This document shows, piece after piece, positions 1 through 64,000 of a stretch of DNA of 64,000 bases. Source of the DNA: an uncultured Pelagibacteraceae bacterium (lineage in GTDB: Bacteria > Pseudomonadota > Alphaproteobacteria > Pelagibacterales > Pelagibacteraceae); NCBI GenBank assembly GCA_902619835.1, contig CACNFS010000002.1, positions 3,607 through 67,606 on the forward strand, given 5' to 3'. The notes beneath the pieces were generated by a model. It saw nothing but the letters and a program-made list of their open reading frames with translations. It ran no database searches and had not been told where the DNA came from. The position numbers and the translations under genes are program-made. The stretch's first letter is position 1. Every line of letters begins with the position of its first letter.

Positions 1-26
1 AGACAATAAAAAGTAAAGATAAACAA

Positions 27-314
27 ATGGAAAATATTAAAGATATTTCCAGTAATGCAACTTATTTATATAATAAATTTGTTTTTCTAAAAAAAAATCT
101 TAAATTAGCAATTAAGTCCTTCAGAGACCATTCTATTAATCTACAAAAAGTTATAGATACTGGTTGGGGAAATAAATCTTCTTTAGAAAAATCTTTTGAA
201 AAATTTAAGAAGAAACATGGCTTGAATGAATCCAAAGAGATGCCCACAAGCACATTAGAGGAAAATCAAATTAGCGATTTAGATGATCCTGAAGAAAAAA
301 CATCTGTAAATTAA
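27..314 (+). CDS. hypothetical protein (accessory)
   Basis: 95-aa ORF with acidic C-terminus, 1 bp from the next ORF; no recognisable motif. Confidence 0.55.
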   Translation: MENIKDISSNATYLYNKFVFLKKNLKLAIKSFRDHSINLQKVIDTGWGNKSSLEKSFEKFKKKHGLNESKEMPTSTLEENQISDLDDPEEKTSVN

Positions 315-315
315 T

Positions 316-519
316 ATGAAAAAACACTTAGAATACACCGATGCTAAATCTAATAAGTTCTGGGAAATAGAGCTTAAAGGTAAATCGATAAGCATTTGCT
401 ATGGCAGAATTGGTATTGAAAATCCTGCTAAACAAAACAAATCTTTTCCATCTACAGATTCAGCTAAGAAATATTACGAAAAAAAATTAAGAGAAAAGAT
501 TAATAAGGGTTACCACTAG
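316..519 (+). CDS. stand-alone WGR domain protein
   Basis: SNKFWEI...YGRIG...A..YYEKKLREKINKGY matches the WGR domain pattern. Confidence 0.85.
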   Translation: MKKHLEYTDAKSNKFWEIELKGKSISICYGRIGIENPAKQNKSFPSTDSAKKYYEKKLREKINKGYH

Positions 520-569
520 TCTTTATTTCTTAAATAAATAATTCTGTATTTGTTTCTAGCGGCATTATT

Positions 570-1523
570 TTAAATGTATTCTAAAATTTTTTTTGCAGGA
601 ATTGTTTTTTTAATCCAGGCTAATGGAATGTTTCTATCTTTTAATGCTGTAAAGTAACTTCCGCAGAAAATTGCCCGGCTAACGTTACAGCCTCCAGCTT
701 TGATTGTTTTAATAATAGCCTGTTCGTAATTACTTGAGGTAATTACACAATGAACCGAACTTTTAAAATTTCCAGGATCTGAACATGCTTTGCCTAGCAT
801 GCGAGTGACTTTAGTATGATCTTGATTTTTAAGTTTTAACACCTTCTGAATGTCTTTAACTACTTCTTTAAAATACTTATTTTTCTTATTCAATTTAATA
901 AATTTTTGAATAGGATTTTTTTCTCTCTGACTTGCTAAATCTATAATCTTCAATCTAGCCAAACCGTAGACTTCATTTAAATGTGAATCTGCTGCAATTC
1001 TAATAACTTTTTTAACTTCCTTATCATCCTTACTTACTAAAAAATAATACGGTATCGCGGCATTGAAACCGTCTGTTTCTTGAACGACTTTTAAACCTCC
1101 CTTAACTCTTTTTTTACTTTTAATTTTCTGAATGGCCACAAGTGTATTTTGATGTATCCAATTTCCTTTAAGCGGTTTTAGCCATTTTTTTTTCTTGTAC
1201 TTACGTCTCTCATTTAAGTTCTTAAAATAAATAGAACCAGGGCCAAAATGTGTAACTAAGTTTTTTTTAAAATTTTCAATTATTTCTAATTTTTTTTTTG
1301 AAGTTATTATTGTTTGAAACATTACCTGAGCCATGTCGTTGTAACCGCTAACGGCTCCCAGGGGTATAGAATAAAAAGGACATTTGTTTTCTCTAAAAAA
1401 AGCTATATCTTTTTTGCCTTTAATATAATTTTTTAATTTTTTAGGATCATAGACCCAATGTAAAGGTCTCGCTGCTGCATCGGCAACTGTAGCTCCTAAT
1501 AAAATTTTTAAACCTTCATACAT
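570..1523 (-). CDS. ADP-ribosylglycohydrolase-family protein (J1-crystallin-like subgroup)
   Basis: N-terminal LLGATVADAAARPLHWVY and C-terminal AGGCNVSRA...IPLAW motifs. Confidence 0.75.
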   Translation of the reverse strand: MYEGLKILLGATVADAAARPLHWVYDPKKLKNYIKGKKDIAFFRENKCPFYSIPLGAVSGYNDMAQVMFQTIITSKKKLEIIENFKKNLVTHFGPGSIYFKNLNERRKYKKKKWLKPLKGNWIHQNTLVAIQKIKSKKRVKGGLKVVQETDGFNAAIPYYFLVSKDDKEVKKVIRIAADSHLNEVYGLARLKIIDLASQREKNPIQKFIKLNKKNKYFKEVVKDIQKVLKLKNQDHTKVTRMLGKACSDPGNFKSSVHCVITSSNYEQAIIKTIKAGGCNVSRAIFCGSYFTALKDRNIPLAWIKKTIPAKKILEYI

Positions 1524-2623
1524 TAGTTTATTTTTTTATTTACCGGCAAACTTGAGGTTCTTAACTGTCCACAACCACTTAATGATTTTTCATCAGCACC
1601 GCCACTTCTTCTAACCGTCACAATAAATCCTGCATTTTTAACTATTTGAGCAAATTCATTTGTCTTATCTTCAGAGACAGGTTTTATTTTACATCCTGGC
1701 CATGTATTCATAAAGATTAAATTTAATTTAGACGGAAACTGTTTCATTACTTTTACTAACTCTCTTGCATCTTCCGGGCTATCATTGATCCCTTTCATAA
1801 GAGTATATTCGACAAACACTTTCTCTTTCACAACACTAGTATAATATTTACAACTTTTAATAACTTCTTCTAAAGGATATTTTTTATTTATAGGAATCAC
1901 TTTATTTCTTTTTTCATTTGTTCCTGCGTGAATTGAAAGTGCTAAATGCACCCCTACCTCATCAGTAAATTGAATAATTTTATCTGGTACTCCGATAGTT
2001 GATAAAGTTATCGATTTCTTGCCCATATGAATTCCCTCGGGTTCCATTAAAATTTTAATAAATTGTTTTGTTTCTATATAATTTGTTAACGGTTCTCCTG
2101 ATCCCATGAGCACTACTCTACTTAAAAGTCTTTGATCCCCAAAATCATTGAGGTATCTTTTTGCTATCATCATTTGCATAACTATTTCACTAGCAGATAA
2201 ATTTTTAACTAATAGCTGCGTTCCAGTTGCGCAATGAATACAAGCACTATTCTTTGACATCGCACATCCAACCTGCACTGATACACAAATAGTGTTATGC
2301 GATTTACTAGGTATTAATACAACCTCAATTAAATTTTTATTCTCATCGTTTAATTCTAAAAGCCACTTAATTGTTTTATCGCTTGCGACTTCTTCTTTTA
2401 AAATTTTTGGTAATTCTAAAGATAAAACATTATCTAATTTTTTTCTTAGTTCAAATGTAACTGTGGTTAAGTCAGAAAAGCTTGTTATCCCTTTTTGGTA
2501 TATTCCCTTGTAAAGTTGTTGAGCCCTCATTTTAACTTTACTTTCTTCAACGCCAATCTTTTCAATAAGGAAATTTTTCAGTTCCTCAAAAGATAAACCA
2601 TAAAAGTTTTGCTTTTTTTGCAT
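1523..2623 (-). CDS. rlmN: RlmN-family radical SAM RNA methyltransferase, divergent
   Basis: TICVSVQVGC, GEPL, LALSIHA, EYTLMKGINDS and GCGQL motifs; cluster motif is CX7CX2C. Confidence 0.85.
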   Translation of the reverse strand: MQKKQNFYGLSFEELKNFLIEKIGVEESKVKMRAQQLYKGIYQKGITSFSDLTTVTFELRKKLDNVLSLELPKILKEEVASDKTIKWLLELNDENKNLIEVVLIPSKSHNTICVSVQVGCAMSKNSACIHCATGTQLLVKNLSASEIVMQMMIAKRYLNDFGDQRLLSRVVLMGSGEPLTNYIETKQFIKILMEPEGIHMGKKSITLSTIGVPDKIIQFTDEVGVHLALSIHAGTNEKRNKVIPINKKYPLEEVIKSCKYYTSVVKEKVFVEYTLMKGINDSPEDARELVKVMKQFPSKLNLIFMNTWPGCKIKPVSEDKTNEFAQIVKNAGFIVTVRRSGGADEKSLSGCGQLRTSSLPVNKKIN

Positions 2624-2643
2624 TAATGGGACTTTATAGACTT

Positions 2644-2667
2644 GAGCGGGCTTATGAAAGCCCGCTC
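2644..2667 (-). terminator. GC-rich hairpin, probable terminator of the 64-aa ORF
   Basis: GAGCGGGCT-tatgaa-AGCCCGCTC perfect 9-bp inverted repeat just downstream of the ORF stop; no strong U tail. Confidence 0.6.
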
Positions 2668-2677
2668 TATAGGAATG

Positions 2678-2872
2678 TTAGAGTTTTTTTGGCTCTGTTT
2701 TTAAATGCTTAAGAATCTGCCCTTTCCGGGGACCATTCTTTAAGGTATATCCAGATGAGCCACCTCCGTTCGTTTCCACGGCAATCTGATTTTTGCTTAA
2801 CTGTAGTGAAATCTTTTGCGAATTTTTTTTTATCGCAGATGATTTGTACAGCTGACTGAACCTATTTGTCAT
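2678..2872 (-). CDS. small hypothetical protein (64 aa, MTNRFSQLY...)
   Basis: ATG at 2872 preceded by an AGGAG RBS (2879-2883); this start fits better than the ORF-track start at 2923. Confidence 0.7.
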   Translation of the reverse strand: MTNRFSQLYKSSAIKKNSQKISLQLSKNQIAVETNGGGSSGYTLKNGPRKGQILKHLKTEPKKL

Positions 2873-2979
2873 AATCAACTCCTTTGTTCTGCGATCTTTG
2901 CAATCCCCATAGAGATTCAGCATGATCTATGCTGACACTTTGCAAGATGATAACATCATCTTTTCCATGTGATATGGAA
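2873..2979 (-). promoter_or_regulatory. candidate structured 5' leader RNA (four stem-loops, repeated UUGCAAAG)
   Basis: inverted repeats at 2963-2979, 2944-2962, 2917-2935 and 2902-2917; CTTTGCAA direct repeat at 2896-2903 and 2938-2945. Confidence 0.55.
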
Positions 2980-3015
2980 TTACCTTAGACATTAATGTAA
3001 GAATATAAATTGTCA

Positions 3016-3168
3016 ATGGATAATAAGTTTATATTAGGTTTATGTATTATAGGTTTTGGCATTCTGTTGCTTTTTTCACGTGCAGATTATTCTATATGGT
3101 TTAGCGCCATTGCTGTTGGAATTGGCTCAGGTATTATTATAACTAAGAAAGATAAAAAAGAGGATTAG
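3016..3168 (+). CDS. small membrane protein (50 aa, not in ORF track)
   Basis: MDNKFILGLCIIGFGILLLFSRADYSIWFSAIAVGIGSGIIITKKDKKED; two hydrophobic segments; stop overlaps the next GTG start. Confidence 0.65.
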   Translation: MDNKFILGLCIIGFGILLLFSRADYSIWFSAIAVGIGSGIIITKKDKKED

Positions 3169-3776
3169 TGAAAAGAATTTGTATTATATTTGGTCATTAC
3201 AATACTAAAACTTCATTTTGTAGCGCTATTAGAGATACTTTTATTCAAGAGTCCGAAAAAATTGGTAACGAAATTGATTTAATTAATTTATACGAAGAAA
3301 AAGAACAATTGCCTTACTATCGTAACATCAATCCTCCACCTAAATTAGTTTTAGATTATAGAAAAAGATTAGAGAGGAGTGATGTGATGTTTATAATAAG
3401 TCCCTGCCACAATTTAAGACTAACAAGTATAACAGAGTCATGGGTCGATTGGATTTTGCACCCGCGCTGGTTTTTTGAATACAAATCACTTATACCTGGA
3501 AATAAGTATTTCAAAAATTATGGTTGGAGTAAACCAGGGGCTATGAAAGGAAAATTGGGTCTCCTTGCGATTGCATACGGTGGGCCGATGCTTGCTTATT
3601 CTAATTTCTCTTTTTTCGACAATATTCCATATCGCCGGATCAAAAAATCTGTTTTTCAATTAGGTGGAATGCGCTGCCAATACTTACGCTTTTTTTCTGT
3701 GTTGCCTAATATGGAAGAGAAAATTTTTAATAAACATATGGAAAGAGTAAGAAAATTAGCTAGGACATTAAAATAA
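3168..3776 (+). CDS. NAD(P)H-dependent oxidoreductase, flavodoxin-like fold (KefF/MdaB-type)
   Basis: ICIIFGH...SFCSAIRD, IDLINLY and L..SDVMFIISP...WVD motifs. Confidence 0.75.
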   Translation: MKRICIIFGHYNTKTSFCSAIRDTFIQESEKIGNEIDLINLYEEKEQLPYYRNINPPPKLVLDYRKRLERSDVMFIISPCHNLRLTSITESWVDWILHPRWFFEYKSLIPGNKYFKNYGWSKPGAMKGKLGLLAIAYGGPMLAYSNFSFFDNIPYRRIKKSVFQLGGMRCQYLRFFSVLPNMEEKIFNKHMERVRKLARTLK

Positions 3777-3810
3777 TTTATTTTTTTTTCAAAAAGTATA
3801 TAAGTTAAAT

Positions 3811-4258
3811 ATGGAAAATTTTAAAAATTGGATGATATCAACAGCTAACGTACTTTTCGACGACCAAAAAAACGACCTGAGAGCGTTACCAAAGGCGGTC
3901 AGGCTACAAATTTTAATCGTGCTATCTTTTATATGGTCGACTGTTTTTAGTCTGTACGTATTTAGTTTGACTACCTTCATTTGGGGGTGGGCCAGGCGTT
4001 ATCATGGCGCACATTGGTCTAATATTCGCAGTGTATTTTACTTTTAAGTTTTTTCATAAAAAACAAGAACAGCCTATTAGCGTTTTTGAGTCTGGAAACT
4101 ATAATCCCGCAAAAATATTTGCTATTTTCTTTATAATTTTCTTCATGTTTATATTTACGAAAGGTATTGACGTTTTAACAAAAACAAACTCGTATGAAAT
4201 TCCTTTTGATGGACCAAATTCAACTACCGAGGAACGCATTAAAAGATTTGTGAAATAA
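3811..4258 (+). pseudogene. membrane protein split by a +1 frameshift (or a sequencing error)
   Basis: removing one base near 3991-3994 (gccAggc) joins ...FIWGWA to GVIMAHIGLIF..., giving one continuous hydrophobic protein from the two overlapping ORFs. Confidence 0.65.
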
Positions 4259-4282
4259 TCTAATCTTTATTAAAATCAATCA

Positions 4283-5122
4283 ATGAAGTTATTAAGAGTA
4301 GGTGATTTAGGTAAAGAAAAAGTTGCTGCGATAGATAAAAATAATATTTTTCGTGATCTTTCCTCTCATATTACTGACTTAAATCCAGACACATTAAAAT
4401 TAAATAATCTTACAGAATTAAAGAAAATAAAGTTAGAAGATTTACCTGAAGTTCCAAAAAATAAAAGAGTTGGTGCATGTATTAATAGGCCTAGTAACAT
4501 ACTATGCGCGGGACTTAACTATTCACTCCATGCCGCTCAGACAGGAAGTAAACTTCCAGACTATCCAATAATATTTAACAAAAGCCCTGACTGTTTACAG
4601 GGTCCATTTGATCCAATTAAGAAAAATAAAACTCAAGAAAAATTAGATTACGAAATCGAGCTTGCTGTTGTGTTGGGCAAAGAGGCAAAAAACATAAAGG
4701 AAGAAGAAGCTTTGGATTATGTTTTTGGTTATTTTATTTTAAATGATATTTCAGATCGTCATGCTCAAAAAGTAATTGGTAGTGGACATTGGACTTTAGG
4801 AAAATCTTGGTGTGCACCAGCCGGTGGAATTTTAGTAACTAAAGATGAAATAAATAATATTCACGATATTAATCTGTCTTTAAGCGTAAATGACGAAGAG
4901 AGACAAAAAGGGAATACTAAAAATATGATATTTAAAATAGAGTATCTTATTTCTCATATCAGTAAATATTTAACTTTAAAGCCAGGTTGTGTTATTTCGA
5001 CTGGAACCCCAGCAGGAACTGGTATGGAACAAAAACCACAAAAATTTCTTCAAGTTGGAGACCGGCTGCATTTAAAAGTTGATAATCTTGGAGAACAAAA
5101 ATACGATATCGTTAATGAGTAA
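4283..5122 (+). CDS. fumarylacetoacetate hydrolase family protein
   Basis: CAGLNYSLHA, LDYEIEL, NDISDR and ISTGTPAG motifs. Confidence 0.9.
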   Translation: MKLLRVGDLGKEKVAAIDKNNIFRDLSSHITDLNPDTLKLNNLTELKKIKLEDLPEVPKNKRVGACINRPSNILCAGLNYSLHAAQTGSKLPDYPIIFNKSPDCLQGPFDPIKKNKTQEKLDYEIELAVVLGKEAKNIKEEEALDYVFGYFILNDISDRHAQKVIGSGHWTLGKSWCAPAGGILVTKDEINNIHDINLSLSVNDEERQKGNTKNMIFKIEYLISHISKYLTLKPGCVISTGTPAGTGMEQKPQKFLQVGDRLHLKVDNLGEQKYDIVNE

Positions 5123-5225
5123 ACGTTATTCTGGAAAATCGTGGAAAGCTAGGAGTTTTAAAAAAAAAGCAAAATTGAGTTTTAAAGAAAAAAGAAGACT
5201 TAAAAGAGAGAAAAGAAATAAATAA
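5115..5225 (+). CDS. very basic 36-aa peptide (not in ORF track)
   Basis: MSKRYSGKSWKARSFKKKAKLSFKEKRRLKREKRNK fills the gap between the FAH and SRAP genes. Confidence 0.55.
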   Translation: MSKRYSGKSWKARSFKKKAKLSFKEKRRLKREKRNK

Positions 5226-5227
5226 TC

Positions 5228-5854
5228 ATGTGTGGAAGATATAGTGTTCAGAAAAAAACATTACTAGTAGCAAATAGTTTAGTTAAGAAGAATATTAATG
5301 TAGATCTTGAGCAAGATAATTTTAATTGTGCTCCTGGTGGAAAATACCCTTGTATTAAATCCGCCACTAACGGTAAATATCTTGAAATGACTGTCTTCGG
5401 CTACCTTCCATCTTGGAGCAAGCCAGATTTTAGACGACTACACAATGCTAGATTAGAGGGTATAGAGACTAAAGTAAGTTTTAAAAAACTTATAGTTAAT
5501 TCAAGAGCAGTTGTGCCTCTTTCTGGATTCATTGAGTGGTCTAAGGTGAACGAAAAGAAAATTCCCTACTATTTTACCAGAGCAGACTCTGAAGATATCT
5601 TTTGCCCAGCTATTCATGATGCAGGACAATTCACAATTCTTACCAGAGATGCCACACCTCAGAATGCTAAAATTCACCACAGACAGCCAGTAATAATCTC
5701 GAAATCTCAAATTAATAATTATTTTAATTTAAATAATAATGCAGTAGAATTTTTAAAAACTGTGAAACCACCTGAGCTAAAGTACCATGAAATTTCAACT
5801 AAAATTAACAATCCAAGTGCAAACGATCCAACATTAATTAATCCAGTACAATGA
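5228..5854 (+). CDS. SOS response-associated peptidase (SRAP/YedK/HMCES family)
   Basis: N-terminal MCGRY, NARLE, FIEW and IHHRQPVI motifs. Confidence 0.9.
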   Translation: MCGRYSVQKKTLLVANSLVKKNINVDLEQDNFNCAPGGKYPCIKSATNGKYLEMTVFGYLPSWSKPDFRRLHNARLEGIETKVSFKKLIVNSRAVVPLSGFIEWSKVNEKKIPYYFTRADSEDIFCPAIHDAGQFTILTRDATPQNAKIHHRQPVIISKSQINNYFNLNNNAVEFLKTVKPPELKYHEISTKINNPSANDPTLINPVQ

Positions 5855-6648
5855 CTAAACTGTCCATAGAATTATCAGAAAATAATGTTGGTTGTTATGT
5901 TAAAACTAACTTAAAAAACATCACGCACGAAGAAATTCAAGAAATTAAAAAATTATTAAATAAACACTCTGTTCTTTTCTTCAAAGAGCAACATTTAAAT
6001 CCACAAGAATATATAAGATTTGCATCAAATTTTGGTAAGCCCGCTGAGTATCCAATGCTAAAGCCACATAAAGATTTCAAAGATATTTACGTAATTGAGA
6101 GAAAAAAAAGTGACAAAGGAATCGGATTCGGAATTGGCGCTCACACCGACAGCTCATACATGAGTAATCCTCCTCGTTTTACTTTTTTACAAGCTATTCA
6201 AGTTCCTGAAGAGGGAAAAGGTAATACTTTATTTTATAATCAATTTCTTGCATATGAGGCACTTCCAAATGAAATAAAGAATAAGATTGAAAAGCTTAAA
6301 GGTGTTTTTTCTTCTCAAGGAAAAATTGCTAGAACACGAGTACAAAGAGAGGTTGAACATGGGACAAGTAATTCAAAAGAAATAAGATCAGAACATAAAT
6401 TGGTTCAAACCATTGATGGCAGAAAAGCAATCTATTGTTCGCCTGGACATATTGTAGATGTAGCTAATTTAAATTCTAATCAAAAAGAATTTATTGATTT
6501 TTTAACTTCTCATCAAACCAAAAAAGATTTTTCATTTAGTTTTGCTTGGAAAAAAGGCGATATAGCAGTTTGGTCAAACAGATCTATGCTTCATGCAGCG
6601 ACAACTTATAATGGAGATAGAAAAATGTTTAGGATTACTGTTCAATAA
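5851..6648 (+). CDS. TauD/TfdA family 2OG-Fe(II) dioxygenase
   Basis: HTDSSY, GNTLF and W.KGDIAVWSNRSMLH...R motifs. Confidence 0.88.
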   Translation: MTKLSIELSENNVGCYVKTNLKNITHEEIQEIKKLLNKHSVLFFKEQHLNPQEYIRFASNFGKPAEYPMLKPHKDFKDIYVIERKKSDKGIGFGIGAHTDSSYMSNPPRFTFLQAIQVPEEGKGNTLFYNQFLAYEALPNEIKNKIEKLKGVFSSQGKIARTRVQREVEHGTSNSKEIRSEHKLVQTIDGRKAIYCSPGHIVDVANLNSNQKEFIDFLTSHQTKKDFSFSFAWKKGDIAVWSNRSMLHAATTYNGDRKMFRITVQ

Positions 6649-7704
6649 TTAATCTTTCAATAGCTGAGTCAAATGTCCCATTTTTCGACCAGGTCTAATT
6701 TCAGTCTTCAAATAATCGAAAAAAAATTCATTTTCTTTAAACTTTTTATTTCTAAATTCCTTTATTTCATCTCCTAAAATATTAGTCATAACTGCATTAG
6801 AAATTTTTTTATTTTCAATAAATTTTAATCCTAAAATAGCTCTGACATGGTTCATAAATTGGTCTACCTGGTAACTGTTAACAGTATGCCACATTCCATT
6901 ATGACATCTATTGCACCATTCCAAAAAATAAAGTTCCTCTTTTTCATCAATCATAAATTCTATATTTAAAGTTCCTACATAATTAAGTTTTTCGGCAAAT
7001 TTAATTGCAATATCTTGGGATTTTTTTAAAATATTTTTATCTATATTTGCTGGTATTTTTGACTCTCTAAGTATACCTTTTTCATGTTTGTTTTCAGACG
7101 GTTCATAAATTGAAATTTTTCCATCCTTGTATCTTGTTGCAGCTACAGAAATTTCTTGTTTAAATTTGAGAAATTTTTCTAAAATATATTCTTTACTAAA
7201 ATCTATATTCTTATCAATTTCCTCTATAGTCTTAAATCGATATTGTTGCTTACCGTCATAACCTCCAGAAACAGACTTTAATATACAATTACCATAAGAT
7301 TTTACACCCTCTTTTAATTCTTCTAATGATTTTATACTTTTCCATTCGGTAGTTTTTATGCCGAGATCATTTGCAAATTTTTTTTCTAATATTCTGTTTT
7401 GGGCAATTCTTAAAGTATTTGGAGATGGGTGAACTTCTTTTACATCAGCGATAGATTTTAAAATTTCGTAAGATAAATTCTCAAAAGCATAAGTACAAAT
7501 ATTTATTTTTTTTATAAAATTTTCAATTACATTTTTGTCATTTAAATCAGCGCATATAAATTCATCTGCTACGTGCTTTGCAGGACCGTCATTATCATTA
7601 GTAAGAACTATAGTTTTAATACCACCAATTTTTTTTGCAGATTTTATAAGCTGAGTTTCTAATTGCCCGCTATATAAAATTCCAAGCGTTATATCTTTCG
7701 ACAT
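6649..7704 (-). CDS. purK: N5-carboxyaminoimidazole ribonucleotide synthase, divergent
   Basis: ATP-grasp fold; QNRILEK, GYDGK and RKMGH motifs; directly downstream of purE. Confidence 0.85.
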   Translation of the reverse strand: MSKDITLGILYSGQLETQLIKSAKKIGGIKTIVLTNDNDGPAKHVADEFICADLNDKNVIENFIKKINICTYAFENLSYEILKSIADVKEVHPSPNTLRIAQNRILEKKFANDLGIKTTEWKSIKSLEELKEGVKSYGNCILKSVSGGYDGKQQYRFKTIEEIDKNIDFSKEYILEKFLKFKQEISVAATRYKDGKISIYEPSENKHEKGILRESKIPANIDKNILKKSQDIAIKFAEKLNYVGTLNIEFMIDEKEELYFLEWCNRCHNGMWHTVNSYQVDQFMNHVRAILGLKFIENKKISNAVMTNILGDEIKEFRNKKFKENEFFFDYLKTEIRPGRKMGHLTQLLKD

Positions 7705-8205
7705 TTATTTAGGTTTTATTTTTACTGATTTAGTTTGTTTTCTTTTCCATTTTAATAGATTAAATTTTACTTTATCATCAAATGTACCAATAATTTCAGC
7801 TGCAAATAAAGCGGCATTTACTGCTCCTGCTTCACCTATAGGCATCGTGGCTAAGGGGCAACCAGAGGGACAGCAATTTAAACTGAGTAAACTGTCCAAT
7901 CCTTTTAACTTTTTTGTTTCAATCGGAACACCTATAACAGGTATTGATGCTAGAGCAGCAGTTACAGAAGGTAATGAAGCTGAGCCACCAGCAGCAGCAA
8001 TGCAGACGGTATAGTTTTTGTGTAAGTTTTCAGCCCAATTAAACATTCTTTTAGGAGTTCTATGCGCTGAAACAATATGGGTTGTGAATTTTACTTTAAG
8101 TACTTTTAATATATTTTCTGTTTTTCGCATTATTTTGGCGTCGTTTGCCGAACCCATAATAATGCTCACTTTAGGCTGAATTTTTTTAGCTTTAATTCGT
8201 TTCAC
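7705..8205 (-). CDS. purE: N5-CAIR mutase, divergent
   Basis: IIMGS, VSAHRTP, PVIGVP, GLDSLLS and NAALFAA motifs. Confidence 0.9.
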   Translation of the reverse strand: MKRIKAKKIQPKVSIIMGSANDAKIMRKTENILKVLKVKFTTHIVSAHRTPKRMFNWAENLHKNYTVCIAAAGGSASLPSVTAALASIPVIGVPIETKKLKGLDSLLSLNCCPSGCPLATMPIGEAGAVNAALFAAEIIGTFDDKVKFNLLKWKRKQTKSVKIKPK

Positions 8206-8235
8206 AAATTAGTTTAGCAATTATTGGAATAAAAA

Positions 8236-8262
8236 CAATGGCCTAATTAGATTAAGCCATTG
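8236..8262 (-). terminator. probable intrinsic terminator
   Basis: CAATGGCCTAAT/ATTAAGCCATTG inverted repeat followed by a U-run on the minus strand. Confidence 0.55.
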
Positions 8263-8281
8263 GTTTATTTAGGAGGAAAGA

Positions 8282-8404
8282 TTATGCTCGAACTCTGAAA
8301 TTTAAAAATTTTGGACTATTTTGAAGTTCGAAAAGAGAGATTTTTTTGAATTTCTTGGTAATATTAGATTTCAGTTTGTTTTTTTTTAGTTGTTTATTTC
8401 TCAT
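8282..8404 (-). CDS. small basic hypothetical protein (40 aa)
   Basis: MRNKQLKKNKLKSNITKKFKKISLFELQNSPKFLNFRVRA; followed by a terminator hairpin; ATG at 8404 avoids overlap with ybgC. Confidence 0.45.
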   Translation of the reverse strand: MRNKQLKKNKLKSNITKKFKKISLFELQNSPKFLNFRVRA

Positions 8405-8516
8405 AATTCTTTTTAGTTTATTTTGAACTCTATGAGTATTGCTGAATTTGCAAACTTGAGTTGAATATAGTTTATGACGAAAATTTAGGCAGATATTAGG
8501 CGTTTCTTGGCCAATT

Positions 8517-8909
8517 TTAAATTTTTTCAAGAAAATCTTTAGAAAGTTTTTTTATTGACCCACTTCGATCTACAACTGCTAGTTCCACTTCCGCGCTGAC
8601 AAGAATTTCTGTGCCTCTTTTAACCTCTTGAAGCAAATTTAGTCTGACATTAGTTTTTTTTAAAAAGGTTGTTTCAACACTTAAAATATCCTCAAAAACT
8701 GCAGATTTTAGATATTTTATGTTACAACCTCTTACGACAAACATAATATTATGCTCATTCATAAGTTGAGTTAAAGTAAGACCAAATTTATTGTTTATTA
8801 GCTCAGTTCTAGCTCTCTCGATATATTGAAGATATCTTGAATAAAATACTCGACCAAAATCGACATCTTCGACAAAAACTTTCAATTTATAAATGTGGCT
8901 TTTAGACAT
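8517..8909 (-). CDS. YbgC/FadM-family acyl-CoA thioesterase (hotdog fold)
   Basis: EDVD...YLQYIERARTE and FVVR...Y...A.FED.L motifs. Confidence 0.85.
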   Translation of the reverse strand: MSKSHIYKLKVFVEDVDFGRVFYSRYLQYIERARTELINNKFGLTLTQLMNEHNIMFVVRGCNIKYLKSAVFEDILSVETTFLKKTNVRLNLLQEVKRGTEILVSAEVELAVVDRSGSIKKLSKDFLEKI

Positions 8910-9016
8910 AATTTAATCATAAGGCTAAAATTTATCTTATTCAATAAAGTTTCAATTTCTTTTTTTGGTCCAAATTATGCCAAGCAAAGCACAGACTCTA
9001 ACCTTAGATTTTAACC

Positions 9017-9220
9017 ATGAAAATATTATCTACTTTTATGTTATTGCTTATTTTGACTAATTGTGCTGGTAGCAACATGGCCAAAGTAAAATTTGGCAAA
9101 AGATGCACAGCTGCTGATGAGAATGGTTTAAAAGAAAGTTCGTATGTTTGGGTCATTTCAAAAGAAGCGCTTAGATCATTTGATAAGAGAATAAATAAAT
9201 CTAATTGTTCAGATATTTAA
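9017..9220 (+). CDS. small lipoprotein
   Basis: signal peptide with LTNC lipobox. Confidence 0.7.
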   Translation: MKILSTFMLLLILTNCAGSNMAKVKFGKRCTAADENGLKESSYVWVISKEALRSFDKRINKSNCSDI

Positions 9221-9237
9221 TTTCCTTTTAAATTTAA

Positions 9238-10338
9238 TTGTCTGTGCTAATAAGGGGTATGCGAATACCCCTTATTCTGTGTATATTATTTTCTTTAAGT
9301 ATTAGTTTAAATGCTATGGAAAAAAAACCTTATCATCATGTTTATAAAGATGGGAAATTATATTTTAGAAACCTTGAAGGAGGACCAAAAAGAGATCCTA
9401 ATTTTAAATGGGATTGGAAAGTTTTTAGAGAGGAAAAAAAGAAGCTTAAGATTGATTATCCACCTGAACATGTAATTGATAAACAAATAGTTTTAAAAAA
9501 TCTTGAAAAACATAAATCTGATTCATATGTAATGTGGCTTGATCATGCGAGCTTTATAATTAAACTTGGAGACACTACAATAATTACTGATCCAGTTTTT
9601 GAAAAGAATTATGGGCCTATGATATTTGGTCCCAAGAAATACATAGAGTCTCCTTTGTCTCTCAAAGAGCTTCCTAAAATAGATTTATTTTTGCTGACTC
9701 ATAATCATTATGATCACATGAGTATTCGCACGATAAAAAACTTTCCTTATAAAAATGCTAAAGTTCTTGTGCCTCTTAAGCTAGGGAAATATTTCACAAA
9801 AAATGGATATAAAAAAGGTAATGTTAAAGAAATGGATTGGTTCGATAAAATAAAAATTAATGATGAAATCACAATCACGATGCTTCCAAGTCAACATTGG
9901 TCACGTCGGTGGATATGGGGAGATGGAAATACCAATAGATCACTTTGGGGAAGCTTTCTAATTGAATACAAAGACAAAAAAATCTTTTTTGCTTGCGATA
10001 CTGGGCCAGCACCATTTTATAAAGAATTAGGAAAAAAATTTGGTTCTATCGATTTGGGTTTTGGAAATTTAGGCGCCTACAATTTCTATCCAATAATTCC
10101 GGTCAAGGATAAATCCACAGCTCACGCAAATCCTGAAGAGCTTTTATCTCTAATGAAAGACTTAAAAGTAAAAAAGGTTATAGGTATGCATTGGGGAACA
10201 GCAATATTAAGTTTGGAACCGATCTGGGAACCTCCTGTAAGGTTTAAACAAAATGCTGAAAAGTTTGGCTATAAAAAAGAGGAGGCAATTATATTTAAAA
10301 TTGGTGAGATTAAAAAATTAAATGACCTTATCAACTAG
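9238..10338 (+). CDS. exported MBL-fold metallo-hydrolase (RomA/NAPE-PLD-like)
   Basis: THNHYDH, QHWS, CDTG and MHWGT motifs; N-terminal signal peptide; start may be ATG at 9259. Confidence 0.88.
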   Translation: MSVLIRGMRIPLILCILFSLSISLNAMEKKPYHHVYKDGKLYFRNLEGGPKRDPNFKWDWKVFREEKKKLKIDYPPEHVIDKQIVLKNLEKHKSDSYVMWLDHASFIIKLGDTTIITDPVFEKNYGPMIFGPKKYIESPLSLKELPKIDLFLLTHNHYDHMSIRTIKNFPYKNAKVLVPLKLGKYFTKNGYKKGNVKEMDWFDKIKINDEITITMLPSQHWSRRWIWGDGNTNRSLWGSFLIEYKDKKIFFACDTGPAPFYKELGKKFGSIDLGFGNLGAYNFYPIIPVKDKSTAHANPEELLSLMKDLKVKKVIGMHWGTAILSLEPIWEPPVRFKQNAEKFGYKKEEAIIFKIGEIKKLNDLIN

Positions 10339-11542
10339 CTTTTCTTTTATTTCTTTCTCTCTCAAGTAGAGCAGTAAGTGAGTCTACCATAAAATCTGAG
10401 GCATCAAAAATCTGATCTCTCTTAAATTCTTTTGAAATATTTTTTTCTGGATCTGTTTTGTCCTCAATAACTATCCCTTCAGTAGGAGCATCATCTTTTA
10501 AATAAATGCAAATCAACCACTCATCTTCAGGGGTATCATCCCATTTAATATATATGGCGGACTCCTCAATCCTTTTATCTATACACCTCATTAAGGGAAG
10601 ATGTTTACTTAAAAATTTTTTATTTATGTTGAAACAAAGTGAAAGAGATGTTCTATAATATGATATAAGTGCGTACTCTACTTTTTCTCTTTCCTCATTA
10701 AAAATTCTTTCTTTTTCTAACAAAACTTCTTTTGTATCACTGTCTTTTACATCAACACCAAATTGAGTAAGTCTTTCTCTAATTGCTTCTTCAATTTTTT
10801 GTTGTCTTAGAGCTTTGTATTTTTCTTTGATCTTATCTATACGTAGTTTAACTTCTTCGTAAGACTCTCTTTGTTGGCTTAAGACGTATTTAGAAAGTGC
10901 TTGGACTTCTTTTTCTTCTCTTTGAATGAAGCTTTTTATTTTTTTCTCTAATTTAATTTGTTCTAAAAATTTCCTTTGTTTTTCTGCTCGTTCTCTTCTA
11001 AGTTCAGCTTGATCCTCGCGTATAAATCTTTTCAGATCAATTGATAATTGGCGACTAAACTCTTTCTCCTCTTTTAACTCAAGGGCTTTGGCTTTTAATG
11101 CTATTTCCTCTTGTTGCATAAAACGCTTCTTTGCCTCTATTTTTTCTCTTTCCATTTCTTTTATTTTTTTTTCTTTTTGTTTTGCTCTTTCTTCTTGAAT
11201 AACTTTTTTAATATTTGAAACTCGGTTAGAAATACCTTGAAAAAAATTTTGAAGAGATTTATCTAGATTTAAATTAAACCTTAGCATTGATTTAATTTTG
11301 TCACTTAAACTTAGAATTCCTGAAACTACTGCTCTTGTTTTCTGAGTTTTTTTACGTTTCGTCCTGAAAGGAATTACTCTCTTTTTTCGAGCCTTAATTT
11401 TTTTTCTTCTTTTTTTAACTGTTCTTTTTATTTTTGATTTTTTTTTGAGAACTTTTCTTCTTTTTTTAACAGATTTTACAGATTTAAATCTTTTTGATTT
11501 AATTGTCTTATTTTTCTTAAGTTTCCTTTTCTTTCTTTTCAT
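10331..11542 (-). CDS. hypothetical protein: Lys/Arg-rich N-terminus, long coiled coil, acidic globular C-terminus
   Basis: composition seen directly in the translation. Confidence 0.7.
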   Translation of the reverse strand: MKRKKRKLKKNKTIKSKRFKSVKSVKKRRKVLKKKSKIKRTVKKRRKKIKARKKRVIPFRTKRKKTQKTRAVVSGILSLSDKIKSMLRFNLNLDKSLQNFFQGISNRVSNIKKVIQEERAKQKEKKIKEMEREKIEAKKRFMQQEEIALKAKALELKEEKEFSRQLSIDLKRFIREDQAELRRERAEKQRKFLEQIKLEKKIKSFIQREEKEVQALSKYVLSQQRESYEEVKLRIDKIKEKYKALRQQKIEEAIRERLTQFGVDVKDSDTKEVLLEKERIFNEEREKVEYALISYYRTSLSLCFNINKKFLSKHLPLMRCIDKRIEESAIYIKWDDTPEDEWLICIYLKDDAPTEGIVIEDKTDPEKNISKEFKRDQIFDASDFMVDSLTALLERERNKRKAS

Positions 11543-11568
11543 ACTGCTATCTTATTTAATAACAGTTT

Positions 11569-12768
11569 TTAGTTATAAATGTAATCTCGAGTTCTAGAAG
11601 CAGTTGAAAAGTTCTTAACAAGTTGGATTTGAAAAACAAGAAGATCTCGGTATCTAAAAGCGGCGCTCGTTGAACTTAAGTAAAACTCCCACATTTTACA
11701 GAACTTTTCATCAAATAAATCTTTCATTTCAGTCCTTTTCGCTAAGAATCTTTCTCTCCATGCTTCCAAAGTTAAATCGTAATGTTTGATTAAAGTTTCA
11801 CAATCATTCACAATGAAACCTGATTTTTCAATTGGTTTGATGATTTGACTATAAGATGGACATCTTCCACCTGGAAAAATACGAGTATTTATCCAGCGAG
11901 ATGGTGCTGAAGGCGGTCCAACGACCCCAATTGTGTGAAGTAAAAAAGTTCCATTATCTTTTAATAAGTCGTAAGTTTTTTTAAAAAAGGTATTATAGTA
12001 CTTCAAAGATGTGTGTTCGAACATGCCAATTGAGTAGAGTTTATCGAATTTACCACCCATATCTCTATAGTCTCTAAGCTCGAAATTGATTTGATTATCT
12101 AAATTTAATTCCTTTGCATTTTGCACAGCATAATCTAGTTGGTTTTTGCTCAACGTTATACCAGTTACTTCACAACCAGTTTGTTTAGCTATGTATGCAG
12201 CGGCAGTTCCAAAACCACAACCGATATCTAGAATTTTATCTCCTTTTTTAATTTTTAGTTTTTTTATAATATGATTGAGTTTATTTATTTGAGCTTCTTC
12301 TAATGTTTTTGTGTCATCTTTCCAAATCGCACAAGAATATTGCATATTACTGCAAAGCATATTTGTATACAATTTTATTCCTTTCTTACCTCCTAAATCA
12401 TAATGGCTCGATATCTGCTGTTTTGATTTTGACTTTGTATTAAAATTTGAAATATATCTCCAAATACCAAACAATTTTTTTACCAAATCGCTATATAAAG
12501 TAATTTCACCTCGCCCAAGATTTTTTACAAAAACCATCAAAAATTCATGCAGTGTTGCATTTTCTATTATTATTTCCTCATTAATATAAGCTTCGGGAAA
12601 ATAATATTCTGGCTCTACCAATAATAAATATTTTAGTTTTTTGTTTAATAGTTTAACAGTGATAGGTTTTTTAGAGTTTGGTTTACCAATAAAGTACTTA
12701 ACATTTTCATCTTGTAAAATTATACCGTCTTCCTTATAAATTTTTGACAAGACTCTTGCTAATAACAT
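11569..12768 (-). CDS. cfa: cyclopropane-fatty-acyl-phospholipid synthase family methyltransferase
   Basis: HYD, QYSCA, LDIGCG, GITLS, GMFEH, IFPGG and MWEFYL motifs. Confidence 0.88.
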   Translation of the reverse strand: MLLARVLSKIYKEDGIILQDENVKYFIGKPNSKKPITVKLLNKKLKYLLLVEPEYYFPEAYINEEIIIENATLHEFLMVFVKNLGRGEITLYSDLVKKLFGIWRYISNFNTKSKSKQQISSHYDLGGKKGIKLYTNMLCSNMQYSCAIWKDDTKTLEEAQINKLNHIIKKLKIKKGDKILDIGCGFGTAAAYIAKQTGCEVTGITLSKNQLDYAVQNAKELNLDNQINFELRDYRDMGGKFDKLYSIGMFEHTSLKYYNTFFKKTYDLLKDNGTFLLHTIGVVGPPSAPSRWINTRIFPGGRCPSYSQIIKPIEKSGFIVNDCETLIKHYDLTLEAWRERFLAKRTEMKDLFDEKFCKMWEFYLSSTSAAFRYRDLLVFQIQLVKNFSTASRTRDYIYN

Positions 12769-12771
12769 AAT

Positions 12772-13656
12772 TTAAGCCGCTAAGTTTTTTTCGTTATTGA
12801 ATTTAAGTTTATTCAATTTTTCAATAAGTTCTTTCTGTTTTTCCTCATTTAATAAAGTAAGTGGAGGTAATATATTCTTATAGTTTTCATCTTTAATCGA
12901 ATGATAACTATGCAAGGCAGATATCAAATTATATTGATCAAATGTTTCTCTTACAGCTATTAATTGGTCGTTTTTTGTTTGTGGAGTTTTATTTTCGAAA
13001 TCATCAAACACTTTTCTAGCTAAAGAGTGAGTCGAGTTTGTGCACGCGCTGATGATCCCCGCAGAGCCTTTTTCCAATCCTTTAAGTAATTTTGCCTCAC
13101 TTCCAGGAAAAATTAAAAAATCTTTAATCTTTAAATTTTCATATAAGTTATAAGAAGAGTCTTTAACGCCAATTATATTTTTAGGAAATGACTTAATTAA
13201 TTTTGTAATTGCTTCAATTGAAAACAAATAACCAGATAATTTCTGAAAGTTATAGATTACAATTTTTATTTTAGGACATGATAAAATTATTTTTTTATAA
13301 AATTCAAAAACTCCCTCGTCAGAATTTCCAACGTAGTAGGCGCTTGGCATTAATAAAATTGTATTAAAGCTAAACTCACTTGCGTATTTTATTAATTCAA
13401 TATTTTCGTTAAGACTATTGCAGCCTGTTCCTAAAAAAAACTGTTTTCTTAATTTGTGGGTAGAAATTTTCGAAATTAGCTCCATTTTTTCATTTTTGGA
13501 GATAAGCTGAGACATTCCAGTGCTCCCAAAAAAGAAACATCCATGTAGACCGTTTTTAATTAAATTTTCTGCATGAGAAATCGTAGCCTCAACGTTCAAC
13601 GTTAAGTCTTTATTTAAAACACTTAAACTAGCTGCGTATATCCCTCGTTTTAACAT
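12772..13656 (-). CDS. DapA/NAL-family class I aldolase
   Basis: GSTG, YNF and GVKDSS (Schiff-base Lys); probable start MLKRG at 13656. Confidence 0.85.
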   Translation of the reverse strand: MLKRGIYAASLSVLNKDLTLNVEATISHAENLIKNGLHGCFFFGSTGMSQLISKNEKMELISKISTHKLRKQFFLGTGCNSLNENIELIKYASEFSFNTILLMPSAYYVGNSDEGVFEFYKKIILSCPKIKIVIYNFQKLSGYLFSIEAITKLIKSFPKNIIGVKDSSYNLYENLKIKDFLIFPGSEAKLLKGLEKGSAGIISACTNSTHSLARKVFDDFENKTPQTKNDQLIAVRETFDQYNLISALHSYHSIKDENYKNILPPLTLLNEEKQKELIEKLNKLKFNNEKNLAA

Positions 13657-13703
13657 CTTATTGTCCCAATTTATTGAAATAAAATATAATATAAGTTTCA
13701 AAA

Positions 13704-14666
13704 ATGAAAGTTCTGATTCTCATTAATAAAATAGGCCTTGGAGACTGCGTGATTCACATAAATTATATTCATGAAATCTCGAAAAAATACAAAAAACCAG
13801 TTTCAATATTAGCCAAGGAAAATACAAGAGCAAAAGATCTGTTTAGAGATGACCCTCATATTGATGAAGTTATAACATTGGATCGTTTAAATGATAATTC
13901 GGGTAGCCATGATGGTCTAAATGGATTTTTTAAATTAGCAAGGGATATTAAAGATAAAAGGTTTGATGAAGTATTCATCTTTAATAGTTCAATAAGATAT
14001 TATTTAATTTGTAAATTTGCGGGTATAAAAAAAATAGCTCAATATCCATTATTTAAAAAAAAAGGACAGCATGTAGTTAATACTGCAAAAATTTTTACTG
14101 AAAATGAACTAAATAAAATTGTATCAACAAAACCAAAGCTTTTAATTAGTGAAGAAAAAATTCTAAGTGCTAGAAAAGATATATCTCAGAGTCATAAAAA
14201 TATTGTATTGGGAATAAGCGCATCTGGACCAACAAAGCGTTGGGGTATCGCAAACTTTATAAGATTAATTGAAAAAATAAATGAAAAACTTCCTTCCAAA
14301 TTTTATTTAGCTGCTGGAAAAAATGATCAAAAATTGATTGATGAAATATTGAACTCAAATATAGGACCTAATTGTATTTCTTTAAATAATTTAAAGATAA
14401 GTGAGATGATGCCTATAATAGCTAATTGTAATTTGTATTGTGGAAATGATACTGGGTTTATGCATATAAGTGCAGCTCTTAATTTAAAAACTATAGCTTT
14501 ATTTATGGATAGTCCAGTGCTTGCTTATGGAAAGTACTCAGAAAATATTAGTGTAATAATTCCAGAGGGTGAAACTGAGGAAACAACAACTCACAACACT
14601 TTAGGTGCGGATAAGATCTCTTTTGATAGAGTTTATGATAAATGTATTAAACTTTTATCTAACTAA
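13704..14666 (+). CDS. glycosyltransferase family 9 (heptosyltransferase-like)
   Basis: IGLGD, KRW and GNDTGFMHISAAL motifs. Confidence 0.88.
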   Translation: MKVLILINKIGLGDCVIHINYIHEISKKYKKPVSILAKENTRAKDLFRDDPHIDEVITLDRLNDNSGSHDGLNGFFKLARDIKDKRFDEVFIFNSSIRYYLICKFAGIKKIAQYPLFKKKGQHVVNTAKIFTENELNKIVSTKPKLLISEEKILSARKDISQSHKNIVLGISASGPTKRWGIANFIRLIEKINEKLPSKFYLAAGKNDQKLIDEILNSNIGPNCISLNNLKISEMMPIIANCNLYCGNDTGFMHISAALNLKTIALFMDSPVLAYGKYSENISVIIPEGETEETTTHNTLGADKISFDRVYDKCIKLLSN

Positions 14667-15171
14667 AATCAGTTTTTATTATTTTTTCTTTAGCTTCATT
14701 TACTAATTGACTTAATCTAGAGCTGTCTACATTACGGTTCATATCAGGATGAATTTTTTTTTGCAATTGATTGGCTGCTTTTAAAACTTCTTCTTTACTC
14801 GCACCCTTTTTTAATCCTAGCAATTTATAAGCCTCTTCTGATGTAAGGCTTGATGATCCTGGAGTTTGACCAAACTGACCTTGAGAAAATCTTCCTGCGT
14901 TATTTTTCATGAACTGGATTAATCTCCATAATTGATACATCTGCAGAGCAGTGAATCCTTTAATCTTAAGCCCAGAGAGCAAGATTAACCACATTGGAAG
15001 ACTGAAAATGAATTTACCGCCAATTGTAAATAGTACAGCAAGAATCAATGATATATAAATTGCAATTTTTTTAATAGTTGTAGCTATCTTTTTTGAACTA
15101 GCTCTAGCGAACCAATTGAGAAAAAGGTAGATTACGACGAAAATGATAATTCCCAACAAAAACAAATTCAT
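14659..15171 (-). CDS. membrane-anchored J-domain protein
   Basis: N-terminal TM helices; EAYKLLGL...HPD motif. Confidence 0.85.
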   Translation of the reverse strand: MNLFLLGIIIFVVIYLFLNWFARASSKKIATTIKKIAIYISLILAVLFTIGGKFIFSLPMWLILLSGLKIKGFTALQMYQLWRLIQFMKNNAGRFSQGQFGQTPGSSSLTSEEAYKLLGLKKGASKEEVLKAANQLQKKIHPDMNRNVDSSRLSQLVNEAKEKIIKTDFS

Positions 15172-15184
15172 ATAATTTCCTATT

Positions 15185-17269
15185 ATGAATATACCAAAAC
15201 TTAAAAAAATAAAGACTACGAAAAATTATCACGGGATTCCACTAGAAGATGATTATTCATGGGTTGATCAGCCAAATATCCTTGAAGTTTTAAAGGACCC
15301 AAAGAAATTAAATGCTGAAGTCAAAGATTACATAGAAGCTAACAACAAAATGACAGAAGACTACTTTGCAGACGTTAAGGAACTACAAAAAAATTTATTT
15401 AACGAAATCAAAGGAAAAATTAAATTAGATGATACTGGATTAAAATATAAAGATAAAAAATATTATTATTGGGCTAAAACTGAAGCTAAGGGTAATTACG
15501 GAAAAAGAATGAGACAACTCATTGATGGTTCTAAACCTGAGGAAGTTTTTTTTGATGGTGATTTAGAAAAGAAGAAATCTGGTTCAGAATACTTTGGAGT
15601 TGGAACTGTAAGCACTTCTTATTGTGATAATTTTATTGCTTATTCTTTAGATTTAAAAGGATCAGAATATTACACAATTTATTTAAGAGATCTAAGAACT
15701 GGAAAAAATGAAAAAGATATAATTGAAAATACTAGTGGTAGTGTAACTTGGGCCCTGGATAATAAAAGTTTCTTTTATTCGAAGTTAGATCAATATCATA
15801 GACCAAGACAGATATTTAAACATGTCCTTGGAACACCGAACAATCAAGATCAGCTAATATTTGAGGAAAAAGATGAGACTTTTACTTGTGGTATTGGCAT
15901 TACCTCTGATGAAAAATATTTCATTATTGGGACTTCCGATCATATCACAACTGAGGAATATTTCTTTCCAACAGATTCAAAAGAAATTAAACCTATTCTT
16001 TTTCAAAAAAGAAAAAATGACGTTCGTTATTCAATAGACTCTTGGCAAGGTTATTTTTATATTCACACCAATGAAGAGGCTAGGGATTACAAGGTACTTA
16101 GATGTAAAACTAATCAAATAGAAAAATTAGAAGTTTTTATCCCCGCTAAAAAAGAAACTGTTATTGGTGGTTTTGAATTTTTAGATGATTATATCCTTAG
16201 ATCAGAGAAATCTGATGCTATACCAAAACTTTTTGTAAGAAATATAAAAACTAACAAAGAAGAAGAAATTAAAATCTCAGATGAACCGATAGGTGTTCCG
16301 GGTGTTTCTTTAATGCAAAGAGACACAAATACTACAATGATAAGAGTTGGTTGGGAGAGTATGGCAACTCCTGGAAGAGTTTATGAATATGATATCATCA
16401 CTAAAGAAAAAAAATTAGTCAAAGAAACAGAAATTCCATCTGGCCATGATCCTAGCAAATATGTTGTGGAAAGAATTAAAGCTCGATCACATGATGGTCG
16501 TATGATTCCAATTAGTTTAGTAAGATTAAAAGACTCTAAACAAAATGGAAAATCAAAAGTTTTGCTCTACAGCTACGGAGCTTATAAACATTCGGTTAAT
16601 TGTTCATTTAGTGCTTCAAGATTTTGTCTCGTAGATAGAGGAATTATTTTTGCAATAGCACATATTAGAGGCGGTGGCGATCTTGGTGATAGCTGGCACA
16701 CGGAAGGTAAAAAAAAATTAAAAAAAAATACTTTTTTAGATTATATAGCATGCGCAAATCATTTAATAGAACAAAGATATACTTATAAGGGTGGAATTTG
16801 TTTTTACGGTGGATCAGCTGGAGGTCTTACAGGTGGAGCAGTGGCTAACCTTTCTCCAGATTTATTTTTTGGGATGCTTTTGTTAGTACCATTCGTAGAT
16901 ACTATGACCACAATGTTAAATGAAAAATTACCCTTAACTCCAGGTGAATGGGAAATGTGGGGAAATCCAATTAAAAGCAAAGAGTATTTTGAATATATCC
17001 TGTCATACTCTCCTTATAATAATCTTGAGAAAAAAGATTATCCGTCGATGCTTATAACTACATCTTTGTTTGACAATCGAGTTCTTTACTCTGAGCCAGT
17101 TAAATATATTGCAAAGTTAAGAGATTTAAAAACTGATAATAATTATCAATTACTCAAATGTAAGATGAAAGCAGCAGGTCATGGAGGAATGTCTGGACGC
17201 GACAATGCTATCACAGAGTTAGCTGAAGAATATTCTTTTATTTTAAAATCGGCAAAAGTTTTAAAATAA
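15185..17269 (+). CDS. ptrB: oligopeptidase B (S9A peptidase)
   Basis: HIRGGG, GGSAGG (Ser), DNRV (Asp) and AGHGG (His) motifs. Confidence 0.92.
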   Translation: MNIPKLKKIKTTKNYHGIPLEDDYSWVDQPNILEVLKDPKKLNAEVKDYIEANNKMTEDYFADVKELQKNLFNEIKGKIKLDDTGLKYKDKKYYYWAKTEAKGNYGKRMRQLIDGSKPEEVFFDGDLEKKKSGSEYFGVGTVSTSYCDNFIAYSLDLKGSEYYTIYLRDLRTGKNEKDIIENTSGSVTWALDNKSFFYSKLDQYHRPRQIFKHVLGTPNNQDQLIFEEKDETFTCGIGITSDEKYFIIGTSDHITTEEYFFPTDSKEIKPILFQKRKNDVRYSIDSWQGYFYIHTNEEARDYKVLRCKTNQIEKLEVFIPAKKETVIGGFEFLDDYILRSEKSDAIPKLFVRNIKTNKEEEIKISDEPIGVPGVSLMQRDTNTTMIRVGWESMATPGRVYEYDIITKEKKLVKETEIPSGHDPSKYVVERIKARSHDGRMIPISLVRLKDSKQNGKSKVLLYSYGAYKHSVNCSFSASRFCLVDRGIIFAIAHIRGGGDLGDSWHTEGKKKLKKNTFLDYIACANHLIEQRYTYKGGICFYGGSAGGLTGGAVANLSPDLFFGMLLLVPFVDTMTTMLNEKLPLTPGEWEMWGNPIKSKEYFEYILSYSPYNNLEKKDYPSMLITTSLFDNRVLYSEPVKYIAKLRDLKTDNNYQLLKCKMKAAGHGGMSGRDNAITELAEEYSFILKSAKVLK

Positions 17270-17273
17270 TAAT

Positions 17274-17301
17274 CTTGAAAAAAAAAAAATAATTCCCATA
17301 T
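17274..17301 (+). promoter_or_regulatory. RpoH (sigma32) promoter
   Basis: CTTGAA-N15-CCCATAT upstream of hsp20. Confidence 0.75.
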
Positions 17302-17308
17302 GTATTAT

Positions 17309-17361
17309 GTTAGTTGCCAAATGGGACTGACTTAAACCTTGCTAACAAAGGAGGATATATG
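17309..17361 (+). promoter_or_regulatory. ROSE-like RNA thermometer candidate
   Basis: a 5' hairpin, then CCUUGCU (17337-17343) placed to pair with the AAGGAGG SD. Confidence 0.5.
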
Positions 17362-17799
17362 ACAAGTAAGGATCTATCGATCTTTAATTCACTTAGACCT
17401 TTAAGCGTAGGCTTCGATGATATGTTTGATCAGTTTGAGTCTATGCTAGGAAATGGTGGCGTAGTGCAAAGTAATTACCCGCCATATAACATCCGAAAAG
17501 CAGGCAAAGATAAATATGCTATTGAGGTAGCAGTTGCCGGCTTTAATAAAGATGATGTTGAAGTTGAATATGAGGATAATCTTTTAACAATAAAAACAAA
17601 AGACGTTAAAAGAACTGAAGAAAAAGAAGGTGATGAAGTAATTCATCGAGGAATATCACAAAGATCTTTTGCAAGATCGTTCACAATTGCAGATGATGTA
17701 AAAGTGAATGGGGCCGAGCTAAAGGATGGTTTACTGACTATTTCTTGTGAAAAAATCATTCCTGAAATTAAGAAAAAAAGACTTATTGAAATTAAATAA
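17359..17799 (+). CDS. small heat shock protein Hsp20 (IbpA-like)
   Basis: YPPYNI, AVAGF, HRGIS.RSF.RSF and A.LKDGLL motifs; AGGAGG RBS supports ATG at 17359. Confidence 0.93.
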   Translation: MTSKDLSIFNSLRPLSVGFDDMFDQFESMLGNGGVVQSNYPPYNIRKAGKDKYAIEVAVAGFNKDDVEVEYEDNLLTIKTKDVKRTEEKEGDEVIHRGISQRSFARSFTIADDVKVNGAELKDGLLTISCEKIIPEIKKKRLIEIK

Positions 17800-17806
17800 G
17801 TTTTCC

Positions 17807-17836
17807 TTACTTGCGGAGTTTTATCTCCGCAAGTAA
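17807..17836. terminator. bidirectional terminator hairpin
   Basis: TTACTTGCGGAG-ttttat-CTCCGCAAGTAA perfect 12-bp stem between convergent genes. Confidence 0.8.
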
Positions 17837-17837
17837 T

Positions 17838-18143
17838 TTAAAAGCAATTTTTGCTAGTAAACCCAATCACGATATTTCTAGGATTTATCTCAAATTTACG
17901 TTCACACTTAATCTTATACTTTTCAGTTATATAAACGTAATATCTATTTCTAGTGCTTGAAAATTTAATCTTATCAGGCTGACCAAAAAAACTTTTAAGG
18001 TCTTCCTCAGTTTTGTTTAACCATTTACTTAATTCTTGTTTCTCTTTATCAGTCGTATCTTCTATTTTTTTAGATACTGTTTGACAACCATTCATCAAAA
18101 TTAATAATAATGTGCATAAAATTACAAAAAAAAAATTTTTCAT
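17838..18143 (-). CDS. lipoprotein, hypothetical
   Basis: signal peptide with MNGC lipobox. Confidence 0.7.
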   Translation of the reverse strand: MKNFFFVILCTLLLILMNGCQTVSKKIEDTTDKEKQELSKWLNKTEEDLKSFFGQPDKIKFSSTRNRYYVYITEKYKIKCERKFEINPRNIVIGFTSKNCF

Positions 18144-18278
18144 TTTAACCCTTATTTTATAACGAAAAGTTATAAACAGATATATTTACCATTGGTTGAA
18201 TCTCATTAGCTATGCACGAATTAGTTAAGATTTTGAGGCGTATTTAGAGTAAAAAACTTTGAATGGAGGTTTAATTTT

Positions 18279-19589
18279 ATGATGGAAAAATATTTTGAAT
18301 ATAGAAAACATAAAACAAATTTTAAAACAGAGGTAATCGCCGGTGTAACTACTTTTCTTACAATGGCATACATAATGTTTTTAAATCCTTTTATCCTGTC
18401 TGGTGAATTTGCCGGAACAGAAAAAGGTTTTTTTGATTTTGGTGCAGTGTTTACTGCAACAATTTTAGCAACAGCAGTTGCTTGTTTCATAATGGCATTT
18501 CATGGACGTACTTGGCCTATAGGTTTGGCGCCTGGTATGGGTATCAATGCATTTGTTGCTTATGGAGTTGTTGCTGGAATGGGCTACACACCTCAAGCCG
18601 CATTAGGTGCAGTTTTGGTTGCTGGAGTAATTTTCTTGGCAATTTCCCTAACACCTTTACGAGCTTGGTTGATCAATTCAATACCAAAAAGTTTAAAACT
18701 TGGAATAGGTGCTGGGATTGGACTGTTTTTAGCAATCATCGGTCTGGAAATAATGGGAGTAGTAGGTGATCATCCAGTTACGTTAGTAACTCTGGGCGAT
18801 ATCAAAAATCCTTTAGTTCTTCTAGGTTGTTTGGCTTTTGTCTTTATGATCGTTCTTGAAAAAATGAAAATAAGAGGAAACATTATTATAGGTATACTTT
18901 TATTCAGTATAATTGCTTGGGCCACGGGGTTAGCAAAGTTTAATGGTGTAGTTGGATCTATTCCTCCAATGACATACTTGTTTGAATTTGATCTAAAAGC
19001 TGCATTAACAGCCGGTATGGCCTCTATAGTCTTTACTTTATTGTTTATCGACTTTTTTGACACTGCAGGAACATTAACATCTGTTGCTAATGTTGCGGGT
19101 AAAGTAGATAAAAAAGGTAAAGTGCAAGATATAAATAAAGCAATGCTATCTGACAGTGTTGGAACTGTTGCGGGTGCAATGATGGGAACAACAACAGTCA
19201 CAAGTTATGTTGAGTCAGGCGCTGGAGTAAAAGCAGGCGGAAGAACAGGTATGACTTCATTAGTAATTGGAGTCCTGTTTTTAGCGTGTTTGTTCTTTTC
19301 ACCATTAGCCACAAGTCTACCAAAAGAAATTGATGGGGCAGCTTTGTTATACGTGGCTATTTTGTTTGTTAGAAACATAACTGATATTGAGTGGAATGAT
19401 ATAGCAGAGTCTGGGCCGGCAGTTGTAGCTATGATAACTATGCCATTAACTTACAGTATTAGCAATGGTATAGCCCTTGCATTTATCTCTTATGCTTTAA
19501 TTCAAATATTTACTGGAAAATTTGGGAAAACTTCACCAGCTATTTGGGTAATTGCAGTATTCAGCGTAATAAGTTTTTACGTAGCTTAG
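18279..19589 (+). CDS. NCS2/AzgA-family nucleobase (purine) permease
   Basis: AGVTTFLTMAYI, APGMG, FFDTAGT and YVESGAGV motifs. Confidence 0.92.
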   Translation: MMEKYFEYRKHKTNFKTEVIAGVTTFLTMAYIMFLNPFILSGEFAGTEKGFFDFGAVFTATILATAVACFIMAFHGRTWPIGLAPGMGINAFVAYGVVAGMGYTPQAALGAVLVAGVIFLAISLTPLRAWLINSIPKSLKLGIGAGIGLFLAIIGLEIMGVVGDHPVTLVTLGDIKNPLVLLGCLAFVFMIVLEKMKIRGNIIIGILLFSIIAWATGLAKFNGVVGSIPPMTYLFEFDLKAALTAGMASIVFTLLFIDFFDTAGTLTSVANVAGKVDKKGKVQDINKAMLSDSVGTVAGAMMGTTTVTSYVESGAGVKAGGRTGMTSLVIGVLFLACLFFSPLATSLPKEIDGAALLYVAILFVRNITDIEWNDIAESGPAVVAMITMPLTYSISNGIALAFISYALIQIFTGKFGKTSPAIWVIAVFSVISFYVA

Positions 19590-19598
19590 AATTTTTTG

Positions 19599-19618
19599 GG
19601 GCCAGATAATCCTGGCCC
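19599..19618. terminator. terminator hairpin between convergent genes
   Basis: GGGCCAG-ataatc-CTGGCCC. Confidence 0.65.
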
Positions 19619-20146
19619 TTAATTCTTCTGATGCTTCTTAATTAATTCTTCAATTCTAATTTCTTCATAATGTTCAAACGGCTGGACAATCCAAGGATTG
19701 CTTTCCAATCTTTGCGCACAAAAATCAGGTTCGAAGATAGAGTCTTTTTTCTTCCATAAAACAGCTGTTTTAATTTCTTTTATTTTTCCTTTAAGAGGTG
19801 GATATTTTTTTAACCAATCGATACTTTTATTTAACGTTATCCCGGTATCAGATAAATCATCACATAATAAAATATTACCGCTCATCTCTTGAACTGTAGA
19901 GCTCATTTCTCTAGAAAAAACTAAATCCCCTTGTTTGTCTTCTACGCCTTCTCCAGAATAGGATTCTACCGCTAAATAGGCGCATTTTAATTTATATACT
20001 CGGCTCAATACATCAATAATCGGTGCTCCTCCTCTCATGATTCCAATTAGTAAATTGGGTTTAAAACCACTTTTAAAAATCTGAATTGCTAGTTTTTCTA
20101 CGATTTGATTGTACTCTTTCCAATCAATGATAAGTTTATCTGCCAT
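19619..20146 (-). CDS. type I phosphoribosyltransferase (xanthine/guanine PRT-like)
   Basis: MRGG, ILLCDDLSDTGITL PRPP motif and WIVQPFE. Confidence 0.85.
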   Translation of the reverse strand: MADKLIIDWKEYNQIVEKLAIQIFKSGFKPNLLIGIMRGGAPIIDVLSRVYKLKCAYLAVESYSGEGVEDKQGDLVFSREMSSTVQEMSGNILLCDDLSDTGITLNKSIDWLKKYPPLKGKIKEIKTAVLWKKKDSIFEPDFCAQRLESNPWIVQPFEHYEEIRIEELIKKHQKN

Positions 20147-20179
20147 GAAGAAAGCTAAATTATTTTAAAGGAGTTGTAA

Positions 20180-20467
20180 ATGAAAGGATATGTAGTTTGT
20201 GTTTATAAAAATATAGCTAATGAACAAAAGTTAAAAGAATATGCAATTAAAGCTAGAGCAGCAGTTGAAAAATATAAGGGAAAATTTTTAATTAGGGGCG
20301 GTAGATCAACATCTAATGAAGGTGAAAAATCTCCTAGAACAGTTGTAATTGAGTTCCCATCTTATGATGAAGCTAATAAATTTTATAGGTCTAAAGAATA
20401 TCAAAATGCGCATTCTATTCTCAAGGATAATGCTGAGCGGCAGCATCAAACAATAGAGGGTGTTTAA
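20180..20467 (+). CDS. DUF1330 family protein
   Basis: GKFLIRGG...EG...RTVVIEFPS...FY.S.EYQ motif. Confidence 0.85.
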   Translation: MKGYVVCVYKNIANEQKLKEYAIKARAAVEKYKGKFLIRGGRSTSNEGEKSPRTVVIEFPSYDEANKFYRSKEYQNAHSILKDNAERQHQTIEGV

Positions 20468-21087
20468 TACTGTATTGGTTCATCGTCAATTGATCTCCAA
20501 AGATACCATGTTGCCACTGAACAATAGGGAGAGAACTTTTTATAAAGTTTGTTTAAAAATGTCTTAGGAGGAAAATATTTTTTTTTATAATTATTCGAAA
20601 TTGCTCTTAGCAATCCTATATCTTGCAGCGGCCAAATATTTGATCTATTAAAAGTAAAAAGTAGAATCATTTCTGCTGACCACCTGCCAATTTGTCTTAA
20701 ATTAGATAAATATTCGATCGCCTCTTCATCATTCATTTTTTTTATCAAATGAGGTTTAAATTCATTTTTAATAATTTTTTTTGCTAAATCTTTAATGCCT
20801 CTTACTTTTTGCCTGCTTAATCCGCATTTTTTTAAAGTTTGAAAAGATAGTTTATTAACGTTTTTAGGATTAATTTTTCCTTTGCAACTTTTCTCAAATT
20901 TTGAAAAAACTGAATTTGCTGCTGCAACACTTATTTGCTGACCTATAATACTTTTGCAGAGAGAATAAAAAATATCACTTCGTGTTATAAGAGTTCCGTC
21001 TTTATATGAATTGATTAATTTTTTCATAACTTTATCTTTTTTTGATAAAGTGGATTTTGCTTTATTCCAATAACTTGGTTTTCTCAT
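20464..21087 (-). CDS. DNA-3-methyladenine glycosylase II (AlkA, HhH-GPD)
   Basis: SIIGQQIS, IGRWSAEM, P..DIGL and WYLWRS motifs. Confidence 0.9.
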   Translation of the reverse strand: MRKPSYWNKAKSTLSKKDKVMKKLINSYKDGTLITRSDIFYSLCKSIIGQQISVAAANSVFSKFEKSCKGKINPKNVNKLSFQTLKKCGLSRQKVRGIKDLAKKIIKNEFKPHLIKKMNDEEAIEYLSNLRQIGRWSAEMILLFTFNRSNIWPLQDIGLLRAISNNYKKKYFPPKTFLNKLYKKFSPYCSVATWYLWRSIDDEPIQY

Positions 21088-21965
21088 GCTCTAGGATTAA
21101 CTATTTGCTTTTTAAGTTGAGACTCTCTTACAAATATTATTAATGAGCTAGCAATGACTAATAGTGCGCCAAATAATGTTAAAATCTTAGGAACTTCACT
21201 CCAAATTAAAAATCCAAATACAATTGCAAACACAAGACTTAAATATTTAATTGGTGTAACTAATGATGCCTCAGCTAGTCTATAACTTTGCGTTAAAAGA
21301 AGATTCGCTATACTTCCACATAAGCCCATGATTGTAAAAATAATAAAATCTATTAATGTTGGCATTTTCCACTCCACAAAAAATATGGTTCCAAGACCAA
21401 TTAAAGTACAAAGAAAAGTAAAATAAAACGCAATTGTGTAGTTAGGCTCAGTTTTTGATAAAGACCTTACACTAATTGCTACACACGCAAAGAAAACGCA
21501 AAAAACTATTGGGGTTATATAAAAATAATTTAAATCTATAAAAGCAGGCTGCACTATCAATAACATTCCAATAAAACCTAAAAATACAGCAGACCACCTC
21601 TTAATTCCAACTTTTTCAGATAAAAAGAAGATAGAGGCTACAGTAACAAATATTGGTCCTCCAAAAGTTAATGAAACAACGTCAGCCAATGGCAATTCTC
21701 TTAATCCTATAAATAATGCAATGATTGCTGCTGCTCCTGAAATAGCACGGAACGCATGAAGGCCAGGCCTTGATGTTTTATAAAAACTAAATAACTTATC
21801 TTTGGGTATGATAAAAAAAATTGGAATGAACCCAATAAAGAATCTTAAAAATAAAACTTGTCCAACAGGATAGTAATCAAGCCATTTCACGCAAATATCC
21901 ATTATAGAAAAGCAGATAACGCTTCCTACCATGTACAATACGCCTATTTGATTTTGTGTTAACAA
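21084..21965 (-). CDS. DMT/EamA family transporter
   Basis: about ten hydrophobic helices in two EamA-like repeats. Confidence 0.85.
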   Translation of the reverse strand: MLTQNQIGVLYMVGSVICFSIMDICVKWLDYYPVGQVLFLRFFIGFIPIFFIIPKDKLFSFYKTSRPGLHAFRAISGAAAIIALFIGLRELPLADVVSLTFGGPIFVTVASIFFLSEKVGIKRWSAVFLGFIGMLLIVQPAFIDLNYFYITPIVFCVFFACVAISVRSLSKTEPNYTIAFYFTFLCTLIGLGTIFFVEWKMPTLIDFIIFTIMGLCGSIANLLLTQSYRLAEASLVTPIKYLSLVFAIVFGFLIWSEVPKILTLFGALLVIASSLIIFVRESQLKKQIVNPRA

Positions 21966-22004
21966 TTTACTATCCTTTGTTATTCAAAATATATTAAATA
22001 ATTT

Positions 22005-22451
22005 ATGCAAAAAATCACGCTTGGTCTAGGCTGTTTCTGGGGTCCAGAGGAGAGTTTTAAGAGTAAACCAGGAATAATAGAAACTGAAGTTGGATATGCT
22101 GGTGGAACTAGCGCTAAAGTAACTTATGAAGAAGTGTGTACTGGTGCCACAGGACATGCTGAAGTAGTAAGGCTTACTTTTGATGAAAATGTAATTTCAT
22201 TTAAAAAAATATTAGATTTATTTTTTAAAATGCACGACCCAACACAAAAAGATATGCAATATCCAGATGTTGGAACCCAATACAGAAGTGAGATTTTTTA
22301 TGAGACTGAAAACCAAAAACAAGAAGCTTTTGAAGTTTTGGACGAGTTTAATAAAAAATTAGATGGAAAAATTCAAACAAATATTTCAAAAATTAAAAAT
22401 TATTGTAAAGCTGAAGAATATCATCAAAAATATATTGAAAAAAACAGATGA
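22005..22451 (+). CDS. msrA: peptide methionine sulfoxide reductase A
   Basis: GCFWG, GYAGG, TGHAE, QYRS and AEEYHQKY motifs. Confidence 0.95.
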   Translation: MQKITLGLGCFWGPEESFKSKPGIIETEVGYAGGTSAKVTYEEVCTGATGHAEVVRLTFDENVISFKKILDLFFKMHDPTQKDMQYPDVGTQYRSEIFYETENQKQEAFEVLDEFNKKLDGKIQTNISKIKNYCKAEEYHQKYIEKNR

Positions 22452-23263
22452 TGAATCAATTAGTAACTACAGATTGGTTAGATAAGAATATAGAAAGAGT
22501 CAAAATTCTAGATGCTAGTTGGCATCTTCCGAATGCAAATAGAAATTCTTATGAAGAGTATAAATCGGAACATATTATTAATTCTTTTTTTTTTGATATA
22601 GATAAAAATTCAAACCAAAAGACTAATCTACCACATATGCTTCCATCTAAAGAAGAATGGGAACGAATTATATCTGATCTAGGAATATTTAATTCAGATC
22701 ACGTAATTATCTATGACAATTCAGACGTTTTTAGTTCTTGTAGGGTATGGTACACTTTTTTATATTTTGGTCATGACCCAAAACTAGTCTCAGTATTAGA
22801 TGGAGGTTTTCAAAAATGGAAAAATGAAAAACGTCAAACTACAAAAGAAATTGTCAGTAATGAAAAATCTAAATATGTCGCAACTGAAAATACGTCACTT
22901 GTAATAAATAAAAATGAAGTAAACAAAAATATTTCTCAAAAAAAATTTCAATTGCTGGACGCAAGAGGAGAGCAAAGATTTTTGGGCCTACAGCCTGAAC
23001 CGAGAAAAGAACTAAAGAGTGGAAATATTAAAGGATCAATAAATCTGCCTTTCCAAAATCTTTTAGAAGAAGATAGAACTTTTAAAAAAAAGAATGAATT
23101 AATTGAAATTTTTAGAGCAAAAAAAGTTTCTGTTGAAAAAGACATGGCTTTTACATGTGGTTCTGGTGTTACTGCTTGTATTTTAGGTCTAGCTAATTCT
23201 ATTATAAGTGGTAAAAAACCTGTTATCTACGACGGTTCATGGGCAGAATACGGATTAGACTAA
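22448..23263 (+). CDS. sseA: 3-mercaptopyruvate/thiosulfate sulfurtransferase (double rhodanese)
   Basis: LPHMLP, CGSGVTAC and YDGSWAEY motifs. Confidence 0.88.
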   Translation: MMNQLVTTDWLDKNIERVKILDASWHLPNANRNSYEEYKSEHIINSFFFDIDKNSNQKTNLPHMLPSKEEWERIISDLGIFNSDHVIIYDNSDVFSSCRVWYTFLYFGHDPKLVSVLDGGFQKWKNEKRQTTKEIVSNEKSKYVATENTSLVINKNEVNKNISQKKFQLLDARGEQRFLGLQPEPRKELKSGNIKGSINLPFQNLLEEDRTFKKKNELIEIFRAKKVSVEKDMAFTCGSGVTACILGLANSIISGKKPVIYDGSWAEYGLD

Positions 23264-23267
23264 AAAT

Positions 23268-24140
23268 ATGAAAACTTCTTCAAAAATTAAAGCTTTCTTA
23301 ATAATTTTTTTTATAGCAATTTTTGGGATTATTGCAGCTAGACATTTTATAGGTCTTCATTTTGAAAAAAAGTTTAGTGTAAGACCGGCTCCAGGCGTAA
23401 TTGTTTCTACAGTTGAAAAATCGCTTTTTTATAAAAGTATTGAAACTTTTGGTACTGCAATTGCTCAGAACTCAAAAGCCTATAGAGTTCAAGCAAGCAA
23501 TATCAATGGTAAGCTTAATTTAGAAAATAGATTTGTAAAAAAAGGTGAAATAATCCTTACCTTAAAAGATGGAGAAAAATTAGTAGCAGATTTTGCAGGT
23601 AAAGTAGGAAAGAGGGAAATAGCTCAAGGTGTTTTAGGTTCAGAAAGTTTAATTATTACTCTAGATGATCTTAAAAATATCATAATAGACATTAAAGTGC
23701 CTGAGAATTATGTAGGCGTTCTTAAAACAGGACTTAAAGCTGAAATTACTAGTTCTGCTAATAAAAAGGTTTTTAAAGGAAAGATAGAAACGATAAGTTC
23801 TCGTATTGACCCCTCTACTAGATCAATTCTTTCAAGAATAATAGTGGATAATTCAAACTTTGAAATTATTCCTGGTCAATTAATGACTGTAAAAATTATC
23901 TACGATGAAAAGAACCAAATTGGTGTACCAGAAAGTGCGGTCACAATTCAGGGAAATACTGCATTTGTCTATACAGTGAATGACGATACTGCTGAAAAAA
24001 AGGATATTAAAATTGGTAAAAGAAATTTTGGTAAAGTTTCAGTTATATCAGGAATAAACGAAGGTGATATTGTTATTAGTGAGGGAGTTTCTAAAGTACG
24101 AGATAAGGGTAAAATTAAGATTATTACATCAGCCAGATAA
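23268..24140 (+). CDS. RND efflux periplasmic adaptor subunit
   Basis: N-terminal anchor; VPE, RIDP.TR and PGQ motifs; adjacent to the RND permease. Confidence 0.85.
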   Translation: MKTSSKIKAFLIIFFIAIFGIIAARHFIGLHFEKKFSVRPAPGVIVSTVEKSLFYKSIETFGTAIAQNSKAYRVQASNINGKLNLENRFVKKGEIILTLKDGEKLVADFAGKVGKREIAQGVLGSESLIITLDDLKNIIIDIKVPENYVGVLKTGLKAEITSSANKKVFKGKIETISSRIDPSTRSILSRIIVDNSNFEIIPGQLMTVKIIYDEKNQIGVPESAVTIQGNTAFVYTVNDDTAEKKDIKIGKRNFGKVSVISGINEGDIVISEGVSKVRDKGKIKIITSAR

Positions 24141-27100
24141 ATGTTTTTAACTGACCTTTCAATCAAAAGACCTGTTGTAGCCTCAGTAATGAGTTTGGTT
24201 TTAGTTATATTTGGTTTAGTTACTTTTCAAGAAATTCCAACAGATGAATTACCAGATGTTCAGCCCCCTGTTGTTACAATTCAAACAGAATATAGAGGCG
24301 CCTCGGCTGAAATAATCGATACTCAAATCACACAAAAAATTGAGGATTTCGTTGGAGGAACCCCGGGTTTAGAGACAATTGACTCTTTCAGTGAAGATGA
24401 AAGCTCAAGAATTACTCTAACTTTTGAAACTGATTTAGATTTAGATGACGTAGCAAATGATGTTAGAAGCTCTGTATCTAGAGTTTTAGATAATTTACCT
24501 GAAGGAGCTGAGCAACCAGAAATATTTAAACAAAGTGCAGGTATGCGAACAACAATGTGGTTGTCTTTCAACTCTGAAACTATGTCGGACTTAGAGCTCA
24601 CTGACTATGCAGATAGATATTTAACAGATACATTTTCAACAGTTGATGGAGTAGGCAGAGTAAGGCTTGGTGGTCAAAGAGAGTTGTCGCTAAGGATTTG
24701 GTTAGACCCGATCGCTCTTGCTGCAAGGGATTTAACCACTGATGAAGTAGAAAATGTACTAAGAAGAGAAAACGTTGAATTTCCAGCTGGCAGGATAGAA
24801 TCAAAAGATATTGATCTAACGATTAAACTTAATAAAGCTTATAGTAATTTAGAAAATTATAAAAATTTACCTCTTAAAAGAGCAGCGGACGGATCAATTA
24901 TTACCCTCTCTGATGTAGCGAGAGTGGAGCTTGGAGCAGAGTCGACTCGTACTTTATTTAAAGGTAATGGGAAGCAGGTAGTAGGTATAGGAATTTATCA
25001 ACAATCAGATGCAAATACTATTGCTGTTGCAGATGGGATAAAAAAGAAAATAAAAGAAATTAAACCTAGCCTTCCTCCAAACACAACTCTTGAAGTTTCA
25101 TTTGATAGAAGTAATTATATAAAGTCTGCAATAAAGGAAGTTTACAAAACGCTTTTTATCGCTCTAATTTTGGTAACTATAATAATTTATTTATTTTTAG
25201 GTAATATCAGAGCATTAGTTGTTCCTTTAGTTGCTTTACCTGTATCATTAATTTCCACTTTTTTAGCAATTTATATTTTTGATTTTTCAATCAATCTCTT
25301 TACTCTAATGGCTTTAGTATTGGCAATCGGAATCGTTGTTGACGATGCGATTGTAATGTTGGAAAATATTGTAAGAAGAATTGAGTTAGGTGATACTCCC
25401 CTTGTTGCTGCATACAAAGGAGCTAAACAAGTTTCATTTGCAATTATTGCTACGACGGTAGTTTTGGTTGCAGTGTTTGTACCTTTAATTTTCATTAAAG
25501 GTATTACAGGCGTGCTATTCACTCAAACAGCAATAACGCTTGCCTCAGCAGTTATTATTTCAAGTTTTGTTGCTTTGTCTTTGAGTCCAATGTTAGCTAG
25601 CAAATTTCTCAAACAAAATATGAATAAATCAAAAATAGTTTCGAAATTTGAAAAATTTTTAAAAAATCTTACTTATGTTTATAAAATTTCCTTACTAGGA
25701 TGGATAAAGAAAAGGACAACTATTACTATCTTTTTAATTTCTACATTAGCTTTAACTCTTTTCTTTTTTAATTTTATAAAGAAAGAATTAATTGCTCCAG
25801 AAGATAGAGGCGCATTCTTCGTAATTGTAAAAGCTCCTCAAGGTTCTGGTTTTAACTTTACTAAAGATAGAGCTGAAGAGATCGAAAAATTATTATTACC
25901 AAGTGTAGGAAAAGGAGAATATAGAAAATTAATTATGAGAGTGCCAGGTTTTGGTAAGTCTGCAAAACAAGTTAATAGTGGTTTTATTATAGTCCTACTT
26001 GAACCTTGGAAAAAAAGAGACCGTCATGGTGTGCAAATAATGAGGGAGTCTTTCGGAAAGATTTCAAAAGTACCGGGGGTTTTAGCTTTTCCAATTATGC
26101 CTCAAGGGATAAGAACAGGAGGAATTGAGAGCCCTGTGCAATTTGTTGTTTTAGGAAATACTTATGATCAGCTGATTGAATGGAAAGAAATTATTAAAAA
26201 AGAGGCAAAAAAAAATCCAGGTCTTACTTCAATAGAAGATGATTTTGATCTAAACAAACCTCAATTAAATGTTAAAATAGATCAAAAGAAAGCTGCTGAC
26301 CTAGGGGTTTCGACAGAAGATATAGGTAAAACAATTGAAACTATTTTTGGATCAAGAAGAGTTACTAACTTTACAAAAGACGGTAAAGAATACTCTATTA
26401 TCTTACAAGGAGATATTAAAGATAGGCAAGAACCTGATAGCATTAGTAAAGTTTTTGTAAGATCAAAAAATAATAATAAACTTGTTTCAATCTCAAACTT
26501 GGTTGCATATGATGAGGAGGGTCAATCACCTTTTCTTGCAAGATATAATAGGCAAAAAGCTGTAACGATTTCAGCTAGGTTAGTTGGTGATTATTCGCTA
26601 GATGAGGCACTAAAATTTTTAGTAGAAGTTGTTGAGCAAAACACCCCTCAAGCTAAGATAGCTTATAAAGGTGAGAGTGAAGAGTATAAAAAAACTAATA
26701 CTGAGTTATATGTAATTTTTGCTCTTGCTTTAATAACTGCTTATCTTGCAATGAGCGCTCAATTTGAGAGTTGGAAACATCCATTTACTATCATGCTCAC
26801 TGTACCAATGGCTATTCTTGGAGGCTTGCTAGGTTTACTTGTAGTCGGTTCATCTTTAAACGTTTACAGTCAAATAGCTCTGATAATTCTAATAGGATTA
26901 TCTGCTAAAAATGGAATTCTAATTGTTGAGTTTGCAAACCAATTAAGAAAAGAAGGAAAAAATTTAGAAATAGCAGTATTCGAGGCTGCAGCAATAAGAT
27001 TAAGACCAATACTTATGACAAGTTTATCAACAATTATTGGGGTATTGCCTTTAATTATCGGAACTGGTCCAGGCGCAGCCAGCAGGCTCACAGTTGGGAT

Positions 27101-27236
27101 AACAATTTTTGGTGGAATGCTTTTTTCTACTTTCTTTACACTTTATGTAATTCCGACGATTTATACAATTATTGGAAAAAATACAAAAAGGATTGATGCA
27201 GTAGAAATTGATCTAAATAAACAGCTTAAAAAATGA
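24141..27236 (+). CDS. RND efflux permease (AcrB/MdtB-like)
   Basis: 1031 aa; IKRPV, GIVVDDAIVMLENI, KNGILIVE and RLRPILMT motifs. Confidence 0.95.
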   Translation: MFLTDLSIKRPVVASVMSLVLVIFGLVTFQEIPTDELPDVQPPVVTIQTEYRGASAEIIDTQITQKIEDFVGGTPGLETIDSFSEDESSRITLTFETDLDLDDVANDVRSSVSRVLDNLPEGAEQPEIFKQSAGMRTTMWLSFNSETMSDLELTDYADRYLTDTFSTVDGVGRVRLGGQRELSLRIWLDPIALAARDLTTDEVENVLRRENVEFPAGRIESKDIDLTIKLNKAYSNLENYKNLPLKRAADGSIITLSDVARVELGAESTRTLFKGNGKQVVGIGIYQQSDANTIAVADGIKKKIKEIKPSLPPNTTLEVSFDRSNYIKSAIKEVYKTLFIALILVTIIIYLFLGNIRALVVPLVALPVSLISTFLAIYIFDFSINLFTLMALVLAIGIVVDDAIVMLENIVRRIELGDTPLVAAYKGAKQVSFAIIATTVVLVAVFVPLIFIKGITGVLFTQTAITLASAVIISSFVALSLSPMLASKFLKQNMNKSKIVSKFEKFLKNLTYVYKISLLGWIKKRTTITIFLISTLALTLFFFNFIKKELIAPEDRGAFFVIVKAPQGSGFNFTKDRAEEIEKLLLPSVGKGEYRKLIMRVPGFGKSAKQVNSGFIIVLLEPWKKRDRHGVQIMRESFGKISKVPGVLAFPIMPQGIRTGGIESPVQFVVLGNTYDQLIEWKEIIKKEAKKNPGLTSIEDDFDLNKPQLNVKIDQKKAADLGVSTEDIGKTIETIFGSRRVTNFTKDGKEYSIILQGDIKDRQEPDSISKVFVRSKNNNKLVSISNLVAYDEEGQSPFLARYNRQKAVTISARLVGDYSLDEALKFLVEVVEQNTPQAKIAYKGESEEYKKTNTELYVIFALALITAYLAMSAQFESWKHPFTIMLTVPMAILGGLLGLLVVGSSLNVYSQIALIILIGLSAKNGILIVEFANQLRKEGKNLEIAVFEAAAIRLRPILMTSLSTIIGVLPLIIGTGPGAASRLTVGITIFGGMLFSTFFTLYVIPTIYTIIGKNTKRIDAVEIDLNKQLKK

Positions 27237-27825
27237 TATATTTATTTTTATCTAAATTTTTCTTACATAGTGTTAATTGTTTTCTATATTTGTTTGCCAT
27301 ATCCTTTACTGATTTTGCATAGATAATAGCTTTCTTGTCTTTTGAATAATTTTTATAATCACCCCAGCCTTTGTAATAAGCTAAGTACTGTTTATATGGA
27401 TCATTCTTAGAAATTTTTAAAATTTTATTAGTTTTATGAATATACCAACCAATAAAATCAACGGAATCTTTAAATCTTGCTCTCGTTGCCAATGGACTAT
27501 TAGTTTCTCTTTTATATTGTTCCCATGTTCCTTTGACTGCTTGAGAGTATCCAAATGAAGTTGAAGGTCTCTTGAAAGGAATAACTTTAAATAATCTTTT
27601 TCGTGGTGGCTTAGCTAGCCAATCAAAATCGCTTTCTTTTTTAACAAATGCTAGTTGTAAATGAATAGGAGCTCCCCATTTTTTATATGATGCTTTTGCA
27701 TGCTTGTACCAAAGATATCTCTCCTCAAAAATTGCACAACTATTTTGGGTATTTTTAGGAATAGAAGAACAAGCGCTTACTATAATTAAAATAGCAAATA
27801 ATAAAATTTTTTTTAAATGAATCAC
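27226..27825 (-). CDS. lipoprotein, transglycosylase SLT-like
   Basis: VSAC lipobox; ESDF...AKPPR, GYSQA..TW and YLAYY.GW motifs. Confidence 0.75.
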   Translation of the reverse strand: MIHLKKILLFAILIIVSACSSIPKNTQNSCAIFEERYLWYKHAKASYKKWGAPIHLQLAFVKKESDFDWLAKPPRKRLFKVIPFKRPSTSFGYSQAVKGTWEQYKRETNSPLATRARFKDSVDFIGWYIHKTNKILKISKNDPYKQYLAYYKGWGDYKNYSKDKKAIIYAKSVKDMANKYRKQLTLCKKNLDKNKYIIF

Positions 27826-27845
27826 TTACTAATTTATACTAAAAA

Positions 27846-28349
27846 TTAGTTAAGCTTTCTCCACTTTTCTGGCATTATAAAAGATCCTTGCCACACACCA
27901 AGTTTGTTTTCTTTTGCATAAATTTCGTCTCTAACATAATCTTTCGAATATCTTATATAAGCTACTGCATTACCAGTCCTTACCATCCACTTGTTGAGAT
28001 TAATTTTATCCAAATAACAAGTGGCCAAAAATCTTTTGTATCTATCTTTTGATGAAGTTATACATTTTATTTTTGATTTATTAATTTTATCTATTAATTT
28101 TTTTTTTGCTATTTCGCCACATGAATAATTTTTGTTAAATTCAAAACCAATTATTGCTGAAATTTTTAAAAATGGTTTTTTACATCGTTGTTTAATTTCA
28201 GGGGAGTCGATTCCCTCTAATCTTATTTTTTTAGTATTAATGTGTACAGTATCGCCGTCAATTATTTTTGGCACCCCATAAATTTCTGTTCCGTTAAGCG
28301 TTTGGGCTAAGAAAAACGTAATGATAAATATTAAAAATTTTTTTGCCAT
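27846..28349 (-). CDS. thermonuclease (SNase-like) family protein
   Basis: IDGDT, IRLEGIDSPE, DRYKR.LA and AK...LGVW motifs. Confidence 0.9.
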   Translation of the reverse strand: MAKKFLIFIITFFLAQTLNGTEIYGVPKIIDGDTVHINTKKIRLEGIDSPEIKQRCKKPFLKISAIIGFEFNKNYSCGEIAKKKLIDKINKSKIKCITSSKDRYKRFLATCYLDKINLNKWMVRTGNAVAYIRYSKDYVRDEIYAKENKLGVWQGSFIMPEKWRKLN

Positions 28350-28747
28350 TTAATAAAACTATTAATTAATAGAATTATAACTACTCCAATAAAATTTGCT
28401 ATTAAATCATATAATTCAAAAGCTCTATTAGGAACTATTAAGTGTAAAATTTCTAATAAGCATGAAATAAATATAATAACTAGATAATTAGTAAAAATAT
28501 TTTTAACTCTGAGCCTTACTATTATTGCTAATACAGTAATATAGGAAAAAAAAATAAAATGATTAATTGATGTTCCAATTGGATTAGATATTAAGTTTGG
28601 TTGTTTACCTAAGTTTCCGTATAAGAGATAACCTATTAAACTTCCAGGAAATAAATACAGAATGAGTAAAACTATTAATGAAAAATAGTAAACATACTCT
28701 GTTAATTTAAATATAGTATTTTTCATTATCGATTTAATATAGTACAT
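28331..28747 (-). CDS. VanZ-like membrane protein
   Basis: HF..F, E..H..VPNRAFE..D..AN..G motif. Confidence 0.75.
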   Translation of the reverse strand: MYYIKSIMKNTIFKLTEYVYYFSLIVLLILYLFPGSLIGYLLYGNLGKQPNLISNPIGTSINHFIFFSYITVLAIIVRLRVKNIFTNYLVIIFISCLLEILHLIVPNRAFELYDLIANFIGVVIILLINSFIKWQKNF

Positions 28748-28766
28748 AATAGCTACTTTAACTATT

Positions 28767-29486
28767 ATGACTAAACTAATTCTTACAAGACATGGGCAAA
28801 GTGATTGGAATGCAGAAAATAGGTTTACCGGATGGGTAGATGTCGATCTATCTAAAAAAGGAATCCTAGAAGCAGAAAAATCAGGTCAGCTTATTAAAGA
28901 ATTAAATATTAAAATTGATATTTCTTATACATCCTATTTAAAAAGAGCGATAAAAACTCTTACAACTATTCTTAAAAAAAATTGTCTAGAACTTAAGTTT
29001 AATACTGCATGGCAACTTAATGAAAGGCACTATGGATCTTTAACGGGTTTAAACAAAGAGGAAACAAAGAATAAAATTGGTGAAGTACAATTCAAAAATT
29101 ACAGGAGGTCCTGGGATATAGCTCCTCCGCCCATGGAGGAAAAAAGTGAATATCAAAATTTATTCAGTCCACTAAACGCTAGTATACCAGCGGGTATGAC
29201 GCCATTTACAGAATCTTTAAAAAACACTTACGACAGAGTAGTGCCGTTTTATGAAAATGAAATTAAGAAAAATCTTACTGAAAATAGAAATATTTTAATT
29301 TCAGCTCATGGAAACTCTCTTAGAGCCTTATGTAAATATTTATTTAATATTTCAGATGTAAAAATAAACGAATTAGAAATACCAACAGGTAATCCTCTAG
29401 TGGTCGAATTTGGTGAAAATTTAAAAATTGAAAAATATTATTATTTAGACAAGTCTAGAGCTAAGGATATAATTTTTAATCAATAA
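28767..29486 (+). CDS. gpmA: 2,3-BPG-dependent phosphoglycerate mutase
   Basis: RHGQS.WN, LNERHYG and AHGNSLRA motifs. Confidence 0.95.
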   Translation: MTKLILTRHGQSDWNAENRFTGWVDVDLSKKGILEAEKSGQLIKELNIKIDISYTSYLKRAIKTLTTILKKNCLELKFNTAWQLNERHYGSLTGLNKEETKNKIGEVQFKNYRRSWDIAPPPMEEKSEYQNLFSPLNASIPAGMTPFTESLKNTYDRVVPFYENEIKKNLTENRNILISAHGNSLRALCKYLFNISDVKINELEIPTGNPLVVEFGENLKIEKYYYLDKSRAKDIIFNQ

Positions 29487-30174
29487 GGTTAAGACTTATA
29501 ATTTTCTTATACATCTCAAAGGTGTTTAAGTGATAAAACTTTTGATTACTTTCTACGCCCAGTAACTTTTTATCTTTAATTAATTTATTCCATACTTTAT
29601 TCATTGAAAAAACTTCTGTTTTTTCGTTTATTAAAACGCCTCTATTTGTAATTTGTAATCCAGTAAAAATAAATTTATTTTCATCATCCTTTGAAATTTT
29701 TTCATTATTTAAATTAAAATCTCCTTTAAAAGAAGGATCGATAGATAATTTCTTGTTCACTAGAAGTAAGGTGGGATATTTAACTTTAAAATAAATCTCC
29801 TCTAGAGTCTTTAATTCTCCTAGGTAGCGATTACTCCAGACTGTATCTGGATTAATTACAAAAAATGGGCTATCTCCGAAATTTTTTGAACCCTTAAGGA
29901 CACCTCCACCTGTATCTAATAGTAAATCTTCTTCATTTGAGATTGTTATTCTTACTTGATATTTTTTTTTGTTAATGAATTTTTGAATCTGATCAGATAG
30001 GTAATGGACATTAATACTAATTTCATGGACACCATGACTAATCAGTAAATTTATGGCTCTTTCTAATAATGTAAGATTATTTATTTCTAATAATGGTTTT
30101 GGAGTTTTAAGAGTTAAAGGTTGCATTCTTTTCCCAAGACCTGCTGCCAAAATCATTCCGTGTTTAATGCTCAT
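29476..30174 (-). CDS. nucleotidyltransferase (MurU-like)
   Basis: MILAAGLGKRMQPLT..PKPL and LDTGGG; adjacent to an AmgK-like kinase. Confidence 0.85.
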   Translation of the reverse strand: MSIKHGMILAAGLGKRMQPLTLKTPKPLLEINNLTLLERAINLLISHGVHEISINVHYLSDQIQKFINKKKYQVRITISNEEDLLLDTGGGVLKGSKNFGDSPFFVINPDTVWSNRYLGELKTLEEIYFKVKYPTLLLVNKKLSIDPSFKGDFNLNNEKISKDDENKFIFTGLQITNRGVLINEKTEVFSMNKVWNKLIKDKKLLGVESNQKFYHLNTFEMYKKIISLNLID

Positions 30175-31133
30175 ATTTTATTTATTTTCTTAAGATTTTT
30201 AATAGGTAAGTGTTTATAAAATAATAATTTGAAATTTTTAAGCACAGGATTTTGTAATCTTTTTTCTATAAGCATCCAAGTGTAAGGTAAAAATTTAAGA
30301 TAATGATTTTTGTTATCTCTTTTAAATAAACGTACGAATATTCCTAATATTTTTAAATTTCTTTGGACTGATAAAATATCAAAGTCATTTTTTAATTTTT
30401 GAATATGATCGTTTTTAAGTTTTGAATTCTTATGATAAAAATCTAATAGTTTATTTTGTAATTGACTCGGTAATTTTATTCTTACATCGTCAATTAAGGA
30501 TGCTATATCATACAAAGGGTTTCCAATAATAGCATCTTGACTATCAATTATTCCTAATTTTTTTTTATGAATCATTATATTTGAAATATGAAAATCTCTA
30601 TGTACAAAAATATTATTTTGATAATTTAATTTTTTATAAACTTTATTTAATTCAGATCTTAATACTTTTTTTATATTAGTAATTTTTTTATTTTTAAGAA
30701 TATATTTTAAGTACCAATCAAAAAATAAATCGGACTCTTTATGAAGATTAGATAATGTATATTTTGGTATTTGAATTTTAAGCTTTTCAAATTTATAAAG
30801 TTTTTTTACTTTTATTTTTTGTATCTTTATTAATAATTTAACTACTAATTTGTAGCTATTAAACTTATTTTTTTTTGAAATTACGTGATCGTAGAAAGAT
30901 TTTTCTCCTAAATCAGATATTTCGATCATCTCATTTTTATAGTGATTACTTAATAATTTTGGTGCATTAATCTTATTGCTATTAAGAACATCATTAATCA
31001 CTGCGTATACAGCAAGATTTTTAAATTTTTCCTTTTTAGCAGAAACAATGATTGAGGTTTTTTTATCTTTTTTTAATCTATAAAATTCTCTAAAAGAAGC
31101 GTCCCCAGAAATTTTTTTTAATTTATATTTCAT
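30171..31133 (-). CDS. aminoglycoside-phosphotransferase-fold kinase (AmgK-like)
   Basis: GDASFR.FYR, HRDFH..N, ID.QDA and QRNLKILGIF.RL motifs; probable start MKYKL at 31133. Confidence 0.85.
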   Translation of the reverse strand: MKYKLKKISGDASFREFYRLKKDKKTSIIVSAKKEKFKNLAVYAVINDVLNSNKINAPKLLSNHYKNEMIEISDLGEKSFYDHVISKKNKFNSYKLVVKLLIKIQKIKVKKLYKFEKLKIQIPKYTLSNLHKESDLFFDWYLKYILKNKKITNIKKVLRSELNKVYKKLNYQNNIFVHRDFHISNIMIHKKKLGIIDSQDAIIGNPLYDIASLIDDVRIKLPSQLQNKLLDFYHKNSKLKNDHIQKLKNDFDILSVQRNLKILGIFVRLFKRDNKNHYLKFLPYTWMLIEKRLQNPVLKNFKLLFYKHLPIKNLKKINKI

Positions 31134-31575
31134 TTTCAAAATCTTTCCATTTGTGTTGCCCATAAATTTTCATTTTTCTTTCCTTATCATTTTCTATATA
31201 CTCTAAATGAATTTCTAATTTATTTATCAATGGTGTTTTAATTAAGTCTGGCCATTCTATAATTTTAACTGTTTTTTGATTTTCTGAGAAAATACCAAGA
31301 TTGTCTAATTCATCGGCTTTTTTTATTCTATAAAGATCATAATGCATAATCTTAAGATCTTTAATTTCATATTCATAAAGTAAGTTAAATGTAGGACTCA
31401 AAACTTCTGTTTCTTTAAGTTCTTTTTGATTTTGTAAGTTATTAATTAAAAATCTTGTGAATGTAGTCTTACCTACACCAATTTCACCAACTAAGAAGAT
31501 GCAATCTCCATTCTCTATTTTTTTTGAGATTGTTTTAGATATTTGATTTAAATGGTCTAAAGATTTTACAATCAT
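31123..31575 (-). CDS. tsaE: tRNA t6A biosynthesis ATPase
   Basis: GEIGVGKTTF, SPTF, HYDLYR and IEW motifs. Confidence 0.93.
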   Translation of the reverse strand: MIVKSLDHLNQISKTISKKIENGDCIFLVGEIGVGKTTFTRFLINNLQNQKELKETEVLSPTFNLLYEYEIKDLKIMHYDLYRIKKADELDNLGIFSENQKTVKIIEWPDLIKTPLINKLEIHLEYIENDKERKMKIYGQHKWKDFENEI

Positions 31576-31584
31576 TTGCTACTG

Positions 31585-32874
31585 TTAGTAGCGATAAGTA
31601 TCTGGTTTAAATGGTCCTGATGGTTTAACGCTTATATAATCGGCTTGCTCTTTTGACATTTTTGTTAATTTAGCTCCCACTTTTTCTAAATGAAGCATTG
31701 CAACTTTTTCATCAAGATGTTTGGGAAGTACATAAACTTTCTTCTCATATTTATTCGAATTATTCCATAATTCAATTTGAGCAATAACTTGATTTGTAAA
31801 TGAAGCGCTCATCACAAAACTAGGGTGCCCTGTAGCGCATCCAAGGTTAACTAATCTTCCCTCTGCTAAAAGAATTATCCTTTTTTTACTAGGCAATTCA
31901 ATTTCATGAACTTGAGGTTTTATTTCATCCCATTTATAATTTTTCAATGCTTCAACTTGAATTTCGTTATCAAAGTGACCGATATTACAAAGTATTGCTC
32001 TGTCTTTCATATTTCTCATATGATCTGCTGTAACTATATCTTTATTTCCTGTAGCAGTTACAACTATATCTGCGTCTTTAATAGCTTCATCCATAACAAC
32101 AACTTCGAAGCCTTCCATAGCAGCTTGTAACGCACATATAGGGTCTGTCTCCGTAACCATAACTCTAGCACCTGCTTGACGTAATGAAGCTGCACTTCCT
32201 TTACCAACATCTCCAAATCCAGCTACAATGGCTACTTTACCTGACATCATTACGTCAGTTGCTCTTTTTATTCCGTCAACTAAACTTTCTCTACAACCAT
32301 AGAGGTTATCGAATTTAGATTTTGTAACTGAGTCATTTACGTTGATAGCAGGGATTAATAATTCTTTATTAGACTCCATTTTTTTAAGTGCTAAAACTCC
32401 CGTTGTAGTTTCTTCTGAAACTCCCTTAACATCTTTTAATAAGTTTTTATAATCTTTATGCATTAAAGCAGTAAGATCGCCACCGTCATCTAAAATCAGA
32501 TTTGGTTTCCAATCTTTGTTTCCTTCAATAGTTTGTTTAACACACCACCAGTACTCTTCCTCGGTCTCACCTTTCCAAGCAAATACAGGAATACCTGCTT
32601 TTGCTATTGCAGCTGCTGCATGATCTTGTGTTGAAAAAATATTACAAGAAGACCATCTAACTTCTGCTCCTAACTCTACCAAAGTTTCAATTAAAACTGC
32701 AGTTTGTATTGTCATGTGAAGACAGCCTAGGATTTTTGCACCCTTTAAAGGCTTTTGGCCTTTATACTCTTTCCTCAAAGCCATAAGTCCTGGCATTTCC
32801 GTTTCTGCTAAAGAAATTTCTTTTCTACCAAAATCGGCTTGGCTGATGTCTTTTACTTTATAATCTTGCGCCAT
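31585..32874 (-). CDS. ahcY: adenosylhomocysteinase
   Basis: [24 protein letters not shown] and [13 protein letters not shown]; probable start MAQDY at 32874. Confidence 0.97.
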
Positions 32875-32922
32875 ATTGAAGGAGTTATTATCAACATAAA
32901 TAAACCATAGCAAGAAATAATG

Positions 32923-34443
32923 TTAGGAAAATTTAGGAAGTAAAACCTCAACCTGTGCTCCTTTTGCATTCAGCCTATTTGAAGCTGCTATTGTGCCTTT
33001 ATGTAATTGGACAATATTTTTTACAATATTCAAGCCTAGGCCAGAATGTTTTCCAAAACTTGTGGGTCTATTACTGTAAAAACGTTTAAAGATTTTCTGA
33101 GGTGATGTTTCAGCAAAACCAGGTCCCTCGTCTTTAACTGATAGTAATATATTGTTTGAAGTTTCTTCAAGACCGATTTCAATTTTTTGATTATCTTGAC
33201 TGAAGGAAATAGAGTTATCTAATAGGTTCGCAATAACCTGTTCTATTCTATTACTAATACCAAATATAAAATATCCGTTTTTACTTTTAATTTGATTTAT
33301 GACTCTTATCTCAATTTTTTTATTTTGGTTAATTAAATCTTGGTTAAAATCTTCGACTACGCTATTAATAATTTCAATTAAGTTTATTTTACTCATTTTC
33401 TCACGAGATAAAGACGCTTCATCTTTAAGCATTTGAGTATAATCCGTTATTAATCTCTCTATTCGTTCGGCATCATGATTTATTATTTTAAGAAGTTTTT
33501 CACCCTCATTTTTTTCAGTAGTTTTATCTAAAAGTTCTGAGGCGCTTTTTAAAGATGCAAGTGGATTTCTTATTTCGTGAGCTAAATCATTTGAAAATGT
33601 TTCTGCTCTATTAGTTCGTTGCTGTAATTCTTGAGTCATTTCATCAATTGACTGAGTTAATTTTCCTATTTCATCATTTCTTATAAAAACTTTATTTATA
33701 TCGATTGTCTGATTAGATTTTTTTTTTATTCCATCACTAAATTTAACTAAAAGTCCAATTGGTTTTAAAATATACTTATTTAAAAAAAGTGAGAAAATTA
33801 AAATTACAATTACAACAGCAATCATAGTTCTTATAATAAATGCTTTTCTCTCTTTTACAGCAATAGTGATATCATTTGCTTGCTCGGAAACTACTATGTA
33901 CCCGATATCATCATTTTTAAATTTAATTTTACTTAGTGTACTTACAAAAAAATTATTTTTTTCGTCATTAGTGAGAGTCATTATTTCATCATTATACTTA
34001 TTCGTGATGATATCCTTAATTTCATCAATTTCCTCCTCTTCAAATCTTTCCTCAATCTTAGGTGAAATTGTTTCACCCCCCAAAACTTCCTTAAAAATTA
34101 TGTCTGATCCTGTAAAAACACTTTGATCCAAATCTAAAATATTTGTGTCACCGATGAGATTTCCAGATAAATCATAAAATTGAACACGGTCTAAACTTTG
34201 AAACAAAAATCTTGTAGAAATTAGGAAATCTCTAATTCCTTCCTTAGTGTATTCTATATTAAGTCTTTCGAGGTTATCCTTAGTGTTATTAATTACTATT
34301 TTATGATTATCTGATCTTTCTTTTACTAAGGTTGGCTGAATTGCTTCAAGATATATAATTGTAAAAAGTCCTAAAACAGAAAAGACTGTAAGGTTAATTA
34401 TTAAAAACTTCTTTAGAATAGAAGCTGATTTTTTTTGTTTCAT
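32923..34443 (-). CDS. chvG: sensor histidine kinase ChvG/ExoS-like
   Basis: TM-HAMP, AHEIRNPL, NLLDN, IFKRFY and SGLGL motifs; coupled to chvI upstream of ahcY. Confidence 0.85.
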   Translation of the reverse strand: MKQKKSASILKKFLIINLTVFSVLGLFTIIYLEAIQPTLVKERSDNHKIVINNTKDNLERLNIEYTKEGIRDFLISTRFLFQSLDRVQFYDLSGNLIGDTNILDLDQSVFTGSDIIFKEVLGGETISPKIEERFEEEEIDEIKDIITNKYNDEIMTLTNDEKNNFFVSTLSKIKFKNDDIGYIVVSEQANDITIAVKERKAFIIRTMIAVVIVILIFSLFLNKYILKPIGLLVKFSDGIKKKSNQTIDINKVFIRNDEIGKLTQSIDEMTQELQQRTNRAETFSNDLAHEIRNPLASLKSASELLDKTTEKNEGEKLLKIINHDAERIERLITDYTQMLKDEASLSREKMSKINLIEIINSVVEDFNQDLINQNKKIEIRVINQIKSKNGYFIFGISNRIEQVIANLLDNSISFSQDNQKIEIGLEETSNNILLSVKDEGPGFAETSPQKIFKRFYSNRPTSFGKHSGLGLNIVKNIVQLHKGTIAASNRLNAKGAQVEVLLPKFS

Positions 34444-35141
34444 TAGCTAACATTCCATCTATACCCGCTTCCATATCTAGTTTCAATTGCAGAAAACTTT
34501 TCATCAACTTTTTTAAACTTTTTTCTTATTCTTTTTACGTGACTATCAATAGTTCTATCTTCAATTTCCGTATTTTCCTTATAAGCTATATCCATTAAGT
34601 GCGCTCTTTCCTTAATAACCCCAGGCCTTTTAGCTAATTCTTTTACAATTAAAAATTCTGTAGTAGTCAGCTTATCTGGCAAAGCTTTACCATTCCATTC
34701 ACACTCTAACTGTGCAGGATCTAATTTTAATTTACCATGACTAATAATATTTTTTGTGTCATCTACAGTATTAGTTTTTTTTCTAAGTTGAACTCTTATC
34801 CTTTCGATTAAAACTTTAGTGGAAAAACCTCCAGATTTTTTGACAAAATCATCAGCACCTAACTTTAAACCAAGCAGTTCATCAACTTCATCGTCTTTTG
34901 ATGTTAAGAAAATTATTGGAATTGACAATTTCTTTTTAAGTTTTTTGAGCAACTCTTCTCCATCCAACCTAGGCATTTTGATATCTAAAATTGCTAAGTC
35001 AGGTGGATTTCTAGTCAGCCCAATTAAGGCGGATTCTCCGTCAATATAAGTTTGAACTTTAAAACCCTCTCTCTCTAAAGCCATACTAATGCTAGTTAGT
35101 ATATTTCTATCATCATCAACTAAAGCTATTGTTTGAGTCAT
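34443..35141 (-). CDS. chvI: OmpR-family response regulator ChvI
   Basis: IALVDDDRNILTS and DRTIDSHVKRIRKKF motifs. Confidence 0.92.
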   Translation of the reverse strand: MTQTIALVDDDRNILTSISMALEREGFKVQTYIDGESALIGLTRNPPDLAILDIKMPRLDGEELLKKLKKKLSIPIIFLTSKDDEVDELLGLKLGADDFVKKSGGFSTKVLIERIRVQLRKKTNTVDDTKNIISHGKLKLDPAQLECEWNGKALPDKLTTTEFLIVKELAKRPGVIKERAHLMDIAYKENTEIEDRTIDSHVKRIRKKFKKVDEKFSAIETRYGSGYRWNVS

Positions 35142-35180
35142 ATATTTATTTTCTTAATTATATTGTCAAAATTTAGGCGT

Positions 35181-37943
35181 TTAATGAGCTTCTCCCCAGT
35201 TGTTTCCAGAACTAATATTAACTTCTAAAGGTATTGAAAACATGTGATGATCCGAACTTGAGACGGATGTCATTGCCTCTTTAATAATTTTTTTCACTTC
35301 ATTCTCATCTTTTTTAGAACACTCAAAAATAAGTTCATCATGTATTTGGAGAAGCATATTTGCTTTCTTTTTTTCTTCGAGAATTTTATCAATTTTAATC
35401 ATTGCTAATCTGATGATATCCGCAGCTGATCCTTGTATTGGAGCATTTATAGCTGCTCTCTCCTGAAATGCTCTAACACTGAAATTTTTATCGTTAATAC
35501 CTCTTAAATGAATTCTTCTTCCGAAGATATTTGTTACAAAACCTTGCTTTCTGCAAGTTTTAATAGTTGTATTCATATAATCTTTTATTTCAGGAAATTT
35601 TTTAAAATATGAATTAATAAAACTTAATGCTTTATCATTTGATACTGATATTTGTTTTGCTAGTCCATATTGCGTTATTCCATAGATAATGCCAAAATTA
35701 ATAGCTTTTGCTTTTCTTCTAAAGTCCTCTGTTACCTTTGAAATTGGTACCTCAAAGACTTGGCTCGCTGTCAAAGAATGTATATCTTGATTGTTCTTAA
35801 AAGCTTTTTTCAATTCTTTTACATCAGCCATATCGGCAAGAATTCTCATTTCTATTTGATTATAATCTGCCGAAATAAGTAAATTATTTTTATCTGCTAC
35901 AAAAGCTTTTCTTATCTGTTTACCATCTGGAGTTTTTATAGGAATATTTTGTAAATTAGGGTCGCTTGAAGCTAGCCTGCCAGTATTTGTTGCAGCTAGT
36001 AAGAAGGAGGTGTGAACTCTTTTTGTTTTTTTACTTATATGTTCCTGTAAAGCATCTGTGTAAGTGCTTTTTAGTTTTGAAACTTGGCGCCACTCTAAAA
36101 CTAAGGTAGGAAATTTATGTCCTGATAAAGCTAAATCCTCTAAGATCTTCGCACTTGTAGCTAATCCACCTTTTTTTGTTTTTTTTAATTTTGCTATTTT
36201 TAAGTCATTATAAATAATATCTCCTAGTTGTTTAGGTGATGCTATATTAAATTTTTTACCCGATATATTGTAAATATCTTTTTCAATAGTTTCTAATCTT
36301 TCTTCAAATTTCTTAGAAAGTTTTTTGAGATAGGAGTCATCAACTTTTATGCCACTTGTTTCAAGCTTTGAAAGAATTTTTATCATTGGCTTTTCAAATT
36401 CCTCGTAAATTCTTTGTAATTTTTCCTGCGTAACTCTTTCATATAAAATTTCATATAATCTTAAAGTTATATCTGCATCTTCGGCGGCATATTCAGTGGC
36501 AGATTTAAGATCGACTTCAGAAAAATTTAGTTGTTTTTTTCCGGTACCCACTAAATCTTTGTAAGAAATGGTTTTGTGACCTAGATGTAATTCAGATAGA
36601 GTGTCCATATTATGTCTATTGTTTCCAGCATCTAATGTGTACGAGAGTAACATCGTGTCTTCTACTGAGTTTAATTTAATACCGTGATTTTTAAATATAA
36701 TAAAATCATATTTTATATTTTGACCAACTTTTTTTATACTTGGGTCTTCTAAAATTGGTTTAAGTTTTTTTAATACATGATCCTTTTTTAATTCTGTTTT
36801 TTCTTTATGACCAACTGGGATATAGAAAGCCTCGTTGATTTCATAGCATACTGATACACCAACTAAATCTGCTTCTTGTGGATTTAGTGATGAGGTTTCA
36901 GTATCAACTGCTATAACTGATTTTTCATTTAATTTTCTTATTAATTCATCTAATTGCTTTTCTTTTAAAATAGTTTTGTAGCTCTTAGTATTTATCTTAT
37001 TGTTTTTTTTAATTGGTTTTTTTTCATTGAAATTATTACCGGGCTCACCATAAAAACTAATTGCTTGGCTTAGCAATCTATTAAATTCCATCTCTCTTAA
37101 AAAATCATACAGTTTATCTTTTTTAATATCTTTAATTAAAAAATCAGTTGGACTGTTTTTTAATGGAACATCATCTTTTAAAGTAACTAATTTCTTACTA
37201 ATCACAGCTTTATCTTTGTTAGAAAGCAATGTTTCTCTTCTTTTATTTTGGGGTATTTCTGATGCTTTATTTAATAAATTTTCTAAAGTTTTATATTTAT
37301 TAATAAGTTCTGCTGCTGTTTTGATACCTATACCTGGAACTCCTGGAACATTATCTGAACTATCGCCTGCAAGCGATTGTACATCAATTACTTGATCGGG
37401 TTTTACTCCAAATTTTTCAATTACTTCTTTTTCCCCTATGACTTTACTTTTCATCGGGTCAAATAGTCTGACTTTGTTTGAAACTAGTTGCATTAAGTCT
37501 TTATCTGACGAAATAACAGTAACTTTGGCTCCAGCCTGTGTAATTTTTTTTGCATAAGTTGCTATAAGATCATCTGCTTCATAATTTAAAAGTTCGACCG
37601 ATGGTAAGTTGAAAGCTTCGACAGATTTTCTTATATACTCAAATTGAGGTGCAAGATCTTCGGGTGCTTCTGATCTATTAGCTTTATAATCACTATAAAT
37701 TTCGTTTCTGAAATTTTTTCTTGCAGAGTCAAATATAACAGCAAAGTGCGTTGGCTTATTTTTAGAGTCATCAGATCTTGCATCTTCTAAAAGTTTGAAA
37801 AGCATTGAGCAAAAACCACTAACAGCTCCGGTAGGTAATCCATCACTTTTTCTAGATAGTGGAGGTAACGCGTAATAAGCTCGAAAGATATAACCTGATC
37901 CGTCTATGAGATAAAAATGATCTGTTTTTTTTATTGTACTCAT
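35181..37943 (-). CDS. polA: DNA polymerase I
   Basis: 5'-exo (IDGS, EADD), DTET, ADYNQIEMR, KAINFGIIYG and QIHDEL motifs. Confidence 0.98.
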   Translation of the reverse strand: MSTIKKTDHFYLIDGSGYIFRAYYALPPLSRKSDGLPTGAVSGFCSMLFKLLEDARSDDSKNKPTHFAVIFDSARKNFRNEIYSDYKANRSEAPEDLAPQFEYIRKSVEAFNLPSVELLNYEADDLIATYAKKITQAGAKVTVISSDKDLMQLVSNKVRLFDPMKSKVIGEKEVIEKFGVKPDQVIDVQSLAGDSSDNVPGVPGIGIKTAAELINKYKTLENLLNKASEIPQNKRRETLLSNKDKAVISKKLVTLKDDVPLKNSPTDFLIKDIKKDKLYDFLREMEFNRLLSQAISFYGEPGNNFNEKKPIKKNNKINTKSYKTILKEKQLDELIRKLNEKSVIAVDTETSSLNPQEADLVGVSVCYEINEAFYIPVGHKEKTELKKDHVLKKLKPILEDPSIKKVGQNIKYDFIIFKNHGIKLNSVEDTMLLSYTLDAGNNRHNMDTLSELHLGHKTISYKDLVGTGKKQLNFSEVDLKSATEYAAEDADITLRLYEILYERVTQEKLQRIYEEFEKPMIKILSKLETSGIKVDDSYLKKLSKKFEERLETIEKDIYNISGKKFNIASPKQLGDIIYNDLKIAKLKKTKKGGLATSAKILEDLALSGHKFPTLVLEWRQVSKLKSTYTDALQEHISKKTKRVHTSFLLAATNTGRLASSDPNLQNIPIKTPDGKQIRKAFVADKNNLLISADYNQIEMRILADMADVKELKKAFKNNQDIHSLTASQVFEVPISKVTEDFRRKAKAINFGIIYGITQYGLAKQISVSNDKALSFINSYFKKFPEIKDYMNTTIKTCRKQGFVTNIFGRRIHLRGINDKNFSVRAFQERAAINAPIQGSAADIIRLAMIKIDKILEEKKKANMLLQIHDELIFECSKKDENEVKKIIKEAMTSVSSSDHHMFSIPLEVNISSGNNWGEAH

Positions 37944-37986
37944 ATATACATATTACATTGAATTTTAACTTAAGATTATAAAAACC

Positions 37987-38916
37987 ATGCCAAAAAATGC
38001 ATTAACTGTTGAAAATCTAACAAAGATTTACTCTAACTCTAAAACAAAAAAACAAAACAAGGCATTGAATGAATTAACTTTTGAGGTAAAACAAGGTGAA
38101 GTATTCGGTCTGCTTGGTCCTAACGGGGCTGGTAAAACAACTTTTTTAAGCATCCTCGGAGGTACTGTAGTAAAGACAAGTGGTAAAGTTAATGTTTGGG
38201 GTTTTGATTTAGATCAAAATCCCCGCCAGGTAAGAGCATCTGTAGGAATAGTTCCTCAAGAAGTAAATTTGGATGCTTTTTTTAGCCCTAGAAAACTTCT
38301 TGAGCTTCAAGCTGGACTTTATGGTGTTTCAAATAAAGATACGATAACTGACCTAATACTAAAAATAGTAGCATTAGAAGATAAAGCTAATGCATACTCA
38401 AGAAGCTTATCTGGTGGAATGAAAAGAAGATTGCTTATCGCAAAAGCAATGGTACACCAGCCTCCGATTTTGATTCTAGATGAACCAACTGCAGGTGTAG
38501 ATGTTGAACTTAGAAATAATCTTTGGGAAAATGTAAAAAAACTCAATAAAGAAGGAGTAACGATTATACTTACTACACACTATTTGATCGAGGCACAAGA
38601 AATGTGTAATCGAATCGCAATTATTGATAAAGGAAATTTAGTAGCCTTAGATACCACTGAAAAATTGCTCGAACGTATTAAAACAAAAAAGATCAGGTTA
38701 AAAGTTGCAAACTTTGATTTAAATAAAAATTTATCTATGAAAAATATTAATTTTAAAATAAATTCCAAAAATAGTATTTTAGTAACGTATGAAAAAAATT
38801 TATCAAATTTTAACGAGATAACTAATTATCTAAATCAAAATAACATCAAAATTGAGGATATTTCAACTGAGGATGGTGATTTAGAGGATGTTTTTGTCCA
38901 ACTAACAAAACACTAG
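37987..38916 (+). CDS. ABC transporter ATP-binding protein (ABC-2 type)
   Basis: GPNGAGKT, LSGGM, LDEPT and TTHY motifs. Confidence 0.92.
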   Translation: MPKNALTVENLTKIYSNSKTKKQNKALNELTFEVKQGEVFGLLGPNGAGKTTFLSILGGTVVKTSGKVNVWGFDLDQNPRQVRASVGIVPQEVNLDAFFSPRKLLELQAGLYGVSNKDTITDLILKIVALEDKANAYSRSLSGGMKRRLLIAKAMVHQPPILILDEPTAGVDVELRNNLWENVKKLNKEGVTIILTTHYLIEAQEMCNRIAIIDKGNLVALDTTEKLLERIKTKKIRLKVANFDLNKNLSMKNINFKINSKNSILVTYEKNLSNFNEITNYLNQNNIKIEDISTEDGDLEDVFVQLTKH

Positions 38917-38947
38917 ATTTTATTAAAAAAAAAGATAAATTAGATTA

Positions 38948-39499
38948 ATGGAATTTGTTAAAACTTTAAAACAAACAAAAATACTAAAATATCTTTTTAT
39001 TGCTTTGATAGGCTCGATACTTTTAGCGGTCTCTTCAAAAATTAAGATACCTTTTTATCCTGTGCCGATGACAATGCAAACCTTTGTTATTTTATTCATT
39101 GGTATAGCATTTGGCTGGAGGCTAGGATTGTTGACAGTATGTTTATATTTATTTGAAGGTATGATTGGGCTACCAGTTTTTTCAGGCACTCCAGAGAAAG
39201 GTTTGGGATTAATATACTTTACAGGTCCTACTATGGGATATCTAATTGGTTTTATATTGACTGTATACTTAGCTGGAAAATTTACTTACGATAGTAATTT
39301 ATTTAAAACTTTTCTAAAATTGGTCTTTGCAATAAGTTTTATTTATATTTTAGGAGCTCTTTGGTTAGGAAATCTTATTGGGTGGGAAAAACCAATATTC
39401 AAGTTAGGTGTTCAGCCGTTTTTGTTAGCGGAGTTATTTAAAATAATTATAATTACTTTATTAGCAAATCAAATTAAAAAAATTAGACAAATTATTTAA
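38948..39499 (+). CDS. bioY: biotin transporter BioY
   Basis: PVPMTMQT, GLPVF and GPTMGYL motifs. Confidence 0.9.
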   Translation: MEFVKTLKQTKILKYLFIALIGSILLAVSSKIKIPFYPVPMTMQTFVILFIGIAFGWRLGLLTVCLYLFEGMIGLPVFSGTPEKGLGLIYFTGPTMGYLIGFILTVYLAGKFTYDSNLFKTFLKLVFAISFIYILGALWLGNLIGWEKPIFKLGVQPFLLAELFKIIIITLLANQIKKIRQII

Positions 39500-40072
39500 T
39501 TATCTAGGGGATCTCTTTGAAAGAATTCTTTGCAAAGTTCTTCTATGCATTTTAAGTCTACGGGCAGTTTCAGATACGTTTCTGTTACAAAGTTCAAATA
39601 CACGATGAATATGCTCCCATTTTACTCTATCAGCAGACATCGGGTTCTCGGGTGGCTTTGCTTTTGACTCCGGTGATGCGAGCAAGGCTGCTTCAACATC
39701 GTCTGCATCCGCTGGCTTAGCGATATAATCTATTGCACCTACCTTTACCGCTGCTACAGCCGTAGGTAGATTCCCGTATCCCGTTAACATTACGATTCTG
39801 ATATCTTTCTTATTTTTAGAAAGCTCTTTGACTACGTCAAGGCCATTACCGTCCTCAAGCCTCAGATCAACCACAGCAAAAGCTGTAGGAGCGGCCTTAG
39901 CTATACTCATACCTTCAGCCACAGATTTAGCCTCTTTAACTTGAAAACCTTTCTTTTCCATCGCTCTGGCGAGTCTTCCTCTTAAAGGATCATCATCGTC
40001 TAATATAAGCAGCGATTTATCAGCAAAGTCGGCTAATTTTAGCTGCTCTGGAGGGTTTTTTTGCGATCTCAT
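39500..40072 (-). CDS. regA: RegA/PrrA/ActR response regulator
   Basis: MSADRVKWEHIHRVFELCNRNVSETARRLKMHRRTLQRIL motif. Confidence 0.95.
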   Translation of the reverse strand: MRSQKNPPEQLKLADFADKSLLILDDDDPLRGRLARAMEKKGFQVKEAKSVAEGMSIAKAAPTAFAVVDLRLEDGNGLDVVKELSKNKKDIRIVMLTGYGNLPTAVAAVKVGAIDYIAKPADADDVEAALLASPESKAKPPENPMSADRVKWEHIHRVFELCNRNVSETARRLKMHRRTLQRILSKRSPR

Positions 40073-40144
40073 GAGGAGCTATATAAGCATTGTTGACAGA
40101 ATTTCAACACGACAAAAATGTCCTTTTTTTCTTTACATAAAGGT

Positions 40145-40181
40145 AAAAAAACCTTAAACGCGAAATAAATAAGGTTTTTTT
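40145..40181. promoter_or_regulatory. 12-bp inverted repeat in the divergent regA/decarboxylase intergenic region
   Basis: AAAAAAACCTTA-N13-TAAGGTTTTTTT. Confidence 0.45.
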
Positions 40182-40233
40182 TATTAAATTTTTTAAAAAA
40201 TCTTTGTGTAATTAAACGTGAGGGACACATGAA

Positions 40234-41415
40234 ATGGGAAAATTTAAAACAGTTAACGAATTAGTTAACTCATTACAACCAGATTACCCCGTATATTGTA
40301 TACGGCTTAACGAGATTAAAAAATCCGTAAAATTTTTTAAAGACAATTTTCCTGGAAAAATACTCTACGCTGTTAAAACAAATCCAAACGAAAAAATTAT
40401 TAAACAGATTATTGCTAGCGGTATCAATGAATTTGATGTTGCCTCTCTAAATGAAATAAAACTTCTTAAAAAAATTAATTCAGATGCAAAATTACATTTT
40501 ATGCATACTATCAAAAGTAAAGAGAGTATATCGTCGGCTTACTTTAATTACGGAGTAAAAAGTTTCTCTCTAGACAGTAAAGATGAATTGAGGAAAATCT
40601 TAGAGGCTACTAATCAAGCAAAAGATTTAGAATTATTTGTAAGAATTGCGATTTCGAATGAGCATGCAGAAATAGATCTTTCAAGAAAATTTGGTGCACT
40701 TCCCTCAGAAGCTTTAGGATTGGTAAGATTGTGTAAGGAGCATTCAAAAAAACTTGGAATAAGTTTTCATGTTGGTTCCCAATGTATGCATAAAATTTCT
40801 TACTCAAAAGGAATTCGTGAAATCGGAAATATAATTAAAAAAACAAAAATAATACCAAATACAATTAATGTTGGTGGAGGATTTCCATCTATATATCCAG
40901 ATCTTAATCCTGAACCATTAATTAATTATATGGAAGAAATTAAAAAAGAGCTTAATAATCTGAAGTTAAATAAATTGCCAGAAATCATATGTGAGCCAGG
41001 AAGAGCTCTTGTAGCAGAAAGTGGATCTACAATTGTTAAAGTTATTTTAAGAAAAAAAAATAGCTTGTACATTAATGACGGAACATATGGATCTTTATTC
41101 GACGCTGGGGCACCAAACTTTGTTTTACCATCAAAGATGATTACAAGCGGAAGAATTCAGTCTAAAAAACTAACTGCTTTTAGTTTTTTTGGACCAACTT
41201 GTGATGGATTAGATTACATGAAAGGACCTTTTTTGTTGCCAAATAATATTAAAGAAAGTGACTATATAGAGCTAGGTCAGTTAGGGGCTTACAGTCTTAC
41301 TTTCAGAACAAACTTCAACGGTTTTTATTCAAATGATATTCACGAATTAAGTGACAAACCAATTATATCTATGTACGATAATGCTAATGATAAAGTTGGT
41401 TCTTTAGTAGCTTAA
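40234..41415 (+). CDS. fold-III PLP-dependent ornithine/lysine/arginine decarboxylase
   Basis: YAVK.N, FDVAS, KFGA, SFHVGSQ, GGGFP, EPGR and GPTCD motifs. Confidence 0.9.
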   Translation: MGKFKTVNELVNSLQPDYPVYCIRLNEIKKSVKFFKDNFPGKILYAVKTNPNEKIIKQIIASGINEFDVASLNEIKLLKKINSDAKLHFMHTIKSKESISSAYFNYGVKSFSLDSKDELRKILEATNQAKDLELFVRIAISNEHAEIDLSRKFGALPSEALGLVRLCKEHSKKLGISFHVGSQCMHKISYSKGIREIGNIIKKTKIIPNTINVGGGFPSIYPDLNPEPLINYMEEIKKELNNLKLNKLPEIICEPGRALVAESGSTIVKVILRKKNSLYINDGTYGSLFDAGAPNFVLPSKMITSGRIQSKKLTAFSFFGPTCDGLDYMKGPFLLPNNIKESDYIELGQLGAYSLTFRTNFNGFYSNDIHELSDKPIISMYDNANDKVGSLVA

Positions 41416-42461
41416 TGAATAAAAAAAATAGTCCGAATATCGGACACAATAAAAAATCTTTACTTAATTCCCCAGTTGAACACATCGATATCAAGTCTTT
41501 TGATGCTCGTAAGATAATTGATGGTATGAGTAAGATGTCTTTCACTTCTAGAGATACAGCCAGAGCGGCAGCTATTTATAATGAAATGCTTGCAGATAAA
41601 GATTGCTCAATTTTTTTAACTTTAGCAGGCTCAACTTCAGCAGGTGGATGCATGGATTTATACACTGATTTGGTTAAACATAACATGGTTGATGCTATTG
41701 TAGCTACGGGGGCCTCGATTATAGATATGGATTTTTTTGAAGCTCTAGGTTTCAAGCATTATCAGGGTTCCCAGTTTCAGGATGATACTGCACTAAGAAA
41801 CAACTATATTGACAGGATATATGACACTTATATTGATGAAGAGGAGCTTCAAGCATGTGACAAAACTATATGTGATATTGCTAATTCTCTAAAACCTAAA
41901 CCATATACTTCAAGGGAATTTATTAAGGAACTTGGAAAATATTTAAAAACAAATTCTAAGAAAAAAAACTCATTAATAGAAACTGCTTATGATAGTAATG
42001 TTCCTATATTTTGTCCCGCTTTCACAGATAGTTCAGCAGGATTTGGGCTTGTAATGCATCAGGAACAAAATCCAGAAAATCACATCACTATAGACTCAAT
42101 TAGAGAGTTCAGAGAAATAACTGAAATTAAACTCAAATCAAAACAATCGGGATTATTAATGGTTGGCGGTGGGGTACCCAAAAATTTTATTCAGGATACA
42201 GTAGTTTGTGCGGAGTTATTAGGTAAAAAGGTAGATATGCATAAATACGCTATTCAAATAACTGTGGCAGATACGAGAGATGGTGCTTGTAGTAGTTCTA
42301 CCTTAAAAGAAGCAAGTTCATGGGGCAAAGTGGATGTGACGAAGGAACAAATGGTGTTTGCTGAGGCTACAAGTGTTTTACCCCTAATAGCAAGCGATGC
42401 GTTCCATCGTAAACATTGGCAAGCAAGACAAAAAAGAAATTTTCAAAATTTATTTAATTGA
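41415..42461 (+). CDS. deoxyhypusine synthase-like protein (probable homospermidine synthase)
   Basis: RIYD, PAFTDS, GGGVPKNF and EASSWGKV (catalytic Lys) motifs. Confidence 0.9.
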   Translation: MNKKNSPNIGHNKKSLLNSPVEHIDIKSFDARKIIDGMSKMSFTSRDTARAAAIYNEMLADKDCSIFLTLAGSTSAGGCMDLYTDLVKHNMVDAIVATGASIIDMDFFEALGFKHYQGSQFQDDTALRNNYIDRIYDTYIDEEELQACDKTICDIANSLKPKPYTSREFIKELGKYLKTNSKKKNSLIETAYDSNVPIFCPAFTDSSAGFGLVMHQEQNPENHITIDSIREFREITEIKLKSKQSGLLMVGGGVPKNFIQDTVVCAELLGKKVDMHKYAIQITVADTRDGACSSSTLKEASSWGKVDVTKEQMVFAEATSVLPLIASDAFHRKHWQARQKRNFQNLFN

Positions 42462-42467
42462 AAAATA

Positions 42468-43343
42468 ATGAGTAAAACGAAGATAGCATTAGTGCAGATG
42501 AAAATGTCGTCTGACCCAAAAAAAAATATTCAAAATGCTGTCCACAAAATTAATGCTGCAGCAAAAAAAGGTGCTAAAGTAATTTGCTTACCAGAGTTAT
42601 TCATGACAAAGTATTTCTGTCAGGTTGAAAGTCATAAAAACTTTAATTTCGCTGAGAAAATACCAGGGCCTAGCAGTAACTTATTTTCTGCACTTGCTAG
42701 AGAACTTAAAATTATTTTAATAGTTTCACTATTTGAGAAGAAGACCTCCGGGCTATATCACAATAGTAGTATTGTAATAAATGAAAAAGGTAAACTTTTA
42801 GGAAAATATAGAAAAATGCATATCCCTGATGATCCACAGTTTTACGAGAAGTTTTATTTTGCTCCTGGAGATTTAGGTTTCAAATCTTTTAAAACTTCAA
42901 AAGGTAATTTAGGAACTTTAATTTGTTGGGATCAGTGGTTTCCTGAAGCAGCAAGATTAACAGCTCTTAAAGGAGCAGAAATTATTTTTTATCCAACCGC
43001 TATTGGGTGGCATCCAAAAGAAAAAAGGAAATTTGGTAAGTCGCAACTAGAGTCCTGGCTTTCAATTCAAAGGTCTCACGCAATAGCTAATGGAATATAT
43101 GTTGCTGCAGTAAATAGAGTTGGAATTGAAAAACAAGGTAATAAAAAGATAGAGTTCTGGGGGAATAGTGTAATATTTGATCCAAGTGGTAACGTTATTA
43201 AAAAGGCCAGTTTTAAAGAAAACATTTTAATTTGTGAAATTGATTTCAAAAAAGTAGAAACCTCTAGACAACATTGGCCTTTTTTTAGAGATAGAAGAAT
43301 AGACTATTATAAAGGACTACTTAAAAATCCAAGAGATGCCTAG
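42468..43343 (+). CDS. aguB: N-carbamoylputrescine amidase (carbon-nitrogen hydrolase)
   Basis: PELF, YRKMHIP, EKFYF.PGD and ICWDQWFPEAAR motifs; adjacent to agmatine deiminase. Confidence 0.85.
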   Translation: MSKTKIALVQMKMSSDPKKNIQNAVHKINAAAKKGAKVICLPELFMTKYFCQVESHKNFNFAEKIPGPSSNLFSALARELKIILIVSLFEKKTSGLYHNSSIVINEKGKLLGKYRKMHIPDDPQFYEKFYFAPGDLGFKSFKTSKGNLGTLICWDQWFPEAARLTALKGAEIIFYPTAIGWHPKEKRKFGKSQLESWLSIQRSHAIANGIYVAAVNRVGIEKQGNKKIEFWGNSVIFDPSGNVIKKASFKENILICEIDFKKVETSRQHWPFFRDRRIDYYKGLLKNPRDA

Positions 43344-44382
43344 AATAACAAAATCTCTTTTCAGAATGCCAGCTGAATGGGAAAGACAACAATCTACATT
43401 GATGGGATGGCCTTATAATAAAAATGATTGGCCAGGCAAGTTTAATAATATTCCTATGATATTTGCTGAAATAATTTCAAAAATCACCAAATCTCAAAAG
43501 GTAAATCTTCTAATTAATAACCACAAATCTAAGAATATAATTAAAAAATTGCTTAGGAAAAACAATGCAAGAGTAAGTAATGTAAAATTTATAATTTGTA
43601 AAACAGATAGAGTATGGATGCGAGATATAGGGCCAATATTTATTAAAGATAAAAACAATCAAAATATTTTGTTAAATTGGGAGTTTAATGGTTGGGCTAA
43701 ATATGACAATTATAGAGCAGATAATAGAGTTAATTTAAGAATAAAAGATCATTACAAAGGAAATGTCATCAATCCTGAATTTAATAAAAAGTCTATAATT
43801 CTTGAGGGTGGGTCGATCGATGTTAATGGAAAAGGTTTACTGCTCACAACAAAAGAATGTTTATTAAGTAAAATTCAACAAAGAAATTCTTTCCTAAAAA
43901 GAAAAGACTATAATCTCATCTTCAAAAAATTTTTTGGGGCAAAAAAGGTTATTTGGCTAAATAAAGGGATTGCTGGAGACGATACTCATGGTCACGTAGA
44001 TGATATTGCTAGATTTGTAAAATCTAATAAAATTTTTCTCGCTTACGAAAATAATAAAAAAGATAAAAATTTTAAAAATCTTGATGAAAACTTTAAAATT
44101 TTAAAAAAAATCAAAATTGGTTCCTCTCAAATAAAAATTATTAAAATTCCTATGCCTAGACCAATTTATATAAAAAAAGTAAGAGTTCCGGCATCGTATC
44201 TAAACTTTTATATCTTTAATAAATTTGTTTTATTGCCAACTTTCAACGATCCTAAAGATAAAATTGTAATCAAAATTTTTAAAAAAGAATTTAATAATAG
44301 AAAAATTATTCCAATAGATTGTTCCGAATTAATTTGGGGTTTTGGAGCAATTCATTGTTTGACGCAACAAGAACCAAAATAA
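43336..44382 (+). CDS. aguA: agmatine deiminase
   Basis: MPAEW, WMRD.GP, EGGS, DTHGHVD, YLNF and G.GAIHCLTQQ motifs. Confidence 0.9.
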   Translation: MPRITKSLFRMPAEWERQQSTLMGWPYNKNDWPGKFNNIPMIFAEIISKITKSQKVNLLINNHKSKNIIKKLLRKNNARVSNVKFIICKTDRVWMRDIGPIFIKDKNNQNILLNWEFNGWAKYDNYRADNRVNLRIKDHYKGNVINPEFNKKSIILEGGSIDVNGKGLLLTTKECLLSKIQQRNSFLKRKDYNLIFKKFFGAKKVIWLNKGIAGDDTHGHVDDIARFVKSNKIFLAYENNKKDKNFKNLDENFKILKKIKIGSSQIKIIKIPMPRPIYIKKVRVPASYLNFYIFNKFVLLPTFNDPKDKIVIKIFKKEFNNRKIIPIDCSELIWGFGAIHCLTQQEPK

Positions 44383-44390
44383 TTTTATCC

Positions 44391-45674
44391 TTACAGTAAA
44401 ATATTTTTAGGAGACCAGCTAATAACTACCGAAGCACCACCTAAATTTTTATCATCTTTAAACAAAAGTTTTGCATTTTGTCTTTCTAATAAAGTTTTAC
44501 CTAAGAAAGTACCTAAACCCAAACCTGAGTTTGAGTTTAATTCAAATGATTTAGATTTAATATACGGTTCTCCTAATTTCTTAATAATATCCTGAGGAAA
44601 CCCTGGGCCATCATCATTTACTGTAATTTTAATTTCTTTATCGTCACTCGAAAGAAAAATGTTCACTTTGCTCTTTGAAAATTTAATTGCATTGCCTATA
44701 AAATTTCGTAAACCATAAATCATTTCTGCTGATCTCTGAATATCAATTTTATTTTTATCATTATCACATACTAAATTAATTTCTTTAGAAGAGATTTCTT
44801 TGAAAGAATTTTTGATTTCCTCGAGCAAGTCCTCTAATTTTGTAGAACTAAAAAATTTATCCTCCTCTATCTGTTTTTTCGAAATACGTTTTAAAATTTC
44901 ACTACATCTTTTAGATTGACTAATTAATAGATCAATATCTTTGGAAAGTTCACTATTTTCTCCAATTTCTTTTTTTAACTCTTTAGCTACTACACTAATT
45001 GTAGCTAAAGGAGTTCCTAGTGAATGAGCTGCAGCTGCAGCTTGACCCCCTAAAGACTCTAATTCGTATTCTTTGTAAATCACTTCTTGGAGTTTTTTAA
45101 AAGCTTCCTCTGTTTTCTTTTTTTCTCCAGCAAATCGAATACCGAAATAACTTAAAAATATTAAACCAATTAGAACAGAGATTATAATTCCAATTTTATA
45201 AAAATTAGGAAAATGTAATAAGTTCATATCCTCGCCTGGTAAAGGTAAATGAAAAAAAGAGATAATTAATAAAAGTATTGATGTTATCAAACCTAGAATA
45301 ATTGTGGTACCCATGCTTAAAAATGTCGAAGAAACTATTGCTGGAATTATCAATAAAAAACAGAAAGGATTAAAAATTCCTCCTGTCAAATAAAGAAGAG
45401 CACTTAGCTGTATCAAATCGTATAATAGAAAGGGAGCCGCGTAAAAATCTTTAAGTTGATTAATTTTAACACCAAAATGCAGATACAAATTCGTAACTAG
45501 TCCAAGCGATATAATTATATAACTCTCTATTATTGGAAATGGTAAACTCAAATAATAATAAACAACACCAATAGCTAAAAACTGACCAAAAGTAGCAATA
45601 TATCTAAATATTGTTAAGGTATTCTTATCTAAATTTAAATTCTCTTTTGTTCTAAAAAGAGTAGAGAGATCCAT
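44391..45674 (-). CDS. regB: RegB/PrrB/ActS sensor histidine kinase
   Basis: TGG..NPF, AAAAAHSLGTPL, RCSEIL and GLGLG motifs. Confidence 0.92.
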   Translation of the reverse strand: MDLSTLFRTKENLNLDKNTLTIFRYIATFGQFLAIGVVYYYLSLPFPIIESYIIISLGLVTNLYLHFGVKINQLKDFYAAPFLLYDLIQLSALLYLTGGIFNPFCFLLIIPAIVSSTFLSMGTTIILGLITSILLLIISFFHLPLPGEDMNLLHFPNFYKIGIIISVLIGLIFLSYFGIRFAGEKKKTEEAFKKLQEVIYKEYELESLGGQAAAAAHSLGTPLATISVVAKELKKEIGENSELSKDIDLLISQSKRCSEILKRISKKQIEEDKFFSSTKLEDLLEEIKNSFKEISSKEINLVCDNDKNKIDIQRSAEMIYGLRNFIGNAIKFSKSKVNIFLSSDDKEIKITVNDDGPGFPQDIIKKLGEPYIKSKSFELNSNSGLGLGTFLGKTLLERQNAKLLFKDDKNLGGASVVISWSPKNILL

Positions 45675-45677
45675 AGA

Positions 45678-47765
<2,088 letters not shown>

Positions 47766-47874
47766 TCATTTTTTTTATGTAATATAAAACCTATCTACAT
47801 AAACCTGATCTAAAAACATTCTGTATCAACAGTTTTAAAGCAAAAATAAAAAAAAAAATCAAAATTAAAGAATT

Positions 47875-48990
47875 TTAGATTTTCATCGGCATTATTACAT
47901 AAAAACTATTTTTATCTGCGTTGTCTTGAATTAGCACAGGTGAAACGGAATCATTTAAATACATTCTCAAATTTTTATCCTCGACCTCAGATGAGATATC
48001 TATCAAATATTTTGAATTAAAGCTTATATTTAAATTTTCAGAATTAAACTCTGCTTTAATTTTTTCGTTACCCTCACCTGCATTAGCGTTGTTGACTGAC
48101 AACTGAAGATTATCTTTAGAAATCGCAAGTTTTACGCCCTCTTTTCCGTCTAAAGACACACTAGTAACTCTTTCAATAGATTTAATAAAATCTTGAGATA
48201 AGACAACTAGTTTTTTTTTATTGTTTATAGGAACAACTTTTTTGTAATCTGGAAATTTTCCATCAATCACTTTAGAAATCAATTTAATATTCCCTATGTT
48301 AAATTTCACTTTATTCTCACCTAATTGAAGATTAAGTTGATCTGAATTTTCACCTAGCAAAGAACAAAGCTGAAAAACTGTTTTTCTGGGCAAAATAAAA
48401 GATTTAAACTCAATGACTTTTTCTACTTCTATGCTGCTTGAAGACAACCTATGGCTATCCGTTGCTACCCCGGTAATAAAGTTTCTTCCATTTGACTCTG
48501 TTAAATGCAGATATATACCATTTAGATAGTGTCTTGTGTCATCATTTGAGATAGAAATTTTAGTTTTATTTAAAAGTTTCAAAAATTTTCCATTATTGAG
48601 AACAATTTCTTCGCTGGTAAAGTCATCTGCAAAGGTTGGGAAGTTATCTGTTGGTAGACAATTAAGATTAAAGTCTGAATTTTCACTTTTTAAACTTAAT
48701 TTATCTTTAGTTTTTAATTGAAAATTTAACTCAGAATTTGAAGATATCTTTCTTAAAATATCATAAAGAATTGTAGCTGAGGTAGTAGTGCTTCCCTCAG
48801 TTAGAATTTTAACATCCGATATTTCATCATAAAATATGATATCTAGATCTGTAGCTATTATTGACAGTTTTTTATTTTTTAATTCTATTAAAACATTTGA
48901 AAGTATTGGTAATGTGTTTTTTTTTTCAACAACACCTTGAACATAATTTAGTGATTTAAGTAAAATATCTCTCTTAATAACAAATTGCAT
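47875..48990 (-). CDS. dnaN: DNA polymerase III beta clamp
   Basis: ATDLD, ATDSHRL, GKFPDY and VIMPM motifs. Confidence 0.97.
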   Translation of the reverse strand: MQFVIKRDILLKSLNYVQGVVEKKNTLPILSNVLIELKNKKLSIIATDLDIIFYDEISDVKILTEGSTTTSATILYDILRKISSNSELNFQLKTKDKLSLKSENSDFNLNCLPTDNFPTFADDFTSEEIVLNNGKFLKLLNKTKISISNDDTRHYLNGIYLHLTESNGRNFITGVATDSHRLSSSSIEVEKVIEFKSFILPRKTVFQLCSLLGENSDQLNLQLGENKVKFNIGNIKLISKVIDGKFPDYKKVVPINNKKKLVVLSQDFIKSIERVTSVSLDGKEGVKLAISKDNLQLSVNNANAGEGNEKIKAEFNSENLNISFNSKYLIDISSEVEDKNLRMYLNDSVSPVLIQDNADKNSFYVIMPMKI

Positions 48991-48994
48991 TTAA

Positions 48995-50410
48995 TTAATG
49001 CTCGATTAAAAGACTCTTTATTTGATTTATATTTTTTTTCATCTCATCATCTTGCTCGGAAAGTCTTGTAATAGTTTTCACAGCATGAATGACTGTGGTA
49101 TGGTCTCTGTTGGCAAATCTTCTTCCTATTTCAGGCAATGATCTTGAGGTCATCTTTTTTGCTAAATACATAGCTATTTGTCTTGGTCTGGCTAAAGGTC
49201 TTGATCTTCTTTGCGACAACATATCGTTTAAAGGAATGTTAAAGTAATTAGAGACTGTATTTTGAATTTTATCTACTGTAATTACTCTAATCTGATTAAA
49301 CACATCTTTAAGAATTTTCTTACAGTCAGCCACTGTTAAAATTTTATTATGAACCCTGCTAAAAGCGATTACTCTGTTAAGAACTCCAATAAGCTCTCTT
49401 ATATTAGTTTTACTTTCCGAAGCAATAAAATTTATCACTTCATCACTTAAACTTATATTTTCTTTAAATTTATTTTGAATTTCCTCTATTTTCTTTTTGA
49501 TAATTTTTATTTTTAAATCTATATCAGGTGCCTCTATGTCTACAACCAGACCTCCAGCAAGTCTTGATTTAATTCTCTCTTGAACTCTCTCAAGCTTCAT
49601 AGGCGATCTATCCGAAGAAATAATTATTTGTGAGCCTTTATCAATCAAGCTGTTAAATGTATGAAAAAACTCTTCTTGTAAGCTTTCTTTTCCGCTAATG
49701 AATTGAATATCATCTATAATAAATACAGATGATTTTCTAAAAAAATCCTTAAAATTTACCATATCATTTTTTTTGATAGACTTGATAAAATGATACATAA
49801 ATCTTTCAGCTGAAATGAACATTACATTATTATTGTCCTGAAGCTCAAGACCAATTGCGTTTAATAAGTGTGTTTTTCCTAAACCAACTCCACCGCAAAT
49901 ATATAGTGGGTTATATCTAGATACATGTTCGCAGACTTTTTTGGAGTAAGATAAAGCAATATCATTGCTTTTTCCTTGTATGAAATTTTCGAAATTTAAA
50001 CTAGGATTGAGCCTATTATAATTTAAAAGAGAGTCTTTGATTTCAGAAACTTTATTCAATTCCTCAATTTTGATAAACTCTTGTTTTTGCTGATTTTCCT
50101 CAATAATTTTGAATTCTATTCGGTTAAGACTTAATTTAAACGATTTTACTTTTTCTAAAATTTTATCCAAATATCTTGAAACAATCCAGTCTCTAAAAAA
50201 TCTTGTTGGAACTCCAAGTATTAAATAATCATTAAACTCTTTTTCTAATGAAATTTTTTGAAGCCAACTATTATAAATTTCTGTTCCAAAAGATTTTTTA
50301 AAAGTTTCTCGTACATCGTTCCAATTTAACGTTTTTTCTTCCTCAGATATGTAAACGTTATGTTTTTTAGTATTATTTTTTTCCATGTAGGTATTTCGAT
50401 AGAGACTCAT
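48995..50410 (-). CDS. dnaA: chromosomal replication initiator DnaA
   Basis: YNPLYI.GGVGLGKTHL, DDIQF, QEEFFHTFN and RDHTTV motifs. Confidence 0.98.
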   Translation of the reverse strand: MSLYRNTYMEKNNTKKHNVYISEEEKTLNWNDVRETFKKSFGTEIYNSWLQKISLEKEFNDYLILGVPTRFFRDWIVSRYLDKILEKVKSFKLSLNRIEFKIIEENQQKQEFIKIEELNKVSEIKDSLLNYNRLNPSLNFENFIQGKSNDIALSYSKKVCEHVSRYNPLYICGGVGLGKTHLLNAIGLELQDNNNVMFISAERFMYHFIKSIKKNDMVNFKDFFRKSSVFIIDDIQFISGKESLQEEFFHTFNSLIDKGSQIIISSDRSPMKLERVQERIKSRLAGGLVVDIEAPDIDLKIKIIKKKIEEIQNKFKENISLSDEVINFIASESKTNIRELIGVLNRVIAFSRVHNKILTVADCKKILKDVFNQIRVITVDKIQNTVSNYFNIPLNDMLSQRRSRPLARPRQIAMYLAKKMTSRSLPEIGRRFANRDHTTVIHAVKTITRLSEQDDEMKKNINQIKSLLIEH

Positions 50411-50511
50411 ATAAACTCTCTTTTAAAATTTTTTTCAAGATTTTTTTTTAGAAAAATAAAAATAAATTGATTCAGGTTGTAAGCTTAACGTGCAGATAGA
50501 AATAAAAAAAA

Positions 50512-50595
50512 TTACAACTTTTAAAAGAAACTACATTTTTGATTTTAAAAAATTTACAACTTTTAAAAGAAACTACATTTTTGATTTTAAAAAAT
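50512..50595. repeat. perfect 42-bp tandem duplication upstream of dnaA
   Basis: TTACAACTTTTAAAAGAAACTACATTTTTGATTTTAAAAAAT twice (50512-50553, 50554-50595). Confidence 0.9.
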
Positions 50596-50645
50596 TTAAA
50601 ATCTAAATGTTGATTTATAAATTTTCAATCAACTCGAGATTGATA

Positions 50646-50900
50646 TTATTTTATTTTTTTTGAGAGTTTAGAAATTTTTCTTGATGCAGTTCTTTTATTT
50701 ACTACTCCAGATTTAGCAACCTGCATTAGAATTGATTGAAATTTAGAAAAATATTTTTTTGCTTTTGATTTGTCTTCAGATTTTATGAGCAGTTCCATTT
50801 GTTTTACAGCGTTTTTGTATTTACTTTTTCTTATTCTATTTACACGCGTTTGTTTTTTTACTCTTCTCACACGTCTAATTGCTGATTTTGTGTTTGGCAT
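50646..50900 (-). CDS. rpsT: 30S ribosomal protein S20
   Basis: MPNTKSAIRR...N...KS...TASRKISKL; true start at 50900. Confidence 0.93.
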   Translation of the reverse strand: MPNTKSAIRRVRRVKKQTRVNRIRKSKYKNAVKQMELLIKSEDKSKAKKYFSKFQSILMQVAKSGVVNKRTASRKISKLSKKIK

Positions 50901-50940
50901 TTTTAAAACTGTATATATGCAGGTATTATTATGGTCAACT

Positions 50941-51813
50941 TTAATATTTTTGACAAGCTGGACAGAAAAAGGTTGCACGATTAGATATTTTTATTTTTAT
51001 TATCCTTTTTTTACAATCTGCGTTAGAACAATTTTTTCCTTGCTTTCCATAAACATTAAATTTTTGCTGAAAAGATCCTTTTTTTCCATTTAGACTAGAA
51101 AAATTTTTCACAGATGATCCGCCCTCCATAATTGACTTTTTCAAAACATTTTTAGTTATTTTAAGCATTCTTTTAATTTCTAAATCTTTTAAGTTCTTCG
51201 CTTTTCGAATAGGTTTAATCTTGCTACTAAACAGAATTTCATTAGCATAAATATTTCCTAAGCCCGATATAAACGTTTGATCCATCAATAAGTTTTTTAC
51301 AGGTCTATTCTTATTTTTAATATAGTGTTTAAAGTATTTAAAGTTAAAATTCTTACTTAAAGGTTCAGGTCCTAACCTTTTTAAATGAAGGCTATTGTTA
51401 TAATTTTTTTCATTGTAAAATTTCAAAAAACCAAATTTTCTTACATCATTGTATATTAATTTTTGTCTACCTTTAAAATGAAAAATTACTCTATTATGAA
51501 TATTATCTTTTTTTTCATTAAGATTATAATAAAAACTCGTTTTGGATTTTCTATTATTTTGACTTACAAAAAAGAACTTCCCTGTCATTCCTAGATGAGC
51601 CAGCATTATGATTGAGTTTTTAAAATGGAATAAAAGAAATTTTGATCTTCTAGTAATTTTTTTAATCTTTAATCCTTTAAGCTTACTAAAATCATTAGGA
51701 TTAATTCTATATCTTAAATTGGTTTCATTAATTATTACTTTTTTGATATCTAAATTTTGTATTTTTCTTTCAAGAGACCTTTTAACGACTTCAACTTCTG
51801 GTAATTCTGGCAT
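50941..51813 (-). CDS. mutM: formamidopyrimidine-DNA glycosylase
   Basis: MPELPEVE, HLGMTG, GLGNIYANE and a C-terminal zinc finger. Confidence 0.97.
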   Translation of the reverse strand: MPELPEVEVVKRSLERKIQNLDIKKVIINETNLRYRINPNDFSKLKGLKIKKITRRSKFLLFHFKNSIIMLAHLGMTGKFFFVSQNNRKSKTSFYYNLNEKKDNIHNRVIFHFKGRQKLIYNDVRKFGFLKFYNEKNYNNSLHLKRLGPEPLSKNFNFKYFKHYIKNKNRPVKNLLMDQTFISGLGNIYANEILFSSKIKPIRKAKNLKDLEIKRMLKITKNVLKKSIMEGGSSVKNFSSLNGKKGSFQQKFNVYGKQGKNCSNADCKKRIIKIKISNRATFFCPACQKY

Positions 51814-51824
51814 ATAATTCCTTT

Positions 51825-52529
51825 ATGAAAAGCACTATTCAAGATAAAACAAAAATAGTCAATTCTGTATTTTCCGATGTATTTGAAAATTACGATCTTA
51901 TGAATGATATAATGTCATTAGGTATTCATCGTATTTGGAAAGAAAAATTAATAAATTGGATGAGCCCTCTCTCTAATAAAAAACTGATTGATGTTGCTTC
52001 AGGAACTGGTGATGTTGTAAAATTATTTTTGACAAAGACAAATGGGTTAAATGAAATCACTTGTGTAGAACCAAATATTAAGATGTTAGAAAAGGGCAAG
52101 CAAAAATTAAAAAAATACAATTCTATAACCTGGATTAATTCAATGGCAGAGAGAATTCCGGTAAAGTCAAATTCTTTTGACTACTATACTATCAGTTATG
52201 GAATTAGAAACGTTTCGGATATAAACTCAACTTTAAAAGAGGCCTATAGAGTACTAAAACCAGGAGGTCGTTTTATGTGTTTGGAGTTTTCAAAAGTTAA
52301 TAATGAAATGATAAATTTTTTATATAAACAATATTCAAAAGCTATTCCTATTATTGGTAAATTCATAGTTGGGTCAGAAAAACCCTATGAATATCTTATT
52401 GAAAGTATTGATAAATTCTATAATCAAGAAGAATTAGTGAAACTAATGAAAATCAATGGGTTTTCAAACATCGAGTTTAGAAACTTAACTAACGGAATTT
52501 CTGCTATTCACTCAGGATGGAAAATTTAA
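51825..52529 (+). CDS. ubiE: ubiquinone/menaquinone C-methyltransferase
   Basis: YDLMND.MSLG.HR.WK, DVASGTGD, GIRNV and LEFS motifs. Confidence 0.93.
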   Translation: MKSTIQDKTKIVNSVFSDVFENYDLMNDIMSLGIHRIWKEKLINWMSPLSNKKLIDVASGTGDVVKLFLTKTNGLNEITCVEPNIKMLEKGKQKLKKYNSITWINSMAERIPVKSNSFDYYTISYGIRNVSDINSTLKEAYRVLKPGGRFMCLEFSKVNNEMINFLYKQYSKAIPIIGKFIVGSEKPYEYLIESIDKFYNQEELVKLMKINGFSNIEFRNLTNGISAIHSGWKI

Positions 52530-54095
52530 ATGATAAAAAGAGTGCTGAAACTTTTCCAAATTGCGAGAAAATTGTCTGCATCTGGCGCAGTAGAAACAAT
52601 TAATGAAATTCATCCCCTCCCAACCAGTTTAAAGCTGTTCTTTAATTTAATTTCAAGTGGATTAAACACAAAGCCAATAAATGATAAAAAGATGCCAGGG
52701 GAAAAACTTTGTGAAGCTTTGCAAGGTATGGGTACAACGTTTATAAAACTCGGTCAATTTCTAGCTACAAGACCTGATATTATTGGTGAAGGACTTGCAA
52801 AAAATTTAGAAAAACTCCAAGACAAAGTACCAGCTTTTGATCTACATGATGCAAAAAAAATAATAAAAAAAGAAATAGGAGAAAATTATTTTAAAGATAT
52901 AACTGAAATAAGTGAGCCTATTGCAGCTGCATCGATAGCTCAAGTCCATTTTGCAAAAATTAAGTTAAATGGGGAAGAGAAGCAAGTTGCTATCAAAATA
53001 CTAAGACCTGAAATTGAGAAATTATTTAATGAAGAGTTAGATGCTCTAATGTTATTTGCTTATATTGTTGAAAATACTTTTACAAAAGCAAAAAGATTAA
53101 AATTAACCGAAGTAGTATATCTTTTAAGAGAAATCACCAATATAGAGATGGATTTAAGATTTGAAGCAGCTGCTGCAAATGAACTATTTGAAAATACAAA
53201 GAATGATATAGGTTTTAATGTCCCACAAATTTACTGGAATTACACTACAAAAAAAATTCTAACTTTAGATAGAGTAAATGGGATATCTATAAGAGAGCAA
53301 GAGTCCTTAAAAAAACTCGGTGTAAATCTAAAAAAGCTTGCAGAAAATCTCATACAACTTTTTTTAAAACAAGCTGTCCGAGATGGATTTTTTCATGGTG
53401 ATATGCATCAAGGAAATTTATTCGTCGACAATAAAGGAAACATTATACCGGTAGACTTTGGGATCATGGGACGTTTAGATAAAAGTAATAGAAAATTTTT
53501 AGCTGAAATATTATATGGCTTTATTCAAAGGGACTACGTTAAAGTTGCTGAAGTTCATTTTCAAGCGGGTTTAGTGCCTCAAGATGCATCTAAGGAAGAA
53601 TTTGCTCAAGCTCTAAGATCTGTGGGAGAACCAATTTTTGGTCAGTCAATTAAAGATATATCTGGGGGCAATTTACTTGCTCAATTGTTTGAAATTACTG
53701 AAAAATTTAATATGGCAACTCAACCTCCATTATTGTTATTACAGAAAACCATGGTTGTAGTTGAAGGAGTAGCTAGAAAACTTTATCCAGATACAAACAT
53801 TTGGGAAGTTTCAAAACCAGTTTTAGAAAATTGGTTAAAAAATATTAAAAGCCCTAAGACAACACTTGATACAGCTGTTAAGACTTCATCAGAAATAATT
53901 AAAAGAATACCAGACTTACCAGATTTTATTGATAGGGCAGATTATGCTTTAAAGTTAATGGCCGAGGGAAAATTAAGTTTGGCCGTTGGTGTGAATAAAA
54001 ATTTAGAAATGGAACAAATGAAACTTAAAAACTTTAGAAATAATATAATTATAAGTTTTTTTGGTATTGTAATTGTCTTTTTATTAGTATTTTAA
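52530..54095 (+). CDS. ubiB: ubiquinone biosynthesis kinase-like protein
   Basis: FIKLGQ, AASIAQVH, FFHGDMH.GN and DFGIMG motifs. Confidence 0.94.
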   Translation: MIKRVLKLFQIARKLSASGAVETINEIHPLPTSLKLFFNLISSGLNTKPINDKKMPGEKLCEALQGMGTTFIKLGQFLATRPDIIGEGLAKNLEKLQDKVPAFDLHDAKKIIKKEIGENYFKDITEISEPIAAASIAQVHFAKIKLNGEEKQVAIKILRPEIEKLFNEELDALMLFAYIVENTFTKAKRLKLTEVVYLLREITNIEMDLRFEAAAANELFENTKNDIGFNVPQIYWNYTTKKILTLDRVNGISIREQESLKKLGVNLKKLAENLIQLFLKQAVRDGFFHGDMHQGNLFVDNKGNIIPVDFGIMGRLDKSNRKFLAEILYGFIQRDYVKVAEVHFQAGLVPQDASKEEFAQALRSVGEPIFGQSIKDISGGNLLAQLFEITEKFNMATQPPLLLLQKTMVVVEGVARKLYPDTNIWEVSKPVLENWLKNIKSPKTTLDTAVKTSSEIIKRIPDLPDFIDRADYALKLMAEGKLSLAVGVNKNLEMEQMKLKNFRNNIIISFFGIVIVFLLVF

Positions 54096-54101
54096 TAAGT
54101 T

Positions 54102-55331
54102 ATGACAATTAAAAATAAAAAAATACTTATAATTATTGGTGGGGGAATAGCTGCCTACAAATCTCTAGATTTAATCAGATTATTAAGAAAAAGTAATAAT
54201 GAAATTAAAACGATTTTAACAAAAAGTGGAAAAGAGTTTGTAACCCCCTTATCCATATCGACTCTCACAAAAACTAAAACTTTTGAAGATATTTTTGATG
54301 CAAATTCTGAAGCTGAAATAGATCATATATCTTTATCTAGATGGGCTGACTTAGTCATTGTGATGCCTACCACAGCTAACTTCATGACAAAATTAAGCCA
54401 TGGAAAAGCTGAAGATTTAGCTACAACGGTGATATTAGCTTCCAATAAAGATATCTTATTAGTTCCTGCGATGAATGTTAGAATGTGGTTACATAAAGCC
54501 ACTCAACGAAATGTTAAAATTTTAAAAGATTATGGATATTTGTTTATCGGACCCGAAAAAGGTGAGATGGCTTGTGGTGAATTCGGTGAGGGTAAAATGT
54601 CAAGCCCTAGACAAATATATACTTATATTGATCATTATTTTAACAAAAGAAATTTAGTCAAAAGTAAAAATTTTAAAGCTTTAGTAACTGCTGGTCCGAC
54701 CAGAGAATATATTGACCCTGTAAGATATATTTCTAATGAGTCAAGCGGTAAACAGGGTTACGAAATAGCTTTAGCCCTAGACAGACTAGGTATTAAAACT
54801 ACATTAATAATAGGACCATCAAATCTCACTACCCAAAAAAATATTAAAACAAAAAAAATAGTAACTGCAAATGATTTGCTAATTGAAACAAAAAAATCTT
54901 TACCTGTGGACGTTGCAGTTTGTGCTGCTGCTGTATCTGATTTTAAACCTGTGGTTCAAAATAAAAATAAGCTAAAAAAAAATCAAAATAATATTAAACC
55001 TATTAAAATAGAAAAAAATAAGGACGTTCTTGAATATTTAGGCAAGAACAATGAACATAGACCAAAATTAGTTGTTGGCTTCTCTGCTGAAACTGAAAAT
55101 GTAAATAAGAATTCAATAACTAAAATGAAGAAAAAGAACTGTGATTTAATTATAGCAAATAATGTTTCAAAAAAGGGTATAGGATTTAACTCAGATTATA
55201 ACGAAGTTTCAATTATCGATAATAATGGAAATATCAAAATAATAAAAAAAAGTAAGAAAAGTTATATAGCAAGTAAAATCGCTGAAGTTATTTTAGATAA
55301 ACTATTAGTTGATGACAGAAGTTTTAATTAA
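54102..55331 (+). CDS. coaBC: phosphopantothenoylcysteine decarboxylase/ligase
   Basis: GGIAAYK, PAMN, MACGE.G.G and TAGPT.E.IDPVRYISN.SSGKQG motifs. Confidence 0.95.
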   Translation: MTIKNKKILIIIGGGIAAYKSLDLIRLLRKSNNEIKTILTKSGKEFVTPLSISTLTKTKTFEDIFDANSEAEIDHISLSRWADLVIVMPTTANFMTKLSHGKAEDLATTVILASNKDILLVPAMNVRMWLHKATQRNVKILKDYGYLFIGPEKGEMACGEFGEGKMSSPRQIYTYIDHYFNKRNLVKSKNFKALVTAGPTREYIDPVRYISNESSGKQGYEIALALDRLGIKTTLIIGPSNLTTQKNIKTKKIVTANDLLIETKKSLPVDVAVCAAAVSDFKPVVQNKNKLKKNQNNIKPIKIEKNKDVLEYLGKNNEHRPKLVVGFSAETENVNKNSITKMKKKNCDLIIANNVSKKGIGFNSDYNEVSIIDNNGNIKIIKKSKKSYIASKIAEVILDKLLVDDRSFN

Positions 55332-55752
55332 AAGACTATCAAAAAATATCGATCTACCTAAATACGAGACAAATGGTTCATCAGGAATGGATCTTTCAGC
55401 TAATATTGAAAAACAGATAAAAATAGAACCAGGAAAAACATCAGTAATTCCAACTGGTATATCAGTATCTATACCTAAAAATTTTGAGATACAAATCAGA
55501 TCAAGATCAGGATTAGCTGCTAAAAGTCAAATATCAGTTCTTAATTCACCCGGGACAATTGACGCTGATTATAGAGGCGAATTAAAAGTGATATTAATAA
55601 ACTTAAGTAATAAAACTTTTGTTGTTGAGAGAGGCACACGTATTGCTCAAATGGTATTATGCCCTATAGTAAAAGCTAAGTTTAAGGAGGTAGATAACTT
55701 GGATGATACAGACAGAGGTGTTGGTGGCTTTGGATCTACTGGTTTGAAATAA
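55312..55752 (+). CDS. dut: dUTPase
   Basis: GMDL, RSGLA, GTIDADYRGE and RG.GGFGSTG motifs. Confidence 0.96.
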   Translation: MTEVLIKRLSKNIDLPKYETNGSSGMDLSANIEKQIKIEPGKTSVIPTGISVSIPKNFEIQIRSRSGLAAKSQISVLNSPGTIDADYRGELKVILINLSNKTFVVERGTRIAQMVLCPIVKAKFKEVDNLDDTDRGVGGFGSTGLK

Positions 55753-55755
55753 TAT

Positions 55756-56499
55756 ATGCAATTAAGAATAAAAGATTTTAAAAGGTTTGAAAAACAAATT
55801 ATTCTTAAAAATGTTGGGGTAGCTGGACAAAAAAAAATAATTAACGCTAAAGTATTAATAATCGGTATTGGGGGTTTGGGTTGTCCACTTTTGACATACT
55901 TAGCAGCATCTGGAGTCGGAACCATAGGAATTGCAGATCCAGATAAAATTGAAATAAGTAATTTAAATAGACAGACGTTATTTACTACTAATGATATAGG
56001 TAAGTACAAAGTCGATCAGGCTAAATCTAGTATTAATAGAATAAATAAAGAAATTAAAATTAAAACTTTTAAAAAAAAAGTAACTCTAAAGAATATTAAA
56101 TCAACAATTAGAAATTTTGACATAATTTGTGATGGAACTGATAATTTTGAGACAAGATACTTGATTAATGATGAATGTAAAAAAATGAAAAAAATACTCA
56201 TCTCTGCAGCAATAAGTAAATTTGATGGTCATTTATACAAATTTAATTTTAGAAAAAAAACATCCTGTTATAGATGCTTCATGCCAGATAAGCCTGTTTT
56301 AGAAAAAAATTGTGAAACAGATGGGATTTTTTCACCAGTAGCTGGAATTTTGGGATCACTACAAGCTAATGAAGTTTTAAAATCAATTTTAGGATTAAAG
56401 AATGGTTTAGATAACCAGATGATGATTTTTAATTCAATTAAAATAAATTTAAGAAAAGTAAAATTATCTCTCAATCCTGAATGTAAAAACAAATGTTGA
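55756..56499 (+). CDS. HesA/MoeB/ThiF family adenylyltransferase
   Basis: G.GGLG, SNLNRQ, DGTDNF and CYRC motifs. Confidence 0.9.
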   Translation: MQLRIKDFKRFEKQIILKNVGVAGQKKIINAKVLIIGIGGLGCPLLTYLAASGVGTIGIADPDKIEISNLNRQTLFTTNDIGKYKVDQAKSSINRINKEIKIKTFKKKVTLKNIKSTIRNFDIICDGTDNFETRYLINDECKKMKKILISAAISKFDGHLYKFNFRKKTSCYRCFMPDKPVLEKNCETDGIFSPVAGILGSLQANEVLKSILGLKNGLDNQMMIFNSIKINLRKVKLSLNPECKNKC

Positions 56500-56936
56500 A
56501 AATTATTTATATTGCTTTATTTTTGTGTTTTTCATTCCAAAGTCTTTTCGCAAACGAGTACTTTTTAACTTTGAGAAATGACAAAGTAAATCTTAGACAG
56601 GGACCATCTTTCGAATATCCTATCAAATTATTTTATAAAAAAAGATTTTTACCTGTTTTAATTCAAGATAAATTTGAAAATTTTAGAAAAATAAGAGATC
56701 ATGAAAATAACACTGGTTGGATTCATATTTCACAGTTATCAAAAAAAAAAGCGGCACTCACAATTGAAGACGATCAATTAATTTTTAATAAACCTTCTAT
56801 TTATTCCAAGCCTTTTGCTATTCTTAAAAAAGGTAGATTGTGCAAGGTTCATAAATGCAAAGATGATTGGTGTAAGATAAGTGTGGAGAAATATAAAGGT
56901 TGGGTTAAAAAAGATATTTTGTGGGGTCTATTATAA
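56493..56936 (+). CDS. exported tandem SH3-domain protein
   Basis: VNLRQGP, GWIH and WC.I...GWV motifs. Confidence 0.85.
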   Translation: MLKIIYIALFLCFSFQSLFANEYFLTLRNDKVNLRQGPSFEYPIKLFYKKRFLPVLIQDKFENFRKIRDHENNTGWIHISQLSKKKAALTIEDDQLIFNKPSIYSKPFAILKKGRLCKVHKCKDDWCKISVEKYKGWVKKDILWGLL

Positions 56937-56937
56937 A

Positions 56938-57180
56938 CTATTTCTTGTACTTAGCTGTCCAGATTTTATCTAGCACAAAATACCAAACCGCATTGGCCAT
57001 CGGTTCAACTATCGCGTCGGTTAATGCAATTAAAAATGGAACGTCAGCAATTAGCATCAGAACAGTTATAGCAATTGCGAAGTGTCCTATAGTATAAATT
57101 AAAGTTCTTAATAAAGAACCTTTATTGTTTTCGTAAATATCTTTTGCTGTTACGTATATTCCTTTATTGAATTCTGCCAT
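56938..57180 (-). CDS. DUF2061-like small membrane protein
   Basis: RTLIYTIGH...A...A.VEP..N..WY..LD..W pattern. Confidence 0.65.
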   Translation of the reverse strand: MAEFNKGIYVTAKDIYENNKGSLLRTLIYTIGHFAIAITVLMLIADVPFLIALTDAIVEPMANAVWYFVLDKIWTAKYKK

Positions 57181-57808
57181 TTTCTTTAAAAGGATTTTCT
57201 AAAACGCATGCAACCAGATGTATTCTGTCTTGTTCCCCTCCATTAAAAAAATTGTGGTATTTAGTATTATTTGTAATAGTTACTGATCCATCTGCTGGCA
57301 TATGCTTACAAACATCTTCAATTACCATTCTGCAACCTTTATTTGTGATTATAGGAATATGAAGTCTTGGTTCTGGATCTCTATGCCAGCTAAGAGTAGA
57401 TCTAGGTTCTTTTAATAATATTCTTACTCTTCCAAGTTTAAAGTGTTTCCTTAAAGTATTATAAACTTCCTCAAAATATGTACCCTTAAATTCAGAAACT
57501 ATTTCAGTATATTTTGACTCATCGATGGGTTTATCTCTCTCAATTTCTTTACCTTTTTCATCAGGTATGGTCCAGTATGTACCTCTAACATTGTGGCCCT
57601 CTGTAGAACTTTTGTCGCCTGGTACTTGGTTTAAAGAGATCGCTCCAAAGTTTTTAATACCTAATGTACTAAATCTCTTCTTTTTAAGTACAGTATTTAA
57701 ATCAGCTCTCAATTTATCAATATCGAATTTTAAATTTGGAACAATATAAAAATCATCTTTTATATTTTGATTTAATGTTTCTAAATTTGGCGTTTTAACA
57801 ATTTCCAT
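57164..57808 (-). CDS. Asp/Asn beta-hydroxylase-like 2OG-Fe(II) oxygenase
   Basis: WHRD...RLHIP...H...N....RIHL motif. Confidence 0.75.
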   Translation of the reverse strand: MEIVKTPNLETLNQNIKDDFYIVPNLKFDIDKLRADLNTVLKKKRFSTLGIKNFGAISLNQVPGDKSSTEGHNVRGTYWTIPDEKGKEIERDKPIDESKYTEIVSEFKGTYFEEVYNTLRKHFKLGRVRILLKEPRSTLSWHRDPEPRLHIPIITNKGCRMVIEDVCKHMPADGSVTITNNTKYHNFFNGGEQDRIHLVACVLENPFKENGRIQ

Positions 57809-57809
57809 A

Positions 57810-60006
<2,197 letters not shown>

Positions 60007-60027
60007 GTGAAAACAAGCGACAAACTG

Positions 60028-60435
60028 TCAATTTTTCAAATTTATAAATACCTCAACATTTTTAATCTTTTTACCATTTGGTGCTTTAGGAATTTTTTGT
60101 ATCACTACTTCATTAGCATCTATATCAATCAGTTCTGAAGTTTCACTATCATAAAAATGATGATGATTTGAAACGTTTGTATCAAAATAAGTTTTATTTC
60201 CTCTCACCTCTACTTCACTTAAATGTCCAGCAGCTTTAAAAGCATGGACAGTATTGTAAATTGTAGCAAGAGCAAATTTAGATGTTGTTTTTTTCGAAAG
60301 TAGTTTATCCAAGCTCTCTACAGTAAAATGAAAAGTTTTTTCTCTCTCAAATAAAAATTTAGCTATTTCTACTCTTTGTTTAGTCGGCCTTAGGCCTGAT
60401 GATCTTAATTTTTTTAAAATGTCTAATTTTTTCAC
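60028..60435 (-). CDS. irr: Fur-family iron response regulator Irr
   Basis: GLRPT.QR, LATIYNT and YFDTN..NHHHFY motifs; divergent from fabA as in other alphaproteobacteria. Confidence 0.88.
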   Translation of the reverse strand: MKKLDILKKLRSSGLRPTKQRVEIAKFLFEREKTFHFTVESLDKLLSKKTTSKFALATIYNTVHAFKAAGHLSEVEVRGNKTYFDTNVSNHHHFYDSETSELIDIDANEVVIQKIPKAPNGKKIKNVEVFINLKN

Positions 60436-60457
60436 GTTTTTTTTAATGTTTTTATGT

Positions 60458-60476
60458 AGTTTATAATCATTCTAAA
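60458..60476. promoter_or_regulatory. Irr ICE-like/Per-like box upstream of irr
   Basis: AGTTTATAATCATTCTAAA, 18/19 identical to the katG box. Confidence 0.75.
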
Positions 60477-60527
60477 CACAAATATATATGAAACTTTTGC
60501 TAAATCAAGTAAAACAGTTTCTAAATC

Positions 60528-61031
60528 ATGCAAAAAAATAGCTATAACTATGACGACCTGATTTCGTGTGGAAAGGGAAAATTGTTTGGTGAAGGCAATG
60601 CTAAGCTTCCATTACCGCCTATGCTTATGTTTGATAGAATTACAGAAATTAAAAAAGACTCTGGAGAATTTAAAAAAGGTTTTATAAAAGCGGAGTTGGA
60701 TATCAAAGACAACTTATGGTTTTTTGATTGTCATTTTCAAAAGGATCCGGTAATGCCAGGATGTCTTGGATTAGATGCTATGTGGCAACTAGTTGGATTT
60801 TATTTAGGGTGGATTGGAGAGCCAGGAAAAGGTAGAGCTTTAGGAGTAAATTCTGTAAAATTTACCGGTGAAGTTTTAAAAAATATAAAAATGGCTACAT
60901 ATGAAATAAATATGAAAAGAATTTTAAAAAAAGAGGGAACGGCTGTAGGATTAGCAAATGGAATATTAAGTGCGGATGGTAAAATAATTTACCGTGCAGA
61001 AAACTTAAAAGTGGGGTTATTCAAATCATGA
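60528..61031 (+). CDS. fabA: 3-hydroxyacyl-ACP dehydratase/isomerase
   Basis: [12 protein letters not shown] and [22 protein letters not shown] motifs. Confidence 0.96.
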
Positions 61032-62242
61032 AAAGAGTAGTAATCACTGGTATCGGAGTAGTTTCATGTTTAGGTAATAACCAAGATGAAGTTTATAAAT
61101 CATTAATAAATGCTAAATCTGGAATTACATTTTCTGAGGAGTATAAAGAATACAATCTTAAAAGTCATATACATGGAAAACCAAATATTAAACTAGAAGA
61201 TCACGTTGACAGAAAATTTATAAGATTTATGGGGCCCGGCTCAGCATACAATTATATTTCAATGAATGAGGCAGTCAAAGATTCTGGATTAAAGGAAAAA
61301 GATATAAGTAATATATCATCTGGAATGATAATGGGATCAGGTGGTCCTTCAATTGAAAATGTTATTCTTGCTGCGGATAAGACAAGAGCAAAAAGCCCTA
61401 AGAGAATGGGGCCATTTGTAGTCCCACGAACAATGTCGAGTACTGCCTCAGCAACTCTAGCTGTTCCTTTTAAAATTAAAGGAGTCAATTATACAATAAG
61501 TTCAGCTTGTGCAACTAGCGGACATTGTATAGGTAATGCAATGGAATTGATACAACTAGGGAAACAAAAAATTATTTTTGCTGGAGGAAGTGATGAGGTT
61601 CACTTTGCAATGACTGCAATGTTTGACGCGATGACTGCTCTATCCTCAAAGTATAATGATACTCCAGAAAAAGCATCTAGACCTTATGATAAAACAAGAG
61701 ATGGATTCGTTATATCAGGCGGGGGAGGCGTATTAGTTTTAGAGGAATACGAACACGCTAAAGCGCGAGGAGCAAAGATTTATGCTGAGCTGACTGGTTA
61801 TGGTGCTACTTCAGACGGCTTTGACATGGTAGCTCCCTCTGGTGAAGGTGCTGTGCGTTGCATGAAGATGGCTTTAAGCACAGCTAGAAATAAAATTGAT
61901 TATATTAATACGCACGGCACTTCGACCCCTGTTGGCGATATAACTGAATTGAAAGCTGTGGGAGAAGTTTTTAGTAAATATAAACCAAAAATTAGTTCAA
62001 CAAAATCACTTGCTGGACATTCTTTAGGTGCTACTTCAGTTCACGAAGCTATTTATAGCTTAATAATGATGAAAAATAATTTTATCGCTGCTTCTGCAAA
62101 TATTAATGATATGGATGATGAGGCAAAAAAATTTCCAATAATTACAAAAGTTGAGAAAGATGTTGATTTGAATTCAATTATGTCAAATAGTTTTGGATTT
62201 GGGGGAACCAATGCAACTTTAGTATTTGAAAAGGTATCGTAA
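61028..62242 (+). CDS. fabB: beta-ketoacyl-ACP synthase I
   Basis: [20 protein letters not shown] and SNSFGFGG motifs. Confidence 0.95.
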
Positions 62243-63027
62243 TGAGCTTAATGAAAGGGAAAAAGGGTTTAATAATGGGTGTAGCAAACGAACGCTCTAT
62301 AGCTTGGGGTATATCTCAAAAACTTGCCAACGCAGGAGCAGATCTAGCCTTTACGTATCTTGGCGACGCACTGAAAAAAAGGGTAGTGCCTTTGGCGGAA
62401 AAACTGAATTCAAAATTTACTTTAAGTTGTGATGTTGAAAAAGAGGATGACATTACTAAACTTTTTGCAAATATTAAAAAAGAATGGGGACAAATTGACT
62501 TTGTTGTTCATGCAGTTGCTTTTTCTGACAAATCAGAATTATCAGGAGAATACCTCAATACATCTAGAAATAACTTTTTAAAAAGTATGTTGATTTCATG
62601 TTTCTCATTTACAGAAGTTTCAAAGGAAGCTTCTAAGATCTTAAATGAGGGAGGAAGTTTACTTACACTTACTTACGAGTCTACAAAAGCAATCCCCAAT
62701 TACAATGTCATGGGAGTTTGTAAATCAGCGTTAGAAGCTAGTGTAAAATATTTAGCTCGTGATTTAGGGCAAAAAAAAATCCGAGTAAACGCAATAAGTG
62801 CAGGCCCAATAAAAACTTTAGCAGCTTCTGCAATTGGTGATGCTAAATTTTTATATAAGTGGAACGAAGATCATTCTTTTTTAAAGAGAAATGTAGACAT
62901 TCACGATGTTGGAAATTCAGCCCTTTATCTGCTTAGTGATCTCGCAGCAGGAGTAACGGGAGAGATACATTACGTGGATGCAGGCTATAACAAAGTCGGT
63001 ATGCCTGATCCAAAAAATATTAAATGA
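62242..63027 (+). CDS. fabI: enoyl-ACP reductase
   Basis: GVANERSIAWGI, YNVMGV.K and ISAGPIKTLAA motifs. Confidence 0.96.
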   Translation: MSLMKGKKGLIMGVANERSIAWGISQKLANAGADLAFTYLGDALKKRVVPLAEKLNSKFTLSCDVEKEDDITKLFANIKKEWGQIDFVVHAVAFSDKSELSGEYLNTSRNNFLKSMLISCFSFTEVSKEASKILNEGGSLLTLTYESTKAIPNYNVMGVCKSALEASVKYLARDLGQKKIRVNAISAGPIKTLAASAIGDAKFLYKWNEDHSFLKRNVDIHDVGNSALYLLSDLAAGVTGEIHYVDAGYNKVGMPDPKNIK

Positions 63028-63028
63028 A

Positions 63029-63793
63029 TTATCTTAAAGCTCTTATAGTTTTTATTGTTTTCTCTAAGGTATAATTTATTGTATTTTTAATTAAATTTGG
63101 TTTTTCTAAGTTAAGTATATAATCTAAATGTAAAATTTTATCAGCATTTTTTTTTATGAATTGTTCAAATTGATTAAAGTCGGTTTGACTCCAGTAATTC
63201 AAATGAATTTGCGTGGATTGAATTCCAAAGGGTAAGAGAATTTCTCTATAAAATAACTGTGGAATAAATAGTATTCCATTTTTAAAAAAAGGAAATAGAC
63301 CGTATCCATCAATCACTATATTTATATTACAATCTTTTAGAGCTCTTAATGTAATTTCATCGTAAATATGATTTGGTGCAAAGAAACTTCTAATTTGAAT
63401 ACCTCTTTTTTCAAATTCTATAATACCATTTTTAATTTTATCCAGTTGTTCATGATAATTAAGTCCATAAAATTCAGAGTTCCCTCCATAATTAAAAATA
63501 TCCTTTTTGTCAGACTTTTGAGTATACAAATGCGAGTAGCCATGCATTGTTATTTCCCACTCTTTTTTTTTCCATTGAGAAACTTTCTCCCAAAATCTCT
63601 CATTTTTTGGATATTTTAGAAGCTCGGGATCTTGATTATTTGGAATCACGCCCAATAAAGGTTTGATATTATATTTATCGAACAATATTTCACACTTATC
63701 CATGAGTTCCCAATTCATGTTTTCTGCAATATCATCCAGCCTTATTAAAATACCAGTATACTTGTTAATTTTATTTTTAAAAAAATTTATCAC
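63029..63793 (-). CDS. DUF2334 / polysaccharide deacetylase-like protein
   Basis: IRLDD, GVIP, MHGYSH, SEF and FFAP motifs. Confidence 0.8.
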   Translation of the reverse strand: MINFFKNKINKYTGILIRLDDIAENMNWELMDKCEILFDKYNIKPLLGVIPNNQDPELLKYPKNERFWEKVSQWKKKEWEITMHGYSHLYTQKSDKKDIFNYGGNSEFYGLNYHEQLDKIKNGIIEFEKRGIQIRSFFAPNHIYDEITLRALKDCNINIVIDGYGLFPFFKNGILFIPQLFYREILLPFGIQSTQIHLNYWSQTDFNQFEQFIKKNADKILHLDYILNLEKPNLIKNTINYTLEKTIKTIRALR

Positions 63794-63822
63794 TTTTTAA
63801 TTATAAAATAATTTCAATAAAA

Positions 63823-63999
63823 TTAAAGCACAAGATCAGAGTTGATTATTTCATATGGCCCAATTTTGAGGTTTGATCTATTATAAATATCTCTTTTTTT
63901 TCCAAATCCTAATACTGATTTACAGGTTATTTTTTTTTGATCATTTTCAATAATATATTCAGAGAAAAAATGAACTTTGTATGTTTTTGAGATAACATT
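63823..63999 (-). CDS. 3' end of a CDS running off the window
   Basis: open frame (...NVISKTYKVHF...INSDLVL) from the window edge to TAA at 63823-63825. Confidence 0.5.
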   Translation of the reverse strand, partial: NVISKTYKVHFFSEYIIENDQKKITCKSVLGFGKKRDIYNRSNLKIGPYEIINSDLVL

Positions 64000-64000
64000 T

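What the first reader, a model, noticed from the sequence alone, without database searches (positions are those of the whole stretch)
570..13656. ~13-kb block of mostly intact housekeeping genes with rewritten conserved motifs, fading to the right
Seen: gene after gene keeps an open frame and most metal or catalytic residues, but the surrounding normally near-invariant positions are replaced, often with small in-frame indels. Examples against family consensus: RlmN CX7CX2C and MGSGEP (CX3CX2C, MGMGEP); PurK YSGQLE and EWCNRCHNGMWHT (GGGQLG, EIAPRVHNSGHWT); PurE SASLPS and NCCP (AHLPG, QMP); YbgC DVDFGRVFY (DTDAGGVVY); FAH KSWCAPAGG (KSFDTFxPxGP); TauD AHTD and WSNR (WHxD, WDNR); SRAP FNCAP and FGYLP (YNxAP, WGLxP); MBL WLDHA (WxGH). 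Cfa and the DapA-like gene are only mildly affected. polA, ahcY, gyrB, dnaA and the fab genes in the same window look canonical. The block abuts accessory genes (hypothetical, WGR) at the left edge. Inference: a locally fast-evolving segment next to an island or element beyond the window. It could be a cassette of replacement alleles exchanged by homologous recombination, a duplicated gene set under relaxed or diversifying selection, or a localised mutagenesis zone. This is my best candidate for an undescribed system.
Basis: partly seen in the sequence, partly recalled or inferred. Interest (0 to 1): 0.85.

Follow-up and report, generated by a model that had tools for sequence, protein, structure and literature searches.

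The report
SAR11 zone that rewrites enzyme motifs
In the ocean's commonest bacteria (SAR11), housekeeping genes within about 20 kb of a nuclease-bearing swappable cassette occur as several deeply different versions under purifying selection, with their conserved motifs rewritten or interrupted, likely to escape cutting by that cassette.

Summary
The window (Pelagibacteraceae) holds the right half of a ~40-kb zone peaking at trxA-sbcB-rmuC, just left of position 1, where defence-type cargo is swapped. Across 69 congeners nearly every zone gene has 2-10 allele classes at 25-65% identity (flanks mostly 80-98%), single copy, under purifying selection, reassorted gene by gene and shared across genera and families. 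Near-invariant residues are lost out of proportion and independently in each class. Rare classes cluster with alternative sbcB/rmuC cassettes. New: thioredoxin is interrupted at WCGPC by 41-52-nt stop-plus-hairpin inserts in 10 genomes including this one, built like the T4 gene 60 bypass; trpB (7 genomes) and a window gene (3982-3998; 4 genomes) carry a conserved +1 base. Such breaks would change the nucleic acid but not the protein, which points to a DNA-level attacker. RmuC with an intact D-x-K motif goes with loss of contiguous CGPC (11 of 13), the D-S-H form with its retention (40 of 40). Best reading: homing-like nuclease drive with immune flanks (0.35); no cutting or recoding is shown.

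The parts
3..314 (+). 3' end of rmuC (gene begins 870 bases left of the window); PD...D-S-K nuclease motif intact; right edge of the central cassette. Further left on contigs C2 and C23: repressor-like gene, sbcB (ExoI) class B, interrupted trxA, folC, accD, trpA, trpB
316..519 (+). WGR-domain protein, cargo seen with alternative cassettes
570..1523 (-). ADP-ribosylglycohydrolase, minority class (6 of 47)
1523..2623 (-). rlmN, class with CX7CX2C and MGSGEP (6 of 57)
2678..2923 (-). small basic protein with a variable leader, present throughout the genus
   Evidence: no Pfam, PHROG or Rfam match
3168..3776 (+). flavodoxin-like protein, minority class (8 of 63)
3811..4258 (+). 148-residue membrane-protein gene split by one extra base
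3982..3998 (+). candidate programmed +1 frameshift site (G-run, one codon, GCC, extra A, GGC); same in 3 other genomes and like the trpB site
4283..5122 (+). FAH-family hydrolase, class KSWCAPAGG (11 of 46)
5228..5854 (+). SRAP protein, minority class (10 of 64)
5851..6648 (+). TauD-family dioxygenase, minority class (12 of 60)
6649..7704 (-). purK, end of a ladder of rewritten alleles nested inside the genus
7705..8205 (-). purE, rare class (2 of 66)
8517..8909 (-). ybgC thioesterase, rewritten class that is the commonest in the sample (28 of 52)
9238..10338 (+). metallo-beta-lactamase-fold hydrolase, WLDHA class (46 of 65)
10331..11542 (-). 403-residue basic coiled-coil protein, six classes
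11569..12768 (-). cfa, rare class (2 of 59)
12772..14666 (.). DapA-like and heptosyltransferase-like genes, fading edge; rare deep alleles of ptrB and azgA further right occur in other genomes

Best explanation
A swappable sbcB-rmuC cassette sits at the peak of a ~40-kb zone of deeply divergent housekeeping alleles, and it likely acts as a homing-like selfish nuclease that would cut competing alleles at conserved coding motifs in neighbouring genes. Shown: the zone, its peak, the allele classes, purifying selection, loss of invariant residues, linkage of rare classes to alternative cassettes, conserved motif breaks in trxA, trpB and the window's membrane gene, and the RmuC-motif/CGPC association. 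Inferred: when two haplotypes meet during recombination the nuclease cuts the non-carrier at a motif; repair copies the cassette with a tract of flank; carriers must lack the site, by changing the residues or by an insert that the ribosome would bypass or frameshift over; drive carries such mildly costly changes up in frequency; once a haplotype is common its nuclease would decay (D-S-H RmuC) and a rare cassette with a new target would start again. Many rounds would erase motif after motif, most near the centre.
For: Tent-shaped profile: median-minus-minimum identity 42 points at trxA-sbcB-rmuC, 24-29 within 10 kb, 11-16 at 10-25 kb, mostly 2-8 beyond; 20 of 41 zone genes versus 7 of 98 outside differ by 20 points or more. 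Three TrpB classes changed 59, 79 and 72 of 162 columns invariant in 24 other Alphaproteobacteria, with overlaps near chance and only 1-6 shared new residues. Identity is spread evenly along class pairs (dispersion 1.1-1.2, 41 pairs) unlike equally divergent outside genes (1.9, 17 pairs). The PurK active-site motif keeps changing along a nested ladder 2.5-3 times longer than the majority branches. Rare alleles: 57 of 121 gene slots in 12 genomes with non-majority sbcB, 29 of 435 in 45 with majority sbcB. trxA inserts at WCGPC in 10 genomes, two unrelated types, 5 not multiples of three, stop in codon 1 or 2, compensated hairpin, purifying selection on both sides; kept in RNA-library contigs of two studies. 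RmuC D-[SA]-K: contiguous CGPC lost in 11 of 13; D-S-H: kept in 40 of 40. RmuC model has a restriction-endonuclease-like fold (Z 8-10). A rewritten TrpB is shared across two families while a congener keeps the canonical one. Precedent: T4 MobA with the gene 60 bypass (10.1101/2022.08.31.505936) and intronless homing (PMC2988022).
Against: No cutting, drive or recoded protein is shown; RmuC's molecular function is unknown (PMC3424549). A recognised homing endonuclease was seen in one genome only (G016). One nuclease family would have to retarget very many motifs over 40 kb; no guide or specificity module was found. The seven +1 trpB alleles all sit beside majority sbcB. Exceptions to the association: G104 and G113 (D-S-K with CGPC), G240 (majority-type RmuC with CAPC); genomes are kin, so p-values overstate. 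Take-off and landing codons are cognate in only 3 of 10 inserts. One other genus has a canonical-scoring rlmN about 7 kb from trpA (G187). DprA was not found in 5 genomes, so the route by which haplotypes meet is unknown.
Confidence: 0.35

Rival explanations
1. Linked selection: the centre is a defence island under frequency-dependent phage selection; rare haplotypes hitchhike repeatedly, recombine little with the majority, and fix mildly harmful changes that are then compensated, like a decaying supergene.
For: Centre cargo is restriction-modification, HerA-NurA, helicase-nuclease, PIF1 and ATPase genes; rare alleles are linked to rare centres; gradient.
Against: Within-class dN/dS is as low in rare as in common classes; invariant sites are lost far more than in the most divergent reference (TrpB 52-62% kept versus at least 89%); conserved bypass-like and +1 breaks give no benefit under drift; a rewritten TrpB became the majority form across the order.
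Confidence: 0.22
2. Homology erasure: without mismatch repair, the last conserved patches let majority DNA recombine in, displacing an addictive cassette or making dead chimeric enzymes; selection removes those patches by substitutions, small indels and recoding inserts.
For: Flat identity and shorter exact matches in zone pairs; no MutS in 5 of 5 genomes; no between-class mosaics inside genes by a strict scan; breaks sit in the most conserved motifs.
Against: Selection on a recombination modifier is only as strong as the per-generation rate of such events, likely far below the cost of active-site changes (inference); rewritten alleles persist when cut off from their centre (G129, G117).
Confidence: 0.17
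3. Protein-level arms race: phages use or inhibit host proteins here (thioredoxin as a T7-type polymerase cofactor, recalled; SbcB/RmuC as inhibitor targets), and the inserts lower or gate thioredoxin output.
For: trxA has the most classes (10 among 51) and is 25-87% identical across the order; sbcB and rmuC are equally diverse.
Against: About twenty unrelated enzymes are affected by position, not function; purK far from the zone in five genomes of other genera scores like the majority class; recoding would leave the protein unchanged.
Confidence: 0.14
4. The odd alleles are foreign or phage-borne copies that replaced the native genes in place.
For: Repressor-like and homing-endonuclease genes of phage type occur at the centre; one metagenomic TrpB is half canonical, half class B.
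Against: Rewritten PurK nests inside the genus; TrpB class B has 54 relatives at 47-93% among the 120 listed and then nothing above 39%; GC3 matches the host; five viral-contig scans and a phage search found no copy.
Confidence: 0.06
5. A local mutagenesis zone (damage-processing genes SRAP, ExoI, RmuC, WGR) raises the mutation rate.
For: Such genes cluster at the centre; stems are very long (1.4-2.95 changes per site).
Against: Synonymous divergence within classes is not higher near the centre than in ptrB or azgA; a higher rate does not lift purifying selection from invariant sites in large populations.
Confidence: 0.06

Closest known systems
Free-standing homing endonucleases of T4-like phages (Seg/Mob; intronless homing, marker exclusion; PMC2988022, passages read)
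   Same: Nuclease gene between conserved genes, targets hundreds to thousands of bases away in conserved sequence, co-conversion of flanks.
   Different: Cellular chromosome; candidate is RmuC, not a known homing family; about twenty genes rewritten along their whole length; activity untested.
T4 gene 60 translational bypass with MobA (10.1101/2022.08.31.505936, abstract and introduction read)
   Same: About 50-nt insert, stop at the start, stem-loop over or beside the take-off codon, A-rich 3' part, next to a nuclease; insert there protects from nicking.
   Different: Thioredoxin active site of a free-living bacterium; two unrelated insert types; longer hairpin; landing codon often matches at positions 2-3 only; bypass not shown.
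Mitochondrial byps of Magnusiomyces (as summarised in the same introduction)
   Same: 27-55-nt inserts in essential genes.
   Different: Here only one gene and site found; stop codon rather than an unused sense codon.
prfB-type +1 frameshift (layout recalled, not from a call)
   Same: G-rich element shortly before a shift site followed by a slow codon.
   Different: P-site ACC/GCC and A-site AGG; re-pairing in the new frame is poor; untested.
Skp divergence valley in Undatipelagibacter (10.64898/2026.07.03.736256, abstract and passages read)
   Same: SAR11; identity valley around one locus with recombining alleles.
   Different: There one envelope operon with raised dN/dS (0.56) and functional co-selection; here unrelated enzymes, discrete classes, low within-class dN/dS, invariant residues lost, recoding-like breaks. 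The text has no trpB, rlmN or purK.
SAR11 hypervariable regions and replacement islands
   Same: Centre cargo is swapped at a fixed site.
   Different: The flanks keep the same genes in the same order; the alleles, not the gene content, vary.

Membership tests
Free-standing homing endonuclease system | Endonuclease gene of a known homing family near the target | tested here: not met
   Orthologues of this genome's centre genes hit RmuC, a repressor family or nothing; a homing endonuclease was found only in G016 among the cargo proteins scanned (34, 21; not all cargo).
Free-standing homing endonuclease system | Carrier's own allele lacks the conserved target | tested here: met
   By association only: 11 of 13 D-[SA]-K RmuC genomes lack contiguous CGPC, 40 of 40 D-S-H genomes keep it; exceptions G104, G113, G240.
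Free-standing homing endonuclease system | Flank co-conversion fading with distance | tested here: met
   also expected under hitchhiking.
Free-standing homing endonuclease system | Site-specific cleavage and biased inheritance | not testable with these tools
   Fold only.
Gene 60-type translational bypass | Insert breaks an otherwise selected frame, with a stop at its start | tested here: met
   10 of 10 have a stop in codon 1 or 2; 23 synonymous versus 4 non-synonymous codon differences around the insert between G000 and G069.
Gene 60-type translational bypass | Stem-loop with the take-off codon in its 5' arm | tested here: met
   Type 1: 20-pair stem, 4 pairs with changes on both sides in 5 distinct sequences. 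Type 2: the stem starts just after the stop, so only partly.
Gene 60-type translational bypass | Matched take-off and landing codons | tested here: inconclusive
   Cognate in 3 of 10, positions 2-3 in 9 of 10; the take-off codon itself is uncertain.
Gene 60-type translational bypass | Insert stays in the mRNA | tested here: inconclusive
   Three contigs from two RNA runs span it; no precise joined form; RNA libraries may hold DNA.
Gene 60-type translational bypass | Full-length protein made | not testable with these tools
   Needs mass spectrometry or a reporter.
Gene 60-type translational bypass | Sequence homology to the MobA bypass cassette | not tested
   No comparison run.
Replacement genomic island / hypervariable region | Different gene content at a fixed site | tested here: not met
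   True of the few-kb centre only; the flagged block keeps its genes and order.
Relaxed duplicates or pseudogenes | Canonical second copy and raised dN/dS | tested here: not met
   (genome 80% complete).
Skp-type co-selection valley | Functionally coherent operon with raised dN/dS at the peak | tested here: not met
   Unrelated functions; sbcB, rmuC, trxA within-class dN/dS 0.05-0.16.

The most novel reading that the evidence does not exclude
SAR11 carries an order-wide chromosomal gene drive: RmuC-ExoI cassettes cut rival haplotypes at conserved enzyme motifs, and the arms race has rewritten the active-site surroundings of some twenty essential enzymes several times over and produced ribosomal bypassing and frameshifting in chromosomal housekeeping genes as immunity devices.
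Probability: 0.3. Interest if true: 0.97.

Novelty: categorically new. Interest (0 to 1): 0.88.

Why it matters
It shows that residues invariant across a whole class of bacteria can be replaced wholesale, repeatedly and under purifying selection, depending on where a gene sits; these alleles are natural tests of why motifs are conserved. The trxA inserts are candidates for programmed ribosomal bypassing in a chromosomal gene of a free-living bacterium and can be tested at once with reporters. It gives RmuC, a widespread nuclease of unknown function, a testable role. It also warns that trpB, trpA, accD, rpsA, purK and rlmN mislead phylogeny, annotation and read recruitment in SAR11: several classes fall below curated cut-offs.

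Tried and rejected
Second copies in the genome: none. tRNA integration site: none in the window or in 18 loci. Rfam: no match in window 1-22000. Phage-borne copies: none for PurK, the repressor-like protein, two SbcB classes and TrpB in viral contigs (these scans find close relatives only) and only distant E. coli sbcB in the phage collection. Origin or terminus effect: no skew switch in the zone. The +1 motif as a genome-wide signal: 109 of 201 genomes match a loose pattern, with control counts of similar order, so uninformative. Type-1 insert pattern across the order: 20 of 401 genomes, only 2 at known trxA positions, 16 an identical string that lies elsewhere in the two genomes checked; the insert is rare. 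Metagenome scan: 58 hits, 1 a true trxA insert. Splicing: the one RNA joint (41 bases between 5-base repeats) removes the active-site Cys and is best read as a reverse-transcription skip. Altered genetic code: substitutions show no consistent codon rule (by eye). Fold of the repressor-like protein failed (pLDDT 33) and the Atlas gave no answer. Foldseek and sequence search of solved structures gave nothing significant for RmuC. G098-versus-G024 codon comparison was out of register and dropped. The careful TrpB tree did not finish; the quick tree cannot place the long stems. Earlier findings of this scan: none. The block could not be fetched whole from other genera; order-wide statements rest on scores, positions and short stretches.


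Full report
Source. The window is contig C2:3607-67606 of a 928-kb, 80%-complete genome, G000. Records carrying close relatives of its RlmN are titled Pelagibacteraceae, so this is SAR11. Relatives are cited by handle. The unpublished genomes G194 and G229 stand only in denominators; no claim singles them out.

Observation. RlmN is 42-49% identical to 13 of 16 congener matches, no better than to the sister family (41-45%), while AhcY is 91-98%. Gene by gene the block is mostly 40-60% to congeners and the rest of the window mostly 80-98%. Housekeeping genes outside the block score near or above NCBIfam cut-offs; several block classes fall below (AccD 125-144 against 317, TrpB 307-348 against 392, PurK 252).

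Extent. Congeners are syntenic and show that the zone continues left of the window through rmuC, sbcB, trxA, folC, accD, trpA, trpB, pyrF, rpsA, cmk and lptB; in G000 these lie on C2, C23 and the end of C1, with gaps. With G007 as reference against up to 9 genomes over about 150 kb, the gap between median and lowest identity peaks at 42 points in the 5 kb holding folC-trxA-sbcB-rmuC, is 24-29 within 10 kb on both sides, 11-16 out to 25 kb on the right, and mostly 2-8 elsewhere; 20 of 41 zone genes and 7 of 98 outside genes differ by 20 points or more, several of the 7 probably paralogue mis-pairings. The centre carries variable cargo: methylases, HerA-NurA, ATPases, PIF1, a helicase-nuclease, a repressor-like gene and, in G016, a homing endonuclease.

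Allele classes. I mapped the zone in 69 genomes of the genus: the first relatives with rlmN, all 7 with PurK at 61-88% to G000 (of 117 searched), and others chosen for long contigs, so frequencies are not population estimates. Clustering gives 2-10 classes per gene at 25-65% between classes, while hsp20, gpt and the DnaJ-like gene have one. Within classes dN/dS is 0.04-0.20 for rare and common classes alike; between classes synonymous sites are saturated and GC3 is host-like. Classes are reassorted gene by gene and cross the four backbone groups seen in the table (TrpB class C is 96% identical between G069 and G114). Rare classes fill 57 of 121 slots in the 12 genomes with non-majority sbcB and 29 of 435 in the 45 with majority sbcB; rare rpsA, trpB, trpA, cfa, ptrB and azgA occur only in the former.

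What is changed. Against 24 TrpB from other alphaproteobacterial families, the three classes changed 59, 79 and 72 of 162 invariant columns; overlaps are 29, 32 and 42 against 29, 26 and 35 by chance, with 1-6 shared new residues; the most divergent reference keeps 89%. So even the majority TrpB is rewritten, independently of the others. PLP-lysine and iron-sulphur cysteines stay. In 10-residue windows identity is nearly binomial in 41 class pairs (1.1-1.2) but clumped in 17 outside pairs of like identity (1.9; pairs are not independent). PurK is monophyletic in the genus; the G000 clade is 0.88-1.05 from the ancestor, intermediates 0.57-0.61, majority 0.31-0.42 (FastTree), and the EIAPRVHNSGH motif changes again at each step. 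TrpB class B has a ladder of 54 relatives at 47-93% among 120 listed, then a drop to 39%; stems are 1.4-2.95 changes per site in a quick tree that cannot place them.

Order-wide. Only 2 of 81 genomes have a canonical-scoring TrpA. Of 80 genomes of other genera, 77 match majority TrpB, 9 of them at only 37-43%; TrxA ranges 25-87%. In the sister family G028 has canonical TrpB (642 bits) and its congener G034 the majority rewritten type (395 bits). rmuC lies 4-6 kb from trpA in 5 of 5 complete genomes of three other genera, where purK lies 80 kb or more away and scores like the majority class; rlmN has another neighbourhood in the sister family. This suggests genes become hypervariable after moving into the zone; against it, G187 has a canonical-scoring rlmN about 7 kb from trpA.

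Motif breaks. G000's trxA, its only full TrxA match, is interrupted between WC and GPC by 51 bases with a stop and a long hairpin. Ten genomes in two genera have such inserts: six of type 1 (after the Cys codon) and four of type 2 (after the Gly codon), 41-52 bases, five not multiples of three, each with a stop in the first or second codon, ending in a codon that matches the presumed take-off at positions 2-3 in 9 of 10 and fully in 3. The G069 hairpin folds at z -6.5; four pairs show changes on both sides in five distinct sequences. G000 and G069 differ by 23 synonymous and 4 non-synonymous codons around the insert. A metagenome contig has the same insert; three contigs from two RNA runs span it, one with two further compensated pairs as I read the table, and no precise joined form appears (such libraries can hold DNA). 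Separately, 7 of 40 majority-type trpB genes carry one extra base in an invariant 18-base stretch at the GDTGAG motif although only 26-32% of nearby third positions are invariant, and the window's membrane gene has the like site at 3982-3998, shared with three genomes. Two RNA-run contigs span the trpB site without a gap, so it is not a single-cell artefact. These are candidates for bypassing and +1 frameshifting; neither is shown. If they work, the protein is unchanged and only the nucleic acid motif is destroyed, which is the main reason to place the selection on DNA or RNA.

Candidate agent. RmuC is a PD-(D/E)xK family of unknown function (PMC3424549, passages); a model of modest confidence (pLDDT 57) matches such nucleases at Z 8-10. 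The majority RmuC reads D-S-H and lacks PD; alternative ones read D-[SA]-K. All 40 D-S-H genomes keep CGPC; 11 of 13 D-[SA]-K genomes have lost it, 5 by insert and 6 by substitution; one genome had no motif call. Four further insert genomes lack a majority-type RmuC match, but are incomplete. Counter-examples: G104, G113, G240. MutS, AddA above cut-off and DprA were not found in five genomes each; that AddAB follows trxA in other Alphaproteobacteria is recalled, not tested.

Mechanism. I favour a homing-like nuclease drive with immune flanks (0.35) because it alone gives strong selection against conserved nucleic acid motifs near one locus, explains both escape routes, and has a precedent joining a nuclease to a bypass insert (10.1101/2022.08.31.505936, abstract and introduction; PMC2988022, passages). 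SAR11 recombines heavily (PMC7542561, passages). Its weak points are the number of targets, the missing specificity module, and +1 trpB alleles beside majority cassettes. Linked selection, homology erasure and a protein-level phage race remain open and could act together.

Literature. Eight searches found no description of this zone, of these allele classes or of recoding in SAR11 trxA or trpB; the library lacks most subscription journals. The nearest report is the Skp valley (10.64898/2026.07.03.736256, abstract and passages); its supplements were not read and may list this region among its variable regions. PMC12789548 (passages) was used for family names only; other papers were seen as listings only.

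Verdict. A real, robust and apparently undescribed phenomenon with an unproven mechanism. Interest 0.88.

Noticed in passing
G000 contig C23:3378-3743 (left of the window); L095, L134, L087, L271, L280-L284: trxA interrupted at its active site by bypass-like hairpin inserts of two types in 10 genomes; worth study in its own right.
   Followed up: yes
L049 near 2600 and six other loci; window 3982-3998: Conserved +1 base after a G-run, with AGG as the in-frame next codon, in trpB and in a membrane-protein gene.
   Followed up: partly
G000 contig C1 about 125000-141000; L035, L032: Phosphate-uptake island (pst/pho-like genes by sequence, not scanned) 95-100% identical across otherwise divergent congeners, directly left of the zone: a recent sweep beside an ancient polymorphism.
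   Followed up: no
window 2678-3167: Small basic protein with a structured-looking, variable leader of about 100 bases, kept in all congeners; no family match.
   Followed up: partly
L025:3175-4962: Homing endonuclease and two small phage-like genes between rmuC and rlmN in G016.
   Followed up: partly
protein P0052: Metagenomic TrpB that is canonical in the middle and class B in the C-terminal half; recombinant or assembly chimera.
   Followed up: partly
16 genomes of genus g6: An identical 16-base match to the insert pattern outside trxA; probably an ordinary in-frame sequence, not opened.
   Followed up: no
G107: Six matches to the loose frameshift pattern, more than any other genome; probably three repeated sites counted twice.
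   Followed up: no
G000 contig C17:6974-7051: tRNA-Arg with anticodon UCG beside the usual ACG species; relevant to decoding the CGA in type 1 inserts.
   Followed up: no
G155, G183, G144: No rlmN found in three complete genomes of genus g6, and rlmN is missing from the zone in one backbone group of this genus.
   Followed up: no
L030:7671-13589: A 1972-residue open frame near rlmN in one sister-family genome.
   Followed up: no
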